Virus record (IMG/VR): IMGVR_UViG_3300048886_001579
Span: 432-64,431 of that record
Length of the DNA: 64,000 nt
Direction: 5' to 3' (one strand)
DNA from: a virus
Taxonomy: Duplodnaviria; Caudoviricetes
Shown here: piece after piece, positions 1 to 64,000 of the stretch
Layout: each line of letters opens with the position of its first letter
How positions within the stretch are numbered: the first letter of the stretch is position 1
The notes under the pieces: model-generated
The model's input: only the letters and a program-made list of their open reading frames with translations
Databases searched by the model: none
What the model was told of the DNA's origin: nothing
Program-made: the position numbers and the translations under genes

Positions 1-240
1 ATCTTTTAAATCAATTAATGATTCTTTCCAATTTCCCAATAGAGAATTGCTTTCTTTTAATGATACGGAAATTGGATTTGTAATTTGTAGAACCTCTCCC
101 TCTACAACATCCCATGTATCGCAATCAACATCAGTTGTGAGTTCGGGTTTATTTTGAAAAACAAAAATTTTACCATCTCTATCCCTAGCAAGATATTCAA
201 AATGTGTTGGTACTAGAGTTTCAATAGTTAGTTTTTTCAT
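1..240 (-). CDS. Hypothetical protein, truncated by the window edge (MKKLTIETLVPTHFEYLARDRDGKIFVFQNKP...); paralog of 41779..41991
   Basis: Hand-translated: ATG at 240, open to position 1; not in ORF track. Confidence 0.75.
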   Translation of the reverse strand, partial: MKKLTIETLVPTHFEYLARDRDGKIFVFQNKPELTTDVDCDTWDVVEGEVLQITNPISVSLKESNSLLGNWKESLIDLKD

Positions 241-250
241 TACTTTATAT

Positions 251-496
251 TTATGAGAATAGATCGTTTTGACTTTTTAAAGCACTTTTAATATCTTTAT
301 TTAAATCTTTTATTCTTTGCTTCGCCGCATTTTCTCTTTTCAATCTTTTAGCTAATGAAGGTTTTACAAAATATTCTTTCTTTTTTAAATCTTGTATAAT
401 TCCTTCATCATTAACTTTATTTTTAAAAAGCTGTAGAGTTCTAAAGTTATTATTGTTTTTATTTTTTACAGTAATTCTCACTACATTTTTTGACAT
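251..496 (-). CDS. rpsU: Ribosomal protein bS21 homolog
   Basis: 81 aa basic protein with the bS21 pattern (FKNKV..EGIIQDLKKKEYFVKPS..KRLKR..A). Confidence 0.85.
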   Translation of the reverse strand: MSKNVVRITVKNKNNNNFRTLQLFKNKVNDEGIIQDLKKKEYFVKPSLAKRLKRENAAKQRIKDLNKDIKSALKSQNDLFS

Positions 497-502
497 AATT
501 AA

Positions 503-851
503 TTAGCCATTTAATTGTTGTTGTTGTTTATTGATAATCTCTTTATCAATAAGAAGAAGTCTTTGATTAAGCTCGGCTCTTTCAGAATATACTTCTTCTT
601 GTTGCTTTGAATCTAAAAGATATTCTTTTAAGTTTTCTAATTCTTCTAAACTCATTGTATGAAAATTTAATTGATCCATTTGTATCGATGGGTTTTCTAA
701 GTTATAGTAAACAACTAATGTTGAATTTTCATTTTTAATTATTCTTTTAACGTGTCTAAGTTTAGCCTGTGAAGTCTTTTCCTCACAGGCATGGACACTC
801 TCCGTAGAAATCGGTTGATCTCGATTCCAGTATTCTCCTGAAAAAATTCAT
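503..851 (-). other. Hypothetical coiled-coil gene split by a frame change near its start (or 58-aa ORF 503..679 plus 22-aa peptide 783..851)
   Basis: GGAG RBS + ATG at 851 stops at TGA 783-785; the +1 frame is open 847 to 503 with no ATG until 679. Confidence 0.4.
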
Positions 852-880
852 ATTGTCTCCTTTTTTTAAATCTATCCAAT

Positions 881-888
881 TATTTAGA
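881..888 (-). promoter_or_regulatory. Late-promoter-like motif TCTAAATA upstream of the 851 ORF and bS21
   Basis: Variant of T4 gp55 TATAAATA box in an intergenic gap. Confidence 0.4.
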
Positions 889-899
889 TAGTGGAGATA

Positions 900-1358
900 T
901 CACCTCTTCTTAGCCGCTGGCATCGCACGGGAACCAAACCAAAAACTTATAATAGCGGCAAATAGAGCCTCAGTTTCATCATCCCATACAATATTAATAG
1001 TTTGATTTAAATCTGCATCTATTTGTATTGCTTGCCATACAAGTACTACTTTAATACCTATAAATGTCAATACAAACACATACGTTATAAAAGGTCTTAC
1101 AAATGCTCTTAACGAGTTTATAAAACCCCCCTGTTGACCTAATGCAGTATCATGTTCAAGAAGCATTTTCTGTTCATCAAAATCTTTTTTTGCTTGAAAC
1201 AGTTTAATGTCTAAATCTACACCTGCTTTTTTTGCTTCTATCTGCAGTTTAAATTCTTCTTGTTTTGCTTTCTTCTCTTCTTTGTCTTTAAAGAAGTCCA
1301 TTATGGAAGGTACAGTAGAAGTAGCAAATCCCAATACACTTCCTAATATTGTAAGCAT
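900..1358 (-). CDS. Holin-like membrane protein (3TM holin / DUF3154-like)
   Basis: LRAFVRPFITYVF..., C-terminal AAIISFWFGSR motif, hydrophobic segments. Confidence 0.65.
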   Translation of the reverse strand: MLTILGSVLGFATSTVPSIMDFFKDKEEKKAKQEEFKLQIEAKKAGVDLDIKLFQAKKDFDEQKMLLEHDTALGQQGGFINSLRAFVRPFITYVFVLTFIGIKVVLVWQAIQIDADLNQTINIVWDDETEALFAAIISFWFGSRAMPAAKKR

Positions 1359-1367
1359 TATATTCCT

Positions 1368-1673
1368 TTATACATCAGTTCCATCATTTTTAAAACTATC
1401 AGTTAAAACTTTTAAATTTTCGTATGCTTGTTTGGTTAGAGTGTCTTCATCACGGGACGAGTTTTGATCACAATCAAAGTTAAAGTAAATATTTGATGCG
1501 AGGGGGGTATCTGGATTTTTTTCTCTTTGATAGTCGTTAGTCCACACCCAAACATTTACTCGATATGTAAGTGCTGAATTTTCTCTATCCCAAGGAGTGA
1601 TAGTCTGCACCTTATAATATGCTTTATCTACAATCACACCAAAAGTAGTTAAATAAGACTTTTCAATTGCCAT
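1368..1673 (-). CDS. Hypothetical protein
   Basis: ORF in tightly packed minus-strand run with AAGGA RBS context. Confidence 0.7.
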   Translation of the reverse strand: MAIEKSYLTTFGVIVDKAYYKVQTITPWDRENSALTYRVNVWVWTNDYQREKNPDTPLASNIYFNFDCDQNSSRDEDTLTKQAYENLKVLTDSFKNDGTDV

Positions 1674-1953
1674 TATTCGCTAAGTCCTGTGTTTCCTTAT
1701 GTTCTGGATCGTCTTTGTCTTTGAACCAATAATCGGTGCTTTTTGATAAGACTGCAACATAGGCCCCAACCAAAATGTTTATTAATTGCATATGATTGTC
1801 TGCAACACTATCTGAAAAAAATAGCAAATATAAAAGAATTAAAAATGTTCCCATAATAACCCAAGACAAACTAATCCTGGCCCACCAATTTTTTACTTTT
1901 CTTTTTTCTATAGCCGCCAATTCCTCACCCGACTGTTTTGTAGATATAGGCAT
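1663..1953 (-). CDS. Two-TM small membrane protein (holin-like)
   Basis: Two hydrophobic helices followed by DYWF and an acidic tail; GAGG RBS. Confidence 0.65.
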   Translation of the reverse strand: MPISTKQSGEELAAIEKRKVKNWWARISLSWVIMGTFLILLYLLFFSDSVADNHMQLINILVGAYVAVLSKSTDYWFKDKDDPEHKETQDLANNGN

Positions 1954-1979
1954 TATATTTCCTCATTATGTTTCAGTTA

Positions 1980-2402
1980 TTATCCTTCTGTGGGCAGACC
2001 CTGACCAATCGCAGTAATTTTTTCTCCGCCTGCTTCTGCATCTTTAATTCTTAAAGCACTACCATATGCTTGGTCTAAAATATCAGTATTCATATACTTG
2101 ACATTAGTAGGATCATATCCAAATTTTACCAAAAATTCTTGTTTTTCTGAAACTCCGAGTTCAGCGGTTTCAGGCACGGATTTAAGTTCTTCTGCTTCTG
2201 CTTCGTTTACTATTTGGTCTAATTGATCACCAATAGTAACTTCTTCATTTTGTTGAAGAGGATCTATTATTTCTGCATTAGCAAAAGTGTCTTCTTTAGA
2301 ACTTTGCACATCAACATCATCCGTGTGATGAAGAAGAAGTTTTTTAAGTTCCTCTTTTTCTGCATCAGACAAACTTTCAAATAACTCTTTTACATTTAAC
2401 AT
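1980..2402 (-). CDS. Acidic hypothetical protein
   Basis: ORF with AAGGA RBS. Confidence 0.7.
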   Translation of the reverse strand: MLNVKELFESLSDAEKEELKKLLLHHTDDVDVQSSKEDTFANAEIIDPLQQNEEVTIGDQLDQIVNEAEAEELKSVPETAELGVSEKQEFLVKFGYDPTNVKYMNTDILDQAYGSALRIKDAEAGGEKITAIGQGLPTEG

Positions 2403-2413
2403 TTTTTTCCTTT

Positions 2414-2527
2414 TTAAACTGGTGCTACTTGTTCATCATCAACTTCACATCCACAAGGATTTTCAGACGAACATTCACATGGATCACAGGTGCAATTTTC
2501 GCATTTGCATTCTGGATTATTACACAT
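2414..2527 (-). CDS. Metallothionein-like Cys-rich peptide MCNNPECKCENCTCDPCECSSENPCGCEVDDEQVAPV (37 aa, 9 Cys)
   Basis: Hand-translated; GGAG RBS 5 nt before ATG; four CxC motifs; fills the gap between neighbouring genes. Confidence 0.8.
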   Translation of the reverse strand: MCNNPECKCENCTCDPCECSSENPCGCEVDDEQVAPV

Positions 2528-2551
2528 TTTAACTCCTTTTTAACTCCCTTA

Positions 2552-2559
2552 TATTTATG
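2552..2559 (-). promoter_or_regulatory. Late-promoter-like motif CATAAATA upstream of the metallothionein-like ORF
   Basis: One mismatch to T4 late box TATAAATA, about 25 nt before ATG. Confidence 0.5.
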
Positions 2560-2578
2560 TTTATACGGGATTCGATTA

Positions 2579-3262
2579 TTAATTATACCAGTTAACCTTA
2601 ACTGGACTATGGGTTTTCACACTACTAAAACTAGGAAATCGAAAATCTTCATAATGATGTTCAGTACGATGTTTGCTTTCATCTGGAATTCCAACTCCCA
2701 TCAACAAAAAAACTTTACTGCCCAATATTGTATTGATTTCTTCTTCCATACAACCACAACATCCACTAGCATAACCCAACTGAGTTGATATAAGTTTTAC
2801 ATATCCAGCCGCAATTCCAACAGATGTTAGTACATCTTTAGTCCAACATACATCATCATATTTTGTATCTTCATTGGCACTAAAAGCAAGAAGTAAATGG
2901 GCCAATGTTTGAGGATTCGTTTTAAATTCAATAGAAGGAGTGGGATTCTTCGCTTTATCTCTTTCTTCTCGGTTTTTTCTATCTGATCCTTCCGAAACGG
3001 CTTTAGAATAATCAGAAAGTTTCATAGACGGATCAATTGGAAAACATTCAGTGGCCGAATGAATCTTTTCAATTGTGTCTCTATTAGTGATTACTGAAAC
3101 ATCGAAAAAATTAATATTCTGTCGAGAAGGACAATGAGTAACCGCCTCCATAATCAAATCAACATCTTCTTGAGGCATTTCTTTATCGAGATCCCAATTT
3201 CTTTGACATTTTTGTGATTCATGAATAGCTCTTTTGAGTTGATCTTTGTATGATCCATGCAT
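2579..3262 (-). CDS. Nitroreductase-family flavoprotein
   Basis: SQKCQRNWD...CPSRQN FMN-binding pattern; GYASGCCGC and LLMGVG segments. Confidence 0.75.
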   Translation of the reverse strand: MHGSYKDQLKRAIHESQKCQRNWDLDKEMPQEDVDLIMEAVTHCPSRQNINFFDVSVITNRDTIEKIHSATECFPIDPSMKLSDYSKAVSEGSDRKNREERDKAKNPTPSIEFKTNPQTLAHLLLAFSANEDTKYDDVCWTKDVLTSVGIAAGYVKLISTQLGYASGCCGCMEEEINTILGSKVFLLMGVGIPDESKHRTEHHYEDFRFPSFSSVKTHSPVKVNWYN

Positions 3263-3278
3263 GAGGCTCTTTCTTTTT

Positions 3279-3668
3279 TTAAGTTTTTGCTTCTTGTTTA
3301 TTCTTATAATCTAATATTGCCGCTTTTATAGCATCTTCTGCTAATACTGAACAATGAATTTTGACAGGAGGAAGCGACAATTCTTCTACAAGTTCTGTAT
3401 TTGTAACTGTCTGGGCTTCATCTAACGTTTTATCTTTAATCCACTCAGTAGCAAGACTACTTGTAGCAATAGCACTACCACAACCAAATGTTTTAAATTT
3501 AGTATCAACAATTTTATCATTTTCATCTACTTTTATTTGTATTTTCATTACATCACCACATTCGGGTGCGCCAACCAATCCTGTACCAACGCTTGGATCA
3601 TTTTTATCAAAACTTCCAATATTTTTGGGGTTTTCAAAATGATCTAATACTTTATCTGAATATGCCAT
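3279..3668 (-). CDS. iscU: Fe-S cluster scaffold IscU
   Basis: YSDKVLDHFENPKN, GAPECGDVM, FKTFGCGSAIA, LPPVKIHCSVLAEDA. Confidence 0.97.
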   Translation of the reverse strand: MAYSDKVLDHFENPKNIGSFDKNDPSVGTGLVGAPECGDVMKIQIKVDENDKIVDTKFKTFGCGSAIATSSLATEWIKDKTLDEAQTVTNTELVEELSLPPVKIHCSVLAEDAIKAAILDYKNKQEAKT

Positions 3669-3669
3669 A

Positions 3670-4029
3670 TTATTTTATCCATGAAGGTGTAAACACTTCT
3701 TCTTGTTTAATTGAAAAACTAGTAGAACAACCACATGTTGATTGTGCTTTAGGATTTTGAAATCTTGGTCCTGGTGCGGATAAGTCTGTTGACCAATCTA
3801 TTTCTAAACCATCTACTATCAAATGACTCTTTCTGTCTATTACTATAGGCATACCTCCAGATTCAAAACACAAATCTCTTTTAGATGGTTTACCAAATTC
3901 TAAAATATATTCATAACCAGCACATCCACCGCCCTTAACAGCTACCCTCAAAGGAATTTCTTCAGACAATTCTTCATCTTCACGAATTCTCTTAAAATTT
4001 TTAGCCGCTTTTTCTGTTAAACTGATCAT
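3670..4029 (-). CDS. iscA: A-type Fe-S carrier IscA/ErpA (HesB family)
   Basis: VKGGGCAG and NPKAQSTCGCSTSF motifs. Confidence 0.92.
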   Translation of the reverse strand: MISLTEKAAKNFKRIREDEELSEEIPLRVAVKGGGCAGYEYILEFGKPSKRDLCFESGGMPIVIDRKSHLIVDGLEIDWSTDLSAPGPRFQNPKAQSTCGCSTSFSIKQEEVFTPSWIK

Positions 4030-4046
4030 TTTTCCTTAATTAGAGG

Positions 4047-4070
4047 GCCCCATCTGCAAGCAGATAGGGC
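4047..4070 (-). other. GC-rich 10-bp hairpin (GCCCTATCTG-CTTG-CAGATGGGGC) upstream of iscA
   Basis: Inverted repeat seen directly; no U-tract follows. Confidence 0.55.
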
Positions 4071-4080
4071 GCCACGCCAA

Positions 4081-4308
4081 TTACTTCTTTTCTACGAATT
4101 CATACAACTCAGTTGCCTTCTTCTTTATATCCTCAATGGAATATGAATCGGGCTGAAGTTCATTCCAGAGCTTCATATTAGCTTCGCCGTTATCTTTTGC
4201 AAGATCCCAAGCATTGTAAACAAAGTCTTGGTTGCGTTGAGCTTGTTCTTGGAGATAACCCTGTGCCATCTCTAATAGTTTGAATCGTAGTTCGAATGGA
4301 TTAGACAT
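4081..4308 (-). CDS. Conserved T4-like small hypothetical protein (MSNPFELRFKLLEMAQ...)
   Basis: AGGA RBS before ATG 4308; the longer track start (4368) overlaps the tmRNA. Confidence 0.75.
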   Translation of the reverse strand: MSNPFELRFKLLEMAQGYLQEQAQRNQDFVYNAWDLAKDNGEANMKLWNELQPDSYSIEDIKKKATELYEFVEKK

Positions 4309-4387
4309 ATTGTCCTTTCTCTGTGTGTGTTTATGTGTGTAATGGATTGTTTCTGTTCCGAGGCACAATCCCCAAGCCCGTCAGCAA

Positions 4388-4435
4388 TTAAGCGGCTAAT
4401 GCCACCTGTGCTGGATAATAATCGTTATTATTTGC
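4388..4435 (-). other. tmRNA tag reading frame ANNNDYYPAQVALAA*
   Basis: GCA resume codon, AN.. start and ALAA-stop end typical of SsrA tags. Confidence 0.9.
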
Positions 4436-4525
4436 GATTAAATTAAATGACATTTTACATCTGTCAAGATGGTCTCCTCTGCATAATCACATTCAATCGA
4501 ATTCTATTACAGCCCCATCAAAGAA

Positions 4526-4609
4526 TTACATGCTATAATTAAGATAAAACCATGCTATACCCATTCCCAATAATGTCAGAGTAAAAAACCATGTTAATAC
4601 TTTATCCAT
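4526..4609 (-). CDS. 27-aa single-TM peptide MDKVLTWFFTLTLLGMGIAWFYLNYSM inside the tmRNA intervening segment
   Basis: AAGGA RBS directly after the CCA end; ATG..TAA fills 84 of ~102 nt of the spacer; hydrophobic. Confidence 0.6.
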   Translation of the reverse strand: MDKVLTWFFTLTLLGMGIAWFYLNYSM

Positions 4610-4682
4610 ATAATCCTTTGGTGGAGCTGATCGGAATCGCACCGATGTCTTAAATGCTACTCTACAGTATCATCAACTAAAA

Positions 4683-5048
4683 CTATTTAGACAAATCCTG
4701 TGTCACATCTTTAATTTTTTCTATTTGTTTCATAATAATTTGTTCACGTTTTGGCCAATAAATATAGTCTTTTTCTGGATTTTTCATAAGATTGTATAAA
4801 ATAGGTAAAATTAATTCTTCTACTTTACCCATATCTTCTACATATTTTTCTTCTAGATAATCTTTTTTATAACCTATTTCTTTTATAGCAGAATCTATTT
4901 TCTTTTCCAATGCTGAAAAATCTTTTGACTTTGCTTCTACTTGTTCAATCTTTTTTTCTACTTCTGTAGTTTTTGCTTTATATTCTTCATCATCTACTGC
5001 GGAAAAACCGAAGTCAAAATTAGCATATTCTTCAGGTATTTGTGCCAT
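4683..5048 (-). CDS. Conserved T4-like hypothetical protein (..DFGFSAVD...YIYWPKR..)
   Basis: ORF; start trimmed to MAQIPEEY. Confidence 0.7.
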   Translation of the reverse strand: MAQIPEEYANFDFGFSAVDDEEYKAKTTEVEKKIEQVEAKSKDFSALEKKIDSAIKEIGYKKDYLEEKYVEDMGKVEELILPILYNLMKNPEKDYIYWPKREQIIMKQIEKIKDVTQDLSK

Positions 5049-5613
5049 GTTCGTATCCGTATTTGCAAATCCAATAAGAGTCAACTATATCTGAAATGGG
5101 ATTTTTATCACACTTTGTTTGAAATTCTTTTGCAAGTTCTCTCTGTGTGTCAGACACAAAAGAATCATACATTAATTCTTTATTTGCGTTTCCCTTATCG
5201 GATGCGTATTTTTTGATTACTGTGGGAGGTATCATTTCATACCTCAATTTACAGTTGATTAAAGCATATTTTAAAATTGCCATATTTTCCGCAATTTGTA
5301 AAACTCTTTGTCCACTTGCGGAGTAGGCGTAATTTTCAATATAGACTATTTTGGGTCTTTTAGTGAATTGTATAATACATTCTATTACCCAAGAAGATAA
5401 TCCCGTATATCTTTCCATCTCTGTATTATATTTAGGATATTTTGTAATTTCAATATTTTTTAAAGGACCCCATCTATCAAGTTGTCTATCATTTTTTGCT
5501 AAACAATAATGTTTAATATTTTCATATTTCCATTCACCATGACATTCTGTTATTGCTGGACTTGTTAATGAATAATCTATTCCCACATGAAAATCATCTA
5601 TCCCAGTTATCAT
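5032..5613 (-). CDS. RuvC-like (RNase H fold) nuclease / Holliday junction resolvase
   Basis: GIDYSLTSPA, IENYAY, PTVIKKYA..KGNANKE, DIVDSYWI acidic motifs. Confidence 0.7.
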   Translation of the reverse strand: MITGIDDFHVGIDYSLTSPAITECHGEWKYENIKHYCLAKNDRQLDRWGPLKNIEITKYPKYNTEMERYTGLSSWVIECIIQFTKRPKIVYIENYAYSASGQRVLQIAENMAILKYALINCKLRYEMIPPTVIKKYASDKGNANKELMYDSFVSDTQRELAKEFQTKCDKNPISDIVDSYWICKYGYEHGTNT

Positions 5614-5749
5614 CTTCGTCTTCTTCTGATAATTCTATCATTTCTCCACAATAAGAACAAAATTGTACTCGTTCACTTTCATCATCATGAACTATAACTT
5701 CATACATTTTAGAGCAAAATGTACATTCAATTTTTTCAATTATTTCCAT
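5594..5749 (-). CDS. Small zinc-ribbon protein (CTFC...CSYC, acidic tail; 51 aa)
   Basis: Hand-translated; two CxxC pairs; overlaps both neighbours. Confidence 0.75.
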   Translation of the reverse strand: MEIIEKIECTFCSKMYEVIVHDDESERVQFCSYCGEMIELSEEDEDDNWDR

Positions 5750-6002
5750 TTTTGACTAATTCTTCCTCTAATTCTTCTACAGTCAGAAAAACTTTACCAT
5801 CCAAAAAAATTTGAGGAATCTTTTTACTTCCTGTAACGGTCAATATTTTACCAAACAGTCTCTTATCTGCTTGAATGAACATGTATTGTGTTTTGTGTTT
5901 ATCTAATAAAGACTTTGCTTTGTCACACATTGCACATTCACGAAAAGTAAAATGTCCAACAACATAATTTCCTTTATTAAAATCTATTTCATATTTTAAC
6001 AT
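5736..6002 (-). CDS. Glutaredoxin/NrdH-like redoxin
   Basis: CAMC active site, KIPQIFLDG; TAATG-coupled to the RNR stop. Confidence 0.85.
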   Translation of the reverse strand: MLKYEIDFNKGNYVVGHFTFRECAMCDKAKSLLDKHKTQYMFIQADKRLFGKILTVTGSKKIPQIFLDGKVFLTVEELEEELVKNGNN

Positions 6003-7933
6003 TATAAATCCACTACTTCGCATCCACCATCAGCGGCACAGGCCAATTCCTGTGATCCAGAGGTGAAATCTTTTTCTTCATATGAAGACAATAAAGTCCA
6101 ATCAACATTTTTGGGCATTGCTTTTAACGATTTTATATATTCTTCCCGTGTGCAATCTTGATAAGGAGCCTGTCTGTATGTGTGTTCAGAAAAAGGCAGA
6201 AAAGATATACCGCTAATATTATCAAAATTGTTCCATACCCAATTTCCCATTTCAACCCATTCTGGTTCTTTAACGGAAATAGTAACAGATGGTTTGTGTT
6301 CACACCAATGTTCTTGATATGTAGACCAAAGATTTAATTGTTCTATTGCAGTTATATCAGTTCTACATATTGCATTTTTTGGACTCTTCACAGGAAATGA
6401 AAATACCGTTGTGTGTTTGGGTTTCATTACATCTGGTTCATTTGGAAAGTTTGCATCTTTCATAAACTTACAAAGGGGGTCTTTATTATCCGCACGAACC
6501 GTTCTAATATAATATGGATTATGACGAGCATGTATACCACTAGCACTATCAACCAACTGGCTAACTGTGCCAGAAGGTTTAACACAGGTGATAGCCGCCG
6601 ATTGGGATATTCCGAGTTTTTCTGAGAATTCTTTGTTTGTTTTGATTGCAACATTTTTTAACTCATTTAAAAGTTGTTCTAAATTTCCTTTTTTTCCGTT
6701 TGTTAAAGAATTGTCCATTATTCCTGTAAGGGAGACGCCCAAAAGCCGCTCTTCATCACAATTCTTTTTCCACTCTCTTGAGAGATATTTGAAACTGGTG
6801 AGGGTCGATTGAAATGTTCCAAGGATAGTTGCAGTTCGAACTTTTTCTTCCAAAGATTTGGAATCGTCCCATCCTCTGACCACGACTTCTGAAAGGTTGC
6901 AGAATTCTCTGCTTCTAAGTATAATCTCGCTACACGGATTGGTACCAAAATCGTCTTTTGGTTCTCTTCGGATTTCTTCTTCACTATTTAACCTTTCTAC
7001 TTGTTGTTTAGCCGCTAAACTATTATAAATTCCTCGTTCTCCAGATTTTGAATCATAAAGAGACAACCATTCTCTCATAAAAGTACCAACATCTGGTTTT
7101 TCTTTATAATTTACAGAATTATTAGCAAGGGATCTTTGCGGTTGTGTTTCCCACCACTTTCCCGACTTTGCATGTCTCATTGTTTCATCATTAAGATTAG
7201 ATAAACTAATAAGTGCTGATCTACGAACACCCCCTACAACAACTATTTCTGCAATTTTACATACGATATCATGAGCTTCAACAGATTTCAATTTTCTTCC
7301 AGAAGCATCTTGAAATGTATTTATAGTAAATAGAAAAAGGTCTTCTAATGGCTCTGGTCCCGATGCTCTTCCTCCAAAGGTTTTAAGAGGAGATCCCGCA
7401 GGTCTTACATTAGATAAATCCCATTTTGGAATTTGTCCTTGCCAAACTAATGAAAGTAATTCTTTATATGATTTTGCCCACCCCAGTTTTGAATCTGCTA
7501 CAACAATTGTAGTATCCGTTTCATAAAATTCTTCTGCTACTACTGGAAGCTGATTAACATATTCCTCTTCCACAGAAAATCCCACACCTGTTCCATTCAT
7601 TAAAACATATAAAACTTCATCAAATGAACGTGGGTCATCTATTTTAACATAGGAACAATTATAACCTGCTATATTTTCTTTTTTGAGTGCTTCTCCAGCG
7701 GTCATTAAACATCTCATTGATGGCATTACCTCACAATTTGTAATTGCTTCACGTAAATCTGCCTCTAAACCATTATCAAGAATAAAATTGTGTTTAGCCT
7801 CTAAATGTTCTTTAAAAAAATTCAAATATCTATTAACTGTTTCATCCCAGGTTTCCCGTCTTTTAAGACCATAGTCCCATCTTGCGTATCTTGATAAATG
7901 TATAAATGATTGATATTCAGTAGGTAGAGGCAT
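6002..7933 (-). CDS. nrdJ: Class II (adenosylcobalamin-dependent) ribonucleotide reductase
   Basis: YNCSY, GGVRRSA, TNPCSEI.L...FCNLSE, TCVKPSGTVSQL, C-terminal LACAADGGCE. Confidence 0.93.
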   Translation of the reverse strand: MPLPTEYQSFIHLSRYARWDYGLKRRETWDETVNRYLNFFKEHLEAKHNFILDNGLEADLREAITNCEVMPSMRCLMTAGEALKKENIAGYNCSYVKIDDPRSFDEVLYVLMNGTGVGFSVEEEYVNQLPVVAEEFYETDTTIVVADSKLGWAKSYKELLSLVWQGQIPKWDLSNVRPAGSPLKTFGGRASGPEPLEDLFLFTINTFQDASGRKLKSVEAHDIVCKIAEIVVVGGVRRSALISLSNLNDETMRHAKSGKWWETQPQRSLANNSVNYKEKPDVGTFMREWLSLYDSKSGERGIYNSLAAKQQVERLNSEEEIRREPKDDFGTNPCSEIILRSREFCNLSEVVVRGWDDSKSLEEKVRTATILGTFQSTLTSFKYLSREWKKNCDEERLLGVSLTGIMDNSLTNGKKGNLEQLLNELKNVAIKTNKEFSEKLGISQSAAITCVKPSGTVSQLVDSASGIHARHNPYYIRTVRADNKDPLCKFMKDANFPNEPDVMKPKHTTVFSFPVKSPKNAICRTDITAIEQLNLWSTYQEHWCEHKPSVTISVKEPEWVEMGNWVWNNFDNISGISFLPFSEHTYRQAPYQDCTREEYIKSLKAMPKNVDWTLLSSYEEKDFTSGSQELACAADGGCEVVDL

Positions 7934-8769
7934 TATTCAACTCCTTTCAGCTTTTCTAAAAATTCTTTTGATTCTCGTTCAGACAATCCATACTTTGACA
8001 TAACCCAACTACCATTTAAATTGTCTTTTATAATTTTCATTTCTTTCTGTGAAAAAGTTACAGAATTAAACATATAATCTTCGAATGCTTCACAACATAT
8101 AGGAAACTCTGGTTTTACCAATTCATACATTGCTTCTGCAAACTCTCTTGTTTCTTGTTGTGTATGAGAGTCCATTCTCAAATTACAGAACTTAAAAAAG
8201 TTATTCAAATCTATTTTCCAAATACATTCTGTATAATTTGAAACTGGTAGAATTACTCTTGCTAATTCTCTTGCAATTCCTTTAAATCCTTCATAAAACC
8301 CATCTAATTCATTAGGTTCTGAGATTTGCCTATAACATCCTTTTGCGTGTTCATTAACATCATACATTCGTCCAAGGACAAGCTGTTTGTTGTCTTCATT
8401 TATTTCTTTTCCTCGACCTTGATTATTTTGTTCTGATTGTTCGTGTACATCTTTTTCCGCAGGCAAATAAAAATCATCACTCATAATAGAATAACGACCT
8501 GAATATTCATTTATATTAGCAGTTCTGTGTCTAACAATTTGTCTCATCACAAATATTGGTAGCTTTAAATGAAACTTCACTTCACACATCTCAAATGGTG
8601 ATGTGTGATTATGTCTCATTAAATATCGAATTAGGTTTCTTGTCTGTGAAACTTTTCGTGTTCCAGTTCCGTAACTAATTCTTGCGGCATTTTCAACTTC
8701 TTCATCATTACCCATCACTTCTAATAATTTAACAAAACCGTGCTTATGCACTTGTTTTTCACTTATCAT
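7933..8769 (-). CDS. thyX: Flavin-dependent thymidylate synthase
   Basis: AARISY, HTSPFE, RHRTANINEYSGRY, LRMDSHTQQETRE. Confidence 0.95.
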   Translation of the reverse strand: MISEKQVHKHGFVKLLEVMGNDEEVENAARISYGTGTRKVSQTRNLIRYLMRHNHTSPFEMCEVKFHLKLPIFVMRQIVRHRTANINEYSGRYSIMSDDFYLPAEKDVHEQSEQNNQGRGKEINEDNKQLVLGRMYDVNEHAKGCYRQISEPNELDGFYEGFKGIARELARVILPVSNYTECIWKIDLNNFFKFCNLRMDSHTQQETREFAEAMYELVKPEFPICCEAFEDYMFNSVTFSQKEMKIIKDNLNGSWVMSKYGLSERESKEFLEKLKGVE

Positions 8770-9767
8770 AATTTAAATTCCAATAATTTTGTTTTTGCAG
8801 TTAATCCTTGATAGGTATTATGCTCAATAATATTCATAACATCTACATTATTTAAAATCATATCATTAATGTCTTTTTGTGTCACATGTCTGGGCCAAAT
8901 AACTATCTTATGGTTATTTGCAATAATTTTGTCCATTTGTCTAACGATTTCTTTATTTCTTTTTTCATTATCATAAATGAACACTACATCAATATTCTTA
9001 AACATTTTTCTATATGCAGATAAATCAGCACCGGCCATAGCAAGAGAATTTTCTACAAATAAAGAATCTATTGGACCTTCGACTATATATGTCGTTTTAT
9101 TTTCGTCCCACGTATTCATCCCAAAAATTTTAGGAGCATTCTCTTTAACTTTTATCGTAATATATCTTAGTTTGGATTTTCCCCTCAATGATCTTCCCTG
9201 AGCGGCAATCATATTATAATCTTTATCAAAAAAAGGTATAACTAATCTAGGATCATCTTCTATTAATTCATAATTTATGTCAAGATTTAAACTTTCAACC
9301 CATTTTTTAAAATCTTGTGCGAAATAAAGATACTTGTATTTAGTGGCTTCAATATTTCTAGATTTTACATACTGTTTACAAAAATGTTCATCTTCCAAAT
9401 CTTTCACAGAAGGAATATTTAAATCTATTTTTTGAAATTTTGGAGTCTCAAATTTAAATTTTGGCTCTTGATAATTACTAAATTTGTTATCTCCAGCTTT
9501 ATATCTTTCCATAATATATTCAGAATGCAATCTTACATCCAACTCTTTCAGAAAATTTGAAAAAGATTTACCTACTCCACAGTTATGACATTTATAAAAA
9601 AGATCATTATCTTTTCTATGAATATATCCTCTAGCTTTTGTTGATTTTTTTTGAGAATCACCACAGATAGGACATCGAAAATTCCAAAGAAATTCTCTTT
9701 TTTGCTTAAAAATAGGAAGACGATTAGATAGGAGATTCAAATATTTTACATCAATATAAATGGACAT
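8766..9767 (-). CDS. 61: DNA primase (T4 gp61)
   Basis: NFRCPICGDS...CHNCG zinc finger; EGPIDSLF TOPRIM; DNEKRN. Confidence 0.95.
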   Translation of the reverse strand: MSIYIDVKYLNLLSNRLPIFKQKREFLWNFRCPICGDSQKKSTKARGYIHRKDNDLFYKCHNCGVGKSFSNFLKELDVRLHSEYIMERYKAGDNKFSNYQEPKFKFETPKFQKIDLNIPSVKDLEDEHFCKQYVKSRNIEATKYKYLYFAQDFKKWVESLNLDINYELIEDDPRLVIPFFDKDYNMIAAQGRSLRGKSKLRYITIKVKENAPKIFGMNTWDENKTTYIVEGPIDSLFVENSLAMAGADLSAYRKMFKNIDVVFIYDNEKRNKEIVRQMDKIIANNHKIVIWPRHVTQKDINDMILNNVDVMNIIEHNTYQGLTAKTKLLEFKL

Positions 9768-9797
9768 AATACCCGAAGGAATTAAAGTTTTATTAAA

Positions 9798-9826
9798 ATT
9801 ATATCAGATTTAATTAGGAAAGTCAA
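9798..9826 (-). promoter_or_regulatory. Sigma70-type promoter TTGACT-17-TATAAT upstream of primase
   Basis: Direct motif match. Confidence 0.75.
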
Positions 9827-9985
9827 TCACCAAGAAGCTAATAATAATATTTTTTGAATTGATTCATCGGATACATTTAAATTATAAGCATAATCATAAA
9901 TTGGGAACAAGTCTTTAACTTTATTTTTATTTTTTATAGACACTACTAATTTATGAACTTTTTGTTCATTTTCATTCAGTTTCAT
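9827..9985 (-). CDS. Small hypothetical protein (52 aa, MKLNENEQKVHKL...)
   Basis: Hand-translated; fills the gap and overlaps the upstream stop. Confidence 0.5.
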   Translation of the reverse strand: MKLNENEQKVHKLVVSIKNKNKVKDLFPIYDYAYNLNVSDESIQKILLLASW

Positions 9986-10274
9986 TATTTCTTTCGAATT
10001 TAGTAGGTTTTATCAAATCTGGATTTGTAAATTGTTTACTTTGCTGTGTTACGATGAAAGGATGACCAGGAGATAAACTGGCTATTTGTTCTGATAATTT
10101 GGAGATTAGTTCGCTATTGTGATCAACCGCTTTTACTATGTGTTTTATATCAGTTCTTACTATAGCAATACTTTCTTTTAATTCTATAATATTAACAAGA
10201 CTCCATCCTACTAAAGCTATAGTGGCGGCACCTATTGGGCGATAAAATATTTTTTCCACAGTATTGCGATCCAT
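9972..10274 (-). CDS. Hypothetical membrane protein (TM + coiled coil)
   Basis: N-terminal hydrophobic helix; AAGG RBS. Confidence 0.65.
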   Translation of the reverse strand: MDRNTVEKIFYRPIGAATIALVGWSLVNIIELKESIAIVRTDIKHIVKAVDHNSELISKLSEQIASLSPGHPFIVTQQSKQFTNPDLIKPTKFERNNETE

Positions 10275-10292
10275 TTTACCTTTTAGAAGTTA

Positions 10293-10925
10293 TCATGTGT
10301 TAACAATTACTCCTGATGTGTCTCTAATAGTCAAAGCAAAATTTGCACCATCAGAATTATAACACTTTGCAGAAAAAGTTGAATCACCATTTGCATGATA
10401 AGTTTGAGCAGTACCTACTCCTGATCCATCATTTGTTTTTACAACCATCTCTCCTTTATCATCGGCAGAAGTTCCTTCATGATCAACAACTATTTCTCCT
10501 AATTTGTGCATAGCAGTTGTTGTTATGATTGTAGTTATATCCCAATATTCGGTGTTCGTATGTCCAGTTGTTGCACCAAATGTGAGAGTTATACCATTAT
10601 TTAATTCGACAGCACCCGCTATAATAGCAACACCAGTCGCTTCCCAAGTAGATCCTCCATCATCTGACCAAGTATACGTATCAGTACCACCGGCCGTATC
10701 AATTTTCACTCGATAAGTTGCAACAGTAGATCCATTATAAGCTCCGCCATATGTAAGATCATCTAATCCACTTCCAGTAAATGTAGTTGAACCAAAGCCT
10801 TTGAAGAAATCATTAGCAGAATCTTCACCATCAGACCATCCTTGAAACGCAATATTTGTTAATCTAGCGGCAGTTCCATCACCTTCTGTATGATTTTGTA
10901 TTGTAAGTGTGTCTCTTGCAATCAT
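10293..10925 (-). CDS. Probable virion structural / tail-associated protein
   Basis: G/T/D-rich beta-type composition; structural gene neighbourhood. Confidence 0.55.
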   Translation of the reverse strand: MIARDTLTIQNHTEGDGTAARLTNIAFQGWSDGEDSANDFFKGFGSTTFTGSGLDDLTYGGAYNGSTVATYRVKIDTAGGTDTYTWSDDGGSTWEATGVAIIAGAVELNNGITLTFGATTGHTNTEYWDITTIITTTAMHKLGEIVVDHEGTSADDKGEMVVKTNDGSGVGTAQTYHANGDSTFSAKCYNSDGANFALTIRDTSGVIVNT

Positions 10926-10927
10926 AT

Positions 10928-11257
10928 TTACTTTACTCCTATATTAAATATTGATTTAAAAGTTTCATCAATATTCTGTTTTTTCTTTTTATCTTCTTTA
11001 AATTGCTTTAAAAGATAATTCAAATTTCCTTGTTTTTCTTCTGTACGCAATTGCTTTTTGCTTTTGGGCTCTTCTCTTAATTTAAACATTCTAACAATAG
11101 AAGAAATAGTCTCATTATCACTTTTATTTATATTTCTCTTAATCAGTTCTTCTCTTACACTCTTTGCAATACCATAATTAATATTGTGTTTTTCTACAAG
11201 ATCATCAATATCTTCTTGATGAGTTGCTTGTTCTCTAAATGTTGTGAAATCTAGCAT
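10928..11257 (-). CDS. Hypothetical protein with capsid-targeting-like N-terminus (MLDFTTFREQ)
   Basis: ORF; N-terminal motif. Confidence 0.6.
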   Translation of the reverse strand: MLDFTTFREQATHQEDIDDLVEKHNINYGIAKSVREELIKRNINKSDNETISSIVRMFKLREEPKSKKQLRTEEKQGNLNYLLKQFKEDKKKKQNIDETFKSIFNIGVK

Positions 11258-12008
11258 TTTTACGTCCGTATTTAAGATAAATCATTGAACCAGTTAACTC
11301 ATCTTGTAAAACAATAGGTTTACTTGGATTAGCTCTTCCATATTGTCTGATGGCTTCTCCTGTTTCATCATTACCTACATACTGTTCATATTTAGCATAA
11401 CGGCGTTTCCCATATCTTGCTCTCATAAAAGTTTCTGGTTTAACAACAAAAACTTCTGATCCAGCGAATTTACTTCCTTTTTTTACTTTCTTCTTTCTAA
11501 TTCCCGGTTCTGCTTGTCCTGGAATAGAAGGGTTTTCTACACCAATTCCTGCAATAGCACCACCACCAGCGGCTAGTCCATCTTCGTTCAATTCTTCGTA
11601 CATTTCAAGTTCAACTTCTTCTATTAACTGGATTACTTCTTTTTTATTATATTTACACTCTTGTAAAAATAATGCATATTCTTTTTCTAAAAATGTTTGA
11701 TCATAATACAATTTTGCGTTTTTATTTTCTTCTTTTATTAAAAATAATGCCGCCGCAAAAGTACCAAATTTAGAGGACCCCCCAGGAACTTTTGCTAAAA
11801 CTTTTTTTAAATTAAAAACCAATGTATCTGATAATGTATATGCTTCTTTTTCTTCTTTAGTTTTTAACTTACTTCTTTTTTTAAGAACTTTTCCGTTTTC
11901 ATCTATTATTCCCAACTCAAAGGCTTTTGTACTTTTAAAAGGAGTTGCAAGTCTTTTAATAAATGAATAAACAAAATATATGTTACCTGCGGCTGATGCT
12001 AGTCCCAT
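11235..12008 (-). CDS. Conserved T4-like hypothetical protein
   Basis: AFELGIIDENGKVLK...; C-terminal PIVLQDELTGSMIYL. Confidence 0.75.
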   Translation of the reverse strand: MGLASAAGNIYFVYSFIKRLATPFKSTKAFELGIIDENGKVLKKRSKLKTKEEKEAYTLSDTLVFNLKKVLAKVPGGSSKFGTFAAALFLIKEENKNAKLYYDQTFLEKEYALFLQECKYNKKEVIQLIEEVELEMYEELNEDGLAAGGGAIAGIGVENPSIPGQAEPGIRKKKVKKGSKFAGSEVFVVKPETFMRARYGKRRYAKYEQYVGNDETGEAIRQYGRANPSKPIVLQDELTGSMIYLKYGRKNARFHNI

Positions 12009-12402
12009 CTGGTATTATCTCTCTTAATCTATTTGCAATTTCTAAATTTACTCTTATATTACTACTAATAACTTTTTCACCGTTTATGCTAGATATTTGA
12101 TCAGGCATGTAATCTAAAAATATCAAAAAAGTTTTTAAATAGGTCCAATATTTTTGTGATATTTTCAAAAATAATATTCTTGATAAAACTTCAATAGGAA
12201 AAACGTTTCCTAATGTTATTAAATGGTTTAAAATCAATCTTTCTTTTAATTCACCACCCAAATGATATCTATTTAATAATCTTTTTAAATATTTTATAAT
12301 TTTTAAATCATCATGAAAATCTTGTTCACTTAAACATTGAGGATTTTCATAATATTTCATTGCATATAAGATAAAATTATCTTTATTCAAGTCTTCAAAC
12401 AC
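11983..12402 (-). CDS. Conserved T4-like hypothetical protein (YAMKYYENPQC...ERLILNHLI)
   Basis: GTG start; pattern recognised from T4-like phages. Confidence 0.75.
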   Translation of the reverse strand: MFEDLNKDNFILYAMKYYENPQCLSEQDFHDDLKIIKYLKRLLNRYHLGGELKERLILNHLITLGNVFPIEVLSRILFLKISQKYWTYLKTFLIFLDYMPDQISSINGEKVISSNIRVNLEIANRLREIIPDGTSISRR

Positions 12403-12412
12403 TATCTCTCTT

Positions 12413-12694
12413 TCAATTTGCTAACTCTTCATTTTCATTTTCACCTTCAGGAGTTAAAAAATAAGTACACGTTTGAATAGCTCCTTCAATCATAGTAAGA
12501 TGATTTCTCAACGCAGTTAATTCTGTTTCAAACTGATTTATTTTTTGTATTGTCGTTCCTCTATCATTATTTAATTTTTCAAATTCATTCTCTATCTTTT
12601 CACGCATAATATTATCATCCTTTTTTTTATTATCTCTGTGCAATGATGTATATTCTTTTTCTAAAACCGTTTCATTTTTTTTAATTTTTTTCAT
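12413..12694 (-). CDS. Coiled-coil hypothetical protein
   Basis: ORF; heptad pattern. Confidence 0.6.
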   Translation of the reverse strand: MKKIKKNETVLEKEYTSLHRDNKKKDDNIMREKIENEFEKLNNDRGTTIQKINQFETELTALRNHLTMIEGAIQTCTYFLTPEGENENEELAN

Positions 12695-12701
12695 AATATT
12701 A

Positions 12702-15017
12702 TCAAATCTCTTCTATAAATTTTTCTCCTGTAATTTCTTCTAATTTTTTAATCATGCGTTCCATATTAATTCGCATAACTTTACCTGTTTTAACATTTCT
12801 AGAATAAAATTCCCATTCTCCGTCTTCATTGTGAGGACCAAGTTTTGTTTCATTTCCCCCCTCATCCATTGTATATATGTGTGATTCTGAGGCATCATCT
12901 TTTGCATACAAATATGCTTGATCTGCTCCTTGAACAGTTGGTGCAGTACCATTTTTTACTGCAAGAACACCTGCGGCATCTCCTACTGAAGCAGAAGTAA
13001 TAGATGCACCAAAAAGAGCTAAAGATTTATTGGTTCTTAAATCATCATTAAAAATAAATCCAGCAGTTGAATTATGAGTTAATGTGTGTTGTTCTTGTAA
13101 ATCAACTCTTCCACCCTCAGTTCCACTTCCTGCCGCAGTTCCATCTTCTTGTAAAAGAAAACCAGTTGTGCTTGCAGTATCCATAATTTTAAACTGACTA
13201 CCAAATACAAGAGAACAATCATTTGATACAAAAACATCACCATCAGTTCGAATTTTTTCACTACTCTCAATTTGTGTATTTGAGATAAATTGATCCGTAA
13301 GTGCTTTTAAACTAAGTTTATTACCAGCAGTACCAGAATATAATGTAAAGTTTTTTCCTGAACCATCAACACCAAGCGTTGTAATTCCTGACATAACAAC
13401 ATTAGATTTAACATTCATTAATGTTCCATCTATTGTTGCTCCTGCTCCTGTTATACTTAAATTAGCACTACTAAGATTTGTATTTGCACCAGATATTGTA
13501 AGATTTGAAGTAATTGCAGTAGTAGTACCTGCTATAGTAGAATTTGATGCAACATTAAAAACTGCTGAATCTATTTCCACATTTGCAGTAGCAGTAAGTG
13601 TAATAAGATCATCAGAAGCAAGTTCTAACTCTCCATCTGCAGGAGAATTGACCTCTAAAGTCGCATCTCTAAATGTTAATGATTTATCTGTTCCAATTGA
13701 AACATTGTCCGAAAATACACCAAATGCGGCACCCACATTTCCTGTAGCCGTTACTGTACCAGCAACAACAACATTTCCTGTTGCTGTAATATCATCAATA
13801 TAAGCATTTGAAAATCGATGTGTAGTATTTCCTAAATCATAAGTCGAATCTGTATTTGGAATAAGATCAGAACCAACATCTGCTTCAAAAACAACTGTAT
13901 CTGTATCAGCATCACCAAAAGTAAGTGTTCCGCCTTCAGCAGTAATATTTCCATTTGCATGAATATTTCCATGTACCTGTAAATTTTCACCAATTGTTGC
14001 ACTTTTAAGAATACCCACACCACCTGCTACTGTTAAAGCACCAGTTGTATTACTTGAAGAATCTATTACTGAAGTTAATGCTACATTAGCAGTTGCGGAA
14101 ACATTAGATGTAATATTCATTAATGTTCCATCTATTGTTGCTCCTGCCCCTGTTATACTTAAATTAGCACTTGTAATATGAGTATTTGTTCCAGACAAAC
14201 CAATATTAGCAGAAATCGATACATCTCCACCCGCAAATGTACTATTGCTTGTGAAATAAGCATTGTCTCCTGCTATTGAAACGTTATCACCACTAAATGT
14301 AGTATTTGATGCTATTGCAGTATTTGTACCATTAATGTATACGTTGTCACCACTAAAAGTTGCATTTGCTGTAATAGTTGTGATTGTCCCACCAATCGTA
14401 GAATTTGCTTGGGTAGTGTGCAATCCACTAAATGTAGTATTTGATGCTATTGCAGTATTTGTACCATTAATGTATACGTTGTCACCACTAAAAGTTGCAT
14501 TTGATGTAACTGTAGTATTTTCACCAGCAATTATAGTATTGCTTTTTATGTGAACATTTGCACCCGTAAACACAACATTTGATGATGCATTAGTATTTGC
14601 GGCGAGTAACAAATTAGAATCAGTATCACCAGAAATTATTCCCACATATGCATTTTTCCAACCAAAAGTAGTATTACCCAAGTCATGCGTAGCATTTGTT
14701 CCCGGTTGTATATTAGAATGTATGGCGGTCATTGTAGCAACATTTATAGTTGCATTAGCATTTACTGTCAAATCTGTATCAATTTTAATACTGTCATTAA
14801 CTGCAACACCGCCTTTAAAAATAACAGAAGCATTGGTTGAACTACCCAATGCTTTAGTGTTAGCAAACACTATTTCGGGTTCAACATTTGAAAAAAATTG
14901 TGTTAATGTTACTTTTTTGTTTGATGGGGTTCCTGCAGGATCATCTACGACCAGTAATAAATCTTCTCTAGCCGCAGATGATAACGAAGGCAGTCCCGAA
15001 ATGCGTTTGTCTGCCAT
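12702..15017 (-). CDS. Tail fibre-like virion protein with internal N/T/G-rich repeats
   Basis: 771 aa; repeated SNTTFSGDNV units; TFGDADTDTVVFEADV.SDLIP..D.TYDLG motif. Confidence 0.7.
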   Translation of the reverse strand: MADKRISGLPSLSSAAREDLLLVVDDPAGTPSNKKVTLTQFFSNVEPEIVFANTKALGSSTNASVIFKGGVAVNDSIKIDTDLTVNANATINVATMTAIHSNIQPGTNATHDLGNTTFGWKNAYVGIISGDTDSNLLLAANTNASSNVVFTGANVHIKSNTIIAGENTTVTSNATFSGDNVYINGTNTAIASNTTFSGLHTTQANSTIGGTITTITANATFSGDNVYINGTNTAIASNTTFSGDNVSIAGDNAYFTSNSTFAGGDVSISANIGLSGTNTHITSANLSITGAGATIDGTLMNITSNVSATANVALTSVIDSSSNTTGALTVAGGVGILKSATIGENLQVHGNIHANGNITAEGGTLTFGDADTDTVVFEADVGSDLIPNTDSTYDLGNTTHRFSNAYIDDITATGNVVVAGTVTATGNVGAAFGVFSDNVSIGTDKSLTFRDATLEVNSPADGELELASDDLITLTATANVEIDSAVFNVASNSTIAGTTTAITSNLTISGANTNLSSANLSITGAGATIDGTLMNVKSNVVMSGITTLGVDGSGKNFTLYSGTAGNKLSLKALTDQFISNTQIESSEKIRTDGDVFVSNDCSLVFGSQFKIMDTASTTGFLLQEDGTAAGSGTEGGRVDLQEQHTLTHNSTAGFIFNDDLRTNKSLALFGASITSASVGDAAGVLAVKNGTAPTVQGADQAYLYAKDDASESHIYTMDEGGNETKLGPHNEDGEWEFYSRNVKTGKVMRINMERMIKKLEEITGEKFIEEI
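13413..14171. repeat. 57-bp direct repeat with 1 mismatch (13413..13469 and 14115..14171)
   Basis: Encodes SANLSITGAGATIDGTLMN twice. Confidence 0.85.
14290..14503. repeat. 79-bp exact direct repeat (14290..14368 and 14425..14503), 135-nt period
   Basis: Compared base by base. Confidence 0.9.
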
Positions 15018-15032
15018 TTGTTGTACCTTTTA

Positions 15033-15824
15033 TTAGCTAAGATATCCATTAGCGGTTGCTAACAACCAGTATTCAGTTCCATTTACTTTCATTCGCAATC
15101 TAGCATTAGATGCCATATCTGCAGTAGCAGTTGCAAACATAATAAGATTTGAATCTCTTGCTGTTGTATTAGCGGCGGCCGAAGCGGCGATATATCCATC
15201 AGTATTACCTGAGGCCGCACCTTCTCCAGATCCAAGTTCAACAAAATAGTGAACAGCTTGGGCTCCTGGATGATTAGCGGCGGTGTATCCACCTTGATCT
15301 CTCATACTGATGAAAGCATCTGGCTTTGTGTCTCTTGCGGCAGTTGCTTTCGCAGAATCGTTGATATCAATCATCAAACCATATGCCCTCGCCGCTCCAT
15401 CAGTATATGAAGTATTTACATTTGCGACAGCAAGTTCATTTGTCATATTAAGAGAAATTTTTGCTCCTGCGGCAACTGTTGTTACTACTGAATTAGAACC
15501 AGAAAGATTAGCATCTATTTTAGCTCCGTAGATATTAACAACTGAATTAGCATCGCCTGTTCTGTGATCATGCGTTGTTTGTGCATTTAATGCAGAAACA
15601 TCACCTGCAGTTGTACCAAGAGCAGTTGAAATAGTTGTAGAAACGAATGATCTACCAGTGGCGTCACCCGAATTAGTGGAATGATTTAGGTTTCCAAAAA
15701 GATTGAAAACACTAACCTTTTTATTTACAGGACTCCCTGCAGGATCGTCTACTATATGAACAATATCAGCAGATGCTATTCCAGTAGAAAGATCGGACAG
15801 ATCCGTCATTTTTTTGTCAGCCAT
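15033..15824 (-). CDS. Virion structural protein sharing its N-terminal domain with the 771-aa fibre
   Basis: MADKKMTDL...VDDPAGSPVNKKV vs MADKRISGL...VDDPAGTPSNKKV. Confidence 0.65.
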   Translation of the reverse strand: MADKKMTDLSDLSTGIASADIVHIVDDPAGSPVNKKVSVFNLFGNLNHSTNSGDATGRSFVSTTISTALGTTAGDVSALNAQTTHDHRTGDANSVVNIYGAKIDANLSGSNSVVTTVAAGAKISLNMTNELAVANVNTSYTDGAARAYGLMIDINDSAKATAARDTKPDAFISMRDQGGYTAANHPGAQAVHYFVELGSGEGAASGNTDGYIAASAAANTTARDSNLIMFATATADMASNARLRMKVNGTEYWLLATANGYLS

Positions 15825-15864
15825 TGCTTTAACTCCTTAAAAGAAAGCGTGAAGTTGCTGGGAC

Positions 15865-16167
15865 TCAGCCAAGACTGTGTGAATCTTTTGCTTCTTCAAT
15901 TAATTGTTGTAAAACTACTTTACCACCGTGCAATCCACTTAATTCGTATTTCACGGCTTCTTCTCTATTATTTAGCTCTTGCTTCTGAAATGCAAGATTA
16001 TTTAATTCTTCTTCCTGTTCTTCAAACATTTCTTCAATTTCAATCAGTTTCTTTTGAAGAATAGAAATAAGAGACTCCTCTGTTGAAGGAGCCTCTTTTT
16101 CTTTGTCTTCATCAATGTCAAGATCAGGAACATTATTACCAAATTCTTCATTATATTCTTTTTCCAT
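15865..16167 (-). CDS. Acidic coiled-coil hypothetical protein
   Basis: ORF; AAGG RBS. Confidence 0.65.
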   Translation of the reverse strand: MEKEYNEEFGNNVPDLDIDEDKEKEAPSTEESLISILQKKLIEIEEMFEEQEEELNNLAFQKQELNNREEAVKYELSGLHGGKVVLQQLIEEAKDSHSLG

Positions 16168-16195
16168 TATAACCTTATTTCAATTATCAATTATA

Positions 16196-16807
16196 TTATG
16201 CAATTGTTATTACAGAAACGCCTATTGCAGTTTTAGTTGCAGAAGTTAACTTCCCTGAAGCTAATTCTAAGACAGTTCCAGATATTGTATCAGATAAATC
16301 TGTTCGATTTTGCATTGCTACATCATCTGCGAGAGTAAACGTTCCCGCGGCACCACTTTGTGCAGTAAATCTCAATCTGTTTCCTGCTGAACCATCTGCT
16401 AGTGCTACTCCATCAATATGTGTTACTGTTGCAGTTTTATTTCCTCCTGCTGATGCAGTCAGTAGCAGAGTTGCCGCTGAACCAGCGGTATAAGTTACAG
16501 ATTCATCATAGATGATTTCAAATACAATATTATTTGAAGCACCATGATCGGCCGAAGTAATTACTCTGAAATTTGTCATAGTTGGATGTTTCAATCCAGT
16601 TGCGGCTGTTGCTCCAGCAAGACCACGAATTGCTACAAGAACTTCTGGATCGGCACTTGTATTTCCGTTACCAGTTGCGGCTCCTTCTACTACCCAACCA
16701 GATTGATTTGCATAAACCTTAGTTTTATCATAAGGACTATTTGCATCATCAGGTAAAAATTTGGGCTTGTTAGTTGCGACATCTGCGGATGTTCCCCATA
16801 AAGGCAT
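16196..16807 (-). CDS. Virion structural protein (MPLWG N-terminus)
   Basis: MPLWG...GWV...EVLVAI pattern; ACTAAATA late-like box at 16841..16848; GGAG RBS. Confidence 0.65.
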   Translation of the reverse strand: MPLWGTSADVATNKPKFLPDDANSPYDKTKVYANQSGWVVEGAATGNGNTSADPEVLVAIRGLAGATAATGLKHPTMTNFRVITSADHGASNNIVFEIIYDESVTYTAGSAATLLLTASAGGNKTATVTHIDGVALADGSAGNRLRFTAQSGAAGTFTLADDVAMQNRTDLSDTISGTVLELASGKLTSATKTAIGVSVITIA

Positions 16808-16843
16808 AGTTTTCTCCTAATTAAAAATTATTACTCTCATTAT

Positions 16844-19800
16844 TTAGTTAACAACAAAACCTTTTTTTTGCCGCTGTTCATTTGATTGAATATATTTTGA
16901 ATAAACATCTACATGTGATTCAAATGTTTTGGGAGGATCAGTAGTATAAATACCTTGACCACCCTTATCTTTCCCTATAGCAGGAGTACCTTCGTCTCCT
17001 ATAACACTATTTTCTTTTTCTGTCAATTCTTTGACACCAAATCCTACCATCATTTCAATAAATTCATCCATACCCATATCTTGATCATCATAAAAAGATT
17101 GAACATCAGTTAAAGTAATAGTTGCTAACGCTCCTTCTTTATTTTCTAATCTCAATTTATCAGGTGTTTCTTCAATTTTATAAAATGAATAATCTTCTAT
17201 ATTTTTAATAGAAGTTCCCATTAAATAATGAATCATGTGTTCAAACACCCTATAAGGATCTCTATCATTGACAATGATATTTCCTTCTTTTACATCTTGA
17301 CCAGGAGTGGCTTCCTTGTAATTGTCAGACAACTTATCAGTTCCCCATTCTCCTGCTCTTTCACTCTCCTTAGGCACTATAGGTTTTTTCCTATTTTCTA
17401 GAACCTTTTCAAGTTTTAGTCTTGTTTTAGTAGCCATATCTCCCTTTTCTTGTGGTATAGAGGATTCATACATACCTTGATTGTCACCAAATTCTTCATA
17501 TTTTTTTCTACTGAATCCCATTTTTTTAGCTAAATCTTCCCAAGCAGAAATTTTATATTCTTTATCGGGACCCGCCGTTTCCTTTGCAATAGCCTTTGCT
17601 TGATTCATCAAATAAAGTTTATTGACCATTGGATTATTAGATATTCTTGTTTTAAAATCTTCTTCCAATTGAACACCTTCAATATACATGTTTAATTCAT
17701 ATGCTTTGTTGTCTAAATTTGCAACTTGAATTTGTACTGTTTTTCTTCCAGCACCTAATGAATAACGATTTGTCTTACCATTTGATGGTTTTCTTGGGCC
17801 AGTTGCAACTTTATCATCTATTTCTTTAGGATCTACAATAGCGCCTTTTGTTTTTGCATGATCAACTGCATGTTGCATTGCATCTGAAAAAGTTTTATGA
17901 TAAAGTGTATAGCCACTTGCAGATTTTTTACCTGGAGCAACTAATTCATCAAGTTCTACTTCTTCAAATTTACGTCCCTTTAAAGCGGCATCTCTTTTTC
18001 TTGACAAAGCCCGCATTGCATCACGATCTTTTCCAGTAAGATACTTCATATGTTTTGTTCGACTATGAAGTTTATCAATTTCTTTATCAATTGCTTTTAA
18101 ATCTTCTGTCATATCGCCTTCATGTTCGACTTCTTCACCATGTCGAGCATAATAAAGTCCAGCTTTATGTAAGGATTTATCAAGAGAAGGAGAAATTCCT
18201 TTATACTGTTTCATCATTCCTGGAAAAGATTTAGCAATCATACCCAAAACAACATCTCGTGGTTCTGTATCAGTATCTATATCTTTAGCAGAAGGCATTT
18301 TTCCTTGAGCGGCCATTTGTGCAATCTTTTCATAATATTGTTTATCAATACTACTTCGATGTTTTTTTGCATAATCACCTAACTCTTGAGAAAAATCACG
18401 TAATTGTCTTTTCATTGCTTCATCAAGCGTATCTTCTCCCACAACATCAGGTGTTTTTCCTTTATAATAAACATTTCCTTTTAAAGCCTTGTGTGCTTTT
18501 TTCACATGTTTTTTATGAACACTAACTTTTCCATCTTTGAAGTTTCCTTTTACTCCTACATCATCTAAAGCCATTTTTACTTGTAACCCAGTACCCTCTT
18601 CCACTTCTGTTTCTTCATGGCGTGGTGGTCTTTTTGGTCCCTTTTGTTTAAAAAGACTTCCAAATTTTTTACCAGGCTTTAATTTTTTAACTTTTCCGCC
18701 ACCAGCTTTAAACTTTTTAATTTCATCTTCATAATCTGATGGAGCTTCATCAACCATAGAATTATCATTATACAAAAAAGGCATTGCTTTTGCATAGGTA
18801 TGTGCGGGTTTAGCCTTCTTTTGTACTCCACTTTCTTTGCTTTTTTTAGTACCAGGTTTAGCAATTCCCAATTTAACTCTTTGATTATGAATATTAAGTG
18901 CCGTTTTTTGTATTGCACTCATTTCATCTACTTCGGAATCTTCTTGTGTCTTAATATATTTGTTAAAAAATTTAGAACTTTGTTTTCGTCTTTTAACATG
19001 ATCTGCCGCGGCTTTTTCATCACCCCTATCTGCTCTACCCGCCATTGCGGCTCTTTTAGTTGCACCCTGCCACGCTCTTCTCATCAATTCTGGAGAAAGT
19101 TCATCTAAGTTTTCTTCTTCTTTTATACCTTTTATAGGAGGTTTAATCCCTTCACCCGCCATTCTTCGTGCAACTTTTCCTCTAAATCCTTTTGCTACAT
19201 GAAGTGCGCCTTGTTTAAAATGATAGTCTACTCCTTGAAATGCTTTGTCCATAAAATTAGCAATTTCTTTTTCGTGACCTTCTTCAAGTTCTACATCTTC
19301 TTTGCTATATCCTTTATGCATTACTCCTGCAATTCGTCTTTCTTTTTTGTTTCCAAAAGCAAATTTCTTGAATTTTTTATTATCCTCTGCTTTTTTACTA
19401 TCCCTATATGTGCTTGCTTCTTCAACTCCCTTATGAAGTTCAACTTTTTCTTTACTTCCTGATAATTTTATAGGCTTTTCAGTTTTTGTTTTTTTCTGTG
19501 CTTTAATTGATTTACCAATAGCTTTTCTTTTTTTCGCTAGATACTTATCAGCTTTATCTTTATCTCCGTCATTATCAATATCTCCGTCTTCTTTTCCAAC
19601 AGGATCTAATTTTGGTTTTTCTTCATCATTACCATTTGCTTTTGCTTCACCATTACTGTCTGGTTTATCTGCTTTAGCTTCACCTTCTTTTGCCTTTGTT
19701 TTGGCATCTTTTTCTCGTTTCTTTTTGTCATCAGGATTATCGCTTTTAGCATAGTGATGATGATGTACATCGCCTTGCTCTTTTATTTTCATAAATTCTT

Positions 19801-19882
19801 TATATATTGCATCATCTTCAGGTTCTGTAAAAGGTCCTGGTACTAAAGTTTTCCAATCTTCATGAAGCGTTTTGAATTCCAT
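16844..19882 (-). CDS. Large modular K/E-rich protein, probable internal head polyprotein
   Basis: Recurrent EEVELDE / EENLDE / EVDE linkers separating basic modules. Confidence 0.65.
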   Translation of the reverse strand: MEFKTLHEDWKTLVPGPFTEPEDDAIYKEFMKIKEQGDVHHHHYAKSDNPDDKKKREKDAKTKAKEGEAKADKPDSNGEAKANGNDEEKPKLDPVGKEDGDIDNDGDKDKADKYLAKKRKAIGKSIKAQKKTKTEKPIKLSGSKEKVELHKGVEEASTYRDSKKAEDNKKFKKFAFGNKKERRIAGVMHKGYSKEDVELEEGHEKEIANFMDKAFQGVDYHFKQGALHVAKGFRGKVARRMAGEGIKPPIKGIKEEENLDELSPELMRRAWQGATKRAAMAGRADRGDEKAAADHVKRRKQSSKFFNKYIKTQEDSEVDEMSAIQKTALNIHNQRVKLGIAKPGTKKSKESGVQKKAKPAHTYAKAMPFLYNDNSMVDEAPSDYEDEIKKFKAGGGKVKKLKPGKKFGSLFKQKGPKRPPRHEETEVEEGTGLQVKMALDDVGVKGNFKDGKVSVHKKHVKKAHKALKGNVYYKGKTPDVVGEDTLDEAMKRQLRDFSQELGDYAKKHRSSIDKQYYEKIAQMAAQGKMPSAKDIDTDTEPRDVVLGMIAKSFPGMMKQYKGISPSLDKSLHKAGLYYARHGEEVEHEGDMTEDLKAIDKEIDKLHSRTKHMKYLTGKDRDAMRALSRKRDAALKGRKFEEVELDELVAPGKKSASGYTLYHKTFSDAMQHAVDHAKTKGAIVDPKEIDDKVATGPRKPSNGKTNRYSLGAGRKTVQIQVANLDNKAYELNMYIEGVQLEEDFKTRISNNPMVNKLYLMNQAKAIAKETAGPDKEYKISAWEDLAKKMGFSRKKYEEFGDNQGMYESSIPQEKGDMATKTRLKLEKVLENRKKPIVPKESERAGEWGTDKLSDNYKEATPGQDVKEGNIIVNDRDPYRVFEHMIHYLMGTSIKNIEDYSFYKIEETPDKLRLENKEGALATITLTDVQSFYDDQDMGMDEFIEMMVGFGVKELTEKENSVIGDEGTPAIGKDKGGQGIYTTDPPKTFESHVDVYSKYIQSNEQRQKKGFVVN

Positions 19883-19884
19883 AC

Positions 19885-22179
19885 TTACCCCTTATCCTGA
19901 TTTGATTTTTGCTTTTTATCAAAAATGGCATTGTAAAATTTAGTTCTTTGATCTGTTCTTTTAAGAACTTCTTTACCAGCAGAAAGATCGCCTCTAGCTC
20001 TTTTAGTTTGAGCAGACATTGCTTTTTCTCCCGCTTTCGTATAGGCTCTTACTTTCATATCTTTAGAAATTTCATCTATTTCCTGTTCTTCTTTACGTTG
20101 AAGATATTTTCTTTCTATTGGTGATGCTATTCTGGTCTGAACTTGCTTTTTATCTTTTTGATCTCTAAAAGCTCTTTTTGCTTTCATTTTTTCTGAAGCA
20201 ACAGATCCCTTTTTTACATATTTTCCTTGAGGAGTGTCTACAACTACATCTCCTTCACTAAAGGCTAACCATTTTTTGAATGCGTGATTTGTATCCATTT
20301 CTTCCTTTGTTCTATGCTTAGAGTCAACTTGAGTCCATAAATCTTGATCTGTGATTAATCTAGTTTTACCGCCAGTCAAAAATGAATTAACTCTCGACTC
20401 TGCCCATTGTTGGGGAGTAGTTCCTGGTCTATGACTTGCGTTCCATGCACTAATTCCTCGAGTGTATACTTTTTGTAAAATTTTAACTGGAATACCAGAC
20501 TGTTCTGCTTTTAATTTTAAATTGTCAACAGATTCATCATATCCTGGATGACTGGCTTTCGCCATTTCTTTTTTCTTTTTTTCTTGCCTATTAGCCCACA
20601 TTTTATGAATTTGTTTTCTAGACGGAAATTTCTTTCGATCTATTTCCTCTTTTTTCGTCTGTTGTTTATAAGCCTTTACTGATTTTGCAACCCAACCACT
20701 TTTCTTGTCGGCAGGATGTAATAAAGCACCCGCTTTCTGAGCAGAATCATAAGATTTATGCTTAATTTCTTCTTCTACTGATTCTTCAGGTAATCCGTGT
20801 TTATTATGTTGCGCCCAAGCAAATGCATATGCTTTTTCTGTACCCACTTTTTTCTTTAAAGCCTTTACTTGTTTTTCTCTTCCTGGAGGAGCATCCTCTT
20901 CCAATCCCCTTTTCTTCATCTCTTTATCAATACGTTTAATCATAAATTGAAAAGAAGGCATATCAGTTTTTCCACTAGTACGTAGTTGCTTCATCTTTGC
21001 TTTAAGATGATCATCAGGTTGTTTTTCTATTTTTGCTTCGTCTACTTCAAATTCTTCTTTTGCTTTTACCATTCCTTTAACAAATTTTACAGCTTGAGCC
21101 CTTCGTTTCCGTCTAATATTAGGATCTCTCTTACCAAAACCTGTGCCCGAGCGGTCAGGTGAAGTTGGTTGGGCAGGTTCTCTTCCTTGTACTTCTGCTT
21201 TCCTTGCGGCTTTATAAAGCAATTCTTTAGTCATTTCATCTACCTCAACTTCTTCTTTGGGAAACATCCAATCTGGAGTTCTATCTATTATTTTTGCACC
21301 CATTGATTTTTCTCTTTTCGCTTGTGTATCCTTTACTTTTTTCATTATTTTAGCTAAGTGTGCTTTCTTTGCCGCAGGAGTTGCAGGATATTCTGCACCT
21401 TCTTTAATTTTATGTGCAGGCACCTTTTCTGATCTTGCAAGTCCTGGAATAGAAACAACATAAAAGGGAGAATGAGGACCTTGATCATCATAACGAACTA
21501 CTTTTCCTGTGACCATTCCCTTACCTTTTGCTGGATGAGCAACTTTTACTTTTGTTCCGGGTCTAAGTGCCGATTCTTTTATAGTGTCAATTTTCATTGC
21601 TTTCCTAATTTCGTTATACATAGATTTTGTATCTTTAGCAGATAATTTCGTTCCTTTTTTAAAATTATCTAAATCTCCAGAAACTGCAAATTCCCTTAGT
21701 TTCGATGCAGACACTCCAGCAACACCCTCAGCATCAGGATCACGATCTCCTGAACTTACAAAATCGATATCTATAAAATCATAAAATCCGTGTTTTTTCT
21801 TTTTTCCATTATATTCCGATATCCATTTTGAAAATTTAGCTAATCTATCACTCCCAACTACGAATACAAGTCTTTTAAATCCATCAGAATATAAATCAGA
21901 TAATGATACAAAAACTGTAGGTTTAATATCTATATTGATATTTTGACCTATCGTTTTTTCAACATAAACAACTTTTCTATCTGGACCCAAAGGATCCTTT
22001 TTAGCATTCTGAGTAGGAGACAAAAAAATGAAAGGCTCTGCTTTATGTTTTCTCGCCTCTGCTTCAATCTTTTTCGCAAGTTTAACATGACCTATTGAAG
22101 GAGGATTCATTCTCCCGAAAGTCACAACTGCTGTCTTTTCTTGCTTTGTTTCTGCTAAAAAATTTTTATAAATCTTCAT
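19885..22179 (-). CDS. HIGH-superfamily nucleotidyltransferase (cytidylyltransferase-like) fused to a modular K/E-rich extension
   Basis: TFGRMNPPSIGH, VVGSDR, GVSASKLR; later GTTPQQWAESRVNSFL module; N-terminus MKIYKNFLAE. Confidence 0.8.
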   Translation of the reverse strand: MKIYKNFLAETKQEKTAVVTFGRMNPPSIGHVKLAKKIEAEARKHKAEPFIFLSPTQNAKKDPLGPDRKVVYVEKTIGQNINIDIKPTVFVSLSDLYSDGFKRLVFVVGSDRLAKFSKWISEYNGKKKKHGFYDFIDIDFVSSGDRDPDAEGVAGVSASKLREFAVSGDLDNFKKGTKLSAKDTKSMYNEIRKAMKIDTIKESALRPGTKVKVAHPAKGKGMVTGKVVRYDDQGPHSPFYVVSIPGLARSEKVPAHKIKEGAEYPATPAAKKAHLAKIMKKVKDTQAKREKSMGAKIIDRTPDWMFPKEEVEVDEMTKELLYKAARKAEVQGREPAQPTSPDRSGTGFGKRDPNIRRKRRAQAVKFVKGMVKAKEEFEVDEAKIEKQPDDHLKAKMKQLRTSGKTDMPSFQFMIKRIDKEMKKRGLEEDAPPGREKQVKALKKKVGTEKAYAFAWAQHNKHGLPEESVEEEIKHKSYDSAQKAGALLHPADKKSGWVAKSVKAYKQQTKKEEIDRKKFPSRKQIHKMWANRQEKKKKEMAKASHPGYDESVDNLKLKAEQSGIPVKILQKVYTRGISAWNASHRPGTTPQQWAESRVNSFLTGGKTRLITDQDLWTQVDSKHRTKEEMDTNHAFKKWLAFSEGDVVVDTPQGKYVKKGSVASEKMKAKRAFRDQKDKKQVQTRIASPIERKYLQRKEEQEIDEISKDMKVRAYTKAGEKAMSAQTKRARGDLSAGKEVLKRTDQRTKFYNAIFDKKQKSNQDKG

Positions 22180-22187
22180 AGAATTAT

Positions 22188-22601
22188 TTATTCAAATGAA
22201 GATGGCACTTCTACTAATTTTTTATCATCATTAATATAAAATTCTATTCCATCATGCACAACCGTAGTATGTGTGTCCCTAAAGACTTGTTCTGCTACTT
22301 TACTTTTATCTTTTTTGCCTTTTTTAACAGTCTGTAATATTTTTTGATATACAACCTTATCGCCCATGATGAGACCAAGCATTTTATCGAAAATTCTTAT
22401 AATCATCATTCTTTGTTTTGGATTTGGTTTTTTATCATCTTCTAAATCTTTCATTGTTTTAAGAAACAATGCATATTCATCTTTGGCTATTAAACCTTCT
22501 CTCGCTAATCTTTTTAATCGTGCATCGACATCTTCTGTCAATGCTATTTTTATATAAGATTCGCCTAATTTGTCTAAAAGACCTTGTTCTGCTACTTGCA
22601 T
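22188..22601 (-). CDS. Hypothetical protein
   Basis: ORF coupled to the upstream stop. Confidence 0.7.
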   Translation of the reverse strand: MQVAEQGLLDKLGESYIKIALTEDVDARLKRLAREGLIAKDEYALFLKTMKDLEDDKKPNPKQRMMIIRIFDKMLGLIMGDKVVYQKILQTVKKGKKDKSKVAEQVFRDTHTTVVHDGIEFYINDDKKLVEVPSSFE

Positions 22602-23833
22602 TAACGACTCCCAAATGTTTTTGGTGCTAAGAAATTTTGTCTAGAAAACTCTAGTCTATCTACTAATTTTACTGCTCCATCATCTAATGTAACTGCAACA
22701 AATCCTTCTGGATTTGTAATCTCAAAACCCTTATCGGTTTGTATAAACGTTTTTGTCAAAGGTTGAATATCTTGTAATTTTTTAATTACTATCATTTTAG
22801 CGGCTATAAGAATATTTTGCATTTGAAACATGTTTTTCAAAGCAGTCTTATTCTCAGTAAAAAATTTTAAAATATCTTCATTTTTTTTACGTCTATTTTC
22901 TTTACCTTTTACCGACTTTAATTTATCAACCTCTTTATCTAATTTGTTTTGTAAGTATTTAATCAAACCAACAACATGACTATTAACATTTCCAATGGGC
23001 ATACCCTGTCTTATTTTAAAATTAGCAAATGCTTTAATCTGTGTATTTAAGTATTTATCATCTTTTATACCGTCTAACAGTTTTTTATTAAGAATTCTAA
23101 ATACTCTACCCGCCATCGAAAGTACGTTAAAATATTTTTCAGTTTCTTCTTGAGTAAAAGATGCTATTCCGTCCATTTTTTCATATTCAGCATCTTTAAA
23201 CCACACATCTGATGTTTGTGTAAAGTTATCAACATTTACATCGAATGAAGCGTTCATTTGATTTACTGCTTCACCAGTATATTTTGTATGCCAAACAATA
23301 CCCAAGTTTGAAGCATTTATCTTTTTTCCTAATTCACTTCTTAATTTAATTGCATATGTTATAACATTTGGCGTAAAAACAATGTGCGATTCACCATCTA
23401 TATTCTGTAACGTTTTGGGTTTTGCAAGACTATATAATAAATCTCCTTGATAAACACCGTCCATTCCAATATCTTTAAGGTATTTCAAAGACTCTTTTAA
23501 GTCAATACGTAAGCTACCTTCATGATGATTATCGACATCTTCATCTGAAAAATTTAATTTAGGTACTTTTGAAAATGCACCATGCTTAGTTGCTACAAAA
23601 AACTTTTCAGTCTCAGGATCTATTCCAGCTACAATTGCTGGCGCTCCATCCCATTTAGTTGTTATTGTAATTTTTTTAGAAGAAGAACCCTTTAAAGTTG
23701 AACCTAATGAGCTTAAATATGTGATTGCCTTTTTCACACCATCGAAACCACCATTTAAAACTTCATCTTCTATATGCTCAAGGTGCTTGTTAGCACCCTG
23801 AGATTCTAGCAAAAAATCCTTAAAATCGATCAT
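22601..23833 (-). CDS. Conserved T4-like hypothetical protein (NKHLEHIED...TKWDGAPA...PEGFV...KLVDRLEFSR)
   Basis: Conserved motifs; N-terminus MIDFKDFLLE. Confidence 0.75.
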   Translation of the reverse strand: MIDFKDFLLESQGANKHLEHIEDEVLNGGFDGVKKAITYLSSLGSTLKGSSSKKITITTKWDGAPAIVAGIDPETEKFFVATKHGAFSKVPKLNFSDEDVDNHHEGSLRIDLKESLKYLKDIGMDGVYQGDLLYSLAKPKTLQNIDGESHIVFTPNVITYAIKLRSELGKKINASNLGIVWHTKYTGEAVNQMNASFDVNVDNFTQTSDVWFKDAEYEKMDGIASFTQEETEKYFNVLSMAGRVFRILNKKLLDGIKDDKYLNTQIKAFANFKIRQGMPIGNVNSHVVGLIKYLQNKLDKEVDKLKSVKGKENRRKKNEDILKFFTENKTALKNMFQMQNILIAAKMIVIKKLQDIQPLTKTFIQTDKGFEITNPEGFVAVTLDDGAVKLVDRLEFSRQNFLAPKTFGSR

Positions 23834-23859
23834 TTTCCTCTAAGTACTGTAATATAAAC

Positions 23860-23884
23860 ATAAATAGTCATTAACTATTTATTA
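23860..23884 (-). promoter_or_regulatory. Late-promoter-like AATAAATA box inside an inverted repeat (ATAAATAG...CTATTTAT)
   Basis: Direct inspection. Confidence 0.45.
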
Positions 23885-23890
23885 TATTAT

Positions 23891-24625
23891 CTAATTAAAG
23901 GCTAGTTGATTATAACGTTTTTGTTTTGGAAGTTCGTTCCACAAATTTCCATTACTGGGAAATTCTGTATCACAAATCTGAACTAATTTGGGGTTGGTAT
24001 GAAGAAGTTTTGTTAATAATATTTTAGTTCTTGTAGTTCCTGTGTAGTTTATCATTATACATATCCATTCAGGTTGACCGTAATAATGACGATACTCCCT
24101 TCTTAAGGGTACATCGGGTCTACCATCAAAGCGAAATAACGTATAAAGAACTAAATTAGGATCAAATGTGTCTGAAGAGGGTGTTTCAGCTATTGGTTTA
24201 GGTACTAATCCTGGTTCAATAATTGTTTCAGTCATTTTAACTTGTACTTTTTGTTCAGAACACCCCTCAAGACACTCACCAGTTTTAACATCCTGAGGAC
24301 ATCCTCGTGGATCATGACATTCTTGAACCGTTTTTACTCCTTCTGTAACAACTTTTTTGCTTTCCCATTCGGGTTTTATCCCACTAGGTTCTTCTGCTTT
24401 AATACTCGTCACAGATGCAAGTTCATTTTTTACTATAGGAGTATAGGGTTTTAGTTTTGTTTCTTGAGTTTCTTGACTGACTACAATCATTTTTTGACCA
24501 CCAATCGTAAGAATAGTACCAAATGGTAGTCCTATTTTATCACCAGCTACAGCATAATTTTTTGGGGCACATCCACCCAAAAATATTGTTAATATAACTG
24601 CAATTATCATAATATACTTATACAT
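23891..24625 (-). CDS. Putative lipoprotein
   Basis: Signal peptide with lipobox LGGC; GAGG RBS. Confidence 0.7.
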   Translation of the reverse strand: MYKYIMIIAVILTIFLGGCAPKNYAVAGDKIGLPFGTILTIGGQKMIVVSQETQETKLKPYTPIVKNELASVTSIKAEEPSGIKPEWESKKVVTEGVKTVQECHDPRGCPQDVKTGECLEGCSEQKVQVKMTETIIEPGLVPKPIAETPSSDTFDPNLVLYTLFRFDGRPDVPLRREYRHYYGQPEWICIMINYTGTTRTKILLTKLLHTNPKLVQICDTEFPSNGNLWNELPKQKRYNQLAFN

Positions 24626-24683
24626 ATCACCTCATTTATTTGAGATTAACAAAAAGAGCTTCTAACTCAACCATTACACTACT

Positions 24684-24711
24684 ATTATATCAAAATTAGA
24701 AACTATGTCAA
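24684..24711 (-). promoter_or_regulatory. Sigma70-type promoter TTGACA-16-TATAAT
   Basis: Direct motif match. Confidence 0.7.
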
Positions 24712-24712
24712 G

Positions 24713-26164
24713 CTAATTAAAGGAAAATTCTGAAAAATCTTTCTTTTTTTTCAGTCTATTATTAGTTCCGACATCAAATACTGGAGGATCATCATCTTTA
24801 TCTTTTTTGTTCCAAGATCCCTTCGATTGTCGTTTCTTTTGTGCAGACCTTGCGACTAAATCATCTTGTGCGGATTCTTCAAGATCATATAATTTCATTT
24901 TTGCTCTATCAATTCCGATCACAAATCTTTTATATTTACCAGGATCACTATAACGATTTTTCAATTGTTTAATTAAAATTTGATCAAGTTCTTCTAATTC
25001 TTCTGTGCTAATCAAAGCAAACATAAAATCCGCAGTTGCAGGCAATCCAAATGATTCAGAGGTGTCTTCAAGTCCAAAATCTGTATTTGTAAATCCCGAT
25101 CTAGTTGTTTGAGTAGCAGAAACAATAGGAAGATTGTGTTCAACTGCTAGACCACGTACTTCTTCTGCTATTGATTTAATATAATTATAAGAATTTACAG
25201 TATTACCATACTTCAATCTAGATGAAGCCATAATATTTAAATAATCTACAAATATAATTTCAGGTACAAATTTTCTTTTTAATTTTAATTCATTTAATAA
25301 ATTTCTAAAATGATTTACGCTTGCAGAAGCTGGTGGATATTCTTTAACTATCAATCTACCCGATGTTGATTTTTTAACCTTTTTTATTTTTTTCTCAAAT
25401 ATATCTTTGGGGATATCATGTAAATCATCTATTGTAATATTCATCAAATTTGCATCAATTCTTTCTGCTATTTTTTCCTCGGCCATTTCAAGGGTGATAT
25501 ATAAAACATTTAATCCTTGAGATATTGAGGATGCCGCATGATGACACATGAATAATGATTTTCCAACACCCGTACCAGCAAGTCCGACATTCAAAGTTTT
25601 TTTAGATAAACCCCCCTTAGTTATTTTATTAAAATAATCTAGATCAAAGGGTATCTTTTCTTCAACTTTATGATAAAATTCGAACCGTTCATTCGAATCT
25701 TCAATGTAATCATGACCTATGTTAGGATCAAAAGAAACAGAAAGAGCATCAGATAAAATTTCTGGTATAGCACCCTTGTCTTTTTGTGTTTCTTTTTGAT
25801 TGTCAATAATGCTTATTGATTCAAGTACTGCATTATAAATTGCTTTATCTTGACAAAATCTTTCAGTAGTTTCAAGCAACCAATCGGTTTCTGTATTTTC
25901 TTTATTATCAAAATATTCTGAAACTTTATTAGAAACATCACTAAATTGTTCTTCAGAAAGTTTCGAATTGTTTCCAATTTCTATAATTAAGGCTTCTTTG
26001 GTGGGAAGAACATTAAAACCGTTTACATAGTTTTCTATTTCTTCAAAAAGAAATTGATCATTATGATCCGTAAAATATTCTTTTTTTAAATATGGAAGAG
26101 ATTTTCTGGTATATTCATCATTGAATATCAGATTCTTCAGTATCGTGTCCTCTATCCTCGTCAT
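24713..26164 (-). CDS. 41: Replicative DNA helicase (T4 gp41)
   Basis: LAGTGVGKS Walker A; IFVDYLNIM; SESFGLPATADF; KQLKNRY. Confidence 0.96.
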   Translation of the reverse strand: MTRIEDTILKNLIFNDEYTRKSLPYLKKEYFTDHNDQFLFEEIENYVNGFNVLPTKEALIIEIGNNSKLSEEQFSDVSNKVSEYFDNKENTETDWLLETTERFCQDKAIYNAVLESISIIDNQKETQKDKGAIPEILSDALSVSFDPNIGHDYIEDSNERFEFYHKVEEKIPFDLDYFNKITKGGLSKKTLNVGLAGTGVGKSLFMCHHAASSISQGLNVLYITLEMAEEKIAERIDANLMNITIDDLHDIPKDIFEKKIKKVKKSTSGRLIVKEYPPASASVNHFRNLLNELKLKRKFVPEIIFVDYLNIMASSRLKYGNTVNSYNYIKSIAEEVRGLAVEHNLPIVSATQTTRSGFTNTDFGLEDTSESFGLPATADFMFALISTEELEELDQILIKQLKNRYSDPGKYKRFVIGIDRAKMKLYDLEESAQDDLVARSAQKKRQSKGSWNKKDKDDDPPVFDVGTNNRLKKKKDFSEFSFN

Positions 26165-26483
26165 TTTCGTTTGTATTTAAATCTATGTTTTCTTGAATTA
26201 CTTCTATTAAAATGTCGCCTATTAATTTTTCAAATTCTACACCCTCAATATCAGAATATTTTTTATCTCTGATTTCTCCAGGTATTTCAAGTATATCATA
26301 TTCGAACCGATATTTCAACTCTTCTTCTTCTGCATCTGGTTCTATTAATCCAAATCGATTATACTTATAAACTACATCTTTAAATTTACCTTTAGTGATA
26401 GCAAAAGCGAATTGATCATCCTCTTTATTCTGAGGATTCTTCACCATCTTGTACCACTTCTTCATTTCCTTTTGTTGTTCCAT
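26118..26483 (-). CDS. Hypothetical protein at the syntenic position of T4 gp40
   Basis: Between uvsX and 41; start trimmed to MEQQ. Confidence 0.6.
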
Positions 26484-27480
26484 ATAGAAATTTCTCCTGA
26501 CAATATTCGTCAATTTTTTTCATAATATCTTCAGTAAAATGTTTTTCTGGATTCGTCATGATTTGCTTACCAAACAATTTTGTTCCATCAGGTAATTCAA
26601 AACGGGTAGAAACTTTTTTAAACAATTCTGCTTCTTCAGCAAGTTCCAACATACCATGCCAACGATCCAATCCTTTATTATAAGTTACTAATGCATCAAC
26701 CATTTTATTTTCTACTGTTAGTCTAGATTTATGGTTTTTGCAATGAATAATATTACCTATTACTTCTGTACCTTCTTTTTCTTTTCTTTTTGAAAGAAAT
26801 ACAATATTACTTGAAGCATAATAAAGACCAGTACCACCACCCATAATTTGCTGTGGAAACATCACACCAATTTGACTATAAGTATGATTTGTAATTAATA
26901 CAGGAACTTTTGCTTTACTTGCTTTAAGTGTTAATACTCTAAATGTTCCTTTTACAAGTGCGGCTCTTGTCATATCTTTTGTCTCTTTACCATCTGCAAC
27001 ATCTCCCACCTCTTTTGAAGTAGATAACATACCAAGACTATCAAGACATATCATCAAAGGCTTTCTATCTTCACTAGCAAGGTGTTTATCAAGAACCTTT
27101 GTAACTTGATATGCAAACTCTTGAATTGTAGCAACTGGTAACATAACCATACGAGTAGTATCTATTTTTCGTTGCTCAATCATTTGTTTTGTTATAGCGG
27201 ATTCAGACTCAAAATAAAGAACGCCACCAGTAGGATTGTCCTCCAAAAATTGTTTGACAATACCGAGAACAAAGAATGTCTTCCCAGTTGCACTTTCTCC
27301 AGCGAATGCTGTAATTTTGTTTGAGGCCAAGCCTCCATATATTGACCCACTAAGTAAAGCATTAAAAGCATAACTGCCAGTATCAATGAAAGATTCGACA
27401 TCACCTGCTTCAATACCATCTGAAACCAATCCAGCATATTCATTGCCAACCTCCTTAATTATTTCTTTCAAAAAATCCAT
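26425..27480 (-). CDS. uvsX: RecA-like recombinase UvsX
   Basis: [28 protein letters not shown]. Confidence 0.95.
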
Positions 27481-27489
27481 TATAACTCC

Positions 27490-30003
27490 TTAAATAAAAA
27501 AATCTTCAAGTGTACTTCTTTTTTCAGGTTCCCACCCAACACAGTTTAATATAGTTTTTAGTGGTTCTAAAAAAGACTTTTCAAATTGCATATTATAGTT
27601 TATATATTGATGTAATCCAAATTCTGAAGGTAATACTGTTCCCATACTGATTACAGTATCCCCTACAGGATTTGGTTCTTTGAGATAAGAAAATTTAATC
27701 TTTTCTCCTTCCTGAATGATTTGATATTTCTTTGTAAGTTTATGTTCTTTTAATAACTTATTGTGTATAATCGTACCCTTTACATGTATAGGAGTACCTT
27801 TCTTATATAATAGCACACTATCACTATATTTGTCAATTCCCTTAACTGATCTTGGAAATGCAATATCTTCTGGAGGAAGAGTTTTAAACGATTCTTTAAA
27901 TTCTTCAATAAATTTCTGCATTTGATCTTCGGTACCATTCATGAGAATATCAAAAGATTGTTTTAATTTATCCCTACAAACCGCTGGAGTTGAAGATTTA
28001 ACAGATTCTAATCCCATTACTTTTAATTTGGGTTTAGCATACTGTACTCCTTCGCTATTATGAACATTCATAATATAATGTTTCTTACCAGTCCAAACCG
28101 CTTTATCTGCTAGAACTTCTCTAGACATATTCATTTTTTGTTCAAATGCATTCATATATACATGCAATCGATTAAATGACTTGTTTATACATTCTTGTAT
28201 TTTTGTTTCACATACCTTATCTAAAAATTTAATAATTTTTTCTTTATCACTTGTATCAGTAAAAACAGATTTAACTAAATCATCTAAACCTAGATAAATC
28301 GAATCAGTATCAGCGGCTATAATATAATCTTTATTTTCTGTTTTGAGAATTTTATTCAAATATCGATTAACATCATTCTCAACCCATCTAATTGAAAGCT
28401 GTCCACCAGTCGTAATAGCCGTTGCTTGTCTTTCATCATAAAATCTAAAATATTGATTACCTAAAGCACCATAAGCAGAATTAAGTTGAATCTTTCTTGC
28501 CATCTGCATATTATTTAATCTTGAAACCTCTTTAATAAGTCGTAATCTATCCAATCCATCGGTTTCTGTTTCTAATTCTTGTTGTGCCTTGAGCATATCT
28601 TTTTTAAACTTTTTTCGTTCTGCATACATTCTTTCCATCATTTCTGGAAGAAATCCTTGATGCTCATTTGAAAAATGAAATCCATTAGCTCCTATACAGA
28701 TATCTTCAGTTTTAGCATAATCAGTACTAACTTCTTCGTTTAAAAGATTTTCAACTGATAATGATTTTTGAGGAAACTTTGTAAGTAGTGTTTCTGGAGA
28801 AATATTATATTGCATAATTAAATGTGGATATAGACTATCTAAATCAAAACTAGCAACCCACTCATACATTCCAGGAATAGGTTCTTTAACATAAGCGCCT
28901 ATATAAGGTCTATCTTTTATTGAGTCTTTCTTAGGAGGAAGCTGTATACCTTTATTTCTTAATTCATTATAAATTAAAGTATCCCACATTCTAACTTGTG
29001 TATAAACATCTGTATAATTTACTTTGGCATCATATGCTAATACAATAGCCATTTCAATTAATTTCATTTTATCATCTAATTTATTAACAAGCTCAACATC
29101 TTTTACATTATACTCTATAAATTTCTGATAATCTTCTTTCCAAAGAGTATGTAATGAACCATATTCAGAATAATCTAATTTTCTTTCACCCAATTCAACA
29201 TGAGCAATGTGATCTAATCTATAAGATTCTTGATTCTTATAAGTAAATTTTCGAAATAAATCTAAATAATCAAGAGTTGCAACACCCATAAGCTCATATG
29301 CTTGTTGCTGTTTTGCTCCCCCGAAACCCATCACCGTTCTCTCACTTACAAACTGCCAAGGCGATAAATCATAATAAAATGATTCGTCAAATAACAAATT
29401 CATTCTATTTACAAGATATGGTATATCAAAAAACTTAATATTCCAACCAGTAACAATGTCTATATCTTGCTTGGACCACAATGATATAAATTCTTGAAGT
29501 AAATGTAATTCATTTTCACATTCAAAATATTCAACATCATTCCTATGAACTTTATATTCACCACATCCAAAAACATAATATTTTCCATTTAAAGAAATAG
29601 TTATTGCGGTAACAGGTTCAGGAGCAGTTTCAGGATTAGGAAACCCATTTTCCGAACCAGTTTCTATATCAATATTCGCAACTGTTATTTTGCTTAAATC
29701 GTAGTTTATTTGATCAGGAAAATTATCTGCAATAAAAGTATAATGATAATTTGTGTTTCCATAAATTTTAAAATTATCTACACCTTCATATTTTTTTATA
29801 AAATCTCTTGTTTGTCTAATATTGCCACAGTCAACAGGGGCAAGACATTTTCCTTCAAGAGTTCTATATTCGGTGGGTTCTGGTGAGTTGATGAATAGAG
29901 TTGGATTATAATCCAACTTTTTTTTGAAATGAATGCCGTTAGAATCTATTCCTCTATAATAGATTTTACCGCCCCAATTTTGTACATTTGTATAAAAGGT
30001 CAT
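27490..30003 (-). CDS. 43: Family B DNA polymerase (T4 gp43)
   Basis: DIET exonuclease motif, SFDLDSLYPH, KIQLNSAYG, AADTDS. Confidence 0.97.
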   Translation of the reverse strand: MTFYTNVQNWGGKIYYRGIDSNGIHFKKKLDYNPTLFINSPEPTEYRTLEGKCLAPVDCGNIRQTRDFIKKYEGVDNFKIYGNTNYHYTFIADNFPDQINYDLSKITVANIDIETGSENGFPNPETAPEPVTAITISLNGKYYVFGCGEYKVHRNDVEYFECENELHLLQEFISLWSKQDIDIVTGWNIKFFDIPYLVNRMNLLFDESFYYDLSPWQFVSERTVMGFGGAKQQQAYELMGVATLDYLDLFRKFTYKNQESYRLDHIAHVELGERKLDYSEYGSLHTLWKEDYQKFIEYNVKDVELVNKLDDKMKLIEMAIVLAYDAKVNYTDVYTQVRMWDTLIYNELRNKGIQLPPKKDSIKDRPYIGAYVKEPIPGMYEWVASFDLDSLYPHLIMQYNISPETLLTKFPQKSLSVENLLNEEVSTDYAKTEDICIGANGFHFSNEHQGFLPEMMERMYAERKKFKKDMLKAQQELETETDGLDRLRLIKEVSRLNNMQMARKIQLNSAYGALGNQYFRFYDERQATAITTGGQLSIRWVENDVNRYLNKILKTENKDYIIAADTDSIYLGLDDLVKSVFTDTSDKEKIIKFLDKVCETKIQECINKSFNRLHVYMNAFEQKMNMSREVLADKAVWTGKKHYIMNVHNSEGVQYAKPKLKVMGLESVKSSTPAVCRDKLKQSFDILMNGTEDQMQKFIEEFKESFKTLPPEDIAFPRSVKGIDKYSDSVLLYKKGTPIHVKGTIIHNKLLKEHKLTKKYQIIQEGEKIKFSYLKEPNPVGDTVISMGTVLPSEFGLHQYINYNMQFEKSFLEPLKTILNCVGWEPEKRSTLEDFFI

Positions 30004-30059
30004 CTAGTGAATTTATTATGCCAAGATTTATCGTAATTACTATCTAATTTATCTAAATT

Positions 30060-30088
30060 AGTATAACACAATATAATATGATTGTCAA
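30060..30088 (-). promoter_or_regulatory. Sigma70-type promoter TTGACA-17-TATACT upstream of gene 43
   Basis: Direct motif match. Confidence 0.75.
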
Positions 30089-30160
30089 TCCACGCTTTTT
30101 TATGAACTAATAAATGAAGCACAAATAATAATTGTAAGTAACACTTCCAGTAAAATGCTT

Positions 30161-30625
30161 TTACGGCTTCCATGGCAGATATTTGCCTTTTGTGTGTTTA
30201 TTGATTATAATGGAATTTTTGCGACCTGTTCCATCTGCTTTATAAGAACAATGCACCCAACCACTATTGGGATCTCCCTCTGGATCAAAATATTCTAAAA
30301 TAAGTTGATCATAATCTAAATTATTATAAACCCATTTTGCTAAATCATGGTTTGACACACCATTAATTTCAAAATCTGCGGCCTCTCCTTTTGCATGTTG
30401 AGATTTTGCAGAACTTCCTACCGCTAAACACAATTTAACTGATCTATATCCAGAATTAATTCTTATTGCTTTTCCAAAATGATCTCTTACAGGTTGTAAA
30501 ATATTATTACAAACATTTGTCAAATTTATTACTTCCTCTAAACCAGGAGTATTGTCTATATTTTTTCTAATAGCGGTATCAGAAAAAGTCATTTCTTTAA
30601 ATGAAAAATTTTTGGTGAGTTTCAT
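30161..30625 (-). CDS. Peptidase M15 family (endolysin-like)
   Basis: INSGYRS, SQHAKGEAADF, WVHCS. Confidence 0.9.
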   Translation of the reverse strand: MKLTKNFSFKEMTFSDTAIRKNIDNTPGLEEVINLTNVCNNILQPVRDHFGKAIRINSGYRSVKLCLAVGSSAKSQHAKGEAADFEINGVSNHDLAKWVYNNLDYDQLILEYFDPEGDPNSGWVHCSYKADGTGRKNSIIINKHTKGKYLPWKP

Positions 30626-30638
30626 CGTATTGAATCCT

Positions 30639-30670
30639 AAAAAAAAGGAGGCCATTTCATGGCCCCCCCC
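30639..30670 (-). terminator. Rho-independent terminator after hsp20
   Basis: GGGGGCCAT-GAA-ATGGCCTCC followed by U8. Confidence 0.85.
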
Positions 30671-30695
30671 TTATCTGTGTTAAGTTGTTATTTTT

Positions 30696-31163
30696 TTACA
30701 CAACTTTGTGATCAACCACTTTCACGCCATCATCTATATCAATTCTACGAGGTCTTTTTTCCTCAGGGATAATCCGTTCAAGCTGAACTTTAAGCAAGCC
30801 ATTGAACAAATCTGCACCCTTTACAATGACATCATCAGCAAGATTAAATCTTCGGGTAAAGACTCGCTTGGCGATTCCATGATGTAAATAACCTTCATCA
30901 TTTTGTTTTTCGTTTGGAACTGTTTTTATAGTAAGTGTTCCGTCTGTAAGTTCTATGTCTAGGTCGTCTTTAACAAATCCCGCAAGGGCAAGTTCGATCA
31001 CATAATCTGTGTCGGTCACTTTGCGAATATTATAAGGAGGATATCCTTGTGAACTATTCGCTAAAAAAGCATCATCAAATAGACGATTAAAAAAAGAATC
31101 AAACCCTACTGATGTTGAAAGTGAGCGATTAAATTCTTCGATAGTTTTTGGTACTAGATACAT
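30696..31163 (-). CDS. hsp20: Small heat shock protein Hsp20/IbpA
   Basis: YPPYNI, IELALAGF, YLHHGIAKRVFTRRF, NGLLKV; GGAG RBS before ATG 31163. Confidence 0.93.
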   Translation of the reverse strand: MYLVPKTIEEFNRSLSTSVGFDSFFNRLFDDAFLANSSQGYPPYNIRKVTDTDYVIELALAGFVKDDLDIELTDGTLTIKTVPNEKQNDEGYLHHGIAKRVFTRRFNLADDVIVKGADLFNGLLKVQLERIIPEEKRPRRIDIDDGVKVVDHKVV

Positions 31164-31271
31164 ATTATCTCCTTTTATAGGCAGATTATTAATTAATCCT
31201 CTGCAATAAAGCCAGAGGGATGTTGCTGATTGCAACAAATGAGAGTTTCATTTTTCACTCCCATAAGAACT

Positions 31272-31300
31272 ATTATACACTTATATATATGTTTTGTCAA
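31272..31300 (-). promoter_or_regulatory. Perfect sigma70 promoter TTGACA-17-TATAAT upstream of hsp20
   Basis: Direct motif match. Confidence 0.85.
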
Positions 31301-31841
31301 GGGCTGATAAATATACTTTTTCTAATTTTTTTGATTTATCATATTTCCAATCATAATATTCTCCATCTTTTTCAACCCAAGAATAAAAAGAATATAATGC
31401 ATTATTAGCTATTGGAGTAATTCTACCATGAACGTTTTTATTACCTTCATAACAAATACTTGTTCCCGTTTCTGTCATAAAAGCCTCTTCTTCAACATAT
31501 ATTTTCCATGGTTTGCCATAATGACAATGAGACAAAATAATTTCACAAGAAGGTCTATCTTTATGAAAATTTAATTTACTTCCTTCAAAATACATTCTTG
31601 TAAAACAAAAAGTGGGTATTAATTCTTTATTTAAAATCTTTGAAACAAAAGGTGTAATTTTTGAATGAAACATAATCGACAGATAATCACAATAAAAATT
31701 ATATCCTATATAATCTAATTTATGATCACGAATTGGTGTCATTTTTAATGAAGAAGGATTCTTCATCGCATGATCAACTTTTTGAGAAAAATAATTATAA
31801 ATTAAATCATCATCTATTATATCTTTTAAATCAATAATCAT
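31281..31841 (-). CDS. 2OG-Fe(II) oxygenase-like protein
   Basis: FHKDRPSCE (HxD) and distal HGR. Confidence 0.75.
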   Translation of the reverse strand: MIIDLKDIIDDDLIYNYFSQKVDHAMKNPSSLKMTPIRDHKLDYIGYNFYCDYLSIMFHSKITPFVSKILNKELIPTFCFTRMYFEGSKLNFHKDRPSCEIILSHCHYGKPWKIYVEEEAFMTETGTSICYEGNKNVHGRITPIANNALYSFYSWVEKDGEYYDWKYDKSKKLEKVYLSALDKTYI

Positions 31842-32362
31842 TGTCCAGTAGATCCAAATCCGCCACTTCTATTCGTTTTTTGTTTCGGTCGTTTGTTTAA
31901 AAGTTTAATCTGAAAATCTTCTACTTTACGTACTTCTGCTTGTGCAATTCTATCACCATGATCAATTTGAATAGGAGTATGTGATACATTTATCATAATA
32001 CAATTACATTCTTCTACATAATCTTCATCAACAATCCCCACATTATTTGCAGTAATTAACCCCTTTTTCAATGCATTACCAGAACGAGGATGAACTTTAA
32101 CATAATATCCTACAGGAATATCAAAAATTATTCCTGTAGGTATTAAATATCTCCAATGCGGTAACATAGATAGAGAGTTATTTTTTATGAGAATTTCTTT
32201 TTTATGATTGGAATGATTATATGCAAGTACTTTTGTATGTGATTTAAGATATGCTTTCAAGTCAAAACATGCTGACTTTTCAGTTGCTAATGATGGTACT
32301 TCAACATCATCATATAAACAGAAAATTCCTAAAGTTTCTTGCAATTCAAGGGCGTCATTCAT
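31838..32362 (-). CDS. dut: dUTPase
   Basis: ACFDLKA, PRSG, GIVDEDY, RIAQ, RSGGFGSTG. Confidence 0.95.
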   Translation of the reverse strand: MNDALELQETLGIFCLYDDVEVPSLATEKSACFDLKAYLKSHTKVLAYNHSNHKKEILIKNNSLSMLPHWRYLIPTGIIFDIPVGYYVKVHPRSGNALKKGLITANNVGIVDEDYVEECNCIMINVSHTPIQIDHGDRIAQAEVRKVEDFQIKLLNKRPKQKTNRSGGFGSTGQ

Positions 32363-32772
32363 TATGATTTTTTGCCAATATTATACTTCGGAGTTAAAGT
32401 CCACTCTTCTTTCTCGGAAAAAGAAAGTATTTTTAATTGATTTAGGGGTAAAGAAGGATCTTTTGTTTTTTCTGAATCTACTAATTTTACAAGACTCCAT
32501 TCTTCTAAAAGATTTGATATTGTATTCCTTCTAGCAATATCTGTTTCTGAAAAATTATAAGGCTTACCATCAAGAGCGAATAGCTCTTTGAAATGCACTA
32601 TATAATATTTACTTTGTTTGTGTAAAATGTGGCAAGACTGATAAAGAGTTTTTTCTTTTCTACTAGCAACACCAATACGAGTTAATGTTTCTTTTACTTT
32701 TAGAAAATCGTCACTCTCTTTTAGGGTAATTTCTACCATTTCACTAATGTCATACATTTGTGTTCCTTTCAC
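32362..32772 (-). CDS. regA: Translational repressor RegA
   Basis: FLKVKETLTRIGVASRK..LYQSCHILHKQ..YYIVHFKELF. Confidence 0.97.
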   Translation of the reverse strand: MKGTQMYDISEMVEITLKESDDFLKVKETLTRIGVASRKEKTLYQSCHILHKQSKYYIVHFKELFALDGKPYNFSETDIARRNTISNLLEEWSLVKLVDSEKTKDPSLPLNQLKILSFSEKEEWTLTPKYNIGKKS

Positions 32773-33148
32773 CGCCCGTATCTAATTTTTCTTTTAATTG
32801 ACTAATTTCTTCCACGGAATGCAAAGACAAAACTTCTCTTGCTCTTTGTACATTATATCCATAATAATCCATGATCACCTTGATGTTTTCGTCTTCCTCT
32901 GGTTTTAACCATTTCGGAAAACGTTTATTCCGTCTGATTGTATTTATTAAATAGTCAAATTGTAGTTTCTTATCAGTATTAGGACGAATATTCATTTCAT
33001 TCGCATAAATGACTGTATCTATTGTATAAGATAGTCCTTTATTAACAATGAAAGGTAAATATTGTTTTTCAACCTGATGATCAACATCATCGATCATCAG
33101 GTTCTTTTTACCATAATTTATATCGTTTAAAAAATCAAAAGGAGTCAT
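32750..33148 (-). CDS. 62: Clamp loader small subunit (gp62)
   Basis: PFIVNKGLS...QFDYLIN.IR...FPKW; synteny with regA. Confidence 0.9.
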   Translation of the reverse strand: MTPFDFLNDINYGKKNLMIDDVDHQVEKQYLPFIVNKGLSYTIDTVIYANEMNIRPNTDKKLQFDYLINTIRRNKRFPKWLKPEEDENIKVIMDYYGYNVQRAREVLSLHSVEEISQLKEKLDTGGERNTNV

Positions 33149-34233
33149 TTTTCTGGTACAATTGGTAATTGTGGTTTTTGCATCAATTGATACATTGCAT
33201 CAGCATTGACAGGAAAAACCTTTAAAGGAACATCTACTTTCAAATATCTTCTTTTTCGTATAACAGTTAAAGTAATACTTTCTCCCACATTATATTTGGC
33301 TATTTCATCAGAAAATTGTACCTGACCATTAGTCATTATATCATTTATTGCAATAATAGTATCAAATTTTTTTACTCCTTTAGGATTTTTATCTGATCTT
33401 ACAAATATTCCATAAGTATTTGGAAGAAAATTTTCTTTAAGTTTGGGAAAATCTTTTAATATTCTTTTTCTTGCTTTTTGATTAACCAGCTCCATAATCA
33501 TAATACCAATTGCTGGTCTATCAACCCTTCCAATAGATAGCATAGATGAAACAGATTTTTTTGCAATATCTCCTCTAATTGCTAATCCTATTCCCGCATT
33601 TTCAGAAATTTTAGAAACAATTAATGCATTAATACCCACAATTTCCCCCTTCATATTCATAAGAGGACCACCAGAATTTCCTTTATTAATTGCAGAATCA
33701 GTTTGAATTGCTTTAATAAAAGGATGTCTTGCATATCTTTCAGTACTAGAAACAATTCCTTTAGTTACAGTCCACGCCATACCCATAGGATGCCCCAATG
33801 CAAATACATCAGTTCCTGATGATATGTTATCCAAATTTTTTGCAAATTCAAGATGTGGAATTGGTTCTTCCTTTTCTAGAACCTGAAGTATTGCTAAATC
33901 CGCAAGCGGATCCATACCTATAACATTTACATCATAATTAGACCAATCATTCTCATCATAGTAAAATAATTTTATATACTTTTGTTTGAAAATACAATGA
34001 AAATTTGTAAGAACATGTCCAATATCATCTATAACAACACCAGAACACAATCCTGATAGTGTTGGATTTGTTTCTGGATCGACATTAGGATTCGTAGACA
34101 GTAATACTACAGATTCTTTTACCCTTTCAATAACTGTTCCGAAATTAATATTTTCTGTAGCTGATATGTTAATCGGCACAAGTGAAAAAATAACAAAAAA
34201 ACATATCAAGCCATAATACTTGATGTTTTTCAT
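33145..34233 (-). CDS. Exported HtrA/DegP-like serine protease with PDZ-like C-terminus
   Basis: Signal peptide; LTNFH, DLAIL, IQTDSAINKGNSGGPL catalytic triad. Confidence 0.9.
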   Translation of the reverse strand: MKNIKYYGLICFFVIFSLVPINISATENINFGTVIERVKESVVLLSTNPNVDPETNPTLSGLCSGVVIDDIGHVLTNFHCIFKQKYIKLFYYDENDWSNYDVNVIGMDPLADLAILQVLEKEEPIPHLEFAKNLDNISSGTDVFALGHPMGMAWTVTKGIVSSTERYARHPFIKAIQTDSAINKGNSGGPLMNMKGEIVGINALIVSKISENAGIGLAIRGDIAKKSVSSMLSIGRVDRPAIGIMIMELVNQKARKRILKDFPKLKENFLPNTYGIFVRSDKNPKGVKKFDTIIAINDIMTNGQVQFSDEIAKYNVGESITLTVIRKRRYLKVDVPLKVFPVNADAMYQLMQKPQLPIVPEK

Positions 34234-34235
34234 TT

Positions 34236-34784
34236 TTATCCTTGAAAAATTGTTTGAGGAGCCATATCAGATTCTTCCCGCTTTCGGTCAGGTGACTCTG
34301 GTGAATCTTCCACTTCCCCATTTGTTGAATTATCTGGTACCAATGGTACTGTTAAAATTTCTGAACTTCCTTCAGCAGTAAAAAATTTTGACAAGGTTTT
34401 TTCATCTCTAACACATTCAAATGCTTTATTCATAAAAAGAGTACCTATAAACTCTCCATCAAAAACTTTTTTACGATATTCTTCTGCTTCAAATACATTT
34501 CTAATTTTATCCATAACACAAAAACAATGTGTTAACATTTCTCTGGAAGATTCTAATCCAGGAGGAACACCATAAAGAGAAGGATGGCTTAATATTATCC
34601 ATTTTACAGTTCCTTGATAACATGCGTTTGTTGTATCATATATTAATTGTGTTGTCCATTCTGTTAATACGATATTTGGATTAGGGTCTTTAAAAGTGTC
34701 TTCTGCTTTTAATACCTTTCCTACACCCACCAAAATAAAAAACAATCCAAACCAAAATAACAATTGTAGAAAAATATTTTTCAT
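34236..34784 (-). CDS. Exported or membrane-anchored hypothetical protein with 4 Cys
   Basis: N-terminal hydrophobic segment; AAGGA RBS. Confidence 0.7.
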   Translation of the reverse strand: MKNIFLQLLFWFGLFFILVGVGKVLKAEDTFKDPNPNIVLTEWTTQLIYDTTNACYQGTVKWIILSHPSLYGVPPGLESSREMLTHCFCVMDKIRNVFEAEEYRKKVFDGEFIGTLFMNKAFECVRDEKTLSKFFTAEGSSEILTVPLVPDNSTNGEVEDSPESPDRKREESDMAPQTIFQG

Positions 34785-34792
34785 ATTATTCC

Positions 34793-35734
34793 TTAACTAA
34801 ATTGACATTCCACCATTATCTCTACAAGACATGCGACTAAATTTAATTCATGATCTGCGGCAAATGCAGACTTATATTGTGAATCTGCTAAAATTAATAC
34901 TAATTGAGGTATTGAAGTTACTTGTATATATTTTTCTGCAACATCATATATTTTTCTATAAATTTTTTGTGGATCATTGTCTAAATTATCAACAACCCAT
35001 TTTCGTACCTCATTAAATTTTTTGTTTTTCATATGATTCATAAGTTCAGACAAATCCATATCAGAGATTTGGGATAGTATACCCGAATCTATGCTTTCAT
35101 ATTTAGAATATTTTTGGAGTTCGTTTAATACTCGGCGATAATCGGGAAAGTGTTTCATCAACACTTCGGCGACCACTTTCTTATCATAATTTACTTTTTC
35201 TTGATCTAGGATAGTATAAAGTCTTTTTCCGAAATTCGATCCAACATTTAACTTCTCTTCTTTATTTATACGAAAGTCAATTGTTTGGCATCTAGAATGA
35301 AGAGGCTCAATAATTCGATTAATATAATTACATGTCATTATAAATGAACAATGTTTTTCGAATTCTTCAATAAAAGACCTTAAGGCGGGTTGAGTAGATT
35401 GGGGATTTAAATAATCTGCTTCATCGAGTATAACAACTTTTCTTTTACCATCAAAACTGACAGTTGATGCATACCCTCTAATTTTAGTGCGTAAAACATC
35501 AATACCAGATTCTTCAGAACCATTTATCATAAGAAAATCACACCCCACTTCATTACAAAGTGCTTTCGCAACGGTCGTTTTACCCATACCAGGACCGCCA
35601 GAAAGAATCATATTAGGAATACGACCTTCCGATGATATCTGTTGAAAAATTGATTTTATTCTATCAGGAAGTATACACTCATCTATTGTTTTAGGTCTAT
35701 ACTTTTCGACCCATAAAAAAGATTCTCCAAACAT
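34793..35734 (-). CDS. 44: Clamp loader large subunit (gp44)
   Basis: WVEKYRP, GPGMGKTT, ILDEAD, SRC. Confidence 0.96.
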   Translation of the reverse strand: MFGESFLWVEKYRPKTIDECILPDRIKSIFQQISSEGRIPNMILSGGPGMGKTTVAKALCNEVGCDFLMINGSEESGIDVLRTKIRGYASTVSFDGKRKVVILDEADYLNPQSTQPALRSFIEEFEKHCSFIMTCNYINRIIEPLHSRCQTIDFRINKEEKLNVGSNFGKRLYTILDQEKVNYDKKVVAEVLMKHFPDYRRVLNELQKYSKYESIDSGILSQISDMDLSELMNHMKNKKFNEVRKWVVDNLDNDPQKIYRKIYDVAEKYIQVTSIPQLVLILADSQYKSAFAADHELNLVACLVEIMVECQFS

Positions 35735-35755
35735 TTATTATCCATAATATACATA

Positions 35756-36433
35756 TTAATCTTCAAATACAGAATTTGCTAATTCAATAGCAACAAAATA
35801 TTCTATAACATCATCAGAACTAAGAAATTTAGATAACCCCTTTTTCGATAAAGAGACACTATAATTTTTAGCCATCAACTTTGTAATATTTTCAAACTTG
35901 AAAACAAATTTGAAATTTTTATCAGTCTCACCGACTACTTGTTCGGAAGAAGTTTCATTAGTTTGTGAATCCAATGCAGAAATAGTTATATCAGCACCAT
36001 TGCCTATAATACCTATTTCAGGAAGTGATAAAACACTAGCTTGTTTAATTGTAAAATCCAACGCATCAGAATTAAGAACAAAGTTAACATCTTCAGAAGG
36101 AAGTGAAATTTCTTTTCCTTCTGGTGGTCTTACAATAAGTTCAGGATCACAAACCCAATATTTAACATTTCTTTTATTTTTCTTGTCTTCGATAACAATA
36201 TACTTGTCTTCAAATTCAACTTCAGGATATTCGAATAAAGAATATGAACCGAGCATTTTTGTTATGTCATATATACCAAAATTTGTTGGTATTTCTTCTA
36301 TAATATTAGCTTTCGCTAAAATTGCTTTAGTGGGAGCAACTGTTCTGATTACTTTTCCCTGTTCAAAGAAAATACCACTATTGATATTAGCAAAATTTTT
36401 CAAAACAGAAACCGTTTGGTCACTTAATTTCAT
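35756..36433 (-). CDS. 45: Sliding clamp (gp45)
   Basis: MKLS..TV.VLKNFANINSGI, FGIYD; synteny. Confidence 0.93.
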   Translation of the reverse strand: MKLSDQTVSVLKNFANINSGIFFEQGKVIRTVAPTKAILAKANIIEEIPTNFGIYDITKMLGSYSLFEYPEVEFEDKYIVIEDKKNKRNVKYWVCDPELIVRPPEGKEISLPSEDVNFVLNSDALDFTIKQASVLSLPEIGIIGNGADITISALDSQTNETSSEQVVGETDKNFKFVFKFENITKLMAKNYSVSLSKKGLSKFLSSDDVIEYFVAIELANSVFED

Positions 36434-36462
36434 AATTTTTCTCTATTAATTGTTTAATTATT

Positions 36463-36491
36463 ATTATACTATACTTTATAATATATGTCAA
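36463..36491 (-). promoter_or_regulatory. Perfect sigma70 promoter TTGACA-17-TATAAT upstream of gene 45
   Basis: Direct motif match. Confidence 0.85.
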
Positions 36492-37502
36492 CTACTTCTT
36501 CTTTTTCTTCTTCTTCTTATCTCTTAAAGCCTTTCTTCTTTCTTGTCTAGTAGATTTTACTTTCTCAAGGTTTTCGATCTTTTGTACTTCTTCTGTTTCT
36601 TCAGTAATTTTTATTCTTGCTTCTCTTAATTTTTGAGATTGTTCTTGATGACTTTTTGCAAGAGGGTTTGAAGAATCTATTCTTCCAAGATCAGCCATTG
36701 ACCCGTCAAAAACATATGTTCCAATATGACCAAGTTTCATCCAAGGACACAAATGAATAGGAATGTCTATATGTCTTGCTAACTGACAAAACGCATAGTC
36801 TTCTGATAAATATCGATCAGATTTGTTTGATGAACCCATTGGCATATAGGCTTCATTATCAATAACTGTATCAAAATATGCATGAATATATCGATCACCT
36901 TTAAATTGTGCTGATCTATTGTGGTCTGGTTTATAATGAAATTGTGGATATGCTTCTCTCCATTTATCAAAAACAGTCCTTTGAGCCATCATAAAACCAG
37001 TTCCAATTTCCAAAACTTCTACAGGTTTATTTATTTGAAGTTCTTTGGTTCCTTGTACAGGATTAAACACAAAATCACCCACAAATTTTGATAGTTCTTC
37101 TGGATCTTTATCTGCAACTCCCGAATCTACTGCTTGTACAATTTTTTCCCAAGCAATACATTTTTTACCATAAGGTCCACCAATAATAGGTTTATCATCA
37201 TCACACAAAGCCGCAAGAGATAAAACATCTCTCGGATCAAAATGAATATCACTATCAATAAACATTAAATGTGTAAATTCTTCTGCTCTTAAAAATTCAT
37301 CAACTAAATAATTTCTTGCTCTGGTAATAAGAGACTCATTAAATATGTAAAAAAACCTACATTCTACTCCATAATTTGCACACAATGTTGCAAGATCAAT
37401 AGCTGATTTTGCATACATTCCATGACATTGACCACCATACATTGGTGTTGCTACAAATAATTTTTTCTTTCTTAGTTCATCAACTTTGATCTCAATCTGC
37501 AT
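36492..37502 (-). CDS. GT-A fold glycosyltransferase-like protein
   Basis: ATPMYGG, ESLITRARN, LMFIDSDI (DxD), YLSEDYAFC. Confidence 0.75.
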   Translation of the reverse strand: MQIEIKVDELRKKKLFVATPMYGGQCHGMYAKSAIDLATLCANYGVECRFFYIFNESLITRARNYLVDEFLRAEEFTHLMFIDSDIHFDPRDVLSLAALCDDDKPIIGGPYGKKCIAWEKIVQAVDSGVADKDPEELSKFVGDFVFNPVQGTKELQINKPVEVLEIGTGFMMAQRTVFDKWREAYPQFHYKPDHNRSAQFKGDRYIHAYFDTVIDNEAYMPMGSSNKSDRYLSEDYAFCQLARHIDIPIHLCPWMKLGHIGTYVFDGSMADLGRIDSSNPLAKSHQEQSQKLREARIKITEETEEVQKIENLEKVKSTRQERRKALRDKKKKKKKK

Positions 37503-37523
37503 TATTTCTCCACGTGAAAATGA

Positions 37524-37565
37524 TAAAAAAATAGAGGATAAGATTTTACTCTATATCCTCTATTA
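37524..37565 (-). terminator. Terminator after the AAA ATPase, overlapping a weak promoter (TTGACA at 37573..37578)
   Basis: ATAGAGGATA...TATCCTCTAT stem followed by U-tract. Confidence 0.65.
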
Positions 37566-37587
37566 TTTATACTGTCAAATAAAACGA

Positions 37588-38778
37588 TTAAAAAGGAGTT
37601 TCAGGATCTTCACCTTCTTCTGCTACAGAAGTTTCTTCTGTAAGAGCTTGTTCTCCTTCTTCAGCAGGAGATATTTCGTTAGGATTAACAACATCAGCAT
37701 CAACTTTGCTATACAAATCAAGGAAAGCTGATTTTGTTTCTTCATCAAAACGATTAACACACATTTGAATTGATTTCATTTTATCTTTAAAAATAGCATA
37801 CGCATTACAAATATGAACCAATCGGCGAGTTGCAATAATTTCATCAACACCACCATCATAAAATGTTTTACGAATAATATCTGCCCAATTTGTAAGTTTC
37901 TCAACAAATTCTGTATTTGCACAATCAAGAGAAGCAAGAACTGAATTGAGAATTTTTTTCTCAACTCCTACACTAGGATACTCCTGTTCCATAGTAATTG
38001 CAAATCTTTCAAGAAATGCTTCATTGAGAATATTTGTTCCAATAAATCGACCATCATCAGAACCTTTTCCTTTAGTATTTGCAGTAGCAAAAATATTAAA
38101 ACCACGAATAGGACGAATCCATTGGTTTATCTTTTTAATAAAAATTCCTTTACCTTCAAGAACAGGTTGCAAACACATAATTTTATTTGATGCAAGGTCA
38201 ACTTCATCAAGAAGCAAAATCGCACCACGCTTCATTGCTTGAATAACTGGACCATCTTGCCAAACAGTTTCTCCATCTTTCAAAAGATAGTGACCAAGCA
38301 AATCATCTTCATCAGTTTCAATAGTAACGTTAACACGAAACATTTCACGATTTAATCTTGCACAAACCTGTTCAATCATGAAAGTTTTACCATTACCAGA
38401 AAGACCAGTAACAAATGTTGGATAAAAAATTCTTGATTTAACAATTGACTCAACATCTTTACAATGTCCAAATCTAACAAAATGAGAATCTTTATCTGGA
38501 ATAAAAGATTCAGTTTGTGTTGGAAATGGAATCACTTTATTTTCTTTTTTTTCGATATTTTCACTAGCAACTGTTTGTGCTAATGCACTTTTCACAGAAC
38601 CATCAACTTGAGGGATACGATACACACCTCTAGCAACTTTATATGCAGTATTTTTCTGCACCCATGCAGTACTCACACCAAGTTGTCTCCCAATTGCTTT
38701 CAATTGCGGACGTGTAATTTCATCTTCATAACCTGCTTCAATAACGGCTTCAATAAGCGATTTTTGATTAGCATTCAT
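37588..38778 (-). CDS. MoxR/CobS-like AAA+ ATPase
   Basis: GLSGNGKT, LLLDEVD, ATANTKGKG, NEAFLERF; GGAG RBS supports ATG 38778. Confidence 0.9.
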   Translation of the reverse strand: MNANQKSLIEAVIEAGYEDEITRPQLKAIGRQLGVSTAWVQKNTAYKVARGVYRIPQVDGSVKSALAQTVASENIEKKENKVIPFPTQTESFIPDKDSHFVRFGHCKDVESIVKSRIFYPTFVTGLSGNGKTFMIEQVCARLNREMFRVNVTIETDEDDLLGHYLLKDGETVWQDGPVIQAMKRGAILLLDEVDLASNKIMCLQPVLEGKGIFIKKINQWIRPIRGFNIFATANTKGKGSDDGRFIGTNILNEAFLERFAITMEQEYPSVGVEKKILNSVLASLDCANTEFVEKLTNWADIIRKTFYDGGVDEIIATRRLVHICNAYAIFKDKMKSIQMCVNRFDEETKSAFLDLYSKVDADVVNPNEISPAEEGEQALTEETSVAEEGEDPETPF

Positions 38779-38933
38779 TTTCACAATCTCCATAATATAA
38801 GTTATAATAAACGAAAAGTGAATGTCATGGCGGCGGGGCGCTCCTTTTTTCTTACCCACTCTCTTACCAGCGGGGCAAACATTTCCATAAGCCAAGCGGT
38901 ATTCACCTCATTCTTCCCTCACTCTTCACTACT

Positions 38934-38962
38934 ATTATCTCAAATTCCAACCATAGTGTCAA
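38934..38962 (-). promoter_or_regulatory. Sigma70-type promoter TTGACA-17-GATAAT
   Basis: Motif match; long GC-richer leader follows. Confidence 0.6.
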
Positions 38963-39351
38963 GACATTTCTTGGTTTTCATCCAAATTAATTACTTCTTC
39001 CCACGTTCCATCTCCTAATTGTTTTACTGTAATAGATGATTCTTTCTTGTTCCATTCTTCTGGAGAAATTAAAGATAATGTGTTATCTTCATATAAAAAA
39101 TAATGTTTTTCTCTTACAAGACAAAATGGAATATTAACTTTTTCATGTATTCTTTTTGTTAATTGTACTCTATCCATGATTTCTTTTGCTTGTTTTACTA
39201 AAAGATTTGCATGTTCTTGTAGTCTACTTACTTCTTTATGGGCTGAAGTTTCCATTGCTTTAAGCAATTGGGAATCTGTCAGAACCTTCTCTGTTAAGAT
39301 TTTTTGTATCTCTTTATTTTTAGAGTCCCATACAGGATTATCGATTGACAT
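38959..39351 (-). CDS. DUF2452-like protein
   Basis: YFLY...LSLISPEEW...VKQLGDGTW pattern. Confidence 0.65.
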   Translation of the reverse strand: MSIDNPVWDSKNKEIQKILTEKVLTDSQLLKAMETSAHKEVSRLQEHANLLVKQAKEIMDRVQLTKRIHEKVNIPFCLVREKHYFLYEDNTLSLISPEEWNKKESSITVKQLGDGTWEEVINLDENQEMS

Positions 39352-39354
39352 GAT

Positions 39355-41700
39355 TCATGCAACCATTTCTGCAAAACTTTTCAGAACAATTCTATTAGTA
39401 AGTTTTTTCTTATTAAAGGTTTTAAATGCTTTGGTCAATTGACTTTTTGAAGCATCTTCTCTAACAACAAAATCTTCCTCTCCAACATTCAAATCTTGAC
39501 CATCTTTAATATAATATAACTTATCATATCCAAGATAATCTGAAGCAACATATGATTTTTCCTTTTTCCACAGTCTAAAAATATCAGCAGGACTTGGTGC
39601 ATTTTTTGTACCCCAGGAAATATCAGAACTTATGTATTTAAATCTTTTTCCAGTTAAGAAAAATCCTAGAATATTAACATTACATCGATCTTTCAATATT
39701 TGATAAAAAACTTTAGTAGAAAGACCTCTTCGCATACCTTTACTAGAACCATAAGTCTTTTTAGTGACTGGATCAACATAAAAAGTTTCTCTAGAATCAA
39801 CACTAAAATATTGTCTTTCCAGATTACCTGCTTCATTAGCTTTCCAATATTGACTGTTACAATGAGATTCCCCATCAGTAAGAAAAACAGTATTTACAAT
39901 TTGCACACGATTTTTCCTTTGAAATTCTGGAACCAATTCTAATGCAGTAATAATTGTTGCATCAAGAGGAGTTCCACCCAACTCAAAATGATATGGAATA
40001 CTATATCTAAAACCGTAGTAACTCTCAGTATCATATCTCATTTTTAATTGCATCATAATTTGCATAGCATAATTCAACTCTGAAGTTGACATTGAACTAC
40101 TAAACATGTTCATCAAAAACAAAGAAGAATTAGAAGTAATATGACCTTCTTTTTTAAAGAAAACCTTATGTTTTTGCTTTTCTGTTTGCTCTTCTTGTTC
40201 ATCAAAACTATTATTCCAGTCGGCTTCTCTAATATTACGATCAGTAAAAGCATATACATCAAAAGGAATATTTGCTTTTCTACAAAATAGAACTAAATTT
40301 AAAAGCTGATCAATAGTACCTGGCAAATTAGTATGCATAGAACCAGACCAATCTATGAATAAAACAAGACCGTGGTTTTTCCCAGAAGCAATAGTTGCAA
40401 CTTTTTTGAAAAGATTATCATTATATTTGTAAGAGTGTATTGAAGACATATCAAGCAAACCAGTTTTTGAAACACTGGTTCTTTTATATTCATCAGCCCT
40501 CTTTTTCATTTCAAATTCTTTGACTAAAAAATCTACTGTATTTGAATTCTTTCTTTTAAAATCTTTCACCATTTCTTGTGCTTTAGCAAAACATTCATCG
40601 AAATTTCCATTTCTACTATCATTCCACTTAGGATCTGCAAAAAATTCTTTAGTCATTTTATATAATTCTTTGTGAGGAACGATTACTTCATCCAAATTTG
40701 CTTTTGGAATTGTTGCATATTGATAAGTTCGACCCTCCTCTTCATTTAAATCTCCTACCGCTGATTGCCATGCTTCATCAGTTATAGATTTTGGATCAAA
40801 TTTTTCATCATTTGATACTCCACCCATTTGACCAGAAGTTATTTGACCACCAGTTTCTACATCTTCTTCATTTGTATCTTCACTATCTCCTGCAGAAGAA
40901 CCGTTTTCAGAATCAACTTTCATTTGACTTTCTTTGTCTTCTTCGTCTTCTTCGTCTTCTTCGGAGTCTATACTGTCTCCCCTCATTCCTGCTTTAGCAT
41001 CATTGCGTTCTTCTTCCTCTTCCATAAAATCAAGTGGAGAATCACCCATCATATCAGGCATTCGTTCACATTCATTTTCATCATCAAAATCTTTAATTGA
41101 ATATTCGAATTCAGAAAAATCTTGAAAATCTGTTTGACTTTCATTTTCTTTCGAATACTCATAGAGTCTTACAGAAATATCATAAATTTCATCAAAACTT
41201 TCTGCTTTATCAATTTCAGTAATGAAAGGGCGTTCCATTTCATCAAATTCAATACCCGCAGATGCACCAATTTTATAGTGTAAATTAATTCTATCAATCA
41301 AATTTAGTGACTCCAGATCAACATTTTTTGTGGCAAAAAAGTTTTCTGATACGAGTTGGCGATATCCTTCAATCATTGGCTTTGTGCCACCTGGATACTT
41401 CCGTTTTATCTTCTTTTCAATTCTAGCATCTTCAACAACATTAAGATAAGACTTAAATCCAGGACCCTTCTCATTCTTCTCAGAATGCAGTCCTTTCAAA
41501 GGAGTCCAAAGGGCATGTCCAACTTCATGGAGAACCATCAAATCATAAATCGGACCACTCATATACTTAAAAATTGGTAGACGAATGACCCGATTTTTAA
41601 CATCAAATGATGCTGTTTGATAATTACCATGTTCTACAGTAATGTTCTCAGAAGCAAGAAGTTTTGCTAAAATAGATTTTGTAGACTGTATTTCATTCAT
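39355..41700 (-). CDS. VWA-domain protein with N-terminal HExxH metallopeptidase-like domain (CobT-like partner of the AAA ATPase)
   Basis: HEVGH, NVVEDARIE, acidic linker, DWSGSM MIDAS, GGTPL, FLTDGE. Confidence 0.85.
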   Translation of the reverse strand: MNEIQSTKSILAKLLASENITVEHGNYQTASFDVKNRVIRLPIFKYMSGPIYDLMVLHEVGHALWTPLKGLHSEKNEKGPGFKSYLNVVEDARIEKKIKRKYPGGTKPMIEGYRQLVSENFFATKNVDLESLNLIDRINLHYKIGASAGIEFDEMERPFITEIDKAESFDEIYDISVRLYEYSKENESQTDFQDFSEFEYSIKDFDDENECERMPDMMGDSPLDFMEEEEERNDAKAGMRGDSIDSEEDEEDEEDKESQMKVDSENGSSAGDSEDTNEEDVETGGQITSGQMGGVSNDEKFDPKSITDEAWQSAVGDLNEEEGRTYQYATIPKANLDEVIVPHKELYKMTKEFFADPKWNDSRNGNFDECFAKAQEMVKDFKRKNSNTVDFLVKEFEMKKRADEYKRTSVSKTGLLDMSSIHSYKYNDNLFKKVATIASGKNHGLVLFIDWSGSMHTNLPGTIDQLLNLVLFCRKANIPFDVYAFTDRNIREADWNNSFDEQEEQTEKQKHKVFFKKEGHITSNSSLFLMNMFSSSMSTSELNYAMQIMMQLKMRYDTESYYGFRYSIPYHFELGGTPLDATIITALELVPEFQRKNRVQIVNTVFLTDGESHCNSQYWKANEAGNLERQYFSVDSRETFYVDPVTKKTYGSSKGMRRGLSTKVFYQILKDRCNVNILGFFLTGKRFKYISSDISWGTKNAPSPADIFRLWKKEKSYVASDYLGYDKLYYIKDGQDLNVGEEDFVVREDASKSQLTKAFKTFNKKKLTNRIVLKSFAEMVA

Positions 41701-41737
41701 AAGATATCCTTTTGATTAGTTTTTAACCTTCACTTAT

Positions 41738-41766
41738 ATGGTATCAATATTTGAAAATACTGTCAA
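41738..41766 (-). promoter_or_regulatory. Sigma70-type promoter TTGACA-17-TACCAT
   Basis: Motif match. Confidence 0.65.
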
Positions 41767-41778
41767 GACAATTTTTGG

Positions 41779-41991
41779 TTATTTTTGGATTAATGAGTCT
41801 CTCCAATCAAAACCCTCCGTAGGAAGCGTGTGTACTTGCATGTAATGCCCTTCTTTAACATCCCATGTATCATCGACACATTTTGGCTTATTTACATAAC
41901 AAAACCACTTATAATTCCAATCCATGGCCGCATATTTCATATTATATTGTGTAAGTTTTTCTTTTACTTGTTTTTTGATATTAGCTTTCAT
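41779..41991 (-). CDS. Small hypothetical protein, paralog of 1..240
   Basis: YAAMD..KWFCYVNKP..DTWDVKEG...WRDSLI. Confidence 0.7.
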   Translation of the reverse strand: MKANIKKQVKEKLTQYNMKYAAMDWNYKWFCYVNKPKCVDDTWDVKEGHYMQVHTLPTEGFDWRDSLIQK

Positions 41992-41993
41992 AA

Positions 41994-43217
41994 TTATTTT
42001 TTATTATAGGGTTCTAGTACATTTTTGTATATACTATTTGCGATTGCTGTCATCATTTTTGGGGCCACCATACGACCTAATCTTTCTGCCTGTTGATCAA
42101 AATCTCCAGTCAAAATAAAATCTTCTGGCATTCCCATTAACCTTTTAAATTCTACTATAGTAGGTTTTCTGTTTTCAGCATAATGAAAAACACCAGATAA
42201 TCCTTTTTTCTGACCCTGTTGCGTTAAAGTCGGAGAAGGAAGATTTGGTGCTGGTCGAATCATGTTAAAACATGATCCCTTTGGATTAAATTCATGAAAT
42301 TGTTTATCTGAGGGTTTAAGTGGTTTTTCTGGATTGAAAGGCAGAAAACTTAAAAATTTCTTTTGAAATGATCCCTCAACATAATCTAAAAGCATTTTTA
42401 TTTCTTCTGAATCATTTTCAATATCTTCAAATGCTTCTTTCATAGAAACATGCTTTGAAACTGTTTTAGAAGGAAAAATACCATTTATATTCATAAAATT
42501 GAGACCAATTTTGAGGGCAACATCTTTTCTCACACATATAAAAATTGTTCTTTCTCTTGCTTGAGGTGTCCCAAAATCAGCGGCATTCATAACTTGATAT
42601 GAAACTTCATAACCTATTCGTTCAAAATCATTAATAAATTCTAAAAGTTTCTTCTTCGATTCTCCGAAAGTTATTCCTTTTACATTTTCTGCTACAATAA
42701 CTTTTGGTTGGATTCCTTTGGCAATACGTATATATTCTAAAAATAAATCTTCAATACTTTCTTGAATTTTATCTTCAGAATATTTCTTTATTCCGTCTTT
42801 TTTCTTTAATTCTCCTGTCTGCACAACTTCACCAGTTTCAAGATCAATAGAAGATTCTCTTGTATCTTCTACATAACCCACCCATCCTTTATTTCTTTTA
42901 CCTGCAAGTGAAAATGCAGAACATGGAGGAGAACCATCAAGTAAATCTAATTCTCCAACTTTAATTCCTGCCATTTCTAAAAAATCATCTGATGAATATT
43001 TTTTAATATCATCTACTAAAACCTTTGTATCTGGAAAATTTGCTTTATATGTAGATATTGCTTCTTCGACAAATTCATTTATTAAAAGTATATTTGCTCC
43101 CGCAAGCCTATATCCAGTAGAACTTCCTCCACCACCAGCAAAACAACTGATGACATTAAATAGTTTTTCAGATGATTTTTCTTTAACTTCTTTTACGTAA
43201 TATTTTTGATAACTCAT
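41994..43217 (-). CDS. DNA (cytosine-5) methyltransferase
   Basis: FAGGGG motif I, GSPPC motif IV, ENV motif VI, QARER motif VIII; ATGA-coupled to the upstream gene. Confidence 0.93.
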   Translation of the reverse strand: MSYQKYYVKEVKEKSSEKLFNVISCFAGGGGSSTGYRLAGANILLINEFVEEAISTYKANFPDTKVLVDDIKKYSSDDFLEMAGIKVGELDLLDGSPPCSAFSLAGKRNKGWVGYVEDTRESSIDLETGEVVQTGELKKKDGIKKYSEDKIQESIEDLFLEYIRIAKGIQPKVIVAENVKGITFGESKKKLLEFINDFERIGYEVSYQVMNAADFGTPQARERTIFICVRKDVALKIGLNFMNINGIFPSKTVSKHVSMKEAFEDIENDSEEIKMLLDYVEGSFQKKFLSFLPFNPEKPLKPSDKQFHEFNPKGSCFNMIRPAPNLPSPTLTQQGQKKGLSGVFHYAENRKPTIVEFKRLMGMPEDFILTGDFDQQAERLGRMVAPKMMTAIANSIYKNVLEPYNKK

Positions 43218-44068
43218 ACAAAAAAGCCCTCTATACTTGTGGTTGTAACTTTCCAATCTCTAACTAAATCCATTATTCTGCTTCTATTATAGATATTAAT
43301 TTCCTTATTGTCAAGCAATTTCTCAAAATAATTTGGTATTCCTGCGGCCAACTGTAAATTCAGATGATTTCTTCTCTTTATTTCAAGCAATTCAGGAAAT
43401 GCATCAAATAATGGAGCTTTTTGATATGGTTTGTTGAAAAACTCCCAATCATGCTGTATCATCCAGTCCCAGACCTTCTTATCAATGTATGGAGCAACTA
43501 AAGTAGAATCTATAGTTTCTGCTAACATCATTTGTTGTTTCACCCCTACAGGATTTCCCGGAATAAATTTTTGTGTACTCTCATCTAATTTACCAAAGTA
43601 ACCCCTTCTAAATTTATTCATCAATTCTTTGGTGTGTTTGAAGTGTATGTTTGCTCTTTTGCTTACTCCATAATAACCATCAGCGGCCCAACCAGTCAAA
43701 ATATATTTCTCTTTTATGTGGGGATAAACATATAGAAAAGGAAATGTACATTCTACATGAGTTTTCTTTTTACATTCATATTTTTTAATTAAAGTAAAAA
43801 AATCATTTTCAATATTATTAACTGGAACATCTATAAGTTTAAAATTCCAACCAAAATGATTACATGCTTTTTCTGCATATATGCTATCATCAGAATCTTT
43901 TCCGTCAACTCTAAATGTATAACAATTTAATTTCTTATTTAATCTATGAGCGGCCGCGGCAACTGTTAAACTATCTGTACCACCAGACATCAATACTGCA
44001 ACCGTTTGATCAGGTGCTTCTTGATCAATAATATTCGTGATAATTTTATCAATCACGAAAACCTTCAC
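43214..44068 (-). CDS. Asparagine-synthetase-like PP-loop ATPase lacking a glutaminase domain
   Basis: LMSGGTDS, LTGWAADGYYG, APYID motifs. Confidence 0.75.
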   Translation of the reverse strand: MKVFVIDKIITNIIDQEAPDQTVAVLMSGGTDSLTVAAAAHRLNKKLNCYTFRVDGKDSDDSIYAEKACNHFGWNFKLIDVPVNNIENDFFTLIKKYECKKKTHVECTFPFLYVYPHIKEKYILTGWAADGYYGVSKRANIHFKHTKELMNKFRRGYFGKLDESTQKFIPGNPVGVKQQMMLAETIDSTLVAPYIDKKVWDWMIQHDWEFFNKPYQKAPLFDAFPELLEIKRRNHLNLQLAAGIPNYFEKLLDNKEINIYNRSRIMDLVRDWKVTTTSIEGFFV

Positions 44069-44160
44069 CTTTTAAGAAATGTTCAAATCTATGTTTTATA
44101 ACAACGTAAAATAATTTTAATAAACTATCTTCAGTATAACTACCTGCTTCAACTATTAAT

Positions 44161-44709
44161 TTATATTTTGCCATTTTTCATTTTCCTTAAAAATGTTTTT
44201 CTTTTCTTTCTTGCTTGTTGCATATAATATGTACTTGTTCTATCAAAAAAAGTATAACCATTTAAATGATCATATTCATGCAAAATTATTCTTGCAGAAA
44301 GACTTATAAAATTTCCATTATATTCTTCGCCATCTCTATCTCTCCAATTAATAGAGACACCGCTTGGTCTTTTCACATTAGGAAACAAACCAAACCACGT
44401 AAGACATCCTTCTTTCATCAAAACTTCTTCTTCTGTTGCTTCTATAACTTTAGGATTAAACATAATCAAAGGCTCGCCTTCATGTAACATAGCAAATGCT
44501 CTGCAATTAATCCCTATTTGATTAGAAGAAAGCCCCAATCCTTCATGTTGAACCATATTTTCAAGTAATATCTGTTCTAATTCATGGGCATTCAATGTAT
44601 GTAATACTTTTTCATCATCAAAATATGTTACTTTATTAGAATCAAAATCAAATTCGTCTAATTTAGTTTCTATTAAAGGATGTACTCCATCTACGAGGTC
44701 TAAAATCAT
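44161..44709 (-). CDS. def: Peptide deformylase
   Basis: GLGLSSNQIG, EGCL, HEYDHLNG. Confidence 0.95.
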   Translation of the reverse strand: MILDLVDGVHPLIETKLDEFDFDSNKVTYFDDEKVLHTLNAHELEQILLENMVQHEGLGLSSNQIGINCRAFAMLHEGEPLIMFNPKVIEATEEEVLMKEGCLTWFGLFPNVKRPSGVSINWRDRDGEEYNGNFISLSARIILHEYDHLNGYTFFDRTSTYYMQQARKKRKTFLRKMKNGKI

Positions 44710-46421
44710 TGTACTATTCTGCTAAAATTTTTAACTTTTTGAAATTTAATCATGTGTTGAAATTTATCATAAAGTATTTCCCCCTTATGACTTATCACAA
44801 ACACATTTGATGCATTACCAAGAGAGTGTATTATTTTAAGAAAATCACTTGTTCCATCTTCATCAAGTGAACTATCAAACACCTCATCTAATATGAGTAA
44901 ATTCGTACTCATACTATTTTTTAATTTAGCAATTGCTCTCCATGTAAAAAGCAAAGCCAAATCAATACGCATTTTTTCCCCTTCACTAAAAGAAGCATAA
45001 GTAAATTCATCACGAAATCTAGATTTAATCGTTTCATTAAAATTTTCATCAAGATTAAATGAAACATAAAAATCCATCTTTGACAAATATTTGTTAATTA
45101 ATTTATTCATAATAGGAAGATATTTTTTAACAATTAATGTTTTAATACCCCCATCTTTCAACAAAACACTTGCAGTATCATATATAGATTGTAAATTACT
45201 ATGTTGCTCTTTTAATGATGTAAAAGTTTTTAAATCTGATTTTAATTTTTTCAATTTCACAGAAGCATCTGAAACATCTGCATCATTTTCGTTTAATTGT
45301 TGTATTTCTACATTTATCTTTTCAATATATTGATTAATAGCAAATATTGAAGCATTGTGTTTTGTTACGACACCTTGAATTTCTGTAATTTTTTCTTGAG
45401 TAGTCTGCATTTCAGAAATAACGAAAAGAGATTCCTTAATATCTGCTCCTATTTTATTAATTCCATCACTTAACTCTGTTTTTTTCTCTTCTTTTGAATG
45501 GATCTCACAAGTTCTATGTTCGTCATCAATTGTCTGTTTACATGTTGGACAATCTGTATTTTCATTATAAAATTCAATTTCTTTTTCAAGTTTCTTTACA
45601 TTTTTTTCAATTTCATCTTGATATTGTTCTAATTTTTGGTGTTTCTTTTGTGCTTTATCAAAATCATTAACAAGCTCTTGAAGAGTTGATACTTCTTTAT
45701 CACAATTTGCAATATGAGAATTATATTCTTCTATTTGATTATGAGACTCTTTAATTTTTTTTTGATTACCAGCAATTAATTGTTTATTGCTTTTTTTCAT
45801 TTTTGAAATAAAATCTTCTTGCAATTCTAATGCATTTTCAGTTTTTGAAAAATTCAATTCATTTTGATATTGTTCTTCTTTCAAATTAGAAACTTTACTT
45901 TTCAATAAAAAATTCATTGTAGAAAATATTTGAATATCGAGCAAATCTTCAATAATAATTCTACGATCATTTGATTTAAGTTGCATAAAAGGAACGAAAG
46001 ACGAACTACCAAGAACAACAATTTGAGTAAAAGATTTATAATTTAATTTAAGAATATTTTTTTCAAGATGTTCTTGATAATCTCTTACTTTTGCATCTTG
46101 ATTTATTAATGTTCCATCAACTTCAATTTCAAATAGATTTGGTTTTATTCCTCTACGAACAAGATAGTGTCTATTACCAATTGAAAATTCTGTTTCAATA
46201 AGACAATTTCTATCATTAATTGAATTGATAATTTGAGACTTATTAATATTACGAAATGCTTTTCCGAATAGACTAAAGGTAAGAGCATCTAATATTGTAG
46301 ATTTACCAGACCCATTTTCTCCAACAATCAAAGTTGTTGGATTTTTGTCTAAATCAATTTCAATAAAATTTTGACCAGTGGAAAGAACATTTTTCCATCT
46401 GATCTTATGAAAATTTATCAT
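44706..46421 (-). CDS. 46: SMC/Rad50-like recombination endonuclease subunit (gp46)
   Basis: GENGSGKST, CPTC zinc hook, FSEGE, LILDE. Confidence 0.96.
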   Translation of the reverse strand: MINFHKIRWKNVLSTGQNFIEIDLDKNPTTLIVGENGSGKSTILDALTFSLFGKAFRNINKSQIINSINDRNCLIETEFSIGNRHYLVRRGIKPNLFEIEVDGTLINQDAKVRDYQEHLEKNILKLNYKSFTQIVVLGSSSFVPFMQLKSNDRRIIIEDLLDIQIFSTMNFLLKSKVSNLKEEQYQNELNFSKTENALELQEDFISKMKKSNKQLIAGNQKKIKESHNQIEEYNSHIANCDKEVSTLQELVNDFDKAQKKHQKLEQYQDEIEKNVKKLEKEIEFYNENTDCPTCKQTIDDEHRTCEIHSKEEKKTELSDGINKIGADIKESLFVISEMQTTQEKITEIQGVVTKHNASIFAINQYIEKINVEIQQLNENDADVSDASVKLKKLKSDLKTFTSLKEQHSNLQSIYDTASVLLKDGGIKTLIVKKYLPIMNKLINKYLSKMDFYVSFNLDENFNETIKSRFRDEFTYASFSEGEKMRIDLALLFTWRAIAKLKNSMSTNLLILDEVFDSSLDEDGTSDFLKIIHSLGNASNVFVISHKGEILYDKFQHMIKFQKVKNFSRIVQ

Positions 46422-46596
46422 AATTTGATTTCAATATTTCTATTATTTCTTTTTGGCAAGCCAGAATCTTAGCGTATGCTATGTCTCTGTTGTTTTGATA
46501 TTTGTGTCTATATGTTTTAATATATTCTTCTTCTAAGACAGATAATTCATCAAGTTTAGTCTTCAGTAAGAAATTGAGGCGCTGATCCATCTTCAA
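46405..46596 (-). CDS. Small hypothetical protein
   Basis: ORF overlapping neighbours. Confidence 0.55.
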   Translation of the reverse strand: MKMDQRLNFLLKTKLDELSVLEEEYIKTYRHKYQNNRDIAYAKILACQKEIIEILKSNYDKFS

Positions 46597-46759
46597 ATCT
46601 ATATTCTGAATTTTTTATTTCTTTTTTAAGAACATCAATAATATGAGTATTTAAAGACACATCTCTTTTATGTGCATCTAATGCTAATTTTACTATTACT
46701 TCGTCCGGTAAATTTAATTCAAGGTCTCTAAGCTGAGATTTGGTAGTCAATTGCTTCAT
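46556..46759 (-). CDS. Small ribbon-helix-helix-like protein
   Basis: LNLPDEVIVKLALDAHKRDVSLNTHI pattern. Confidence 0.55.
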   Translation of the reverse strand: MKQLTTKSQLRDLELNLPDEVIVKLALDAHKRDVSLNTHIIDVLKKEIKNSEYRFEDGSAPQFLTED

Positions 46760-47804
46760 TGTACAATGTCCTTATTAAAGTGTCAAGTTCTTTTTTATCT
46801 TTTTGTATATTTAATGTATCTATATAATTGCTCAAAATAGTAAGAGTGTCTTCAGCTTCATCTATAACTGTATCATCATCTTCAAATTCAAGATCAATAT
46901 TTTCTATAACTGATATATCCACTACATCAACTTTATATAATTCATCCAACATTGTATCAAACCAATATGGATTTTGTTTTTGTACAACTATAATTTTAAT
47001 GATAGATCCCGCATATTGCTCATAATCTCTTTCTTTAATTTTTTCAAATGTTTCTTTGGTATCATCATAATATATTTTATTAAACATATGATAGGGATTT
47101 TGAATAAACTGTAATTCTCTTGTTTCAGTATCAAATACGTGAAAACCTCTTGAATCTTGATAATCAGACCAAGTTATTTCATAGGGATTACCAAGATATG
47201 TAATACTTCCTTGAGTAGACTTATGATGAAAATGTCCACTATATACTAAATCAAATTTAGAAAACATTTCTGCAGTAAAACCATAATCACATATTTGTCC
47301 ACGATGCATTTCAAATCCACTAATTTCAAGATGACCCATCATGATTTGCGCTTCAGTTTTTTTAATTGCTTCGACACATTCTGAATAATTATCCGAATTT
47401 ATCCACGGCATCATCATTATTTTAGTGCCATCAAAATCAACTTCTCTTGGACTAGCATAAATCCAAGGTTCTTGTTGACCATCTGATGATGAAAACAATT
47501 CTTCCATTGAATTAATACTATTCGTATTTTTATAAAAAATATCATGATTTCCGATTATAACGTGAGTATCAACTTCGTTTTTCCATAATCGTTGTACAAA
47601 ATTTTCTCTTAAATCATTAGCGGTTTTAAAATTAATATATTTTCTCCTATCAACAACATCGCCCAAATGAATGCATGTTTTAATATTGTTTTTTTCAAGA
47701 TAGGGGAAAAAAATATTATCGTAAAATTTACTAAAATAATTGGAGAAAGCAATATTATCATTTCTTGCTCCCCAATGAGTGTCCGTGATTAGTGCTATTT
47801 TCAT
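46728..47804 (-). CDS. 47: Mre11-like recombination endonuclease subunit (gp47)
   Basis: ITDTHWG, LGDVVD, IGNHD, SGHFH. Confidence 0.96.
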   Translation of the reverse strand: MKIALITDTHWGARNDNIAFSNYFSKFYDNIFFPYLEKNNIKTCIHLGDVVDRRKYINFKTANDLRENFVQRLWKNEVDTHVIIGNHDIFYKNTNSINSMEELFSSSDGQQEPWIYASPREVDFDGTKIMMMPWINSDNYSECVEAIKKTEAQIMMGHLEISGFEMHRGQICDYGFTAEMFSKFDLVYSGHFHHKSTQGSITYLGNPYEITWSDYQDSRGFHVFDTETRELQFIQNPYHMFNKIYYDDTKETFEKIKERDYEQYAGSIIKIIVVQKQNPYWFDTMLDELYKVDVVDISVIENIDLEFEDDDTVIDEAEDTLTILSNYIDTLNIQKDKKELDTLIRTLYNEAIDYQISA

Positions 47805-48349
47805 ATACTAACAGATCCTATATTAGAAACAACAGTATCTTCTTCTTTTTTCTTTCTCTTTTTAAATCTTTTTTCTTCAAAATTTTCTATAAATTGAGAG
47901 ATCATATTTCTAGAATCAGCAGATCCTATTAAACTTAAATATTCTTTGCTATCTTCCGAACTTGTTTCTATATGATCTTCAAGATAGGACATTCTTTCCA
48001 TTTCTTTATATTTAATATATAAATTCTTTTTTTCTTTTTGTATTCTTCTAACAAATGCCCAATAAATTATTTGAGTAAAATATGCAAAGGGATTTTTTGA
48101 TTTTTCTGGATTAAAATTATTGACATATTGAAGACAATTTTCTATGCCATCAGAGATCATATCATCTTTAAATGCATAATTTATAAAATTAGGTCTAAAA
48201 GAAAGTCTTTCTGCTATAAGCAAAAAACATTCTCCTATATAATCTGGAACAGGTGGAATTTCTATATTTTTTTCCTCTGCTTTACTGATCTCTTCTTTAT
48301 ATACAATCATTGCATCAAGAAAATCTTCATTATTTATGTAATTAGCCAT
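47801..48349 (-). CDS. 55: Late transcription sigma factor (gp55)
   Basis: YINNEDF, DMISDGIENC, NPFAYFTQI..AFVRRIQKEKK. Confidence 0.96.
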   Translation of the reverse strand: MANYINNEDFLDAMIVYKEEISKAEEKNIEIPPVPDYIGECFLLIAERLSFRPNFINYAFKDDMISDGIENCLQYVNNFNPEKSKNPFAYFTQIIYWAFVRRIQKEKKNLYIKYKEMERMSYLEDHIETSSEDSKEYLSLIGSADSRNMISQFIENFEEKRFKKRKKKEEDTVVSNIGSVSI

Positions 48350-48378
48350 AATGGCTCTCCATTAAAAGTGAAAATACT

Positions 48379-48408
48379 ATGATATCATAAATATGTGTCA
48401 TTTGTCAA
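48379..48408 (-). promoter_or_regulatory. Sigma70-type promoter TTGACA-18-TATCAT upstream of gene 55
   Basis: Motif match. Confidence 0.6.
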
Positions 48409-49889
48409 GACATTGGGACAACTATAATTTTATATTCAAACTGTTCTTCATTATAAATCTTTATTCTCTCTACAAAATGGTTCAAAGTATAGTTTTTATA
48501 GCTTTTATATGAAAAATCATCAGATATATCATATAATGTAGCTATTTCTTTAGATTCATTTTTTCTAAGACCTCTACCAATACTTTGTAAATTTCTCACC
48601 CTTGACTTAGAAGGAGAAGCAAAAATGACATTATGTAAATTAGTAATATTGATACCAGTAGAAAAGGTGCCATAACTCGCAACAATGATGGCATCTGATT
48701 CAGATTCAACGATTCCTCGAATATCTTCTCTATCAGATGTTTCTGTTCCTCCGTATACGAAAAAGATTTTTCTTTCATTTTTTGAATTCTTTTCTTTTAT
48801 AAGATCATAAATTATTCTTCCGTGTTTTTCTACCATTTGAAATAACACCAAAGTATTATTACTCAAACTTATTGCAAGATTTCTAATAAATCTATTTCTT
48901 GATTCATTCGAAACAATATAATTAAGTTCTTCTTTATAATTACAAGATTTGACTAATTCACATAATTTTTCGGGATATTGTAAAACTAAACATTTAATCT
49001 GAAATGGAGATAATGTTTTTTTATCTATTAAATCTTTTGTAGTTGTTACTGTATAGGTCTTTCCAAACAACCCCTCTAAAACTAATTTATGTGTTAAAGT
49101 ACCATCTAAAGTTCCAGTTGTTCCAAATTTATATTTTGTTTTGGTTGTCTTTTCCATTATGGAAGTAAGTGATTTTGCTTTAAAAAGATGAGCCTCATCG
49201 CCCAAAATAAAATCAAACTCAGCATAATAATTATCAGTCATTTTATATAAAGACTGCCAAGTAGAAATATAAATTGGTTTAGATGATACTCTATCTTTAC
49301 CTGCATAAATTTGATGAACATTTTCCGAAGCATCCCAATTATCTGTTTTAGAATAATCAGCAAAATCACTTTTCATTTGTGCGACTAAAGATGTCGTAGG
49401 CACTACTATTAATGCTTTAAAATTCGGAAGTTTTTGTTGATAATATCTCAAAAGAAGATAAATTATGAAAGATTTGCCAGATGCTGTGGGAGAGAGAAGT
49501 AAGCACCTTTCATGATTTATAGCGTATAGAAACGTATCAATCTGATAGTCTCTAGCATCAATTGTTAATGCAAGATTCTTAACAAATCTTTCATAATCCT
49601 CTTTATTATATTTATTTAAACTTTTAGGAAAACTTTTATATTCTATTTCATACTGTCTCTCTTTTGAAAATTTTAATAAATGATCTAATAATCCAATATA
49701 TAATTCTTTCGATCTTAAATTAAAAAGTCTGATTTTACCATCCCACATTTTATTTCTGTAAGATGGCATAAATCTATAACCAGGAATAAAAAAAGTAAAA
49801 TATTCACTTATTTCCTGTTCAATACCCGGTTCTGCTTGAACCAACATATATACTTCATTTTTCTTATCTATTGAAATTTTTTCTATCAT
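48405..49889 (-). CDS. uvsW: SF2 helicase UvsW
   Basis: SPTASGKS, DEAH, GTTGT, SRVRNLQSIGRGLR. Confidence 0.96.
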   Translation of the reverse strand: MIEKISIDKKNEVYMLVQAEPGIEQEISEYFTFFIPGYRFMPSYRNKMWDGKIRLFNLRSKELYIGLLDHLLKFSKERQYEIEYKSFPKSLNKYNKEDYERFVKNLALTIDARDYQIDTFLYAINHERCLLLSPTASGKSFIIYLLLRYYQQKLPNFKALIVVPTTSLVAQMKSDFADYSKTDNWDASENVHQIYAGKDRVSSKPIYISTWQSLYKMTDNYYAEFDFILGDEAHLFKAKSLTSIMEKTTKTKYKFGTTGTLDGTLTHKLVLEGLFGKTYTVTTTKDLIDKKTLSPFQIKCLVLQYPEKLCELVKSCNYKEELNYIVSNESRNRFIRNLAISLSNNTLVLFQMVEKHGRIIYDLIKEKNSKNERKIFFVYGGTETSDREDIRGIVESESDAIIVASYGTFSTGINITNLHNVIFASPSKSRVRNLQSIGRGLRKNESKEIATLYDISDDFSYKSYKNYTLNHFVERIKIYNEEQFEYKIIVVPMS

Positions 49890-50475
49890 TTCTTAACCAG
49901 ACTTTTGAGGCCGCCCAAACATTATCAGACAAGATCCAAACTTCAGTAAAAATTTCTCCAACTGCTCTTGCAACATCTCCCCAATTATAATCATGTCCCA
50001 TAATTAAACCATTTTCCTTTACTATTGGTTCCCAACATTTTATATCATTTTTAACACTACTATAACTATGATCTCCATCTATGAAAACAAAATCAATCGA
50101 TTCTCTATCAAATTGTTTTGAAGCATTGTCAGAAGTATCTACAATTATTTCAAGATTCGGATATTTAAGAGCCTCTTTTAATGTCTTTCTTTTAATTATA
50201 TTCAAAGATTTATCAGTATATTCTTGACTTATATTCCTTTCATATAAAGAATTTTCTTGTTGTACTTTATATGGATCAACTCCATATATTTTTAATTTTG
50301 TATTATTTTTTGCTATTTCAAAAATATTTGCACCCTCATTAACGCCAATTTCAACACCCATTTTCCAATTAAATTGTGTGATGAAAACATTAATTACTTC
50401 CCATCTTCTCCACTGAACGGGATAAGCAAATTGGGCACCTGCTTTTATTAAATCTTTTGGATTTGGTGAATTCAT
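49864..50475 (-). CDS. Class I SAM methyltransferase (Methyltransf_24-like)
   Basis: VEIGVNEG, DFVFIDGDHSY, GHDY. Confidence 0.85.
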   Translation of the reverse strand: MNSPNPKDLIKAGAQFAYPVQWRRWEVINVFITQFNWKMGVEIGVNEGANIFEIAKNNTKLKIYGVDPYKVQQENSLYERNISQEYTDKSLNIIKRKTLKEALKYPNLEIIVDTSDNASKQFDRESIDFVFIDGDHSYSSVKNDIKCWEPIVKENGLIMGHDYNWGDVARAVGEIFTEVWILSDNVWAASKVWLRNDRKNFNR

Positions 50476-51515
50476 TTTAATAAGCTAGTCCATTTTTTAA
50501 TAATTTTATCAGGATCAAATTTTTTCATATCAACTGATGTTTTCTTTTTATCAATATCAATAGTCCAATTATAAACATCATCTATAGTTGTATCTTTTCT
50601 TATAAACATGTTATTTTTATCTGTTAATATTTCTTCAGCCGCATCTGACTCATACGTTATTACAGGAACTCCTAATTTATTTGCTTCAAGATAAATAAGA
50701 CCGAAAGTTTCTTGGGGCATTCCTGGTCTAAAAAGACAAGCGGCATTCGATAAACTTCTTAAAACTCCTTCATAGTTTAATTCTCCTAAAAAATGAATAG
50801 GATATCCGCTTTTATTAAGGTCTGCCATAAAATCTGTAAATATTTTAACATCTTTCTTTTGTCTTTGGGGAGGACAACAAACATAAAAAGGTCTTTTCAT
50901 TCCCTTATCATAAAGAGCAACATAAATCATTAATGCTTCTCTAAAACCTTTTCCAAAAGCACTCATCCAGAAAAGATAATTTGATCTTTTTTCTTTTGGT
51001 TTTTGTTTATCCATACCTTTTGGAACCATATAATGAATAGTTTGATCCCCCCCAACAGTTTTTCCCTTATCTTGTACATATTTTTTAAGTGCGTTAGATA
51101 AAAATAATCTAGGAACTTGTTCGTGACAAGTTGTCCAATTATGTAACCAAATATAAGTTTTATCTCCACTATTCATTTCTAAGGGAGATAATACTGGAAT
51201 ATGAGGATTAAACATATAATAATTTTTCCAACTATTACCAACATACGTAATCTGATTACAATGTATTCTTACCCGTGATTTAGCATAATGATGTCTAAAC
51301 ATGTTTAAATGTTTCACCCCATTTATTATTTGATCAAGTCCACTCATATGAGAATGAACTAATCCAACATTAAAATTTTCACTAGCAAGTTTTTCCGCAA
51401 CTGTTAAAATTTGTCTTTCAGTTCCCCCCATTGCACCACCATCTTTTTCAAATAATGGAGGAGAAAGGATTAAATAATCATAACTCATTATGCTCCTGAA
51501 GTAAATTTTCTCCAA
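50472..51515 (-). CDS. GT-B (GT4-like) glycosyltransferase
   Basis: GGTER, ETFGLIYLEA..LGVPVI. Confidence 0.8.
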   Translation of the reverse strand: MEKIYFRSIMSYDYLILSPPLFEKDGGAMGGTERQILTVAEKLASENFNVGLVHSHMSGLDQIINGVKHLNMFRHHYAKSRVRIHCNQITYVGNSWKNYYMFNPHIPVLSPLEMNSGDKTYIWLHNWTTCHEQVPRLFLSNALKKYVQDKGKTVGGDQTIHYMVPKGMDKQKPKEKRSNYLFWMSAFGKGFREALMIYVALYDKGMKRPFYVCCPPQRQKKDVKIFTDFMADLNKSGYPIHFLGELNYEGVLRSLSNAACLFRPGMPQETFGLIYLEANKLGVPVITYESDAAEEILTDKNNMFIRKDTTIDDVYNWTIDIDKKKTSVDMKKFDPDKIIKKWTSLLK

Positions 51516-51931
51516 TCAATTATGCTCTTAATCAAAAAATTTCTATTGATAATCGTTTTTATAATTGATTCTAAATAATTTATTTTTTCTTTTTGATATT
51601 CAATTTTTTCTTGCATTTCAATTATATTTTTATCTGAATTTAAAAATCTATCTATATCTAATTTATTTCTAGATTTAATATCTAATTCAAATGGTTCCCA
51701 CTCTAATTTATCTAAACTATCTTTGTCAAGTTTACCTGTATAATAAAGCCATTTTAATTTAGACAATTCTTTCATTTTTGACTCATATTTTACAAGTCTT
51801 AATTTTTCATCTGAAAAAATTTTAAAATATTTATTGTGAAGTTCTGGTATTCTTGTTGATTCTACATCTAATTGCAAATCATCTAGAACACAATCACTGG
51901 TCCATAATTCTTGTATGTTTTCTAATTTCAT
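51488..51931 (-). CDS. uvsY: Recombination mediator UvsY
   Basis: P.LHNKY, WLYYTGK, FLIKSIIDWRKF; synteny. Confidence 0.9.
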   Translation of the reverse strand: MKLENIQELWTSDCVLDDLQLDVESTRIPELHNKYFKIFSDEKLRLVKYESKMKELSKLKWLYYTGKLDKDSLDKLEWEPFELDIKSRNKLDIDRFLNSDKNIIEMQEKIEYQKEKINYLESIIKTIINRNFLIKSIIDWRKFTSGA

Positions 51932-51943
51932 TATACCTCATAA

Positions 51944-52450
51944 TCAACGTTCTCCTATAATTCTCTCAACTTTATATGTAGTATATGCGAATGTAGCATC
52001 CGCGGCAACAACTTCTGCATCAGCAACATCCGAAGACATCTCTATATCAGTTAAATCTACAGGAAACAAATTTGTAAATTTAGCCACATATTGAACATTC
52101 TTATTGCTCGTAAGGATTGTTAAGAAACCATCAGAATAGGTTTCTTCAGAATTATACTGTTCTAAGTCTTCAGGAAAAGTAATTCCTTTAATCCAATTAT
52201 AAACTTCTAACCAATTTTGTAATTCTTCATCTATTATAAACCTAACACGTAATTCATTCATTTGTACTTTATCGCCAGCAATAGGCATATCTCTAAGAGG
52301 AGTTACTTGTAAAAACTGACCTGCTGACAAACCCGGTAAATTAGTAGATTGACAAAAAAAGTTCACATGCGGAATTTTGTCAATCACAAATTTAAAACCT
52401 GTGGGTATAAAATAATTTAAATTTTTTGGTTGTCTTGTAGCTTCTGCCAT
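51944..52450 (-). CDS. 3: Tail completion / sheath stabiliser (gp3)
   Basis: PTGFKF, FFCQSTNLPG, FIIDEELQNWLEVYNW; synteny. Confidence 0.8.
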   Translation of the reverse strand: MAEATRQPKNLNYFIPTGFKFVIDKIPHVNFFCQSTNLPGLSAGQFLQVTPLRDMPIAGDKVQMNELRVRFIIDEELQNWLEVYNWIKGITFPEDLEQYNSEETYSDGFLTILTSNKNVQYVAKFTNLFPVDLTDIEMSSDVADAEVVAADATFAYTTYKVERIIGER

Positions 52451-53100
52451 AGTTCATCTTCCGATACATTTGGTATATTTTCTAACGATTGATTTTGATC
52501 AATAACTCTTTTCATTATAAGATCATCATATATATTTAGTAAGTCTTTGAATCCTTCTATAAATTCATCTGTCATAGTATTAGCCGCCCCTTCTGAAGGA
52601 TATGCATTAGTACCATCATACATATTATCTCTTTCCCCAAATACATCAAAACCTATTAAATATTTTATATCTTTAGGATAATATTCATGTGCTACTCTTA
52701 TGAGTTGTATACCAGCACTTCCTCCATATATTGGACTGGGAACATGTGATATTTGACATTTTTCTTTTATCCAAGTTATATGATGATGTCGTCTAAAACC
52801 ATTATAAATGAATTCATAACCAGTTGGTTCATTCTCAAATACTATAGCATCAGCAGGAATCTCCATAGAATCTCTAACTTCTCCTGGAAGAGGATTCATA
52901 TTACTAATAAGAACTTTATTGTTTAAAGCATAATCAGAATCTAATACTTCATGAGTAATATGACCATCAACAGTTAAAAGATAATCTGGTGCAAAATCAC
53001 GATAAAGAGCATTACATCCAAATGTCCATGCTTTTTCTTTAATCTTATTTAAATCTAGATGTTGTCTGGATTTTCCATTTCCTATTACAACTACTGCCAT
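52417..53100 (-). CDS. Putative glycosyltransferase (GT42/Maf-like IGNG-S motif)
   Basis: VIGNGKSR..LDL, FGCNALYRDF.PD, LIGFD. Confidence 0.55.
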   Translation of the reverse strand: MAVVVIGNGKSRQHLDLNKIKEKAWTFGCNALYRDFAPDYLLTVDGHITHEVLDSDYALNNKVLISNMNPLPGEVRDSMEIPADAIVFENEPTGYEFIYNGFRRHHHITWIKEKCQISHVPSPIYGGSAGIQLIRVAHEYYPKDIKYLIGFDVFGERDNMYDGTNAYPSEGAANTMTDEFIEGFKDLLNIYDDLIMKRVIDQNQSLENIPNVSEDELWQKLQDNQKI

Positions 53101-53717
53101 TCTATTTCTTTAAGAAACTGTTCTGTTGTTATATTATCAATATTTTCAACTTTTGTATTATCATCAATAACCCTTGTCAATCTTATTCCAGGACAAAATT
53201 CTTCTTTTAACAAATAAAACAATCCAATTCTTTCATCTTCTGCTACATGAAATTCTTTATTAGATGTTATTCCACGAACTGTTATTGGATAATTACGAGT
53301 ATCATCATAAATATTTTTTCTATCCCCAAATAAATCAAAACCTATCATATATATTTGTTCTTCTGGATGTAAATGATAAGCCAATCTAATGCTCACCCAT
53401 CCAGAATTTACTGGATATATTTTTTCAAAGGGCACTAAAGAAACTTTATGTCCTTCTCTTAATGCTTTTCCATATCCGTATCCACTAGGTACTTTTTCTA
53501 AAAAATTACCATATCCATATTCAGTTGTATAAACTTTATTTTCTTTAGAATATCCAGACTCAATTATTTCTTCAAGCATCATTGGATCACACGTAAGAAG
53601 TATATCTGGAGTAAAATCACGATAAAGACCATTACTTCCATATATTGTACCGTATTTTTTCAAAAAATGCAAGTCTATTTTTTGTCTTGATTCACCATTT
53701 CCTATGCAAAAAATCAT
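53091..53717 (-). CDS. Putative glycosyltransferase, tandem paralog of the adjacent gene
   Basis: CIGNGESR..IDL, YGSNGLYRDF.PD, MIGFD. Confidence 0.55.
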   Translation of the reverse strand: MIFCIGNGESRQKIDLHFLKKYGTIYGSNGLYRDFTPDILLTCDPMMLEEIIESGYSKENKVYTTEYGYGNFLEKVPSGYGYGKALREGHKVSLVPFEKIYPVNSGWVSIRLAYHLHPEEQIYMIGFDLFGDRKNIYDDTRNYPITVRGITSNKEFHVAEDERIGLFYLLKEEFCPGIRLTRVIDDNTKVENIDNITTEQFLKEIEWQ

Positions 53718-54247
53718 TTTTTTGTATAAATTTCATGTTCCATGTTTTTAATATTATGCGAATACGAATATACAACATGAACTTCAATATTTTCTTTTAT
53801 CGTTTCCGCCATTCTATGTCTCCACCACTGTTTCGGTTTCAATGTACAATGAGCATTTTCACCGTTTGGTAGAATCTGGAGGGCAAGATACATTGCTATA
53901 TTTAAATAAGTACATTTATTTGATAATGTAAAAATTTCTTTTAAAGTATCGTTTATTTCTTTTTCTGGAACATGTTCTAAAACATCTGTACAAATAACAC
54001 AATCAAAATTTCCAGATGGCAAAAGACCCCATTTTGGTATTGCAGGATCATAAAGCCCCATCTTATCAAGTCCCCATGATAAATGAATCCTATCTTCTAT
54101 GTAATGTTTTGCATTTCCACATCCATAATCCAATGCGGTTTTTGATTTTGTAGTTTTTATTAATTTTTTGATATTGTCTAAATGAAGGGTAAGAGAATCG
54201 CCAGGATAGGAAGGATGTTGTTTATATAAATCAATTTTAGAATGCAT
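53714..54247 (-). CDS. Class I SAM methyltransferase
   Basis: LDYGCG, YDPA, DCVICTDVLEHVP. Confidence 0.85.
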   Translation of the reverse strand: MHSKIDLYKQHPSYPGDSLTLHLDNIKKLIKTTKSKTALDYGCGNAKHYIEDRIHLSWGLDKMGLYDPAIPKWGLLPSGNFDCVICTDVLEHVPEKEINDTLKEIFTLSNKCTYLNIAMYLALQILPNGENAHCTLKPKQWWRHRMAETIKENIEVHVVYSYSHNIKNMEHEIYTKK

Positions 54248-54262
54248 AATATCTCCAAAAAC

Positions 54263-54293
54263 AAAAAAAGGAAGCAGGTTTTACCCTACTCCC
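54263..54293 (-). terminator. Rho-independent terminator after gene 23
   Basis: GGGAGTAGG-GTAAAA-CCTGCTTCC followed by U7. Confidence 0.85.
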
Positions 54294-54323
54294 TTTTATG
54301 TATACTAAGTTTTTTAGAGAAAC

Positions 54324-55661
54324 TTACATTAAGTTAGCTACTCGTACAATCCTGTAGTACTCATTGCCTGCCGCACCAGCATTGTCTCCACTAATATCCG
54401 AAGATCCTGTGCTAGTAATTTCAACTTGTCCAGTTGAGAAAGGATTCCTTACAAGACCATATCGAGTCTTAAATCCAATTTTTGGCTGGAAAGTGGTCGT
54501 GTCAACCGCACGTACCATTTGCAACGGAACGTATGGGCAGTAGAACATTCCTGCATCATAAGATGAGGATCCTTTGTATCCAACTACAAAGTAGTTGACA
54601 TCATTTGTTACTGCATATGGATCAACATAAACACGATAGCGACCGTTAAGTACACCAACAAAAGTGTTTCCTGCATCATCAGGATTGAGATTATTGCTAT
54701 CAAGAGCAGGAGCGTAATCAAGAACTCCAGCCATTTGAAGTGCAGAAGCAACATCTGAAGAAGTGATAATCATATTACCTTTTCCTCTACGTGTCTTCTT
54801 CGCAATCTCGTTTGCTTCTCTCTCGATCTGGAACATGAGACCTTTAAACTTCTCAACGGACCAGCGACCATTTGAATCTGTGTCGAGATCAAAGATACCT
54901 GATTGTGTAGTGTTAGTTTGGGCACCAACTTTGGCTTCCCTGTAAATCTTACGAACAACCTCACGGTTAATCTCTGCAAGAATCTCAGCGGAAAGAATAT
55001 TGCTGAGTTCTGTTTCTGCATCGAGACCATGAACTGCTTTAAGATCCTGAGCAACTTCCATTGTGTAGTCTGCTCTTAAGGCTCTTGTTTTCGCAGTAAC
55101 AGTAACCTTCTCAATTGAGAAAGCCATGTTATTAGGTGTCATTGTCTCACCTGCGGCAGTTGTTAATCCACCACTCGCTAAACTATGAGAAGCGTTAGCT
55201 GTTCCATCAGTATGAATCTGAAGTCCTGGAACATTGTCCGCTTGTGTCACATTACTATTAGCAGAATAATTAGTATCTGCTTCGTTATAAAGTGCCTCTG
55301 GGGACTGACTCATTGTGACATATCTTGCTCTCATAGCAAAGATAAGACCAGTAGGACCAGTCATGGGCTGTACACCGCAGACATCATATGCAATGAGATT
55401 AGGCATTGCTCGTCTTACGAGTGAAATCATAATAGGATCGTACTTTGCTACACCACCAGTATCTGGAAATGCACCTGAAGCCTGTCCCTCTGTCAAGAAG
55501 TTTTGTGAAGAAAGAACTTGATTGTCTTCCTGCATGGACTTTTCTTGGTTCTCCAACAAAACAGTTGTTACTGCTTTACGATATGGGTCGTCAATGTTAC
55601 CCAATTCTGGATGGTCAAGAATAGGAGCCCACTTTTTTTGTAAATTTTCTGAAAGATACAT
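54324..55661 (-). CDS. 23: Major capsid protein (gp23)
   Basis: KWAPILDH, VQPMTGPTGLIFAMR, AEINRE, YCPYVPL, GFKTRYG. Confidence 0.98.
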   Translation of the reverse strand: MYLSENLQKKWAPILDHPELGNIDDPYRKAVTTVLLENQEKSMQEDNQVLSSQNFLTEGQASGAFPDTGGVAKYDPIMISLVRRAMPNLIAYDVCGVQPMTGPTGLIFAMRARYVTMSQSPEALYNEADTNYSANSNVTQADNVPGLQIHTDGTANASHSLASGGLTTAAGETMTPNNMAFSIEKVTVTAKTRALRADYTMEVAQDLKAVHGLDAETELSNILSAEILAEINREVVRKIYREAKVGAQTNTTQSGIFDLDTDSNGRWSVEKFKGLMFQIEREANEIAKKTRRGKGNMIITSSDVASALQMAGVLDYAPALDSNNLNPDDAGNTFVGVLNGRYRVYVDPYAVTNDVNYFVVGYKGSSSYDAGMFYCPYVPLQMVRAVDTTTFQPKIGFKTRYGLVRNPFSTGQVEITSTGSSDISGDNAGAAGNEYYRIVRVANLM

Positions 55662-55680
55662 GTGTAAATCTCCTTAATTG

Positions 55681-56901
55681 TTATTTAATTTGTGTTCTAG
55701 AAATAGCATTTGCATACTGTTTAATGTTTTCAGGTGCTTCTGCCATCACATCGTCTGAAGAATTGTCTTCATTCGGTTCCATATCATCTTGTGTGTCTGT
55801 AGACCCTTCAGTTAAAACCTGTTTGTCTTCAGCGTTTTCTGCACGAAAATACTTGTCTTTAATAATCTGAAGTTTTTCAGTATATGATTCTTCGTCTTCA
55901 TACTCAATACCTTCTGCCAACTTAATCATTCTTTCTTGATCTACCTCAGTCATTCCTTCTGATACAGTATACATAGAATCTAACTTTTTGAACTCTTTGA
56001 GTTCTTTAGATGAGTCGATGTTTTTTTGAATTTCAGAATTTAATGAACCCTCTAAGTCTTCAACTTTGGCGAACAGGTCATCTACAAGATCAACCTTTTC
56101 GTCTGGAATATCGACATAGTGTTCAACAAATAAATTTTTAAGACCGACCATGAAATCTTCAACAATTTCTGAACGAATGCCTTTATCAACTGCAAGTTCA
56201 TTTTCCTGCATCCATTCTTTAACAACATAATTCATGAAATCATCTACTTTTTCAATCATAACTGTGCGATTGTTTTCGATGGATTCTTGAAGTTCTGTCT
56301 TGTATTGTTCATCCAGTTTGTCTATTCTTGTTGAAATTTCATCATTTACTCTGGCAAAAACTGCGGCTTCAAATATAGTGGCCGCTTTTTCTTTAAATTC
56401 GTCTGAAAGTTCTTCGCCTTCAATAAGTGCTTGAACATCACTCTCAAGATTGAATTCTTCTCTAGCAACTACTTCTTTTGTTTCTTTATTTTCAGAAACA
56501 ATTTCATTACCTTCTTCATCGAATTCAACATCATCAACTTCGTTAAGTGCGCCGAGAATTTCAGCAACTTCTTCTTTGCTCATCTCATCTAACTTATCGT
56601 AAATTGATTTAATAAGTGACATTTTTGATGCACTTTCAGAAACACCGCCTTTATCTGCAGGACGTTTCTTAGCGGACGGAACCCCTTTTGTAAAATCAGG
56701 TTTGGGTCCGTCTGGAACCTCATTATTTACACCCGTATCTGTTGCTTTTGCGGGAGCTTTTTTGATTGGTTCTTTATTTTTTCCAGCGCCTGGAAATGAA
56801 GCCTCATCTACTTGAGTATCTTCATTAGTAGCATCGTCTTCTTGAGTTTCCTCTTTTACTTCTGCTTCTTGCTCCAGAGCTTCATTTTTTTCTTCTGACA
56901 T
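55681..56901 (-). CDS. 22: Prohead core scaffold (gp22)
   Basis: Acidic; LSDEFKEKAATIFEAAV; VDKGIRSEIVEDF. Confidence 0.93.
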   Translation of the reverse strand: MSEEKNEALEQEAEVKEETQEDDATNEDTQVDEASFPGAGKNKEPIKKAPAKATDTGVNNEVPDGPKPDFTKGVPSAKKRPADKGGVSESASKMSLIKSIYDKLDEMSKEEVAEILGALNEVDDVEFDEEGNEIVSENKETKEVVAREEFNLESDVQALIEGEELSDEFKEKAATIFEAAVFARVNDEISTRIDKLDEQYKTELQESIENNRTVMIEKVDDFMNYVVKEWMQENELAVDKGIRSEIVEDFMVGLKNLFVEHYVDIPDEKVDLVDDLFAKVEDLEGSLNSEIQKNIDSSKELKEFKKLDSMYTVSEGMTEVDQERMIKLAEGIEYEDEESYTEKLQIIKDKYFRAENAEDKQVLTEGSTDTQDDMEPNEDNSSDDVMAEAPENIKQYANAISRTQIK

Positions 56902-56949
56902 GTGATAACTCCTTAATTTTGTGAGAATATTGTCTCTGTCTCATGTTTA

Positions 56950-56957
56950 TATTTATA
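56950..56957 (-). promoter_or_regulatory. T4 late promoter TATAAATA upstream of gene 22
   Basis: Exact consensus. Confidence 0.8.
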
Positions 56958-56960
56958 CAA

Positions 56961-57605
56961 TTATAGGTTTGAAAGAAAGCTATTAAATGCTTTTAACTTA
57001 ACATTTTCCAGTTTTTTAGACGGCGCTTTGGTAACTTCTTTATGAATAGCTGAAATCACCTTTTCTCTGAGAACACCTGATTCCCAAACCCATTCCTTTC
57101 CTTCCATGATTCCTTGAACAAAGGCCTCAGGAGCAGAAGGATCAGCAACTATATCTGCGGCAGTTGCTAGATAAAAATCATCTTTTACATATTTCACTCC
57201 GCCTTTTTCCTCTAAAGAACCCATTCCTCTAGAAGAAACGCCCAATTGTGCGCCATTCTCGATGAGATTTTGCACAATTTTGCCGTATGGGGTATCAATA
57301 ATCTTCGCTTTACCGACAACATTATTACCATCTTCTGTTAATGAAGTAATCATGTGTGATACCCGTTCTAAGTTTATACCAGGACCGTCTGGGTGACCCA
57401 GTTCCCCGAATGCTCTATTTTTTCCGACATAACTTTCATTATATCTTTTTATTTCTTTCATAAGAATTTCTTTAGGATAAATTCTTCCATTCTTATTTTT
57501 CACTTCTGCCATCATAAAGGGACCATGAATATATAGAGATTTTTTCCCGTCTTTTTCTTCTGTAACGTACTCTATATTTTCATTTAGTTCTGTAATTAAA
57601 TGCAT
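56961..57605 (-). CDS. 21: Prohead protease (gp21)
   Basis: NGRIYP, GELGHP, VSHMI, GVSSRGMGSL, DIVADPSAP. Confidence 0.97.
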   Translation of the reverse strand: MHLITELNENIEYVTEEKDGKKSLYIHGPFMMAEVKNKNGRIYPKEILMKEIKRYNESYVGKNRAFGELGHPDGPGINLERVSHMITSLTEDGNNVVGKAKIIDTPYGKIVQNLIENGAQLGVSSRGMGSLEEKGGVKYVKDDFYLATAADIVADPSAPEAFVQGIMEGKEWVWESGVLREKVISAIHKEVTKAPSKKLENVKLKAFNSFLSNL

Positions 57606-57608
57606 AAC

Positions 57609-58016
57609 TTAACCTTTTTGACCTGGTGTTTTTATCTTATTTCTATTTCTTTTACGTTGCAACTCTTCTTTTCTTTTAACTTTTACTAATCTCTTGGCCA
57701 TTTTTTTAATTTTTGGTAAAAATCTTTCTAATCTTGTCGCAAGCATTATTTTTTGAGCGGGAGACATTTTTGAAAGGTTCTGTCCTTTAGCAATTCTGCT
57801 TCTCATTATATTTCTAGCCGTTCTTTTAGCTCGTTTTTGTAATACTTCTGGGCTCGCAACTCTCCTCAATGCTCTTTGTTTTGCTCTAGTTAATAACTTA
57901 GACCGCCTTCGGGCACGTTGTCCCGCCTTCAGTCTTTGTTGAAGAGTAAACTTTCTTTCCTCTAGAGGAACATGTTGATATTCTGCTTCGTCTTTAAATT
58001 CTCTGAATTGTTTCAT
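57609..58016 (-). CDS. Highly basic head-core protein with capsid-targeting-like N-terminus (MKQFREFKDEAE)
   Basis: K/R-rich; adjacent to gene 21. Confidence 0.7.
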   Translation of the reverse strand: MKQFREFKDEAEYQHVPLEERKFTLQQRLKAGQRARRRSKLLTRAKQRALRRVASPEVLQKRAKRTARNIMRSRIAKGQNLSKMSPAQKIMLATRLERFLPKIKKMAKRLVKVKRKEELQRKRNRNKIKTPGQKG

Positions 58017-58321
58017 CTCTTTATATTTTTATTTAGCTTTGAAATTCCTCTAAATAACCCAGACCTTAACGTTTTCTTTCTTTTTATATTTATCAATCTT
58101 TGCTTTATTTTTCTTTTTCTTAAAGACTGTCTTATTTTCAAATTAGTTTTGGGATTAAATTTCTTTCTTTCCTTTGCAGTCATTTTTTTGAGAATCTTCT
58201 TGCCTGCAACCTTTCTATATCCCTTACCAATTAATCCTCTATTTTTTCTAAAAATATTTCTAAATGCTTTTCGTCTTCCTCCAATAGTTCGAACACGACT
58301 TATTTTGTGTATTCTTTTCAT
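58013..58321 (-). CDS. Highly basic prohead core protein (gp68-like)
   Basis: KGYR..GKK..KKMTAKERK pattern; position before gene 21. Confidence 0.65.
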   Translation of the reverse strand: MKRIHKISRVRTIGGRRKAFRNIFRKNRGLIGKGYRKVAGKKILKKMTAKERKKFNPKTNLKIRQSLRKRKIKQRLINIKRKKTLRSGLFRGISKLNKNIKR

Positions 58322-58329
58322 TCATAACC

Positions 58330-58578
58330 TTAGTCCGAATGTGCTACTGAAGTTGCCTGACCCGTAAAAGTTACACTCCAATCAGAATTTTTAAGAATTT
58401 TATGTATTCCTACAGGAAATTTAATTGTTCCTTTAGATTCCCAAGCTCCACCATTTATTGCGGGCCCCTGTACTTCTACAATTCCCGTAGTTGCTATATT
58501 ACATGCAACTGTGGTTGCTGAACCAACGGTATTATTTGCTGGATCTGTTACTAAGGCTCCAAGTAGTTTATAAGCCAT
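58330..58578 (-). CDS. Small hypothetical (probably structural) protein
   Basis: ORF with GGAG RBS in the head module. Confidence 0.65.
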   Translation of the reverse strand: MAYKLLGALVTDPANNTVGSATTVACNIATTGIVEVQGPAINGGAWESKGTIKFPVGIHKILKNSDWSVTFTGQATSVAHSD

Positions 58579-58581
58579 TAA

Positions 58582-59160
58582 TTATTCTCCTCTGCTTTTA
58601 GAAAAAGAAACCATATTCCAAAAATCTTCTTTACTTTCAAATAATTTTTTAGAAAATTCTTTCTTATTTTCGTCATTTAATTTTTTATAAGTTTCGTACA
58701 AAATCTCTGCATCATCGGGTTCAACAATTACTTGAACATCTTTCAAATTTATTTTATGTGATTCCTGAACTTTATAAATTTGCTTGAGTAGTGGAATTAA
58801 ATCATCAATATGATGAATATCCTCAATCATATCTTGATCTTCATCATATTCGAATTCCTCATAAGGATTGTCTTCCGAACCATGATCCATTTCATATTCA
58901 AGAAAATGCTTTACAGAGCTTATATAAGAACACGCCCTTGAAATTTTATCTTGAACCCATGCTTCTAATTCTGTATGATCATCGAGCATTTCAAAAAGTT
59001 CTCTACTGTATTTGTGTAGTTTATATAAACTTTGTTTAGCCATTCTACCCTCAACATCATCATAATTCATTTTTCCATGAGGATGTTGATGTTGAACACC
59101 ACTATAATGCTCTTTTATTTCTTTTTTGGCTGTTGATGATAAATCTTTAAATGTTTTCAT
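58582..59160 (-). CDS. Hypothetical head-module protein (EGRMAKQSL...EAWVQDKI)
   Basis: ORF with GAGG RBS; late promoter upstream. Confidence 0.7.
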   Translation of the reverse strand: MKTFKDLSSTAKKEIKEHYSGVQHQHPHGKMNYDDVEGRMAKQSLYKLHKYSRELFEMLDDHTELEAWVQDKISRACSYISSVKHFLEYEMDHGSEDNPYEEFEYDEDQDMIEDIHHIDDLIPLLKQIYKVQESHKINLKDVQVIVEPDDAEILYETYKKLNDENKKEFSKKLFESKEDFWNMVSFSKSRGE

Positions 59161-59194
59161 GGGCCTCTAGTGTTAAATTTCGATATCTAATTTA

Positions 59195-59202
59195 TATTTA
59201 TA
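59195..59202 (-). promoter_or_regulatory. T4 late promoter TATAAATA starting the head-core operon
   Basis: Exact consensus. Confidence 0.8.
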
Positions 59203-59220
59203 TGATTTATATCTTTTATA

Positions 59221-59616
59221 TTAATCCGTTTTTACTAAAATCATACCATTTTCATCTGGCAATTGATAGGTTATACCCTTCTCATCGAAAAGAGTTTTAA
59301 CTTGATCATATATAGATTCGTCAAAATCGAAATACCACACATAATCTTCTGCCCATTGTCCCGCACACGAAACTAATGATGGTAGTGTCACATTATTTGC
59401 CGCATACTTATATTCTCTTTTTGTCTCATGCAATGTTGAATCAAAAGAGCAAATCAAATAATCTTCCATTAAATTAATAGTATCAAAATCTTCTAGAGCG
59501 GGAATAGGAATAATATCTGCTGAAAGCTCAATATCACCTTCTTGTATAGTTAATGAGGCTTCTATTTCTATACCACTTTCATTTAAACTCATACAGTTCT
59601 CCAAAAATCTTTCCAA
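59221..59616 (-). CDS. Acidic hypothetical protein
   Basis: ORF overlapping the upstream gene. Confidence 0.6.
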   Translation of the reverse strand: MERFLENCMSLNESGIEIEASLTIQEGDIELSADIIPIPALEDFDTINLMEDYLICSFDSTLHETKREYKYAANNVTLPSLVSCAGQWAEDYVWYFDFDESIYDQVKTLFDEKGITYQLPDENGMILVKTD

Positions 59617-60170
59617 ATTACTTCGTCTGTTTTATCATAAGGGCGAAACCACTTATCTCCCTTATGCATATACTTAATATCATTTTCTGTACCTGCTGTA
59701 ACATGAATATGAAACAACAAACGTGGCATCCATTCGGGGTTTTCTTTCCAGTCTAACCAATTTATCACACTTCCCATACATGCATCCATTAATAAATTGT
59801 CACCTAAATAAATAAAATTAACAATTCTACTACCCAATTTTCTTAATAGTATTTCATTTTCAATGATTAATACAATTAGATCACCTTTGATAACATTTTC
59901 CAAAGTTTGATTCTGAAAAGGAATTATTGGTGAACCCAAAGCCTCCATATCATTTTTCATCGCCCGTATCTTTACGGAACCAGACCTTTCATATTCATCA
60001 AATGTTAATTCATCATTTATATTATTTTCCGGATATAATAATCGAGATAATTCAGTATAAAAATAATTAAATGCCACATTAGATCCATTAATATATTTAG
60101 GATATAAGTCCTTTTTAATAGAATTTACCCAAGCCTTTTTAAATATTTTTCTTCTTTCTTCTTGGATCAC
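59589..60170 (-). CDS. Hypothetical protein
   Basis: GTG start with GGAG RBS, overlapping the upstream stop. Confidence 0.65.
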   Translation of the reverse strand: MIQEERRKIFKKAWVNSIKKDLYPKYINGSNVAFNYFYTELSRLLYPENNINDELTFDEYERSGSVKIRAMKNDMEALGSPIIPFQNQTLENVIKGDLIVLIIENEILLRKLGSRIVNFIYLGDNLLMDACMGSVINWLDWKENPEWMPRLLFHIHVTAGTENDIKYMHKGDKWFRPYDKTDEVIWKDFWRTV

Positions 60171-60676
60171 AATATTTCTCCCTTTATTTCAAAATATTTA
60201 TTTATACTATGCATAAAATCGTATATATAAGCCCACTTAAAATGAAATTGAGGTCTACCTTCTTTTAATTTATTTAAATGTTCTATTACTGTAGTATTCG
60301 GATCAGGAGTGGGATATGATGTATATAAATTTCTAAGAAAATCATCAAAGTGTTTCTGACCATATTTTTGTGCTAACTTCTTATATCCTTCAATTATTGC
60401 ACATAATCTTATTTCGTTCGGATGAATCCACTTAGAATCACGAGGATCAGGATGAAATTGCTTATAGATATATTTTCGACCCTCTTCTACTGTATCATCC
60501 ACATATTGGGATTCGTCTATTTTAGTTTCTCTTGTAAATCTAAACTTAGAAGTGGAAATAATCAAACAATGTAGTTCGATAAGAAGAGTATCATCATCTA
60601 ACTCATCATCCATATTTAAATTATTCCATAAAGGAGTTATATCAATACTCGCAAACTCCTGTCCTACTTGAGGCAT
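60167..60676 (-). CDS. Hypothetical protein
   Basis: ORF overlapping the Rieske gene. Confidence 0.65.
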   Translation of the reverse strand: MPQVGQEFASIDITPLWNNLNMDDELDDDTLLIELHCLIISTSKFRFTRETKIDESQYVDDTVEEGRKYIYKQFHPDPRDSKWIHPNEIRLCAIIEGYKKLAQKYGQKHFDDFLRNLYTSYPTPDPNTTVIEHLNKLKEGRPQFHFKWAYIYDFMHSINKYFEIKGEIL

Positions 60677-61575
60677 TTAATATTCTCCAAAAACCATCTT
60701 TGCCGTATTTCTTTCCCCTTTACTAATGAATATTTAGTTTGTCCAGACAATATTCCTTGCCAACAACCTTCTATGAACGGTTTATCTTCTAATAAAATAG
60801 TTGGCACAAAGTTTTCTGCACTCTTTTTTATAACATCTGTTATTCGTTTATCCATGCCCTCTTTATTAAAAAATCCTTCATATATTACAGTTACTTCATT
60901 ATATTTTTCAGGAATAAAATAAGCAATAAATGTTACAACATTCGAAACATTAGATATAAACAAATTAGGAAAAATATAAATGTTTTCCCATTTCCATTCG
61001 TCAATATATTTTTTATATCGTTTAGAGGGTTCTTTAGTTATTCTTTCTACAGAATGTTTACCATATCTTATGTGTTCTGGAGTAAGACTTTGATCTAAGG
61101 ACAGGAAAGGTGATAGAAGGTTTTTAGAAGCCGCATGAACATAAGGCACATGAAGAATATCAATAACATTTTCTACAAATAATTTCCAATTTGCTTTAAA
61201 TGTTAATTCATAATGTAAAAAATGATTATCTGCTTTATAATTATATTTATCTAACAAAGAAATTACTAAAGGATCACGTTCACCCATAAACAATAAATTT
61301 TTATATCTGTAATGAGGATATTGTTTTGCGTGTGATTGATCTATTCCATGATAACCACATATAAATTTTTGATTACCATATCCAAGGGGGTGTGTTAAAG
61401 CAAGTCTGTGATCACAAACATTATCATAAACCGCATCATCTCTTACAACAATAGGATATTTTCCGACAAGAAAACTATGATAATCATTCTTTTGCGAAAA
61501 TCGATATCCAGAATCAACAAACATTCCTTTTAAGAATATTTTTTCTATTTCCTCACTAAATCGTTGTTCTTCCAT
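60664..61575 (-). CDS. Rieske non-heme iron oxygenase alpha subunit-like
   Basis: NVCDHR...CGYHG [2Fe-2S] ligands; ANWKLFVEN.IDILHVPYVH mononuclear Fe site; EDK. Confidence 0.88.
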   Translation of the reverse strand: MEEQRFSEEIEKIFLKGMFVDSGYRFSQKNDYHSFLVGKYPIVVRDDAVYDNVCDHRLALTHPLGYGNQKFICGYHGIDQSHAKQYPHYRYKNLLFMGERDPLVISLLDKYNYKADNHFLHYELTFKANWKLFVENVIDILHVPYVHAASKNLLSPFLSLDQSLTPEHIRYGKHSVERITKEPSKRYKKYIDEWKWENIYIFPNLFISNVSNVVTFIAYFIPEKYNEVTVIYEGFFNKEGMDKRITDVIKKSAENFVPTILLEDKPFIEGCWQGILSGQTKYSLVKGKEIRQRWFLENIKCLK

Positions 61576-62669
61576 TCTCTTTCAGGTATCATAGGCTTTA
61601 TAAATTTTTCATAAACCATATTATCTTCCACACGGGATTGTAAATTAAGAGTATTTTGTATATCTTTACGTGTTTCTGTAAATTGTGTTTTATAAGGTTC
61701 TTGAGAATAATAGTTATATCCTTCAGGAATTAAATGACAATAATTACATGGTGTACGATATCCTACTCGTTCATCTACAGGACCTATTCTATTATGTAAG
61801 GTTATAGAATTATCAAAAATACATATATCATTATTTTGCTGATATTTATGGTGATATATATTTTCTTCAATGAAAAGTTCTTTATCTAATTGTTTGGTAA
61901 ACTCTGTCTTTTCTACTGCATAAGGAGCATAATGCAATCCTTTAACACCACCGGGACTTGTGATGACTAAAGGTAGTTCAATAGGATCAAATACTTGATT
62001 CCAATGAAATATATCATCGTGATCTTTACACCACTTCCCCTCTCCATACCCGCCCCACACAAACTTGATAGTCATATCATCCAACTCTCGTTTATATGAA
62101 TCAGTCTGTTTATCATACCAAGTTGCGGTAGTAACAAATCCAGTAGAAGTACCAACCATTCCTTTAACACCCATTAAAGCAATTCCTGGATTAAATACAA
62201 TAGATCCCGGCTCATTAGAGTGCCAAAGCAATTCTCCTTTATCAAACATCCCTATAGCTTTTCCATTTTCTTTTATACCAGATATACGGTGTAATTGAGA
62301 TTTCCAAGGAATCTTTTCACCTATAAATTCATCTCCTCCAGCACCCATCCAAGCTAAATCTTCTGTATGTTTTCGATCTACATCTTCTATGAGATTACGC
62401 TTAAATAAACTGTAGAAATTACTTATTCCTAATTTCTCTTTATATTTTTTTCTAATTCTATAACCATCTAAAATAAAAGGATCACCCCAAAGAAGCATTT
62501 TTCGTTCAAATTCATTGGGATGAATATCAACATTTCTAATGATTGTTACTAAATCAGTAAGATGTTCTTTCCCCAATTCTATCCAATCATTATCAGACAT
62601 TTCTGCTAATGATACATCATCTATAAATCGGCCATAATCACCAAGTCCGGGTATTTTACTAGTTTTCAT
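61545..62669 (-). CDS. TauD/TfdA-like 2OG-Fe(II) dioxygenase
   Basis: LWHSNE and DICIFDNSITLHNR motifs. Confidence 0.75.
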   Translation of the reverse strand: MKTSKIPGLGDYGRFIDDVSLAEMSDNDWIELGKEHLTDLVTIIRNVDIHPNEFERKMLLWGDPFILDGYRIRKKYKEKLGISNFYSLFKRNLIEDVDRKHTEDLAWMGAGGDEFIGEKIPWKSQLHRISGIKENGKAIGMFDKGELLWHSNEPGSIVFNPGIALMGVKGMVGTSTGFVTTATWYDKQTDSYKRELDDMTIKFVWGGYGEGKWCKDHDDIFHWNQVFDPIELPLVITSPGGVKGLHYAPYAVEKTEFTKQLDKELFIEENIYHHKYQQNNDICIFDNSITLHNRIGPVDERVGYRTPCNYCHLIPEGYNYYSQEPYKTQFTETRKDIQNTLNLQSRVEDNMVYEKFIKPMIPEREWKNNDLVRK

Positions 62670-63640
62670 TTGATCATTTCCTTTTCAAATAATTTTTGAA
62701 GATAGTGATATTTTTTAGCGATATTCAGGGACACGGGTATGTAAATATCGTCTGGATCTTCTTGTGGAATTGAGCTAATGACCACGTAAAGTTGTTGTAA
62801 TTGTTCACTTGACAAACTCTTAATAAATTCTCCTACATTTGGATCCTCATGAACATCTTGTTCTATTCTTTTTTGATAATCTCTATGTTCTAAAACATGC
62901 TCGGGTAAAGGCGCCCCACCTCCCGGAGCCATAAAAATAGGCATCGTATATCTGCGTTTATTATGTTTATTAACTACTCGATGAGGAACTGCTGATATTT
63001 TATTATTCAACCAAGCCTGTAATGTTTCTCCAACATTTATAACAACCGCGGGAGCAAAAGAAGCTGTTGTCCAATTAGAAGATTCTTTATCAGTTCTTAT
63101 TTCTAAATCCTCTGTTTCATCAAAAACATGTAATATAGTTATTGTGCCAATATCACAATGATGTTTCATTCTACTATCTGCTATTGATGGCTTTTCCAAG
63201 TATTTAATTAAAACCATATGGGATGCATCCTTTACAGTTTCCGTTGGGGTATGACATTCTATTAAATTCGTACCAAATTCTAAATCAATAGATCGTAGAA
63301 CCATCATTCCTAATTGTCGAGATGCTTTATATACAACACCACACAATTTATGAAGGTCTTCTGGAAAGACAGAATCCAAAACTTTTGGATTCATTGGAAA
63401 CAGATGAGGATTAAAAATTCTCTCTGTGGTTTCATTATGCCAAGGCTCATCTGCTTTAATAGAATACTTATTTTCAAACACTCCATCTAATCGTGACCTT
63501 ATATGATTCATTATAGTTATATAATGAGGAAATGGCTCTGATATTAAACATTGTCCAGTCTCTTTAAAGGAGCTTATTATATCCGAATCAAATGTTGGGG
63601 AATCTCTTCTAATTACCATATAATTTTTCATGCTCTGCAC
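62666..63640 (-). CDS. Isopenicillin-N-synthase-like 2OG-Fe(II) oxygenase
   Basis: HHCDIGTITIL, VINVGETLQAW, AVPHRVV, RYTMPIF. Confidence 0.85.
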   Translation of the reverse strand: MQSMKNYMVIRRDSPTFDSDIISSFKETGQCLISEPFPHYITIMNHIRSRLDGVFENKYSIKADEPWHNETTERIFNPHLFPMNPKVLDSVFPEDLHKLCGVVYKASRQLGMMVLRSIDLEFGTNLIECHTPTETVKDASHMVLIKYLEKPSIADSRMKHHCDIGTITILHVFDETEDLEIRTDKESSNWTTASFAPAVVINVGETLQAWLNNKISAVPHRVVNKHNKRRYTMPIFMAPGGGAPLPEHVLEHRDYQKRIEQDVHEDPNVGEFIKSLSSEQLQQLYVVISSIPQEDPDDIYIPVSLNIAKKYHYLQKLFEKEMIK

Positions 63641-64000
63641 GGCGATCTTCTAAGGATGCATCCGCAGGTAACCCGCTTCTATAGCTTCCGGTTTCTTTGA
63701 CTTTGACTACATCATTAGCGGCATCATTTGTTAAACAGGTCCCCTTTCCTTGAGTTTCTTGTTCTATTCTTCTAAGATAATTTCTGGTTTTGTGAACATG
63801 TTCCGGCATTGGCCCACCAGTGCCCACTCCCATAAAAATAGGCATCGAATATCTGCGTTTATTGTGTTTATTGACTACTCGATGAGGAACTGCTGATATT
63901 TCATCATTTATCCAAGATTGTAATGTTTCTCCAACATTTATAGCAACCGAATTAGGAACAAAAGGAACAGTTATCCAATCCTCCTTGTCTCTACTAGTTC
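63609..64000 (-). CDS. Second IPNS-like 2OG-Fe(II) oxygenase, 5' end beyond the window
   Basis: Frame open to the edge: ...AINVGETLQSW...AVPHRVVNKHNKRRYSMPIF. Confidence 0.8.
   Translation of the reverse strand, partial: TSRDKEDWITVPFVPNSVAINVGETLQSWINDEISAVPHRVVNKHNKRRYSMPIFMGVGTGGPMPEHVHKTRNYLRRIEQETQGKGTCLTNDAANDVVKVKETGSYRSGLPADASLEDRRAEHEKLYGN

Follow-up and report, generated by a model that had tools for sequence, protein, structure and literature searches.

A circularly permuted tmRNA gene in a T4-like marine myophage contig and the exchangeable small ORFs of its intervening segment

The window, that is the whole stretch of 64,000 nucleotides analysed here, makes up most of a 64,431-bp IMG/VR record which CheckV estimates to be ~33% complete. 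The contig represents part of the genome of a T4-like marine myophage. It encodes a family B DNA polymerase, a DnaB-like helicase, a primase and an SbcC-like nuclease, together with a class II ribonucleotide reductase (RNR), ThyX, a scaffold protein and a T4-type major head protein that is 63% identical to that of Pelagibacter phage HTVC008M, 62% to that of Melnitz, 61% to that of Pelagibacter phage Mosig and 58-60% to those of cyanomyophages. All of the genes examined lie on the minus strand. A tmRNA gene is situated between two unrelated small ORFs (Table 1). Beyond one of these lie the genes for glutaredoxin and the class II RNR, and beyond the other lie IscA-like, NifU-like and nitroreductase-family genes. 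The upstream ORF gave nothing significant in Pfam or PHROG searches. The downstream ORF adjoins the tmRNA in most contigs of the family described below; it is not gp33-like, gave nothing in Pfam or PHROG, and its sole match among GenBank phages was a hypothetical protein of Roseobacter phage CRP-9 (31% identity). No tRNA genes were found in the window by ARAGORN. A scan of the tmRNA flanks for promoters and terminators returned matches at chance level, with none clear. At 4690..4683 there is a CTAAATAG motif that looks similar to a T4 late promoter.

The one gene that ARAGORN called in the window is a permuted tmRNA at 4711..4297 of the minus strand, whose tag, ANNNDYYPAQVALAA, is followed by a stop codon. 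The same region matched the Rfam family tmRNA_permuted (RF04321) at 4677..4388(-), with 90.2 bits (E 4.8e-16) over the full model (1-213) against a gathering score of 47 bits, and this was the sole Rfam family above threshold in the 64 kb. Matches to snoR53Y, CRISPR-DR14 and other families at the tmRNA region were weak, fell below their cut-offs and were dismissed. The ends of the precursor were placed from the limits of conservation and pairing in a 20-sequence alignment (see below) and from the stop codon of the upstream ORF. An initial annotation of this DNA, made from the letters alone, had read the locus as a phage-encoded permuted, two-piece tmRNA and had proposed ARAGORN and a permuted-tmRNA covariance model as checks; both were positive and bear the reading out. 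The details that it gave of the two halves also held, since the T-arm AUCGG/CCGAU and the CAGCUCC-A-CCA end can be read at 4646..4630 and 4629..4619, the 3' half is encoded before the 5' half that begins GGGGCUG, and the tag is the one reported by ARAGORN. Its interval of 4340-4672 was nearly right; the RNA more likely occupies ~4680..4344, on a minus strand that had been left unstated.

Table 1. Features of the permuted tmRNA locus. Positions are those of the window; a hyphen in the third column denotes the minus strand.
Feature	Position	Strand	Basis
Upstream ORF, 133 aa as listed; stop 4685..4683, ends 3-5 nt before the tmRNA	5084..4683	-	
Whole permuted tmRNA (ssrA) precursor: acceptor piece, intervening segment, coding piece	~4680..4344	-	ARAGORN, RF04321
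Acceptor piece	4680..4619	-	sequence reading
Helix 2, 3' strands	4667..4665 and 4657..4650	-	sequence reading
T-arm AUCGG / UGCGAUU / CCGAU (loop UGCGAUU)	4646..4630	-	sequence reading
Acceptor 3' strand CAGCUCC	4629..4623	-	sequence reading
Discriminator A	4622	-	sequence reading
Encoded CCA	4621..4619	-	sequence reading
Intervening segment, 102 nt	4618..4517	-	sequence reading
Spacer ORF, 27 codons and stop (P0001); hydrophobic single-helix-like peptide	4609..4526	-	translation
Coding piece: acceptor 5' strand, helix 2 5' strands, PK1, tag frame, 3' pseudoknot	4516..4344	-	
Acceptor 5' strand GGGGCUG, pairs with CAGCUCC to give G3-U	4516..4510	-	sequence reading
Helix 2, 5' (return) strands	4496..4489 and 4481..4479	-	sequence reading
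Pseudoknot PK1	4471..4448	-	drawn from sequence; relatives align in a different register
Tag frame: resume codon GCA 4435..4433, 15 residues ending ALAA, stop UAA 4390..4388	4435..4388	-	ARAGORN and sequence reading
3' pseudoknot, conserved loop GGAACAGAA	4380..4344	-	
Downstream ORF, 75 aa, preceded by a CA-rich leader and GAAAGGA	4308..4081	-	

Helix 2 spans both pieces, with 4657..4650 pairing with 4496..4489 and 4667..4665 with 4481..4479, giving eleven pairs in two segments. Within PK1, stem 1 (4471..4467 with 4462..4458) corresponds to a hairpin of the RF04321 consensus, and stem 2 can be drawn as 4466..4463 with 4451..4448. The 3' pseudoknot consists of a helix A (4380..4377 with 4362..4359) and a helix B (4371..4365 with 4350..4344). 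In the T-loop, UGCGAUU, a G replaces the usual second U; the U at that site in tRNAs and most tmRNAs becomes pseudouridine 55. This variant is recurrent, being found in at least 117 viral stretches, in many Saccharibacteria and in scattered Alphaproteobacteria.

Relatives were gathered by pattern scans of IMG/VR and ARAGORN was run on every fetched locus, yielding 159 permuted tmRNAs. At least 43 loci besides the window share one tag family, ANN(N/S/D/A)DY (hereafter ANNxDY), with ends that are mostly ALAA, and the tag frame, with its Ala resume codon and ALAA end, is kept across this family. The sharing of one tag family by so many loci points to a gene maintained by selection. Twenty distinct members were aligned with MAFFT and folded with RNAalifold, which gave 46 consensus pairs. 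Compensatory changes occur in 18 of these, spread over the T-arm (3 of its 5 pairs), the two helix 2 segments, the stem that closes the spacer and, in the 3' pseudoknot, helix A. Helix 2, for which the initial annotation had already claimed pairing across the two pieces, shows such changes in seven of its eleven pairs. The acceptor stem pairs are invariant in the 20 sequences, including the U-G at position 3, which upholds the G3-U alanine determinant previously seen in the GGGGCUG/CAGCUCC pairing. Helix B was checked by a direct complementarity scan, owing to register shifts in the MAFFT columns. Across the family 18 different sequences were found for it, and all but one of them, 17 in number, can form 6 bp or more. 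The AACAGAA loop is present in 44 of 44 family members, and also in alphaproteobacterial tmRNAs and in pelagimyophage copies. The gene is under selection for RNA structure.

The compensatory changes, which extend across dozens of viral contigs, make it very improbable that the locus is a dead relic, either a fragment of host ssrA carried off when a prophage excised imprecisely or what is left of an attachment site. Prophages often integrate at host ssrA, and a generic tRNA-like-domain pattern run on viral contigs did return a mixed set in which many matches are probably prophage/ssrA junctions of this sort. The present gene, however, is complete, scores well above the RF04321 cut-off and lies in a one-strand T4-like replication block, with no integrase among the 22 annotated ORFs. 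Moreover, its tag family was found in no sampled cellular genome, apart from contigs that we read as mis-binned phage. From its sequence features the gene very probably specifies a functional two-piece tmRNA, and the ANNxDY tmRNAs apparently form a large uncultured family, a lineage found only in phages.

The best explanation of the locus would seem to be a working, circularly permuted ssrA gene of a lytic T4-like marine myophage. Its processing, charging and tagging, which we infer by analogy with the Caulobacter two-piece tmRNA, might proceed as follows. The region ~4680..4344 would be transcribed as a single precursor. Host RNase P would cleave 5' of G4516 and host 3'-end enzymes would trim to the encoded CCA at 4619, after which the acceptor stem and helix 2 would keep the two pieces associated. 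Host alanyl-tRNA synthetase would charge the RNA via the G3-U pair, and host SmpB and EF-Tu would take it to ribosomes that have stalled. The phage would depend on host SmpB because it carries no smpB; the absence of this gene from the window had been remarked on before, and none was found in the whole 64.4-kb contig either. Translation would resume at GCA (4435), and the 15-residue tag ending in ALAA would mark the product for proteolysis. The ALAA end fits recognition of the ClpXP type. The likely benefit to the phage, which we infer along with translation of the spacer peptide discussed below, is that ribosomes would go on being recycled during infection, at a time when host transcription has ceased and mRNAs are being cleaved.

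The missing smpB can also be taken another way, because an RNA that arrives without it must compete for host SmpB. The phage might then use the RNA to divert or block trans-translation in the host, either through that competition or through a tag with a different fate. The tag is indeed distinct from all 31 sampled alphaproteobacterial tags, and there is precedent in the tmRNA-like RNA of mycobacteriophage DS6A, which inhibits endogenous tmRNA (cited in PMC11915505), and in the selective tagging of host proteins that was speculated for Melnitz (PMC9004378). Yet we consider such a role unlikely here. Unlike the DS6A form, the family has throughout a complete tag frame with an Ala resume codon and ALAA end, and a predicted PK1 and the G3-U pair are also kept, all of which fit ordinary tagging followed by proteolysis.

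The intervening segment holds an ORF (P0001 in Table 1) that the initial annotation had missed. Its ATG lies 9 nt after the CCA, with an AAGGA motif 4 nt upstream of the ATG. The head of the spacer (AAGGAUUA...) pairs with its tail (...UAAUUCUU) as a closing stem in the RNAalifold consensus, with compensatory changes at alignment columns 66/168, 70/164 and 71/163, and the acceptor stem and spacer together make one long predicted hairpin (z -3.36). The AAGGA motif, the AUG and the stop region all fall within the predicted closing stem. Since the first two are paired there, the motif may serve RNA processing and not ribosome binding, and the stem would have to open before translation. This arrangement would suit a segment that is a structured, disposable linker extending the acceptor helix in aid of processing, with the frame and its hydrophobic reading a by-product of composition and of the closing stem. 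So too would the shuffle test of this copy's own ORF, for which p is only 0.036, and the peptide itself, as the spacer peptides match no PHROG or Pfam family. The nearest variant of the ORF (in locus L350) differs by one synonymous and two non-synonymous changes, too few to inform. We regard an ORF that is no gene at all as possible, if on the whole doubtful, and the evidence against it comes from the family.

Spacers of the ANNxDY family fall into size classes of 17-33, 96-107, 137-147 and 189-205 nt. Every spacer of 96-107 nt holds an ATG frame of 27-32 codons behind an AGGA-like motif, filling 81-95% of the spacer. The frame starts 9-11 nt after the CCA in most of these and 4 nt after it in two variants with a two-codon extension. 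The peptides encoded by these frames are hydrophobic and belong to at least four mutually unalignable types. Most of the 189-205-nt spacers hold, at the same position, a basic ORF of 55-59 aa, and no ORF is found in those of 17-33 nt, although these short-spacer relatives still have a purine-rich spacer head. In dinucleotide shuffles such a frame arose in 0.4-4.5% of trials per sequence (p 0.004-0.045 each), and Fisher's combination over six unrelated peptide types gave p = 1.6e-6. That six mutually unalignable types should all keep a spacer-filling ATG frame at 9-11 nt after the CCA is hard to reconcile with a by-product, as is the proportionally greater length of the ORFs in longer spacers and their absence from short ones. 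Sampled alphaproteobacterial spacers are mostly <60 nt and have no spacer-filling ORF, and sampled cellular spacers of similar length are likewise without such ORFs. Nor would a stem alone need the ~80 extra nucleotides, given that relatives manage with 17-33 nt.

The substitution pattern bears on the same question. In the best-sampled peptide type pN/pS was 0.69 in frame versus 1.09 and 1.20 in the other frames. The bias is modest, as expected for a transmembrane-like peptide, and to that extent compatible with a mere linker, but the out-of-frame values above 1 count against a linker. The 56- and 57-aa spacer proteins are recorded as metagenome hypothetical proteins, in clusters of 43 and 46 members, whereas the 27-30-aa peptides were absent from the protein collections searched. 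The latter absence would agree with a frame that is no gene; it can also be put down to peptides that are too short for gene callers.

A comparison across loci reveals that spacer and RNA move independently. On RNA backbones that are 92-98% identical, the spacer can be empty (26 nt) or filled with either a 103-nt peptide ORF or a 198-nt basic-protein ORF. The window RNA and that of locus L138 are 100% and 94% identical in the two pieces and only 62% in the spacer, whereas with L350 it is the spacer that is 95% identical and the coding piece only 71%. Moreover, the syntenic close relatives of this phage have at least 4 different spacer peptides. Family-wide, the spacer with its closing stem behaves like a slot in which one small gene can be exchanged for another.

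With this in mind, the spacer ORF of this phage is, judging from its sequence and that of its relatives, rather likely to be translated, and the 27-residue hydrophobic peptide would then probably be made from the precursor or from the excised fragment. We lean, with some reserve, towards a broader reading in which the excised segment is a dedicated, stem-closed expression slot for exchangeable small protein genes. A single abundant transcript would serve both as stable-RNA precursor and as messenger, tRNA-processing enzymes would free a mini-mRNA, and the cargo here would be a 27-residue membrane peptide; the ANNxDY family, perhaps confined to phages, would be distinct from the three classical cellular lineages. 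The "disposable" spacer of a stable-RNA gene would hold small protein genes that can be swapped. No paper on protein genes inside the intervening sequence of a tmRNA turned up in full-text literature searches. If the spacer ORFs are translated, they would represent a new way of packing genes into dense phage genomes and a natural case of tRNA-processing enzymes releasing an mRNA. Furthermore, gene callers miss ORFs of 27-32 codons, so that a whole group of small membrane peptides of phages may be going unannotated.

The position of the family among cellular lineages was assessed with the lineage-specific Rfam models, whose gathering scores are 50 bits (alpha_tmRNA, RF01849), 84 bits (beta_tmRNA, RF01850) and 70 bits (cyano_tmRNA, RF01851). 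All three fail to recognise it. This copy scored 31.9 bits with the alpha model, with 42.5-47.4 bits for short-spacer relatives; 43.1-45.2 bits with the beta model (relatives 44-57.1); and 31.7 bits with the cyano model, for the tRNA-like part only (relatives 35.1-60.1). An alpha-like ancestry is nevertheless plausible, because the 3' pseudoknot with its AACAGAA loop is common to alphaproteobacterial tmRNAs and the pelagimyophage copies, although the score of this copy places it outside RF01849. The tmRNA database lists only 79 phage tmRNAs (PMC11915505), which suggests that the diversity of phage tmRNAs is under-sampled.

The permuted form had initially been offered as a clue to the host, and a comparison of the tag and T-loop with candidate hosts had been proposed. 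Permuted tmRNAs above the cut-off were found in 146 of the 151 alphaproteobacterial genomes sampled, a tally that includes one unpublished genome (G049) from which no sequence was used. None of the 31 alphaproteobacterial tags examined resembles that of this copy. When the specific pattern was run on cellular genomes, the hits were mostly one-piece Saccharibacteria tmRNAs, and since these contain UGCGAUU the T-loop is not a host clue. Melnitz has an alpha-type ssrA, yet infects a host that is not alphaproteobacterial (PMC9004378), and hence the type of ssrA does not predict the host. With all three lineage cut-offs failed, no tag alike and Melnitz as a counterexample, the argument from permutation to host is weak, and ssrA typing appears unsafe for host inference. 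Two metagenome-assembled genomes (MAGs) came up as hosts and were rejected. A "Chloroflexota" MAG contig (L308) is syntenic with this phage and was read as a mis-binned phage contig, and a "Flavobacteriales" MAG with three permuted tmRNAs above the cut-off was likewise read as mis-binned phage.

Two-piece tmRNAs in phages are not new. A two-piece ssrA was described in Methylophilales phage Melnitz (Buchholz et al. 2022, PMC9004378). The same study surveyed 18,146 phage genomes and obtained 53 two-piece tmRNAs, of which 50 belonged to aquatic phages; of 47 Melnitz-like contigs, 17 contained a permuted tmRNA. In our searches Melnitz, Mosig and HTVC008M, the nearest cultured relatives of this phage, each had a permuted tmRNA above the RF04321 cut-off. 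The gene is therefore of a known kind, and the novelty first implied for it was overstated. These three phages belong to the same broad group as this one (major capsid proteins 61-63% identical), and their tmRNAs share with this copy a stem-closed spacer and a 3' pseudoknot with an AACAGAA loop. The 142-nt spacer of Melnitz contains an unannotated GGAG-ATG frame, and those of Mosig and HTVC008M are compact bare hairpins. However, the cultured copies pass the alpha_tmRNA model (106.7, 67.6 and 83.8 bits), which this copy does not, and their tags (ANDNYVPVDYALAA, GEDNFALAA and ANFNEYALAA) differ from the one found here. The family tag strings ANNNDY and ANNSDY do not occur in the supplements of the Melnitz paper (PMC9004378), and a blastn search with the whole gene against GenBank phages found no phage with this RNA, the one match being a spurious one of 42 nt. 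The conserved gene order around ssrA in the cultured phages (PD-(D/E)XK nuclease, small ORF, ssrA, gp33-like coactivator) is absent here; synteny with their loci was tested and rejected, and the flanking ORFs are without similarity to Melnitz genes. Immediately 3' of the Melnitz tmRNA there is also a glutamine riboswitch (RF01739, 52.8 bits), for which there is no counterpart at this locus, where no match was obtained even at E up to 10.

Among cellular systems the closest parallel is the Caulobacter-type two-piece tmRNA of Alphaproteobacteria (RF01849), reportedly described by Keiler, Shapiro and Williams in 2000 (cited in PMC9004378). It shares with this copy the order of acceptor piece, spacer and coding piece, the G3-U pair, a helix 2 formed across the pieces and PK1, which is predicted here. 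Its tag is likewise of the AN...ALAA style, and the AACAGAA loop recurs in its 3' pseudoknot (Hyphobacterium and Sulfitobacter copies). Lastly, inserts in tmRNA genes have been reported before, namely a tRNA-Ala gene and a repetitive element in the intervening sequence of permuted genes, the only two that the 2025 tmRNA database paper mentions at that place, and group I introns in the T-loop of standard ones (PMC11915505). Like the segment described here, they show that a large insertion in the intervening sequence can be tolerated with the mature RNA unharmed. Whereas the earlier inserts consist of an RNA gene, a repeat or a self-splicing intron, the one here is a putative small protein-coding frame with a ribosome-binding-like motif, exchanged among phages. 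This copy thus differs from published phage copies in belonging to the uncultured ANNxDY family, in its locus, in having no riboswitch and in carrying a small, exchangeable candidate gene in its spacer.

Frames occupying the spacer between the acceptor and coding pieces were also found in other phage tmRNAs. In the published two-piece ssrA of the Methylophilales phage Melnitz (locus L005), the 142-nt intervening segment holds GGAG followed after 7 nt by ATG and an open frame that extends into the coding piece; the GenBank annotation (MZ577097.1) has no CDS at this position. Spacer-filling ORFs of 22-62 codons were likewise present in the long spacers of permuted viral tmRNAs that do not belong to the ANNxDY family (loci L103, L059, L211, L215, L229, L141 and L088), most of them starting 9-13 nt past the CCA. 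Therefore, use of the slot extends beyond one tmRNA family.

The tmRNA of the window is flanked by two short elements. A CA-rich tract, ACACACAUAAACACACACAGAG, bridges its end and the GAAAGGA and ATG of a downstream 75-aa ORF, and is kept 3′ of the tmRNA in most ANNxDY family contigs; it could either belong to the coding piece as its 3′ tail or serve as a translation leader. On the other side, CTAAATAG overlaps the stop of the upstream ORF and is similar to the late promoter of T4, TATAAATA. Where family members have different upstream genes, ATAAATA or TATAAATA stands at a comparable distance from the tmRNA start, and from its sequence CTAAATAG may be a late promoter driving ssrA.

Features of the window and of the Melnitz ssrA locus
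Feature	Position	Strand
Nitroreductase-family gene	2579-3262	minus
NifU-like gene	3279-3668	minus
IscA-like Fe-S biosynthesis gene	3670-4029	minus
CA-rich tract	4312-4343	minus
Late promoter candidate	4683-4690	minus
Glutaredoxin gene	5736-6023	minus
Ribonucleotide reductase (643 aa)	6002-7933	minus
ThyX gene	7933-8769	minus
Very large ORF pair (1012 and 764 aa)	16844-22179	minus
Melnitz ssrA region with the spacer frame	L005:1461-1940 (MZ577097.1, about 45984-46436)	

ANNxDY-type phage tmRNAs also occur on contigs inside public MAGs, namely PAAV01000031.1 (L308) of the Chloroflexota MAG NAT137, which shows synteny with the window phage, and the Flavobacteriales MAG SZUA-1004 (L278 and G007), where three distinct permuted tmRNAs in G007 score above the cut-off. 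Such contigs very probably come from phages and were binned in error, and they could mislead surveys of tmRNA taxonomy.

Elsewhere in the window, a cytidylyltransferase domain (phrog_3041, phrog_395) lies at the N-terminus of the 764-aa member of the very large ORF pair, and an adjoining 410-aa ORF matches phrog_455. Auxiliary genes of redox and iron-sulfur type lie on both sides of the tmRNA (2579-4029 and 5736-8769, minus strand). For the ribonucleotide reductase, the nearest phage matches carry the annotation adenosylcobalamin-dependent (class II). According to Buchholz et al. 2022 (PMC9004378), Melnitz encodes the class I enzyme (nrdA/nrdB). In the T4-like phage group that includes Melnitz, a class II enzyme accompanied by Fe-S helper genes appears unusual.

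Follow-up and report, generated by a model that had tools for sequence, protein, structure and literature searches.

A probable small membrane-peptide gene in the intervening sequence of permuted tmRNAs of marine T4-like phages

Permuted genes for the ribosome-rescue RNA (tmRNA), whose mature form is in two pieces, contain an intervening sequence (IVS, defined in PMC11915505), which has so far been treated as a disposable spacer. Several kinds of cargo have been described for tmRNA genes. Group I introns are found in the T-loop, with homing-endonuclease genes in 36 of 883 intron forms, and the contents reported for permuted IVSs are a tRNA-Ala gene or a repeat element (PMC11915505). These cases and the locus described here have in common that parts removed from the mature RNA tolerate insertions and can carry genes, but the known cargo consists of self-splicing introns or RNA genes. 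The survey in PMC11915505, which covers 97,179 sequences, lists unusual IVS contents, and no protein-coding ORF in a permuted IVS is among them. A full-text literature search likewise gave no description of such an ORF, in line with the original prediction, a note made from the DNA alone, which knew of no described case.

Protein genes within removed parts of stable-RNA genes are already known in other forms. In Coxiella burnetii, the S23p ORF lies in a 23S rRNA IVS that is excised by RNase III; the protein is apparently not made in vivo and the ORF is decaying (PMC4990558). In common with what is seen or expected of the IVS described here, the Coxiella IVS is closed by a stem, excised from the precursor of a stable RNA, not re-ligated, and contains an ORF, and it shares with the tmRNA IVS cargo that it is horizontally acquired and dispensable for RNA function. 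However, the host RNA and the position differ, and for the tmRNA IVS removal by RNase P and 3' trimming is expected instead of RNase III. The S23p ORF has no good native ribosome-binding site (RBS), whereas the tmRNA IVS ORFs have an SD, show purifying selection and belong to several families. No S23p Pfam match was obtained for the peptide described here or for nine other IVS ORFs, and the conserved closing stem that is shared with the rRNA-type IVS is a likeness of architecture only.

Among the marine T4-like phages, permuted tmRNAs of the alpha type are present in Melnitz, Mosig and HTVC008M (PMC9004378). As at the locus described here, RF04321 matches in all three and the IVS is closed by a stem. 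Mosig and HTVC008M differ in that their IVS is 44-49 nt long and holds no ORF. In Melnitz, the IVS of about 135 nt has GGAG-N7-ATG and an unrelated basic-protein ORF (locus L112:585-770 of our set; MZ577097.1, about 46084-46270), which has no stop codon in the IVS and continues into the coding piece; RNase P cleavage would turn this ORF into a non-stop message. Its SD lies outside the closing stem, so the sequestration of the SD discussed below is not universal. The GenBank record of Melnitz annotates 'tmRNA' only, with no CDS inside it, and PMC9004378, which treats the Melnitz tmRNA and a riboswitch, contains no IVS ORF.

The DNA analyzed here (the window) is a stretch of 64,000 nucleotides from an IMG/VR viral contig of 64,431 b, which according to CheckV is about one third of the genome. 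It has 31% G+C, and its minus strand carries nearly all genes. Its major head (capsid) protein is 61-63% identical to those of the Pelagibacter phages HTVC008M and Mosig and of the Methylophilales phage Melnitz, T4-like Kyanoviridae of the same virus group. ARAGORN reports a permuted tmRNA at 4711-4297 on the minus strand, with a 15-residue tag ending in ALAA. The Rfam family RF04321 (tmRNA_permuted) matches a core at 4677-4388 on the same strand with 90.2 bits (gathering score 47) and covers model positions 1-213, a covariance-model score over the full model as expected for a permuted two-piece tmRNA (RF04321 / RF01849). The order of the parts is permuted, with the T-arm, the acceptor 3' strand and the CCA upstream of the 5' acceptor strand. 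By the RF04321 match and by reading of the minus strand, the acceptor piece including the T-arm is at 4619-4677 and the 102-nt IVS at 4517-4618; strand reading places the acceptor 3' strand at 4629-4623 and ACCA at 4622-4619. The coding piece (4297-4516; ARAGORN, Rfam and strand reading) contains the 5' acceptor strand GGGGCTG (4516-4510) and the tag reading frame (4435-4388), whose 15 residues end in a hydrophobic ALAA followed by a stop codon. The acceptor stem is paired in 21 of 21 relatives, all of which also keep the G3:U pair (alignment columns 7/133). As a tmRNA, it does not stand out from the permuted tmRNAs already published for marine T4-like phages, and by analogy with these its IVS would be removed from the mature two-piece RNA.

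Nearly the whole IVS (4618-4517) consists of AAGGA-N4-ATG, 27 codons and TAA. The SD-like AAGGA (4614-4618) begins at the first base after the CCA and stands 4 nt ahead of the ATG (4609-4607, from strand reading). The ORF (4526-4609, minus strand) has sense codons down to 4529 and the stop codon TAA at 4528-4526, and by comparison with relatives belongs to what we call the 'MDKV' subfamily of predicted single-pass membrane peptides. The coordinates and the layout given in the original prediction hold; the prediction had left unstated that the locus is on the minus strand. SD-like cores are found upstream of 38 of the 69 long ORFs in the window, against a background of 13%, and the start codon of the IVS ORF thus has an RBS of the type used by this genome, with a spacing at the short end of the range (AAGGA in this phage usually stands 5-9 nt before the ATG). 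A GTG-started extension of 38 aa (4642-4526), called by an ORF finder, was rejected, as it begins inside the T-arm and has no RBS. As an estimate of chance, complete ATG ORFs with 27 or more codons occurred in 2% of IVS sequences after dinucleotide shuffling, and in 0.8% of 102-nt segments drawn at random from the antisense strand of the window. Taken alone the ORF is therefore only mildly unlikely, and the weight of the argument comes from its relatives.

Relatives were gathered by two exact-pattern scans of IMG/VR, one for the T-arm/CCA and one for the start of the coding piece, and a few misbinned MAG contigs were added. The resulting set comprises 95 loci whose IVS is complete, with 62 different IVS sequences; since the patterns are exact and draw on one tmRNA lineage, the class frequencies below are not population estimates. 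All tested relatives are full-length RF04321 matches of 61-117 bits, irrespective of what the IVS holds, and ARAGORN, which misses many relatives detected by Rfam, found intact tags in many of them. An SD-led ORF is present in 73 of the 95 loci. In 61 loci (43 unique IVSs of 96-114 nt, type A) it encodes a predicted single-pass membrane peptide of 27-32 aa, and in 12 loci (11 unique IVSs of 176-366 nt, type B) a basic, hydrophilic protein of 50-59 aa. Short, empty IVSs of 15-33 nt without an ORF make up 20 loci (7 unique). The remaining two loci (L008 and L064) share one 42-nt IVS, a deletion derivative that has lost 61 nt from the middle of a type A ORF and retains the type A ends, with the SD, the ATG and both strands of the closing stem. 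Type A peptides have a charged N-terminus, a hydrophobic stretch of about 20 residues and an aromatic C-terminus, and fall into several subfamilies with little mutual sequence similarity; type B proteins have a conserved acidic-aromatic C-terminus. Every ORF-bearing IVS has a purine-rich SD-like motif right after the CCA and an ATG 4-15 nt into the IVS. Whatever the cargo, the IVS nearly always ends in TTGAT before the GGGG, and the base before G1 is always U; in the largest type A subfamily, the TGA of this terminal TTGAT is the stop codon of the ORF.

Conservation of the frame, which the original prediction had made the measure of its proposal, is thus found well beyond the window: 54 of the 62 unique IVSs retain the frame and its length class together with the ATG and the SD. 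The largest type A subfamily comprises 29 distinct nucleotide sequences with a constant length of 103 nt and no frameshift or internal stop. Its pooled pN/pS, corresponding to the dN/dS comparison that had been proposed, is 0.47 when read in the ORF frame, while the two other frames give 0.76 and 1.23; dN/dS is thus moderately below 1, from pairwise counts that are not corrected for phylogeny. Among 41 distinct non-synonymous variants in the membrane core (codons 7-25), there is not one that leads to a charged or strongly polar residue, a proline or a stop, although 37% would be expected from single-base changes (p=7e-9), and synonymous variants are in excess (p=0.015). As these counts were made pairwise or per distinct variant and without tree correction, they are supportive and not definitive. 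When the type A ORFs are grouped by their four N-terminal residues (16 groups), the frequency of T is 0.57 at codon position 2 compared with 0.31 at position 1 and 0.41 at position 3 (p=3e-11), a periodicity that looks like the signature of hydrophobic coding rather than of merely U-rich RNA. For the subfamily of the window itself, 12 IVS copies were recovered, 11 of full length and one ending at a contig end; the sources are the window, three viral or MAG loci and seven of nine metagenome pattern matches (the other two were unrelated). The frame is intact in every copy, and the differences are synonymous or conservative (V/I, L/I, F/V, S/N/I). The first and last codons of these ORFs are constrained by an RNA stem, described below, and not necessarily by the protein. 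What is expected of a small gene, a frame kept in diverged relatives together with selection at the codon level, is seen here to a moderate degree. Judged by these patterns, the IVS ORF is very probably a real, selected gene that encodes a small membrane peptide and has its RBS immediately behind the CCA, as originally proposed, and it would lie in an RNA segment that is removed during tmRNA maturation. The peptide looks like a single-pass protein of the inner membrane with its N-terminus inside. A link to the membrane proteases that handle tagged proteins is no more than conceivable.

The peptide of the window is absent from a collection of 15 billion proteins, and Pfam gave no family at E<=1 for it and none relevant for nine other IVS ORFs; PHROGs and Pfam together gave no family for any IVS ORF, type B included. 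In cultured phages, neither the window locus nor that of one relative has a DNA match, and tblastn of the peptides found a single chance match (E=0.6) inside the polymerase of a Streptococcus phage. For a cellular control, one class was used, the Alphaproteobacteria, in which RF04321 is present in 148 of 151 sampled genomes. Inspection covered the 30 loci with the highest scores plus the longest matches, and 35 IVSs were delimited by a generic stem rule, alphaproteobacterial T-loops being different from those of the phages. These IVSs are 5-133 nt long (up to 73 nt among the best-scoring loci), and none of the 35 has an SD-led ATG ORF that fills the spacer.

The content of the IVS does not follow the tmRNA around it. 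Backbone identity was taken over 70 nt before the CCA and 230 nt after the IVS. By this measure, an empty 25-nt IVS (L024) and a type A IVS (L004) are in backbones that are 97.7% identical, a type A and a type B IVS (L002 and L101) in backbones 95.7% identical, and two different membrane peptides (L048 and L005) in backbones 98.7% identical. Conversely, the window and the loci L040 and L120 have the same peptide, with one or two residues differing, in backbones of only 51-54% identity, and a further copy of this peptide (L171) goes with a different acceptor stem and tag. More generally, empty IVSs of 25-26 nt are found in backbones 91-98% identical to ORF-bearing ones. Because flank identity is uncoupled from IVS content, the IVS behaves as an exchangeable cassette slot, independent of the tmRNA backbone. 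The ORF is dispensable for the tmRNA, and an obligatory role in tmRNA maturation is unlikely, given the near-identical backbones with an empty IVS and the ORF-deleted derivative that keeps the closing stem. As unrelated cargo types share the slot and close relatives have no cargo, we regard the peptide gene as an accessory, moron-like gene in a strongly transcribed, insertion-tolerant site, and not as a component of trans-translation.

The same IVS ends that carry the RBS and the stop codon also pair with each other. In the predicted fold of the window, the acceptor stem is followed by a small internal loop and then by a 13-bp helix (4619-4607 with 4532-4520, minus strand), which folding, relatives and RNAalifold all support. 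Its 5' strand (4607-4619) consists of the last A of the CCA, the SD and the AUG, and its 3' strand (4520-4532) of the last two sense codons, the stop codon and 6 nt; the following GAU (4519-4517) is unpaired. With the last A of the CCA facing the fourth base counted from the IVS 3' end, a single register yields 9-13 pairs; this is true of each of the 41 different end-combinations among IVSs that are 25 nt or longer, whether empty, type A or type B. Over helix positions 6-13, an IVS forms on average 7.1 of 8 pairs with its own 3' end, compared with 4.9 with 3' ends from IVSs of another 5' strand. In RNAalifold of 21 diverse type A loci, one pair is GC in 9, CG in 8 and UA in 4 loci and the next is AU in 12 and UA in 9, none of them being broken. 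By these comparisons the closing stem covaries and is conserved across the cargo classes. The stem accounts for the near-invariance of the C-terminal codons in the largest subfamily, which are under constraint both as RNA and as protein. To open the region from the SD through the AUG takes a computed 16.2 kcal/mol once the precursor is folded, 9.2 kcal/mol in the excised IVS, and 3.4-4.0 kcal/mol as long as the nascent transcript stops short of the stem's 3' strand, all of these energies being in silico values. Since the closing stem sequesters both SD and AUG, folding and processing on the one hand and translation initiation on the other would be mutually exclusive on one molecule. This gives the original prediction's idea of a possible processing-controlled switch a concrete and testable form. 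In such a model translation would most likely be confined to the nascent precursor; sequestration as strong as predicted could also mean that the ORF is rarely or never translated.

No good-scoring sigma-70 promoter was found ahead of the tmRNA in the window. Just upstream, at 4683-4690 on the minus strand, is a degenerate T4-type late-promoter-like box with the core TAAATA, which overlaps the stop codon of the upstream ORF. Of 58 distinct relatives, 56 have a TAAATA core at a distance of 50-110 nt ahead of the CCA end (background 4.4%). The full T4-type late consensus TATAAATA is found in 20 of the 58 (background 0.8%), and NATAAATA upstream of the tmRNA in 34 of the 58 (background 1.7%). Two relatives (L004 and L082) have an additional sigma-70 -35/-10 pair overlapping the late-type box. 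From these promoter-like boxes, we infer that the tmRNA and its cargo are likely to be transcribed late, or early plus late.

The reading that we favor joins these elements into one sequence of events. The IVS mini-gene would be transcribed within the tmRNA precursor, probably from the late-type box just upstream. The SD and AUG would emerge directly after the CCA and stay free for about 90 nt of transcription, so that a ribosome could load on the nascent RNA; co-transcriptional loading is the most economical reading, as transcription of the stem's 3' strand would end the exposure of the RBS. Once the 3' end of the IVS is made, the SD and AUG would be taken up in the 13-bp stem, paired with the final codons and the stop codon; this stem would stack under the acceptor stem, and its closure would both shut off further initiation and join the two halves of the tRNA-like domain. 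RNase P, cutting 5' of G1, and 3' trimming to the CCA would then remove the IVS, and the two-piece tmRNA would form. The peptide would insert into the inner membrane of the host, in a role that is presumably accessory, given the close relatives that lack it. Taken as a whole, this chain of nascent translation, stem closure and IVS removal is in our judgment the best explanation of the locus, and somewhat more probable than not to be right. A more elaborate version, in which the nascent RNA offers a single opportunity for initiation, RNase P leaves the stop codon 1-9 nt from the new 3' end or, as in Melnitz, cuts it off, and late ribosomes on a non-stop message are rescued by the very same tmRNA, would make the dose of a membrane-active peptide self-limiting; this coupling of translation and maturation we hold to be distinctly unlikely.

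The template could also be the excised IVS instead of the nascent precursor. RNase P cleavage and an endonucleolytic cut behind the CCA would then release a hairpin-closed mini-mRNA of about 100 nt, whose paired ends resist exonucleases and which is translated when the stem breathes or is trimmed. With the SD starting at the first base after the CCA and, in every subfamily, 1-9 nt between the stop codon and the RNase P site, the IVS is in fact a complete minimal mRNA, and opening is cheaper in the excised IVS than in the precursor. A cost of 9 kcal/mol is still strongly inhibitory, however; any 3' trimming that exposed the SD would take the stop codon away as well, and the excised 23S rRNA IVS of Coxiella is rapidly degraded (PMC4990558), so that we consider the released IVS unlikely to be the main template. 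The short distance between the stop codon and G1 (9 nt in the window, 1 nt in the largest subfamily) suggests another fate for the same molecule, in which slight 3' trimming gives a non-stop mRNA and the phage's own tmRNA then tags the product for degradation, limiting the dose of peptide. The Melnitz ORF, which runs out of its IVS without a stop, would fit such a fate. It is a purely inferential construct, though, the paired 3' end should resist exonucleases and the type B stop codon lies well inside the IVS, and we see little chance that it applies.

Two further explanations do without a functional peptide. The ORF could act in the manner of a regulatory leader, its ribosomes holding the closing and acceptor stems open and so delaying tmRNA maturation. 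The SD/AUG and the stop are within the closing stem, directly under the acceptor stem, and a translating or terminating ribosome must therefore melt both stems. Yet the peptide is selected for a hydrophobic helix, beyond a mere open frame, unrelated cargo types occupy the same slot, and near-identical tmRNAs work with an empty 25-nt IVS, all of which makes a leader-type role very unlikely. Alternatively, the IVS might be non-coding, a structured spacer in which the hydrophobic frame is a by-product of a U-rich loop and chance. In U-rich RNA, hydrophobic residues result whichever frame is read, the conservation of both ORF ends is accounted for by the closing stem, a single ORF of this size arises in 2% of the shuffles mentioned above, and the S23p ORF in the rRNA IVS of Coxiella provides a precedent of an apparently untranslated ORF (PMC4990558). 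Against this, the frame, length class, ATG and SD persist across subfamilies of little similarity, T has a three-base periodicity, the core shows no polar replacements while the off-frames are without constraint, and the cassette is conserved where the backbone has diverged to 51% identity. A purely non-coding IVS accordingly seems to us a slender prospect.

Masking of an RBS by long-range or fold-back pairing limits translation of the MS2 maturation-protein gene and of the hok mRNA, the latter encoding a small membrane peptide. The likeness is that a segment far downstream pairs with the SD and start codon, and initiation would be possible only before the synthesis or after the removal of that segment. 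At the locus described here, the inhibitory stem doubles as the closing stem of a tmRNA IVS, and the resemblance is mechanistic only. In silico, the locus shares with hok a small hydrophobic single-pass peptide and an RBS masked by long-range pairing. A consensus scan for a promoter of an antisense RNA on the plus strand of 4517-4618 gave no promoter-like site, and the locus is not classed as a type I toxin (hok-like) module.

If these ORFs are translated, an entire lineage of abundant marine phages uses the precursor of a stable RNA as an mRNA too. The IVS slot behaves as a recombination-exchangeable site for small proteins that gene callers miss, such as that of the 84-nt ORF in the window, and offers a compact natural system for the study of competition between RNA folding or processing and translation initiation. 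It points to unannotated membrane peptides and a widespread basic protein of 50-59 aa in phages of SAR11/OM43-type hosts, which probably deploy these IVS-encoded proteins late in infection.

The two ORFs that directly flank the tmRNA in the window match no family. The downstream neighbor (4308-4084) was considered as a gp33-like coactivator and rejected; such a coactivator follows the tmRNA in Melnitz. The wider neighborhood on the minus strand (2579-4029 and 5032-8769) encodes a NifU/IscU-like Fe-S scaffold, a RuvC-like resolvase, a thioredoxin-domain protein, a ribonucleotide reductase and a ThyX-type thymidylate synthase.

Some of the relatives are on short MAG contigs assigned to phyla that do not use permuted tmRNA, and have phage-type alpha permuted tmRNAs with IVS ORFs: four loci (L114, L127, L130, L131) are in one Flavobacteriales MAG, two (L117/L129) in Chloroflexota and two (L120/L128) in Acidimicrobiaceae. 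These are probably misbinned viral contigs. One of them, L127 (G002:C175), has a 127-nt IVS with a Cys-rich ORF of 38 aa (CxC ... CxxC), possibly a third cargo type, and ARAGORN calls an atypical tag there. The type B ORF is exemplified by L076:1366-1530 (plus strand) and is also present in L020, where its C-terminus is frameshifted, L047, L068, L070, L071, L086, L090, L101 and L105. The type B protein matches 167 metagenome protein clusters at E<=0.01, all of them 'hypothetical' and one found on 107 contigs. In three long IVSs, L073 (366 nt), L083 (267 nt) and L103 (229 nt), the type B ORF is followed by 60-190 nt with short hydrophobic ORFs, and these IVSs may hold a double cargo.
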